IMG/VR virus record: IMGVR_UViG_3300045988_000550
Coordinates: 1-5,754 of that record
From: a virus
DNA length: 5,754 bases
Reading direction: 5' to 3' (one strand)
Shown here: positions 1 through 5,754 of the stretch, one piece after another
Position numbering within the stretch: position 1 is the first letter of the stretch
Layout: each line of letters opens with the position of its first letter
Program-made: the position numbers and the translations under genes
The notes under the pieces: generated by a model
The model's database searches: none
What the model saw: only the letters and a program-made list of their open reading frames with translations
What the model was told of the DNA's origin: nothing

Positions 1-119
1 CCTTTTTTTGTTCCATGTGGAACATTACAGCCGGATGCCGCCCCGGCTGACCTTCGGACGTACGTTGATGTTCTTCGTCCGCTTTGCGGTCTGCGTAAAA
101 CGCTGCTGGTCGCCACGTC
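1..119. repeat. Terminal direct repeat, left copy. It is identical to 5636-5754 and is the signature of a circular genome assembled with an end overlap. Unique genome length is 5635 nt.
   Basis: Base-by-base comparison: cctttttttgttccatgtggaacattacagccggatgcc...ctggtcgccacgtc occurs at 1-119 and again at 5636-5754 with a constant offset of 5635. Genes and ribosome-binding sites are continuous across the junction. Confidence 0.95.
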
Positions 120-141
120 CTGCGCCGCTACGATGTGCCAT
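25..141 (-). CDS. Small Arg/Lys-rich DNA-binding/packaging peptide (phiX174 J-like, gokushovirus ORF8/VP8-like), 38 aa: MAHRSGAGRGDQQRFTQTAKRTKNINVRPKVSRGGIRL
   Basis: Hand translation of the minus strand gives ATG at rc 139-141 and TAA at rc 25-27. An SD of GGGGG (rc 149-153) lies 7 nt upstream of the ATG. The peptide has 7 Arg, 3 Lys and 1 Asp. Its C-terminal RGGIRL resembles the RGG-x-R-F/L ending that I recall for SpV4 and chlamydiaphage ORF8 peptides. It sits about 25 nt downstream of a near-consensus promoter. It is absent from the ORF track because of its size. Confidence 0.65.
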   Translation of the reverse strand: MAHRSGAGRGDQQRFTQTAKRTKNINVRPKVSRGGIRL

Positions 142-170
142 TGTGTTACCCCCTTTCGTTCTTTGTCTTT

Positions 171-198
171 ATTGTATTAAAAAAAGAGGGCTTGTCAA
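171..198 (-). promoter_or_regulatory. Sigma70-type promoter: TTGACA (rc 193-198), 16-nt spacer, TACAAT (rc 171-176). It would drive the J-like, lysis, scaffold and capsid gene block.
   Basis: The minus strand reads cTTGACAagccctctttttttaaTACAATaaagaca. The -35 hexamer is a perfect consensus and the -10 matches 5 of 6 positions. It is positioned just upstream of the first SD/ATG of the long gene block. Confidence 0.5.
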
Positions 199-205
199 GC
201 CCTCT
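178..205 (-). terminator. Rho-independent terminator ending the rep/60-aa ORF transcription unit.
   Basis: The inverted repeat agagggcttg (185-194) / caagccctct (196-205) is perfect. It gives an effective 8-bp GC-rich stem with a 5-nt loop. On the minus strand it is followed by a run of 6-7 U (plus-strand A run at 179-185). The TGA stop of the 60-aa ORF sits in the loop. Confidence 0.75.
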
Positions 206-377
206 CAGTGAAGTATATTTCTATTTCTTCGACTTTGTACAGCGAATAGATTCCTTCGTGTTCGTTTGCGTAGTCCTTTGCTCTTCGCTTTGCGTTTTTC
301 GGTTCGTCATTGATTTTCAGTACCGTGGTCATTTTGTCGTCGTCTTTCCATGCTCTCAGTTCGTATTTGTGCTTCAT
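195..377 (-). CDS. Hypothetical 60-aa protein of unknown function: MKHKYELRAWKDDDKMTTVLKINDEPKNAKRRAKDYANEHEGIYSLYKVEEIEIYFTERA
   Basis: This is ORF-track ORF 195-386. I prefer the internal ATG (rc 375-377) because GGAAGGTG lies 6 nt upstream of it, whereas the track start is a GTG that lies inside that SD. The ORF ends in the terminator hairpin. I recognise no family. Confidence 0.5.
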   Translation of the reverse strand: MKHKYELRAWKDDDKMTTVLKINDEPKNAKRRAKDYANEHEGIYSLYKVEEIEIYFTERA

Positions 378-399
378 TTCTAGCACCTTCCCTTCTGTG

Positions 400-413
400 A
401 TTATATTCTATCA
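400..413 (-). promoter_or_regulatory. Candidate extended -10 promoter for the 60-aa ORF, reading TGaTAGAAT and overlapping a TATAAT.
   Basis: The minus strand reads aaaatatGATAGAATATAATcacagaagGGAAGGTGctagaaATG. TGATAGAAT is rc 405-413 and TATAAT is rc 400-405. I found no convincing -35 element. Confidence 0.3.
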
Positions 414-485
414 TATTTTACCGAAAAAGTTTCCCTAGGATAGGAGCGCCATTAAACTCCCGCCCGCGGGCGCTCATTTTGATAA

Positions 486-502
486 GACCGGCAAGGCCGG
501 TC
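486..502 (-). other. GC-rich hairpin downstream of rep, gaccggc-aag-gccggtc. It may be a weak terminator or a structural element.
   Basis: Perfect 7-bp stem (486-492 / 496-502) with a 3-nt loop, 58 nt after the VP4 stop. The downstream minus-strand tract is uuaucaaaau, which is a poor U-run. Confidence 0.35.
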
Positions 503-559
503 AGACTGTTGGCGCGCTCCGTCAGACTTTTCCGCCGTCGCTCACCCTGCTTTATTCAG

Positions 560-1555
560 CTATAAGGTTTCTTTCGGCTCTCGCCATTTTTGTTTTTGCT
601 TGTCCTTTTCTTTCTGGATTTCGAGATATGTTGAATACGGTACGCTTGTGTTTTGCTCAAGGTTTACGAGACTTAGCACCGCGTTTCTCCTTCTCTTGGC
701 TCTTACCTCTCTCAGCTCGTTAGAATGGGCCTTGAAATAGCTCTCAGCGTCTTGGCTGGTATCCTTATCGAGTAGCTTATCAAAGTATCTTGGTGGCTTT
801 TTCTGCCGTCCTCCGGCGCACGTTATATTATCAGTCTCGAGTATTTCGCTCATGTGCTCTTTAAGATATTTCTCCCCGATGCCTTTGGACATGATTCTAA
901 ACTCTGGTTCTCTGCCTTGCATCCAGTATTTTGCATTCTGCTCTGCGCCGATGGCCTTTTTATTGACATACTGCGCTACATACGCATAAGAACCCGGTGC
1001 CGCTGGTGAGAAGTCTACAAAGCCTTTTCCCCAGAGGTTTGTTAGCCACTCGCTCTTGAAGTACGAGTTGCCTTTCTGGTTTTTGTACCATTGTCCATCC
1101 TCTGGCTTTAGTCCAAAGAAAATACCGTGATAGTGCGGTCGCTTTGTCCTGTCTCCGTACTCTCCTGCTATGAAGTATTTTATTGGCTTCTTGTATGCCT
1201 TTCTTAGACGTTTTAGAAATAGCTGCACGTCTCTTTTACTTACTGTCTGAGATTGGATACTCTGGTAGCCTTTCAGGATTTCTCCGTATGGTACATGGTC
1301 CTCGTCATAGGTCATCGTAACGAAGATTACGTCTTCCCAGTCTTTCGCCTCAAGCTCGATTCTCGTTGCCCATTGGTCCGCTGTTTGCTTTCTGCAATAC
1401 TCACACTGCCCGCAAGGCAATAACGCGAGGTTTCCTCTTTTGACGCCGTCCATGATGGTTATTTCTAGGTTCTGTTTCTTGAGGTTTCTTAAACTTCCCC
1501 ACATTCGCGGCTTTTTCTCGTTCATTACAAAAACATTTGGATTTGTACATGGCAT
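560..1555 (-). CDS. VP4: Replication initiation protein, an HUH rolling-circle endonuclease (Microviridae VP4 / phiX174 A-like), 331 aa.
   Basis: Motifs seen in the translation: CGQCEYCR (residues 48-55), FVTMTYD (motif I, 78-84), PHYHGIFFG (HUH motif II, H141/H143) and YAYVAQYVNKK (Y192-x3-Y196, the paired catalytic tyrosines). The N-terminal MPCTNP resembles other gokushovirus VP4 proteins. An in-frame TAG 27 nt upstream prevents any extension of the ORF. Confidence 0.93.
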   Translation of the reverse strand: MPCTNPNVFVMNEKKPRMWGSLRNLKKQNLEITIMDGVKRGNLALLPCGQCEYCRKQTADQWATRIELEAKDWEDVIFVTMTYDEDHVPYGEILKGYQSIQSQTVSKRDVQLFLKRLRKAYKKPIKYFIAGEYGDRTKRPHYHGIFFGLKPEDGQWYKNQKGNSYFKSEWLTNLWGKGFVDFSPAAPGSYAYVAQYVNKKAIGAEQNAKYWMQGREPEFRIMSKGIGEKYLKEHMSEILETDNITCAGGRQKKPPRYFDKLLDKDTSQDAESYFKAHSNELREVRAKRRRNAVLSLVNLEQNTSVPYSTYLEIQKEKDKQKQKWREPKETL

Positions 1556-1606
1556 ATTGTCTGGCCCAAGCTTACTTGTCTATCTTGGGCCAGTTGACAC
1601 CTCCTT
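1556..1606 (-). promoter_or_regulatory. Split ribosome-binding site of VP4: AAGGAGGTG, then 4 nt, then a 33-nt perfect hairpin, then 5 nt, then ATG.
   Basis: SD AAGGAGGTG is rc 1598-1606. The hairpin arms are ctggcccaag (1561-1570) and cttgggccag (1584-1593), a 10-bp perfect stem with a 13-nt loop. The ATG is at rc 1553-1555. Confidence 0.6.
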
Positions 1607-1638
1607 TCTTTGTTATGTCTTCGTGACGCTACGAAAAC

Positions 1639-1675
1639 ATATATATATAACTTGTTGTAGTAGTAGTAGTAGTAG
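1639..1675. repeat. Two adjacent microsatellites: (AT)5 at 1639-1649 and (GTA)6 at 1657-1675.
   Basis: Read directly from the sequence: catatatatataacttgttgtagtagtagtagtagtagcg. Confidence 0.9.
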
Positions 1676-1676
1676 C

Positions 1677-1856
1677 GTTGAAACTGTTGAAAACTCTAAT
1701 TTATAGCGTTGATACGCGTAATTATCGCCCCTTTTCCTGTTGAAAGTTTTGTTCAAAACTTGTTGAAATGTTGAAAACTCTTTTTTGTCCTCAACTATGG
1801 TTGTTTTTCCTGTTGAAAACTCTGTGGAAACTGTTGAAAACTAAAGTTTTCCACAA
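1677..1856. repeat. Iteron-like array of GTTGAAAAC (GTTTTCAAC on the coding strand). There are 4 perfect and at least 6 degenerate copies, one of them inverted.
   Basis: Perfect gttgaaaac starts at 1686, 1770, 1812 and 1833; the first three extend to gttgaaaactct. Variants are at 1677 (gttgaaac), 1739 (gttgaaag), 1751 (gttcaaaac), 1762 (gttgaaat), 1824 (gtggaaac) and, inverted, 1846-1854 (gttttccac). A 14-bp repeat, ttttcctgttgaaa, occurs at 1732 and 1805. Confidence 0.85.
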
Positions 1857-1861
1857 TTTGT

Positions 1862-2716
1862 TTAATTTCCTGTGTACCCTCTCATCAGGTTTGTGTTCGG
1901 CATCAGCGGCACGTTTTTTAAGTGGTCGCTCCACTTTTCTGCCCCTTGGTCGATTCTTTCTCCTGCTTTGTTTCCAAGGTCTTTCGCTACATTGCCTATA
2001 TCGGTCAGCTTGTCGCCCAGCGCGTTGGCCATATAGGTATAATCTGCCACCTGTTTTGCGCTTGACTGTGCAAGACTGCTTGCGGCCTCGTTCCAGCTTT
2101 TTGCCGAGTGGTATTGTTTTGCGCTTGTGGCCTTTTTTGCCAGTTCCAAATACCTGTTTGCCAGTTCTGCCGTGTTGTTGCCGTACTCGTACATCGCTGA
2201 GACAGATGCTGCTTGTGCGCTCTGTTGGTTGTATCGCTGTGTTCCGATGCTTGCGCTTGCTCCTGACGGTGTTGCCGTTGCTCCGTTGTTCGCTGCCAAA
2301 ATCGGGTTGATTCCTGCTGCTATCATGTCCTTTACGGTGTCCTGATACGCTGTGCCTCTCATTTCCCTTTCGAAGGCTCGTTCCGCCGCTGCTTCTGCGG
2401 AGTTGTATTTTTTTGCTGAGGCTTGGCTTCCTGCGTTCATCGCGTTGCTTAGCATCGAACTGAGGAAGCTTGCTAAGTTGGCGTTGGTTACGCTCCCTTG
2501 GTTGCTGTACGTTCCGAACCCTGTTGGCGTTCCGATTTGCGTTGAGCCGATTTGCTGTGGAGCTGTTGGACTTCCCGTGGTTGTTTCGTTTCCGCTGGTG
2601 GTTTCTTCTCCACTCTGTTTTGTGCTTGTTGCGCTGGAGCTGTTAGAACTTGTTATGATGTTGCTTAGCATGCTAAGTCCTTGCATCACAAAAGGCATCC
2701 ATGATAAAAGACTCAT
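1862..2716 (-). CDS. VP2: Minor capsid / DNA pilot protein (Microviridae VP2, functionally phiX174 H-like), 284 aa.
   Basis: It lies immediately after VP1. The central motif TAYQDTVKDMIAAGINPILAA matches the conserved VP2 core (tAYQ..v.D...AGlNP.La). The flanks are low-complexity and rich in Ser, Thr, Gly, Ala, Gln and Asn, which is typical of VP2. Confidence 0.88.
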   Translation of the reverse strand: MSLLSWMPFVMQGLSMLSNIITSSNSSSATSTKQSGEETTSGNETTTGSPTAPQQIGSTQIGTPTGFGTYSNQGSVTNANLASFLSSMLSNAMNAGSQASAKKYNSAEAAAERAFEREMRGTAYQDTVKDMIAAGINPILAANNGATATPSGASASIGTQRYNQQSAQAASVSAMYEYGNNTAELANRYLELAKKATSAKQYHSAKSWNEAASSLAQSSAKQVADYTYMANALGDKLTDIGNVAKDLGNKAGERIDQGAEKWSDHLKNVPLMPNTNLMRGYTGN

Positions 2717-2717
2717 T

Positions 2718-2744
2718 TAAAAATAGCCGGGTTTTTGCCCGGCT
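2718..2744 (-). terminator. Intrinsic terminator/attenuator hairpin between VP1 and VP2. It also separates the VP2 SD from its ATG.
   Basis: agccggg (2725-2731) pairs with cccggct (2738-2744) around a 6-nt loop. On the minus strand the hairpin is followed by aUUUUUaa and then ATG (rc 2714-2716). The GGAG SD (rc 2747-2750) lies 2 nt upstream of the stem. Confidence 0.55.
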
Positions 2745-2754
2745 TTCTCCTTTC

Positions 2755-4401
2755 TTAAATTCTTTCGATGCCGGGAATGCTATAGATGGGCATTTCCCTG
2801 AACCATGATTCGTCATACCAGAAGTCACAAAGGAACTGGTGTGCTTTTGCGCTTGTTACCGCAATCGTGCGGTCAATGTTTTCGCGGCCTTCCTGAATCC
2901 ATTCTGCCGATAGTTTCGGGAGTTGGTCGTAGTCGTCTGCATAGTGCCATGCATCCAGAGGCGTTTTGTAGTTAGACCGCATTTCTCCGGTCACATAGGA
3001 CGGTTTGTATCTATAATCGGCCCAGCATTCCTGATAGCCGAAAATTTCGCCGTCTTTGTCTGTGCCTTGTGCGTAGATTTCCCGGTTATAAACCGGCTGT
3101 TCGCCGAGTGCCGCTAGTCTCGGGTCGTAGTATGTGAATCTGCCGCCCCGCGTCCACTTGGTAGCGAGTCCCTGCTGGTAGCTGTGGTCTACTCGTACCA
3201 CTGCCAGACCGATGATATAACCGTACTCGGTTGCCGCGTAGTCTACCATCTGTTTGCTACAGGTCGTCAGGCTGTATGCCGCTGTGTTGCCCAGTGCCTG
3301 GCCGGTCTGTGGGTCTGTCTGGCTTGTCTGGATGACCTGATTGACATTGATAGCGATTCTCTGCCCGCCGATGTACTCCGGAATCTGGAGACGGCTGTCT
3401 GGACTCGTCACTCCCCACGTTCCGGAAAGGAACTCGCGGTAGCGTGTGCCATTTCTGGCATCGGCTTCGAAGATGTGTTGCAGTGCAATGGCTTGCCGCA
3501 GGTCGTTTATGGTTGGTGCTGCTGCCGTTGTGAGGTCTGCTCTCAATGCCAGCTCTCCTTCCTTGACATTACTCGGCCAAGCTGTGAGCCCGTAGTCTCT
3601 TTTTTCTCCTTCACTATTTTCTGCGTAATTAATGCCGATATTTGAAAAGCTGGTGCTATTCTTGTATACGTTGTCGGTGACTTCGAGGTTTTCTGCGTCG
3701 ATGTAGTATCCCATTATTTTTGCGCTTTTTCCTATCGGAATCGTTACCGCCTCAGTATTTTTCAACGGCGAAGGAAGGCATGACGTGAAGTAGTCATGGA
3801 ACTTACCAGCTCTTGCCGGTTTCATCGCGTACAGCGTTGCTTCGTTGTTGTTGGCCGTCTTGTCGATGGCGTTTGCGCTCGCCGTCTCTTTGTTGGCGTC
3901 TGCGTTCGTGCCGCCGTCATCTGACTTTTTGTAGCCCAGCATCAACGGTGCTTCGAGGTTTTCGTCTCGAAACCATTCGTTGTAAATCATCGCATAGGCT
4001 CTTGCCGGGAGCGCGTTTACTTTAAGCGCGTTGGTTACTTCGGTAGGCAGTCCGAAATAGTCTCCGATACTGCCGTTAGCAAGGCCGCTTTTGCCGCCGA
4101 TGGTGCATTGCGGAGTGCTGTACTCCGTTTTTTCCGCCCAGTAGTCGGTATTGTTCTCGCCGAACATATTTTCAAAGTGCTCCCACAGGAGACGTGACGG
4201 CACAAAGAAAAAGTATGTGTCCATGTAACAGTTATCCATGATAGGATAGATAGGCGTACTCATGCGAATAAGGCCGTTCAGCTTTACTCTCGCGGTATCA
4301 CCCGGTAGCACTTCGTCCATATAGATAGGCACTAACTCGCCCTCGTTGATGGTCGTTAGCAGCTGGTGTCCTCGGTCAAATTTAGACCGTGGTCTTTGCA
4401 T
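2755..4401 (-). CDS. VP1: Major capsid protein (Microviridae VP1 / F-protein family), 548 aa.
   Basis: The N-terminus SKFDRGHQLLTTINEGELVPIYMDEVLPGDT followed by DTYFFFVPSRLLWEHF is the hallmark of the Phage_F capsid fold. The size is typical of gokushovirus-like VP1 proteins. Confidence 0.95.
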   Translation of the reverse strand: MQRPRSKFDRGHQLLTTINEGELVPIYMDEVLPGDTARVKLNGLIRMSTPIYPIMDNCYMDTYFFFVPSRLLWEHFENMFGENNTDYWAEKTEYSTPQCTIGGKSGLANGSIGDYFGLPTEVTNALKVNALPARAYAMIYNEWFRDENLEAPLMLGYKKSDDGGTNADANKETASANAIDKTANNNEATLYAMKPARAGKFHDYFTSCLPSPLKNTEAVTIPIGKSAKIMGYYIDAENLEVTDNVYKNSTSFSNIGINYAENSEGEKRDYGLTAWPSNVKEGELALRADLTTAAAPTINDLRQAIALQHIFEADARNGTRYREFLSGTWGVTSPDSRLQIPEYIGGQRIAINVNQVIQTSQTDPQTGQALGNTAAYSLTTCSKQMVDYAATEYGYIIGLAVVRVDHSYQQGLATKWTRGGRFTYYDPRLAALGEQPVYNREIYAQGTDKDGEIFGYQECWADYRYKPSYVTGEMRSNYKTPLDAWHYADDYDQLPKLSAEWIQEGRENIDRTIAVTSAKAHQFLCDFWYDESWFREMPIYSIPGIERI

Positions 4402-4426
4402 TCGCGGTACTTGCGCGAAATGCGAT

Positions 4427-4855
4427 TCACTGTTCCGGTTTATCGTCGCTCACCTCTTCCTTTTTTTCTTCTTCCTTCGGCGGTTCGGTCTTCTGCGTCT
4501 GCTTCATCTGCGTCTGCTTCAGCTGCTTCAGCGTTTCCGCCGCCGTCTGTGCTCTCTCGTGCATCGTTACTACGTCCTTCGGCAGGTTTTCCAGCGGCGT
4601 TCCCTCGGTGTATACCATGCTCTTTGCCTTGACGCTCACGTCGCCAGCTTCCAGCCGTGCGATTGCGCTTGCGAGGTCGTAGCCCTCACCGGCCCGCTGG
4701 ATTTCCTCGTATACGTTCTCGGGCGGCTGTTCGATGTATTCGGTTGTGCCGTTCGGTCGCTTCACCGCCTTCCACGTCGGTGCCGTCTCTGAGCCTGCCT
4801 TGTTCGGCACTCTCTTGGTAGGCATCCCGAAGAACCTCACGTTAGGATTTTCCAT
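4427..4855 (-). CDS. VP3: Probable internal scaffolding protein (VP3-like), 142 aa, with a low-complexity Lys/Glu/Gln C-terminal tail.
   Basis: ATG at rc 4853-4855 with GGAG 7 nt upstream. The segment ENVYEEIQRAGEGYDLASAIARLEAGD...NLPKDV resembles the N-[IV]-Y-E-x-I-Q ... E-x-G-D ... P-x-x-[LV] pattern that I recall from gokushovirus VP3 proteins. This assignment is from memory, not from a search. Confidence 0.6.
   Translation of the reverse strand: MENPNVRFFGMPTKRVPNKAGSETAPTWKAVKRPNGTTEYIEQPPENVYEEIQRAGEGYDLASAIARLEAGDVSVKAKSMVYTEGTPLENLPKDVVTMHERAQTAAETLKQLKQTQMKQTQKTEPPKEEEKKEEVSDDKPEQ
4492..4530. repeat. In-frame 15-bp tandem duplication (tctgcgtctgcttca x2) plus a partial 9-bp unit, inside the VP3-like gene.
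   Basis: 4492-4506 equals 4507-4521, followed by gctgcttca at 4522-4530. Together they encode LKQLKQTQMKQTQKT. Confidence 0.85.
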
Positions 4856-5099
4856 TGCCGTACTCCTTTTTCAGGTCAACCAGTTTGTACAGCTGTTTCG
4901 GCTCTGCTCCGTACATTTCGCCGGTTTCGCTGTTGAACTCGCCCATCTCTACGAGGCTGATGTCTTCGATTTCCTGCAACTTGGACTCGTCTGCCTTCCA
5001 TTTTGCTGTGCGGATTGCCTGTGCTCTGTTCTGCTGGAGGAACGGATTGCTGTATCCGTTGGTTACGCTGTCGTGAAAACTGTAAAACGTGTATTTCAT
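4842..5099 (-). CDS. Conserved microvirus nonstructural protein of unknown function (possibly VP5-like), 85 aa, starting MKYTFYSFHDS.
   Basis: I chose the ATG at rc 5097-5099 over the track's GTG at 5108 because AGGTGG lies 5 nt upstream of the ATG, and the GTG is part of that SD. The pattern FYSFHDSVTNGYSNPFLQQNRAQAIRTA...LVEMGEFNSETGEM resembles the F-x-[VI]-x-D...PF...A-x-R-x-F...L-x-x-x-G-x-F-[DN]-x-x-TG family seen in gokushovirus genomes (from memory). The ATG overlaps the peptidase TGA (ATGA), and the 3' end overlaps the VP3-like start by 14 nt. Confidence 0.7.
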   Translation of the reverse strand: MKYTFYSFHDSVTNGYSNPFLQQNRAQAIRTAKWKADESKLQEIEDISLVEMGEFNSETGEMYGAEPKQLYKLVDLKKEYGNGKS

Positions 5100-5488
5100 T
5101 TTTTCCACCTTGCCTTTTTCTCTCGTGTGTCGATGTGCGTGAAAGTCCAGTAGCTTCCGATGCCGTATCTGTCCCAGTATTTATGTTTTAAGTACTGTTG
5201 TACCTTATTTGCTGGAACTCCTTTTACTCGAATATCTGCTGCCGTGCCTTTTGTGTGCTGTGAGTTTTTTACGCCGCCGATTTTCGCGTTGTATTCCGGA
5301 GTCCTGTAGCCACTGGTGATTATTACAGGTGCGTTAAAGTGCATTCTTACATCTTCCAGCACTTCTATCAGCTCTGAGTCGATGATTATTTTGTCGCATC
5401 TGCCATCTTTTTGTGCAAATTCTTTGATTTTGAAATGTGCGCTTACATGGTGGGTGCCCTGATGAAATAGGCTGTATTCATTCAGCAC
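5096..5488 (-). CDS. Zinc D-alanyl-D-alanine carboxypeptidase-like peptidoglycan hydrolase (peptidase M15 / LAS superfamily, Peptidase_M15_3-like), 130 aa. It is a candidate endolysin.
   Basis: The signature SQHTKGTAAD (S-x-H-x-x-G-x-A-x-D, with H78 and D85) plus the distal FTHID (H118) form the H/D/H zinc triad. SGYRTPEYN and KEF...D upstream of these are also typical of the family. The GTG start at rc 5486-5488 lies 5 nt after GAGGAG. No N-terminal hydrophobic signal or TM segment is visible. Confidence 0.88.
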   Translation of the reverse strand: MLNEYSLFHQGTHHVSAHFKIKEFAQKDGRCDKIIIDSELIEVLEDVRMHFNAPVIITSGYRTPEYNAKIGGVKNSQHTKGTAADIRVKGVPANKVQQYLKHKYWDRYGIGSYWTFTHIDTREKKARWKK

Positions 5489-5490
5489 TT

Positions 5491-5625
5491 TTACTCCTCT
5501 CTTTCTTCTTTGTCTGCGTCCTCTGCGTCCTCTGCGTCCTCTGCGTCCTTCACGACTGCATGGTAAATCTTATCTACCATCGCCAGAATCTTCATCAGGA
5601 TGTTTATAGTCTCTTTAAAGTCCAT
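5491..5625 (-). CDS. Small 44-aa protein with an amphipathic helix and an acidic repeat tail: MDFKETINILMKILAMVDKIYHAVVKDAEDAEDAEDADKEEREE
   Basis: ATG at rc 5623-5625 with AGGAAG 7 nt upstream. This is shorter than the 86-aa track ORF, whose upstream part begins at a GTG with no SD and overlaps the better-supported 38-aa basic ORF in another frame. The TAA lies 2 nt before the peptidase GTG. Confidence 0.55.
   Translation of the reverse strand: MDFKETINILMKILAMVDKIYHAVVKDAEDAEDAEDADKEEREE
5514..5549. repeat. Perfect 9-bp tandem repeat ctgcgtcct x4, in frame, encoding (DAE)3DA in the 44-aa protein.
   Basis: The units are at 5514-5522, 5523-5531, 5532-5540 and 5541-5549, and all four are identical. 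Confidence 0.92.
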
Positions 5626-5635
5626 TGATTCACTT

Positions 5636-5754
5636 CCTTTTTTTGTTCCATGTGGAACATTACAGCCGGATGCCGCCCCGGCTGACCTTCGGACGTACGT
5701 TGATGTTCTTCGTCCGCTTTGCGGTCTGCGTAAAACGCTGCTGGTCGCCACGTC
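5636..5754. repeat. Terminal direct repeat, right copy. It includes a truncated duplicate (5660-5754) of the 38-aa basic peptide gene found at 25-141.
   Basis: Exact identity to 1-119. The SD of the 44-aa ORF (AGGAAG, rc of 5633-5638) straddles the junction, which supports circular continuity. Confidence 0.95.

What the first reader, a model, noticed from the sequence alone, without database searches (positions are those of the whole stretch)
1639..1861. Helically phased GTTGAAAAC iteron-like array with adjacent AT and GTA microsatellites in the VP2-VP4 intergenic region
Seen in the sequence: (a) The 306-bp non-coding gap upstream of rep holds four perfect copies of the 9-mer GTTGAAAAC, starting at 1686, 1770, 1812 and 1833. 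The spacings are 84, 42 and 21 bp, all multiples of 21 bp, which is about two helical turns. (b) At least six one-mismatch copies are packed 8-12 bp apart around them. The one at 1846-1854 is inverted and creates the palindrome tgtggaaa...tttccaca (1823-1830 / 1849-1856). (c) Longer units also repeat: gttgaaaactct x3 and ttttcctgttgaaa x2. (d) By eye I find no other perfect copy elsewhere in the genome, only scattered degenerate ones. (e) Next to the array are (AT)5 and (GTA)6 tracts, which melt easily. (f) A related short palindrome, gttcca-tg-tggaac, sits at 11-24 between the J-like gene and the 44-aa gene. Established knowledge: the phiX174 origin is a 30-nt site inside gene A with no iterons. 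Iteron arrays are typical of theta/RCR plasmid origins and CRESS-DNA virus origins, or of operator clusters. Inference: the array could be a binding platform for VP4/Rep, which would make it an origin or an autoregulatory site for the rep gene immediately downstream. It could instead bind a host or phage DNA-binding protein, or act as a complementary-strand origin in the ssDNA form.
Basis: partly seen in the sequence, partly recalled or inferred. Interest (0 to 1): 0.7.

Follow-up and report, generated by a model that had tools for sequence, protein, structure and literature searches.

The report
Host chromosome-origin mimic in gut microvirus
The repeat array and the two "microsatellites" beside it form one conserved unit that copies the part of a bacterial chromosome origin where the host initiator DnaA binds and opens the DNA, which suggests this small single-stranded DNA phage of the gut recruits its host's own replication starter.

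Summary
Four perfect GTTGAAAAC copies lie at the stated positions, and all eight TGTKGAAA cores of the genome lie in 1685-1855 (0.32 expected by chance).

The array is probably not a Rep (VP4) iteron platform. The (AT)5 tract, the (TAG)6 run and about ten co-oriented 9-mers (TGTTGAAAA, TGTGGAAAC, one inverted TTTTCCACA) form one module. It has the layout of the bacterial oriC basal unwinding system: AT-rich element, DnaA-trios, short spacer, tandem DnaA boxes, then further phased box clusters.

- At least 76 distinct gokushovirus genomes carry the module. It is their most DNA-conserved segment, although VP4 identity falls to 32%.
- It lies upstream or downstream of VP4 and in either orientation relative to the genes.
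- At homologous positions TGTTGAAAAC alternates with TGTGGAAAAC and with TGTGGATAAC, the perfect DnaA box.
- The same layout, including TGTTGAAA boxes, occurs in dnaA-dnaN intergenic regions of gut Clostridia (a Ruminococcus MAG, an Eubacteriales MAG). One phage module aligns colinearly over 198 nt with the region upstream of dnaN in a Clostridia MAG.

Most likely, host DnaA binds the double-stranded replicative form and opens it at the AT tract. No binding or replication data exist. I found no paper linking Microviridae to DnaA boxes.

The parts
1639..1650 (.). AT-rich tract (ATATATATATAA), proposed as the duplex unwinding element
   Evidence: Together with the trios, 1639-1668 is the least stable 15-nt and 30-nt duplex segment of the whole genome by nearest-neighbour energy. 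An AT-rich tract occupies this position in all aligned modules and next to the TAG run in bacterial origins, where the AT fraction is 0.85.
1649..1657 (+). AACTTGTTG junction between the AT tract and the trios. It is phage-specific; role unknown.
   Evidence: It is invariant in the 30-sequence alignment, though part of that set was retrieved with a pattern containing it. It is also present in 53 of 55 modules retrieved with an independent anchor. It is absent from the consensus of 119 bacterial origin modules. It recurs at 1757-1765 inside a box cluster, so it looks like the junction between two repeat units.
1658..1675 (+). (TAG)6, proposed as DnaA-trios (3'-GAT-5' read on this strand)
   Evidence: TRF reports period 3, 6.3 copies, 100% match. 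Related modules carry 5-6 TAG. The published trio consensus is 3'-GAT-5' with at least three units (PMC8287927). The same (TAG)n lies next to DnaA boxes in bacterial dnaA-dnaN intergenic regions.
1676..1693 (+). Trio-proximal tandem box pair: CGTTGAAAC (1676-1684, degenerate) and TGTTGAAAA (1685-1693)
   Evidence: The reverse complement TTTTCAACA has 2 mismatches to TTATCCACA and lies 9 nt from the trios, within the published search rules. Other genomes have TGTGGAAAA-GTTGAAAAC at the homologous place after a 4-nt G-rich spacer.
1706..1717 (.). Mini-palindrome GCGT-TGAT-ACGC in the spacer between box clusters 1 and 2. It overlaps the box-like CGTTGATAC at 1707-1715.
   Evidence: Read from the sequence. 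The two half-sites change together in relatives: AACGT..ACGTT, TATC..GATA, ACG..CGT. Function not tested.
1738..1777 (+). Box cluster 2: TGTTGAAAG (1738), TGTTCAAAA (1750), TGTTGAAAT (1761), TGTTGAAAA (1769)
   Evidence: This is the most conserved stretch of the module (TTTGTTGAAAACTTGTTGAAtTGTTGAAA). In some genomes the second box is TGTGGATAAC, a perfect DnaA box.
1811..1840 (+). Box cluster 3: TGTTGAAAA (1811), TGTGGAAAC (1823), TGTTGAAAA (1832)
   Evidence: Conserved as TGTTGAAAACcTGTTGAAAgTGTTGAAA in the alignment.
1847..1855 (+). Inverted canonical DnaA box TTTTCCACA (fits TTWTNCACA). With 1828-1842 it forms an imperfect hairpin or palindrome.
   Evidence: It is the only strict TTWTNCACA match in the genome. 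The inverted repeat is 15 nt and 87% complementary. The 76 modules contain only 22 reverse-oriented boxes in all, so it is not universal.
1561..1593 (.). Conserved hairpin between the module and the VP4 start codon. It is a neighbour, not part of the DnaA-type module.
   Evidence: Perfect 10-bp stem. The stem shows compensatory changes in relatives.
560..1555 (-). VP4, the replication initiation protein, flanking the AT-rich end of the module
   Evidence: Pfam PF23343 E=2e-19 and PHROG 942 E=1e-105. The AT-rich end of the module faces VP4 in both genome arrangements.
1862..2716 (-). VP2, the DNA pilot protein, flanking the box end of the module
   Evidence: PHROG 18604 E=3e-126.

Best explanation
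1639-1855 is a phage-borne copy of the DnaA-dependent unwinding module of a bacterial chromosome origin (the 'basal unwinding system' plus flanking DnaA-box clusters).

Proposed mechanism, acting on the double-stranded replicative form:
1. Host DnaA binds about ten co-oriented, helically phased 9-mers. These are TGTTGAAAA/TGTGGAAAC, whose reverse complements TTTTCAACA/GTTTCCACA are variants of the DnaA box TTATCCACA.
2. From the box pair next to the (TAG)6 run, DnaA extends as a filament onto the TAG strand (DnaA-trios).
3. This opens the adjacent (AT)5 tract.
4. The open region lets the host helicase and primase load. That would either start or boost replication of the replicative form, or expose single-stranded DNA for VP4.

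Shown here: the sequence architecture, its conservation, its independence from VP4 sequence and from gene orientation, and its match to bacterial origins.

Inferred: DnaA binding, unwinding and any effect on replication.

The likely hosts are gut Clostridia of the Ruminococcus/Eubacteriales type, whose own origins are built mainly of TGTTGAAA boxes.
For: Architecture in the window.
- The order is AT tract, (TAG)6, tandem boxes, then two more box clusters.
- It passes the published sequence rules for this system: a box with at most 2 mismatches within 16 bp of at least 3 trios (PMC8287927).

Conservation.
- 76 distinct gokushovirus modules share this layout.
- Of 55 modules retrieved through box cluster 2 alone, 54 also carry the TAG run, five of them with one substituted unit.
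- The module is the most widely matched part of the genome: 51 of 53 distant genomes match 1601-1800 by blastn, against at most 28 for any coding stretch. VP4 identity in those genomes is 32-42%.

Box identity.
- At homologous positions TGTTGAAAAC, TGTGGAAAAC and TGTGGATAAC (perfect TTATCCACA) alternate.
- Strict TTWTNCACA occurs at 4.7 per kb inside modules and 0.059 per kb outside.
- TGTKGAWAA with at most 1 mismatch occurs at 30 per kb against 1.3 per kb, with 663 forward and 22 reverse copies.

Bacterial counterpart.
My own estimate of the chance number is about 26.
- 68 of the 120 loci hold a dnaA-like gene within 8 kb; in 66 it lies on the strand expected for the published layout.
- The spacer is 4 nt in 104 of 119 bacterial modules and in 29 of 29 phage modules. 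The second box starts 8-9 nt after the first in both.

The T-type box at real origins.
- L184 (Ruminococcus MAG) has dnaA 3613-4983 and dnaN 5500-6675 by Pfam. An 800-nt window around the pattern, which lies in the dnaA-dnaN gap, holds 17 TGTTGAAA and 4 TGTGGAWA.
- L219 (Eubacteriales MAG) reads dnaA-origin-dnaN-recF, with 11 TGTTGAAA in the 800 nt around the origin pattern and 6 in the remaining 7.2 kb.
- Phage module L020 aligns colinearly over 198 nt (66% identity, E=1e-15) with the region upstream of dnaN in L242 (Clostridia MAG). The alignment covers the trios, the tandem boxes and both further clusters at the same spacing.

Physical properties.
- The AT tract plus trios is the least stable duplex segment of the genome.
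- Box spacing is periodic at about 10.6 bp. A distal DnaA box in B. subtilis shows helical phasing and works in either orientation (PMC6669920).
Against: - 86% of the boxes carry T where the canonical reverse-complement box has G, which is C6 to A in TTATCCACA. Binding of DnaA to this variant has not been shown for any host.
- In this window the trio-proximal box is degenerate (CGTTGAAAC), and the 4-nt G-rich spacer seen in relatives is missing.
- To my knowledge, microviruses studied so far replicate by rolling circle with their own Rep and no DnaA requirement is known. This was not checked here.
- SpV4, phiMH2K and Chp2 have no trio run and no comparable box cluster.
- One related contig (L362) keeps box clusters 2-3 but, in the 140 nt shown upstream of cluster 2, lacks the trios and the first box pair.
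- The host is unknown and no experimental data exist.
- The related genomes are not independent samples, and most were retrieved with patterns taken from the module itself.
Confidence: 0.7

Rival explanations
1. Iterons for the phage Rep. VP4 binds the GTTGAAAAC repeats to define the rolling-circle origin or to autoregulate its own gene.
For: The array abuts the VP4 gene in every genome arrangement. Direct repeats beside an AT-rich tract are typical of Rep-bound origins (general knowledge). The junction AACTTGTTG shares the 6-mer AACTTG with the phiX174 nick site CAACTTG^ATA.
Against: The motif is unchanged while VP4 identity falls to 32%. The same arrays occur in bacterial dnaA-dnaN regions and in large viral contigs; I did not search those loci for VP4. 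The module sits downstream of VP4 in most genomes and flips relative to the gene strand, which a strand-specific nick site should not do. AACTTGTTG also occurs inside a box cluster, so the match to phiX174 is probably incidental. No promoter-like site was found.
Confidence: 0.05
2. Single-strand origin. The module works on the incoming viral single strand to start complementary-strand synthesis. Two routes are conceivable: a hairpin presenting a double-stranded DnaA box, as at the DnaA-dependent 'A site' primosome of plasmid R6K (my own knowledge, not checked here), or direct binding of DnaA to the TAG strand or of DnaD to the CTA strand.
For: Both strands of 1556-1861 fold better than shuffles (z = -5.9 and -4.8). 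The hairpin 1828-1859 places TTTTCCACA in a stem. DnaD of B. subtilis binds the strand opposite the trios through TnnT motifs, and CTACTACTA contains such motifs (PMC10201434).
Against: Most of the folding energy comes from hairpins outside the box array, at 1561-1593 and 1615-1642. The 76 modules hold only 22 reverse-oriented boxes. The stem keeps a T-C mismatch in every sequence I read, with no compensatory change. Direct repeats cannot form double-stranded boxes on a single strand. Inversion of the module puts opposite strands into the presumed virion strand in the two genome groups.
Confidence: 0.1
3. DnaA sink or regulator. The module binds DnaA but does not fire as an origin. Many copies of the replicative form would titrate DnaA away from the host origin, or DnaA binding would tune VP4 transcription. 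Comparable cases are the E. coli datA site and the DnaA-box cluster proposed for the T5 injection-stop region.
For: A conserved cluster of DnaA boxes with a proposed non-replicative role exists in T5-like phages, including the same C6-to-A variant TTATCAACA (bioRxiv 10.1101/866236). About ten boxes per genome copy would be an effective sink.
Against: A sink needs no trios and no AT-rich element in the exact origin arrangement, yet both are kept in 54 of 55 independently retrieved modules. Transcriptional control of VP4 does not fit a module that lies downstream of VP4 in most genomes.
Confidence: 0.1
4. Another host or phage DNA-binding protein recognises TGTTGAAA, for example a sporulation or nucleoid protein, and the resemblance to DnaA boxes is partial coincidence.
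For: The dominant variant departs from the canonical box at a normally conserved position. It is one base away from the Spo0A box TGTCGAA (my own knowledge, not checked here).
Against: None of the 76 modules contains TGTCGAA. Canonical DnaA boxes replace the variant at homologous positions. The variant dominates bacterial origins between dnaA and dnaN and sits exactly where the trio-proximal DnaA box belongs.
Confidence: 0.05

Closest known systems
Basal unwinding system of bacterial chromosome origins (B. subtilis incC: DnaA-box#6/#7, DnaA-trios, AT-rich region; predicted in 85% of 2070 origins; PMC6669920, PMC8287927)
   Same: The order and relative orientation of the elements match: AT-rich tract, (TAG)n trios, 4-nt G-rich spacer in relatives, and tandem boxes offset by 8-9 nt, followed by helically phased distal boxes.
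   Different: It lies in a 5.6-kb single-stranded-DNA phage, not next to dnaA/dnaN. An invariant AACTTGTTG lies between the trios and the AT tract. Most boxes are the TTTTCAACA variant. In this window the spacer and the first box are degenerate. Function is untested.
dnaA-dnaN (or dnaN-upstream) origins of gut Clostridia found here: Ruminococcus sp. MAG JAFYFU010000007 (L184), Eubacteriales MAG CAKSSR010000006 (L219), Clostridia MAG CAMHLN010000058 (L242)
   Same: They use the same box variants (TGTTGAAA[A/G] mixed with TGTGGAAAA), the same trios and spacer, and three box clusters at the same spacing. One phage module aligns colinearly with L242 over 198 nt.
   Different: The bacterial origins are longer, with about 21 boxes in L184. 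They lack AACTTGTTG. They are flanked by dnaA and/or dnaN.
DnaA-box cluster in the injection-stop region of T5-like phages (bioRxiv 10.1101/866236)
   Same: It is a conserved non-coding cluster of paired canonical and variant DnaA boxes in a phage, and it includes the C6-to-A variant TTATCAACA.
   Different: T5 is a double-stranded-DNA phage. No trios or unwinding element are described there. The proposed role is non-replicative (membrane anchoring).
Iteron-type origins of theta plasmids and Rep-bound repeats of CRESS-DNA viruses
   Same: Both have direct repeats next to an AT-rich tract, close to the rep gene.
   Different: Iterons are bound by the element's own Rep and change with it (general knowledge). 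Here the repeats are 9-mers that stay constant across very divergent VP4 and are shared with bacterial chromosomes.
phiX174 viral-strand origin (30 nt inside gene A, nick at CAACTTG^ATA)
   Same: Only the 6-mer AACTTG is shared.
   Different: The module is intergenic, repeat-rich and invertible. The rest of the 30-nt phiX174 sequence is absent.

Membership tests
Bacterial origin basal unwinding system (sequence definition of PMC8287927) | A DnaA box with at most 2 mismatches to TTATCCACA lies 0-16 bp from the trios. An optional second box has at most 4 mismatches. | tested here: met
   In the window, TGTTGAAAA (1685-1693; reverse complement TTTTCAACA, 2 mismatches) lies 9 nt from the last TAG. 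CGTTGAAAC (4 mismatches) lies between them. Relatives have TGTGGAAAA (1 mismatch) after a 4-nt spacer.
Bacterial origin basal unwinding system (sequence definition of PMC8287927) | At least three DnaA-trios (3'-NAN-5', consensus 3'-GAT-5') | tested here: met
   (TAG)6 at 1658-1675. Related modules carry 5-6 copies.
Bacterial origin basal unwinding system (sequence definition of PMC8287927) | Fixed relative orientation: boxes, then trios, then the AT-rich region | tested here: met
   The order and strand match 119 bacterial modules and the Pfam-confirmed dnaA-dnaN regions of L219 and L184. The AT tract is the least stable duplex segment of the genome.
Bacterial origin basal unwinding system (sequence definition of PMC8287927) | Short GC-rich spacer (about 4 bp) between the box and the first trio | tested here: not met
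   The window has TAG-C-GTTGAAAC with no G-rich spacer. The feature is met in relatives: 29 of 29 modules with a TGTKGAWAA box next to the trios have a 4-nt spacer, most often GGGC.
Bacterial origin basal unwinding system (sequence definition of PMC8287927) | Located at a chromosome origin, typically next to dnaA/dnaN | tested here: not met
   It lies between VP2 and VP4 of a 5,635-nt gokushovirus. It therefore works like this system but is not a chromosomal origin.
Bacterial origin basal unwinding system (sequence definition of PMC8287927) | DnaA binds the boxes, forms a filament on the trios and separates the strands | not testable with these tools
   This needs gel-shift or footprinting and a strand-separation assay with host DnaA.
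Rep-bound iteron origin | The repeats are specific to the element's own Rep and change with it | tested here: not met
   The repeats are the same across VP4 of 32-100% identity. The same repeats occur in bacterial chromosomes and in large viral contigs.
phiX174-type viral-strand origin | Conserved 30-nt sequence with CAACTTG^ATATTAATAAC on the viral strand | tested here: not met
   Only AACTTG is shared. The strand flips between genome groups.
DnaA-box hairpin single-strand initiation site (R6K A-site type; recalled from my own knowledge) | A stable hairpin in the single strand presents a double-stranded DnaA box | tested here: inconclusive
   The window has such a hairpin (1828-1842/1845-1859, 13 of 15 pairs). 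The 76 modules hold only 22 reverse-oriented boxes in all, and I saw no compensatory change in the stem.

The most novel reading that the evidence does not exclude
These gokushoviruses may have a second replication mode that does not depend on Rep. In this reading the double-stranded form fires as a small oriC-type replicon under host DnaA control. That would let it amplify, or persist like a plasmid in a carrier state, in Ruminococcus-type gut Clostridia. Rolling-circle replication by VP4 would then be used only to make progeny single strands.

A corollary: the module's box dialect (TGTTGAAA) would reveal the host of an uncultured phage clade.
Probability: 0.2. Interest if true: 0.9.

Novelty: new variant of a known kind. 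Interest (0 to 1): 0.78.

Why it matters
Microviruses are among the most abundant phages of the human and animal gut, yet most have no known host and their replication signals are unmapped.

- If the module works as proposed, a rolling-circle single-stranded-DNA phage would depend on, or exploit, the host chromosomal initiator DnaA through a near-complete copy of the host origin's opening module. I found no such case described: searches for gokushovirus + DnaA, Microviridae + DnaA box and Microviridae + oriC returned nothing relevant.
- It gives a concrete, testable host prediction: Clostridia whose own origins are built of TGTTGAAA boxes, such as the Ruminococcus and Eubacteriales MAGs found here.
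- It offers a natural 220-bp minimal origin for studying DnaA-trio function in Clostridia.
- It raises the question of plasmid-like persistence of gut microviruses.
- It shows that origin mimicry, in which a phage copies its host's box variant, could be used to assign hosts to uncultured phages. The same box variant with trios also appears in about 140-kb gut viral contigs.

Tried and rejected
- phiX174-type nick site. The phiX174 origin was checked in NC_001422. Only AACTTG is shared. The same 9-mer recurs inside a box cluster and the module flips strand. Rejected as the main reading.
- Spo0A boxes. TGTCGAA occurs 0 times in the 76 modules.
- Promoter or operator for VP4. No sigma-70-like site in 1400-2000, and the module lies downstream of VP4 in most genomes.
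- Known RNA families. No Rfam match in the window at gathering score.
- Plasmid relatives. blastn of 1636-1862 against 72,556 plasmids found nothing.
- Selected single-strand hairpins in the array. The strongest folds lie outside the boxes. The terminal hairpin is not universal and shows no covariation.
- Exact 21-bp phasing. It is specific to this genome. The general period is about 10.6 bp.
- General gokushovirus feature. SpV4, phiMH2K and Chp2 lack it.
- Assembly chimera. Unlikely, because the module is present in 46 GenBank phage records and in more than 100 independent viral contigs.
- Literature. The original DnaA-trio paper (PMC4913881) is not held. I relied on later open papers and on the bacterial loci fetched here for orientation.
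- Large viral contigs. Pfam on genes next to the box arrays gave a GyrB-like topoisomerase and an RNA ligase in L256, and integrases in L258 and L280. No initiator was identified.
- DnaA domain IV comparison. Origins rich in T-type boxes go with a GGRDHSTIVY variant. The Tyr also occurs in cyanobacterial DnaA, whose origins use TGTGGAAAA, so no specificity rule could be drawn.
Full report
**What the window is.** It is a complete circular gokushovirus genome of 5,635 nt; positions 1-119 repeat 5636-5754. All genes are on the minus strand: VP4/Rep 560-1555, VP2 1862-2716, VP1 2755-4401, VP3 4427-4855, VP5 4842-5108 and an M15 peptidase 5096-5488. The finding lies in the 306-nt VP2-VP4 gap, 1556-1861.

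**Check of the observation.**
- Four perfect GTTGAAAAC copies start at 1686, 1770, 1812 and 1833. Chance expectation is 0.06, and none of 200 shuffles reaches four.
- For the 9-mer only two one-mismatch copies lie in the gap, not six. The other degenerate copies have two mismatches.
- The shared core is clear. All eight TGTKGAAA matches of the genome lie in 1685-1855, against 0.32 expected.
- The AT tract at 1639-1649, the trinucleotide run at 1657-1675, the longer repeat units and the terminal palindrome are all present.

**The region is a conserved module, not a private repeat.**
- A blastn search with the gap alone matched 46 phage records, many of which share no other DNA similarity with this genome.
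I extracted 76 distinct modules.
- A 30-sequence alignment (A1) gives the common plan:
  - an AT-rich tract;
  - the invariant AACTTGTTG;
  - (TAG)5-6;
  - a 0-4 nt spacer, G-rich in most genomes;
  - two abutting 9-mers;
  - a spacer of about 45 nt holding a small covarying palindrome;
  - a cluster of three or four 9-mers;
  - a second spacer;
  - a cluster of three or four more 9-mers, sometimes ending in an inverted copy.
- When modules were retrieved through the middle box cluster alone, 54 of 55 also carried the TAG run, five of them with one substituted unit, and 53 carried AACTTGTTG. The 'microsatellites' are therefore integral parts.
- Against 53 distant genomes, 1601-1800 is matched by blastn in 51. 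No coding stretch is matched in more than 28.

**The module does not follow VP4.**
- In 23 genomes, including this one, it lies between VP2 and VP4 on the strand opposite the genes.
- In 53 genomes, with VP4 only 32-42% identical to this one, it lies just downstream of VP4 on the gene strand.
- In KT264801 it is downstream of VP4 but on the opposite strand.
- The repeat sequence does not change with VP4. These facts argue against Rep iterons, against a rep operator, and against any strictly strand-specific signal such as a nick site.

**What the repeats resemble.**
- On the reverse complement the 9-mers read TTTTCAACA, TTTTCCACA and GTTTCCACA. The DnaA box is TTATCCACA, relaxed to TTWTNCACA (PMC10201434; PMC7561715).
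- At homologous alignment positions TGTTGAAAAC, TGTGGAAAAC and TGTGGATAAC alternate. The last is a perfect DnaA box.
- Strict TTWTNCACA is about 80-fold enriched in the modules: 4.7 per kb against 0.059 per kb.
- The relaxed form is 23-fold enriched and almost always co-oriented: 663 forward against 22 reverse.
- (TAG)n is the DnaA-trio (3'-GAT-5'). The order AT-rich, trios, short GC-rich spacer, tandem boxes defines the basal unwinding system of bacterial origins (PMC8287927; PMC7561715).
- The window passes the published sequence rules, except that its G-rich spacer is replaced by a degenerate box.
- The AT tract plus trios is the least stable duplex segment of the genome.
- Box-to-box distances across the family are periodic at about 10.6 bp. 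In B. subtilis, distal DnaA boxes show helical phasing and work in either orientation (PMC6669920).

**Direct comparison with bacteria.**
By my own estimate about 26 would be expected by chance.
- 68 of the 120 loci hold a dnaA-like gene within the 8-kb locus, usually ending 300-400 bp from the pattern. In 66 it lies on the strand expected for dnaA, boxes, trios, AT-rich region, dnaN.
- Consensus of 119 bacterial modules: AT-rich, TAGTAGTAGTAG, Gggc, TGTGGAaAA, gtGgaAAa.
- Consensus of the phage modules: ATATAACTTGTTG, TAGTAGTAGTAGTAG, gG.a, TGTGGAAAA, GTTGAAAAg.
- The spacer is 4 nt in 104 of 119 bacterial modules and in 29 of 29 phage modules. The second box starts 8-9 nt after the first in both.

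**The T-type box is used at real origins.**
- Among the 120 bacterial hits, TGTTGAAAA at the trio-proximal position occurs only in Clostridia-class MAGs: Ruminococcus, Ruminococcaceae, Acutalibacteraceae, Christensenella and unclassified Eubacteriales/Clostridia.
- In the Ruminococcus MAG L184, dnaA (3613-4983) and dnaN (5500-6675) are confirmed by Pfam. The 800 nt around the pattern, which lies in the dnaA-dnaN gap, hold 17 TGTTGAAA and 4 TGTGGAWA, in tandem arrays about 11 bp apart.
- In the Eubacteriales MAG L219 (dnaA-origin-dnaN-recF by Pfam), 11 TGTTGAAA lie in the 800 nt around the origin pattern and 6 in the other 7.2 kb.
- Phage module L020 aligns colinearly over 198 nt with the region upstream of dnaN in the Clostridia MAG L242: 66% identity, E=1e-15, covering the trios, the tandem boxes and both later clusters at the same spacing.
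- The phage module therefore looks like a compact copy of a clostridial origin. This points to Ruminococcus-type Clostridia as hosts.

**Most likely mechanism.** Shown: the architecture, the conservation and the match to origins. Inferred: on the double-stranded replicative form, host DnaA fills the phased boxes, extends from the trio-proximal pair onto the TAG strand, and opens the AT tract. Helicase and primase can then load. Whether this starts bidirectional replication of the replicative form, primes complementary-strand synthesis, or opens DNA for VP4 cannot be decided from sequence. I put 0.7 on the module being a DnaA-driven opening and origin element.

**Rivals.**
- VP4 iterons, 0.05, for the reasons given above.
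- A single-strand origin built on a hairpin with a DnaA box, or on trio/anti-trio strand recognition, 0.1. The strongest folds lie outside the array. The 76 modules hold only 22 reverse-oriented boxes. The stem shows no compensatory change.
- A DnaA sink or regulator without origin activity, 0.1. The precedent is the DnaA-box cluster of T5-like phages, which includes the same TTATCAACA variant. That reading does not explain why the trios and the AT tract are kept.
- Another binding protein, 0.05. No Spo0A boxes are present.

**Limits.**
- No binding or replication data exist, and the host is unknown.
- 86% of the boxes carry the non-canonical T.
- The related genomes share ancestry and were mostly found with module-derived patterns.
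- The cultured gokushoviruses SpV4, phiMH2K and Chp2 lack the module.
- The reversed-orientation control scan could not be run.

**Novelty.** DnaA boxes in plasmid origins and in some phage regions are known, and the unwinding system is well described for chromosomes. I found no report of DnaA boxes, trios or oriC-like modules in Microviridae. I therefore rate this a new variant of a known kind: a chromosomal-type DnaA opening module carried by a rolling-circle single-stranded-DNA phage clade.

Noticed in passing
window 1561-1593: A perfect 10-bp hairpin (CTGGCCCAAG, 13-nt loop, CTTGGGCCAG) lies on the minus strand between a Shine-Dalgarno-like GGAGG (about 1596-1600) and the VP4 start codon (1555). 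The stem changes in a compensatory way in relatives (CCGGCACAAG/CTTGTGCCGG; TGGCGCAAG/CTTGCGCCA) while the loop is conserved. It could bring the ribosome-binding site next to the start codon, or be a Rep or terminator signal.
   Followed up: partly
window 430-556: The non-coding stretch downstream of VP4 is 90-92% identical to pig-faeces microviruses that share nothing else with this genome at megablast level. It contains GC-rich hairpins, but its overall fold is not better than shuffles (z = -1.0). It may be a second exchangeable non-coding module. Related GC-rich alternating tracts (GCGCACGCGTGCGC) flank the AT end of the DnaA-type module in many genomes.
   Followed up: partly
L184 4984-5499; L219 3993-4784; L194: Origins of Ruminococcus-type Clostridia are built mainly of TGTTGAAA boxes rather than canonical TGTGGATAA. 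The DnaA domain IV in these genomes reads GGRDHSTIVY instead of the usual RDHTTV.HA. This may be a lineage-specific DnaA-box variant.
   Followed up: partly
L256, L261, L263 (about 140-kb viral contigs); L321; L309; L280 family: Other, much larger gut viral contigs carry (TAG)4 + TGTTGAAAA-GTTGAAAAC modules or long TGTTGAAAAC arrays. In L256 the module lies near a GyrB-like topoisomerase and an RNA ligase; in L258 and L280 the arrays lie next to integrases. Origin mimicry with this box variant may be common among phages of the same hosts.
   Followed up: partly
L165 and L213 (one Prevotella MAG contig); L246, L249, L267 (viral contigs): An identical (TAG)4-GGTC-TGTGGAAAAC module occurs twice on one Prevotella MAG contig and in three viral contigs. 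This suggests a mobile element or phage of Prevotella with its own DnaA-type module.
   Followed up: no
L053 (IMGVR_UViG_3300045988_069267), module region: A 55-nt unit holding the trios and the first box pair is tandemly duplicated. L362 is the opposite case: in the 140 nt shown upstream of cluster 2 it has no trios or first box pair, but it keeps box clusters 2-3.
   Followed up: no
window 1706-1717 and homologous positions in alignment A1: A small palindrome lies between box clusters 1 and 2 (GCGT-TGAT-ACGC). Its half-sites change together across genomes (AACGT..ACGTT, TATC..GATA, ACG..CGT). The bacterial locus L242 also has an inverted repeat in the matching spacer. It may be a bending or accessory-protein site.
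   Followed up: no
window 9-24 (= 5644-5659): The palindrome TGTTCCATGTGGAACA consists of two inverted half-sites, each one mismatch from a DnaA box. It is found only in the window and three close relatives, so it is probably not part of the conserved system.
   Followed up: partly
window 5513-5549; also 4492-4532 and 3854-3908: Coding-region tandem repeats: TCTGCGTCC x4.1 (perfect), a 15-nt unit x2.3, and a 27-nt unit x2. Not examined further.
   Followed up: no
window 181-215 and 2716-2750: By eye, there are GC-rich hairpins followed by T runs on the minus strand, after the 63-aa ORF and after VP1 (agagggcttgacaagccctc-ttttttt; agccgggcaaaaacccggct-attttt). They look like intrinsic terminators.
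   Followed up: no
L274 (Chlamydia phage Chp2) 2820-2840: Two TGTGCAAAA copies, which fit the relaxed DnaA-box consensus, lie 12 nt apart in the VP3-ORF8 intergenic region. There is no trio run nearby.
   Followed up: no

What the first reader, a model, noticed from the sequence alone, without database searches (positions are those of the whole stretch)
5096..5625. Candidate two-gene lysis cassette in a microvirus: small amphipathic peptide translationally coupled to an M15/LAS zinc peptidoglycan peptidase
Seen in the sequence: (a) The 130-aa ORF carries the complete LAS/VanY-type signature, S-x-H-x-x-G-x-A-x-D (SQHTKGTAAD) plus a distal H-x-D (THID). (b) Its GTG start lies 2 nt after the stop of a 44-aa ORF, and its GAGGAG SD is built from that ORF's last codons. 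(c) Its TGA overlaps the ATG of the next gene (ATGA). The three genes are therefore tightly coupled. (d) Residues 6-26 of the 44-aa peptide form a strongly amphipathic helix. The polar residues N8, K12, D18/K19, H22 and K26 recur every 3-4 positions on an otherwise Ile/Leu/Met/Val face. This helix is followed by an 18-residue tail with 12 acidic residues. Established knowledge: phiX174-type microviruses lyse through protein E, which inhibits MraY, and they encode no muralytic enzyme. Gokushoviruses have no established lysis gene. M15/LAS peptidases are classical endolysin catalytic domains of tailed phages. As far as I recall, M15-like ORFs have been noted sporadically in metagenomic microviruses without functional study. 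Inference: the peptidase is the lytic effector, and the upstream peptide is its membrane-access or regulatory partner. It would be an unusual partner, because holins normally have basic C-terminal tails rather than acidic ones. The peptidase has no visible signal sequence, so some export or permeabilisation partner is needed.
Basis: partly seen in the sequence, partly recalled or inferred. Interest (0 to 1): 0.75.

Follow-up and report, generated by a model that had tools for sequence, protein, structure and literature searches.

The report
Gokushovirus endolysin gene beside unrelated small gene
This small gut phage carries a cell-wall-cutting enzyme gene borrowed from tailed phages, which has been reported in such phages since 2012, and the tiny gene in front of it is a conserved phage gene found just as often in relatives without the enzyme, so it is probably not the enzyme's lysis partner.

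Summary
The window is a complete circular gokushovirus genome: 5,635 nt plus a 119-nt terminal overlap, with all genes on the minus strand.

**The peptidase.** The 130-aa ORF is a Peptidase_M15_3/LAS zinc peptidase.
- Pfam E = 1.7e-27; PHROG "endolysin" E = 8.7e-45.
- The AlphaFold2 model has pLDDT 94, and its best solved-structure matches are VanY and the 1LBU DD-peptidase.
- H78, D85, H118 and D120 are invariant.
- It is about 53% identical to endolysins of K1-5/SP6-like podophages.

None of this is new. Roux et al. 2012 reported M15_3 genes in gokushoviruses and proposed that they are endolysins. The nearest GenBank relative (KX513864) already annotates the orthologue.

**The 44-aa ORF.** It is a real gene (pN/pS 0.12) with a strong ribosome-binding site, and it encodes one amphipathic helix. 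It is not a holin and not a dedicated partner.
- It has no transmembrane segment.
- Its family (863 homologues, invariant LDKIYHA motif) also occurs in 25 of 57 related contigs that have no peptidase.
- Where a peptidase is present, it belongs to one of at least three lineages and sits at one of three different positions relative to the small gene.
- The small protein's sequence follows the phage backbone, not the peptidase.
- Its Glu-rich 3' end serves as the Shine-Dalgarno site for whichever gene follows.

**Verdict.** A horizontally acquired endolysin was inserted at an existing tightly coupled junction. How the enzyme crosses the inner membrane remains unexplained.

The parts
5096..5488 (-). 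M15_3 (LAS) zinc peptidoglycan peptidase gene, 130 aa, GTG start; candidate endolysin acquired by horizontal transfer
   Evidence: Pfam PF08291 E = 1.7e-27. PHROG 894 'endolysin' E = 8.7e-45. About 53% identity to endolysins of K1-5/SP6-like podophages. AlphaFold2 pLDDT 94. Top Foldseek matches are VanY, 1LBU, LdcB, Ply500 and T5 endolysin. H78, D85, H118 and D120 invariant.
5491..5625 (-). 44-aa ORF ('SP'): a conserved gokushovirus backbone gene encoding one amphipathic helix with an invariant ...IL..LDKIYHA motif and a lineage-specific acidic tail
   Evidence: Intact, with a Shine-Dalgarno site, in all relatives. pN/pS 0.12. 863 homologues, all unnamed and from microvirus-sized contigs. Single-helix model. 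No Pfam, PHROG or NCBIfam hit.
5494..5499 (-). GAGGAG Shine-Dalgarno site of the peptidase, formed by the last two Glu codons of SP
   Evidence: Read from the sequence. The same arrangement serves VP5 in L030-L033 and L070.
5513..5549 (-). 9-nt tandem repeat, 4.1 copies, encoding the (DAE)n expansion of the SP tail
   Evidence: Tandem Repeats Finder, 100% matches. Relatives have shorter tails.
5630..5639 (-). Shine-Dalgarno-like AAGGAAGTGA upstream of the SP ATG (AAAGGAGGTGA in relatives)
   Evidence: Sequence and comparison of upstream regions.
5096..5099 (-). ATGA overlap of the peptidase stop codon and the VP5 start codon
   Evidence: Sequence.
4842..5099 (-). VP5 gene (Phage_ORF5), the gene that directly follows SP in relatives lacking the insert at this site
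   Evidence: Pfam PF20577 E = 9.5e-13; junctions in L030-L033 and L070.
25..141 (-). ORF8/J-like basic 38-aa protein gene (second partial copy at 5660-5754 in the terminal overlap); lies 34 nt upstream of SP on the circular map
   Evidence: ORF list; terminal repeat; conserved ...RGGIRL protein next to SP in relatives.
171..198 (-). Sigma-70-like promoter (TTGACA-16-TACAAT, 11/12 matches) upstream of the ORF8-SP-peptidase-VP5-VP3-VP1 gene string
   Evidence: Consensus scan only; the number of sites is not above the shuffle expectation, so this part is tentative.

Best explanation
The window is a complete gut gokushovirus genome whose 130-aa ORF is a cytoplasmically made LAS/M15_3 zinc peptidoglycan peptidase. 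It was captured by horizontal transfer from the endolysin lineage of tailed phages and most likely acts as the phage's endolysin at the end of infection.

The gene was inserted exactly at an existing translationally coupled junction between two backbone genes: the 44-aa gene (SP) and VP5. It took over the Shine-Dalgarno site that SP's terminal Glu codons already supplied for the downstream gene.

SP is a genuine, strongly conserved single-helix protein of this gokushovirus clade. It predates the peptidase and is independent of it. Because polar residues D18, Y21 and H22 are invariant along with hydrophobic ones, SP most likely works by specific protein binding in the cytoplasm. Its constant position near ORF8 (J-like) and VP5 points to the DNA-packaging and assembly gene block; this last point is inference with low confidence. 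SP is unlikely to act as a holin.

Shown: enzyme family, fold and catalytic residues; coding status and conservation of SP; independence of SP and the peptidase. Inferred: muralytic activity and a lysis role; the role of SP. Unresolved: how the signal-less enzyme crosses the inner membrane. No transmembrane ORF exists on the coding strand of this clade.
For: **Enzyme identity:**

**Prior reports of the same gene in gokushoviruses:**. A microvirus peptidoglycan hydrolase has been verified experimentally in Ebor.

**Insertion at an existing junction:** SP is followed by VP5 after 4-14 nt, with the Shine-Dalgarno site in SP's last codons, in L030-L033 and L070. SP is followed by ORF8 in L026.

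**SP independent of the peptidase:**
- 25 of 57 SP-bearing contigs have no peptidase.
- There are three gene orders and at least three peptidase lineages.
- SP identity follows VP4, not the peptidase.
- L080 and L081 combine a tail-less SP type with the window-type peptidase.

**SP is a real protein:** pN/pS 0.12; invariant D2, I13, L14, D18, I20, Y21, H22, A23; helix model.

**No transmembrane ORF on the coding strand:**. The only hydrophobic candidate (1756-1613) is broken by stop codons in relatives.
Against: - Nothing here tests enzyme activity or a lysis phenotype.
- The window clade lacks any recognisable holin, so a purely cytoplasmic endolysin has no known route to the wall. That leaves room for an unconventional helper, and SP is the only unassigned neighbouring gene.
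- The SP helix is strongly amphipathic, with a hydrophobic moment similar to melittin and magainin. It could therefore bind membranes peripherally.
- Many peptidase-less relatives also lack a transmembrane peptide. Their lysis factor is unknown and could in principle be SP.
- Absence of a peptidase was judged on IMG/VR contigs that are presumed, not proven, to be complete.
Confidence: 0.7

Rival explanations
1. SP and the peptidase form a dedicated two-gene lysis cassette. SP gives the signal-less peptidase access to the membrane or periplasm, or regulates it, as an unusual holin-like or antiholin-like partner.
For: - The two genes are tightly coupled in 25 genomes of the window clade.
- SP is strongly amphipathic.
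- The peptidase has no signal peptide, and no other membrane protein is encoded on the coding strand.
Against: - SP has no transmembrane segment and an acidic rather than basic tail.
- The acidic tail is missing from SP in L080 and L081, which carry the same peptidase type.
- 25 of 57 SP-bearing contigs have no peptidase.
- In 17 genomes the peptidase is not downstream of SP, and in 7 of these ORF8 lies between them.
- SP and the peptidase do not co-vary.
- The junction architecture is the same when VP5 or ORF8 follows SP.
Confidence: 0.06
2. SP is an ancestral lysis or lysis-timing factor of this gokushovirus clade that works without a transmembrane segment. It could be a soluble single-gene-lysis inhibitor of cell-wall synthesis, or a peripheral membrane-perturbing helix. 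It would act with or without an acquired endolysin, and the peptidases would be later add-ons that speed up lysis.
For: - SP is universal in the clade, while peptidases and transmembrane peptides are patchy.
- Several genomes (for example L045-L048, L051, L053) have SP but neither a peptidase nor a transmembrane peptide, and no ORF large enough for a muralytic enzyme.
- The invariant motif fits a specific, conserved target.
- SP has high amphipathicity.
Against: - There is no homology to any known lysis protein or family.
- SP is net-anionic in this lineage, which disfavours binding to an anionic membrane.
- Lysis genes of small phages are usually poorly conserved and overprinted, whereas SP is a free-standing, highly conserved gene.
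- Better membrane candidates exist in relatives: single-transmembrane peptides that start at the ORF8 stop codon.
Confidence: 0.14
3. The peptidase does not act in lysis. It would instead help entry, as a virion-associated wall-opening enzyme, or remodel the host wall for another purpose.
For: The Ebor microvirus peptidoglycan hydrolase Gp7 was detected in trace amounts in virions (PMC11980548). No holin is present in the window clade.
Against: - The closest homologues are endolysins located in the lysis regions of tailed phages.
- The gene sits among late genes in one string with VP5, VP3 and VP1.
- Related genomes carry exactly one peptidase, of interchangeable lineage and position. That fits a modular lysis function.
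- By inference, a T=1 capsid has little room for a 15-kDa passenger.
Confidence: 0.08

Closest known systems
M15_3 peptidase genes of human-gut Gokushovirinae and Alpavirinae (Roux et al. 2012, PLoS One 7:e40418); orthologue ARQ15993.1 'peptidase M15' of Human gokushovirus SH-CHD1, KX513864
   Same: Same Pfam family, same virus subfamily and same habitat. The orthologue is 94.6% identical at the amino-acid level, in a genome 88% identical at the nucleotide level. The same proposals were made there: horizontal acquisition and an endolysin role.
   Different: None of substance for the enzyme. Roux et al. mentioned unknown ORFs next to 5 of 11 peptidase genes but did not describe the SP family. 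KX513864 leaves SP unannotated.
Endolysins of K1-5/K1E/SP6-like podophages (Vectrevirus and relatives; PHROG 894)
   Same: Single-domain M15_3 enzymes of about 115-130 aa with no signal peptide, 48-58% identical to the window protein over nearly its full length.
   Different: In tailed phages the enzyme sits in a lysis region with small membrane-protein genes. The window clade has no transmembrane ORF on its coding strand.
LAS/MD-clan zinc peptidases with solved structures: Streptomyces albus DD-peptidase 1LBU, VanY, LdcB, Ply500, T5 endolysin
   Same: The fold is shared (Foldseek probability 0.85-1.0, TM-score up to 0.57). The H-x6-D motif aligns with the zinc-ligand segment of 1LBU.
   Different: Sequence identity is only 14-23%. 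The E-values are modest (1.5e-3 or weaker). Which bond the enzyme cuts is unknown.
Microvirus Ebor Gp7 peptidoglycan hydrolase together with Gp1, a 45-aa membrane protein (Tainavirinae; mBio 2025, PMC11980548)
   Same: A microvirus carrying an accessory wall-degrading enzyme of tailed-phage type; Gp7 was shown to degrade peptidoglycan.
   Different: Different subfamily and host. I did not check the enzyme family of Gp7 or compare it with the window protein. Ebor has a predicted transmembrane protein; the window genome has none.
Holins, and single-gene lysis proteins such as phiX174 E
   Same: Small size, and in this clade a position directly upstream of a muralytic enzyme gene.
   Different: SP has no transmembrane domain, an acidic rather than basic C-terminus, high sequence conservation, and occurs without any endolysin.

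Membership tests
Peptidase_M15_3 (Pfam PF08291; MEROPS M15, clan MD / LAS) | Profile match above the curated gathering score across the domain | tested here: met
   96.1 bits against a cutoff of 23.2, E = 1.7e-27, profile positions 2-108 of 108.
Peptidase_M15_3 (Pfam PF08291; MEROPS M15, clan MD / LAS) | Zinc-ligand and catalytic motifs: H-x6-D within S-x-H-x-x-G-x-A-x-D, plus a distal His motif | tested here: met
   H78, D85, H118 and D120 are invariant in 14 and in 19 sequences. H78 and D85 align with H154 and D161 of 1LBU. That those two residues are the zinc ligands of 1LBU is from my own recall.
Peptidase_M15_3 (Pfam PF08291; MEROPS M15, clan MD / LAS) | LAS / hedgehog-type alpha-beta sandwich fold | tested here: met
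   AlphaFold2 pLDDT 94, pTM 0.88. The first 28 Foldseek PDB matches are all LAS or hedgehog-fold proteins with probability 0.82-1.0, although the best E-value is only 1.5e-3.
Peptidase_M15_3 (Pfam PF08291; MEROPS M15, clan MD / LAS) | Zinc-dependent cleavage of peptidoglycan peptide bonds | not testable with these tools
   Needs a zymogram or muropeptide analysis with H78A, D85A and H118A controls.
Phage endolysin (functional class) | Orthology or close homology to enzymes annotated as endolysins in phage lysis regions | tested here: met
   PHROG 894 'endolysin' E = 8.7e-45. tblastn shows 48-58% identity to podophage proteins, many annotated as endolysin or peptidase. Those annotations are themselves mostly predictions.
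Phage endolysin (functional class) | A route across the cytoplasmic membrane: a holin or pinholin gene, or a signal or SAR sequence | tested here: not met
   There is no hydrophobic N-terminus and no transmembrane ORF on the coding strand. The 47-aa hydrophobic ORF at 1756-1613 is interrupted by stop codons in relatives.
Holin (for the 44-aa ORF) | At least one transmembrane domain | tested here: not met
   The best 18-residue Kyte-Doolittle mean is 1.23, with K12, D18 and K19 inside the segment. Hydrophobic moment 0.54 with mean hydrophobicity 0.27 indicates a surface helix, not a membrane-spanning one.
Holin (for the 44-aa ORF) | Highly charged, usually basic, C-terminal cytoplasmic tail | tested here: not met
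   The tail has 12 acidic residues out of 18 and the protein's net charge is -9. The tail is short and nearly neutral in other family members.
Holin (for the 44-aa ORF) | Occurs together with an endolysin gene | tested here: not met
   25 of 57 SP-bearing contigs lack any M15 peptidase by tblastn and by HMM at E <= 10. They also have no unassigned ORF long enough for another muralytic enzyme in the 11 genomes inspected.
Unnamed conserved small-protein family of gut gokushoviruses ('SP', defined here) | A 30-45 aa single helix with the motif (K)IL-x-x-LD(K/E)IYH(A/T), its own Shine-Dalgarno site, located between VP4 and VP5 near the ORF8/J-like gene | tested here: met
   The window protein scores 74.7 bits (E = 1.9e-21) against the family HMM. 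The alignment shows invariant residues. 863 database homologues, none named. 14 representative clusters. Synteny.

The most novel reading that the evidence does not exclude
SP, a roughly 35-44 aa soluble or peripheral amphipathic-helix protein with the invariant LDKIYHA motif, could be the long-sought lysis or lysis-timing factor of a large clade of gut gokushoviruses, and one that works without a transmembrane segment. It would act either by blocking a conserved host cell-wall or membrane target or by transiently breaching the inner membrane. This would explain two things: how genomes with neither a peptidase nor a transmembrane peptide lyse their hosts, and how signal-less, holin-less M15 endolysins of several lineages reach the wall after being plugged in around SP.
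Probability: 0.1. Interest if true: 0.65.

Novelty: new member of a known kind. Interest (0 to 1): 0.22.

Why it matters
The enzyme finding mostly confirms existing knowledge. Gut gokushoviruses repeatedly capture M15 endolysin genes from tailed phages, and this genome is one more example.

The comparison adds three things.
- **A modular peptidase.** Close relatives carry one peptidase of differing lineage, at any of three sites, while other family members carry none.
- **An undescribed small-protein family.** It is widespread and highly conserved in these phages, and should not be annotated as a holin simply because it lies next to the peptidase.
- **An open mechanistic question.** The clade appears to have an endolysin but no recognisable way to export it. 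That question can be tested directly with synthetic genomes or expression assays.

Tried and rejected
1. **Hidden holin on the coding strand.** I scanned all ORFs of at least 20 aa and all 18-residue windows. The only hydrophobic stretch (1756-1613, TTG start, 47 aa) is interrupted by stop codons in most relatives, so it is conserved non-coding DNA. Transmembrane-like ORFs on the plus strand are antisense artefacts of the Glu-rich and other coding sequence, and microviruses are known to express one strand only.

2. **The 86-aa GTG-started version of the small ORF (5751-5491).** Its N-terminal conservation comes from overlap with the ORF8 gene in another frame. The Shine-Dalgarno site and ATG at 5625, and the starts in distant relatives, favour the 44-aa form.

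3. **SP homologues elsewhere.** None were found in Chlamydia phage Chp2, in Bdellovibrio phage phiMH2K, or next to the podophage endolysin.

4. **SP in curated libraries.** No hits in Pfam, PHROGs or NCBIfam.

5. **Exhaustive profile search for SP.** It found only small microvirus proteins, plus one spurious 2,356-aa coiled-coil repeat protein matching 12 residues 22 times.

6. **Host clue.** No gokushovirus prophage similar to VP1 was found in 5,426 complete E. coli genomes.

7. **Peptidase-based locus search with a divergent alignment.** It returned mostly tailed-phage contigs, so it gave no independent estimate of how often microvirus peptidases occur without SP.

8. **Structure prediction with alignment A2.** I repeated it with database homologues.

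9. **NCBIfam MepK match.** It is far below the cutoff (46 against 185 bits), so I make no claim about L,D-endopeptidase specificity.
Full report
**What the window is.** Positions 1-119 are identical to 5636-5754, so the window is a circular 5,635-nt genome with a terminal overlap left by assembly. All recognisable genes are on the minus strand:
- VP1 major capsid, 4401-2755 (Pfam Phage_F, E = 2e-144)
- VP2 pilot protein, 2716-1862
- VP4 replication initiator, 1555-560
- a 38-aa basic ORF8/J-like protein, 141-25
- the 44-aa ORF, 5625-5491
- the 130-aa ORF, 5488-5096
- VP5, 5099-4842 (Phage_ORF5)
- VP3 scaffold, 4855-4427

The nearest GenBank record is Human gokushovirus SH-CHD1 (KX513864), with 88% nucleotide identity over 85% of the genome.

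**Checking the observation.**
- The 130-aa protein contains S76-Q-H78-T-K-G-T-A-A-D85 and T-H118-I-D120.
- The small ORF ends TAA, and its last two codons, GAGGAG, lie 5 nt before the peptidase GTG. Two nucleotides separate the stop from the start.
- The peptidase TGA overlaps the VP5 ATG as ATGA at 5099-5096.
- The small protein is predicted to be a single helix. Its best 18-residue hydrophobic moment is 0.54, reached by 0.65% of shuffles and comparable to melittin and magainin computed the same way.
- The tail, residues 27-44, has 12 acidic residues. It includes a perfect 9-nt tandem repeat of 4.1 copies.

**The enzyme.**
- Sequence: Pfam Peptidase_M15_3 matches end to end (E = 1.7e-27), with weaker matches to the related M15_2 and M15_4 families. 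PHROG 894, annotated 'endolysin', matches at E = 8.7e-45.
- Structure: an AlphaFold2 model built on 19 homologues is confident (pLDDT 94, pTM 0.88). Its best solved-structure matches are all LAS or hedgehog-fold proteins: VanY, the Streptomyces albus DD-peptidase 1LBU, LdcB, ChiX, Ply500, LysECD7 and the T5 endolysin. Probabilities are 0.85-1.0, but the E-values are modest.
- Catalytic residues: a profile search of PDB sequences aligns H78 and D85 with H154 and D161 of 1LBU. H78, D85, H118 and D120 are invariant in both alignments.
- Relatives outside microviruses: the closest are the single-domain M15_3 proteins of K1-5/K1E/SP6-like podophages and of phiR1-37, at 48-58% identity.
- There is no hydrophobic N-terminus.

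The identification as a LAS peptidoglycan peptidase of endolysin type is therefore solid. Activity and bond specificity remain untested.

**This part is already known.**
- Roux et al. 2012 (PMC3394797) reported M15_3 peptidase genes in 5 gokushoviruses and 6 alpaviruses from human samples, argued for repeated horizontal transfer, and proposed an endolysin role.
- The orthologue in KX513864 (94.6% identical) is annotated 'peptidase M15'. KX513876 and MG945388 carry similar annotations, and nr has 'peptidase [Microviridae sp.]'.
- M15 peptidases are also described in marine Occultatumvirinae.
- A microvirus peptidoglycan hydrolase, Ebor Gp7, has been shown to degrade peptidoglycan.

**The 44-aa ORF is a real gene.** In all 18 close relatives first retrieved, it is intact and preceded by AAAGGAGGTGAnnnATG. 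Over 20 distinct sequences of its first 26 codons, pN/pS is 0.12, and the other two forward frames contain stop codons. A profile search found 863 homologues. All are unnamed and the contigs listed are no larger than a microvirus genome, with one exception. An exhaustive search of 1.8 billion cluster representatives found only small microvirus proteins, plus one spurious repeat protein. Across distant members, D2, I13, L14, D18, I20, Y21, H22 and A23 are invariant.

**It is not a partner of the peptidase.** Using the peptide family itself as a probe returned 57 viral contigs. I located VP1-VP5, ORF8, the peptide and any M15 peptidase in each by tblastn, and rechecked with HMMs. After adding loci from the peptidase searches and from GenBank, there are four arrangements across 68 genomes:

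| Arrangement | Gene order | Genomes |
|---|---|---|
| A | ORF8-SP-peptidase-VP5 | 25, including the window |
| B | peptidase-ORF8-SP-VP5 | 7 |
| C | peptidase-SP-(x)-ORF8-VP5 | 10 |
| D | SP, no peptidase | 26, of which 23 are whole contigs of at least 5.4 kb |

- Within the unbiased SP-based sample, 25 of 57 contigs lack a peptidase. The eleven type-D genomes I inspected have no unassigned ORF large enough to be another muralytic enzyme.
- The peptidases fall into at least three lineages that are 35-47% identical to one another.
- Genome pairs with VP4 92-95% identical and SP 81-94% identical carry peptidases only 41-47% identical, at different sites. Conversely, the window and L080 share a 78% identical peptidase but only 50% identical SP.
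- L080 and L081 have the window-type peptidase directly downstream of an SP with no acidic tail.
- In arrangement B, SP is followed by VP5 after 4-14 nt, with the Shine-Dalgarno site made of SP's last Glu codons. In L026, SP is followed in the same way by ORF8.

The tight coupling and the 'Shine-Dalgarno site built from the last codons' are therefore properties of SP's 3' end that existed before the peptidase arrived. This also explains part of the tail's Glu-richness.

**Is SP holin-like at all?** Its most hydrophobic 18-residue window scores a Kyte-Doolittle mean of 1.23 and contains K12, D18 and K19. Its net charge is -9. It fails each defining holin feature that I could test. Invariant polar residues on the helix (D18, H22, and Y21 at the interface) are more typical of a specific protein-binding surface than of a membrane-active amphipathic peptide, in which only the general character of the polar face is usually kept; this is inference.

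**How does the enzyme get out?** This stays open. The coding strand of the window and of all arrangement A and B genomes has no transmembrane ORF. The only hydrophobic candidate is non-coding in relatives. In several more distant relatives, a 27-39 aa single-transmembrane peptide with a basic C-terminus starts at the ORF8 stop codon. These are better holin-like or E-like candidates, but the window has none. Because SP is universal in the clade while peptidases and transmembrane peptides are patchy, I cannot exclude that SP is itself a lysis factor of an unconventional kind. I give that about 10-15%.

**Verdict.** The most likely history is that a tailed-phage endolysin gene was inserted at the SP-VP5 junction of a gokushovirus backbone and inherited its translational coupling. 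SP belongs to an undescribed but widespread small-protein family of unknown, probably non-holin, function. Interest is low to modest. What remains worth following is the SP family and the missing export route.

Noticed in passing
window 195-386 (-): A 63-aa ORF (MLEMKHKYELRAWKDDD...) between VP4 and ORF8 is conserved as a protein, at 40-89% identity, in about 15 related gokushovirus contigs. It has no Pfam, PHROG or NCBIfam match, so it looks like another uncharacterised accessory gene.
   Followed up: partly
window 1556-1861: The VP2-VP4 intergenic region carries repeated GTTTTCAACAG-like motifs (three 26-nt copies and two further copies), a (CTA)6 run and a (TA)n palindrome at 1629-1660. It is conserved at the nucleotide level in relatives, although the 47-aa hydrophobic ORF it contains is broken by stop codons there. 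It is probably a regulatory or origin region.
   Followed up: partly
L028 3441-3560; L054 4576; L055 3824; L063 2424; L064 803; L069 4785; L071 2446; L073 5227; L075 278; L076 1217: In more distant SP-bearing gokushoviruses, an unannotated 27-39 aa single-transmembrane peptide with a basic C-terminus (for example ...DIIKEWFK) starts at or just after the stop codon of the ORF8/J-like gene. These are candidate holin-like or E-like lysis proteins. They occur both with and without a peptidase and are absent from the window clade.
   Followed up: partly
window 171-206 (-) and 2725-2744: A sigma-70-like promoter (TTGACA-16-TACAAT) overlaps a terminator-like hairpin just upstream of ORF8. A GC-rich hairpin followed by a T-run lies between VP1 and VP2. 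These are consensus matches only, and their number is not above the shuffle expectation.
   Followed up: no
window 5513-5549 (-): A perfect 9-nt tandem repeat of 4.1 copies expands the SP tail to (DAE)n. Relatives have one or two copies, so the tail length changes readily.
   Followed up: yes
L030-L034, L070, L080, L081, L152, L153: Closely related backbones (VP4 92-95% identical) carry peptidases of different lineages at different sites, always one per genome. This points to repeated cassette replacement by recombination among gut gokushoviruses.
   Followed up: partly
L045 (6,963-nt contig): This contig shows two VP4 matches (74-1345 and 5671-6849) and is about 1.2 kb longer than its relatives. 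This may be an assembly wrap-around that duplicated part of a circular genome.
   Followed up: no
L048 3751-3927, L054 2379-2591, L058 3769-3981, L063 203-415, L078 1714-1926: Peptidase-less relatives carry a conserved 58-70 aa ORF (M..QITKRFNINLT...SDIIRDAIVYYSEKM) between VP2 and VP4. By eye its pattern resembles a ribbon-helix-helix DNA-binding protein; I did not test this.
   Followed up: no
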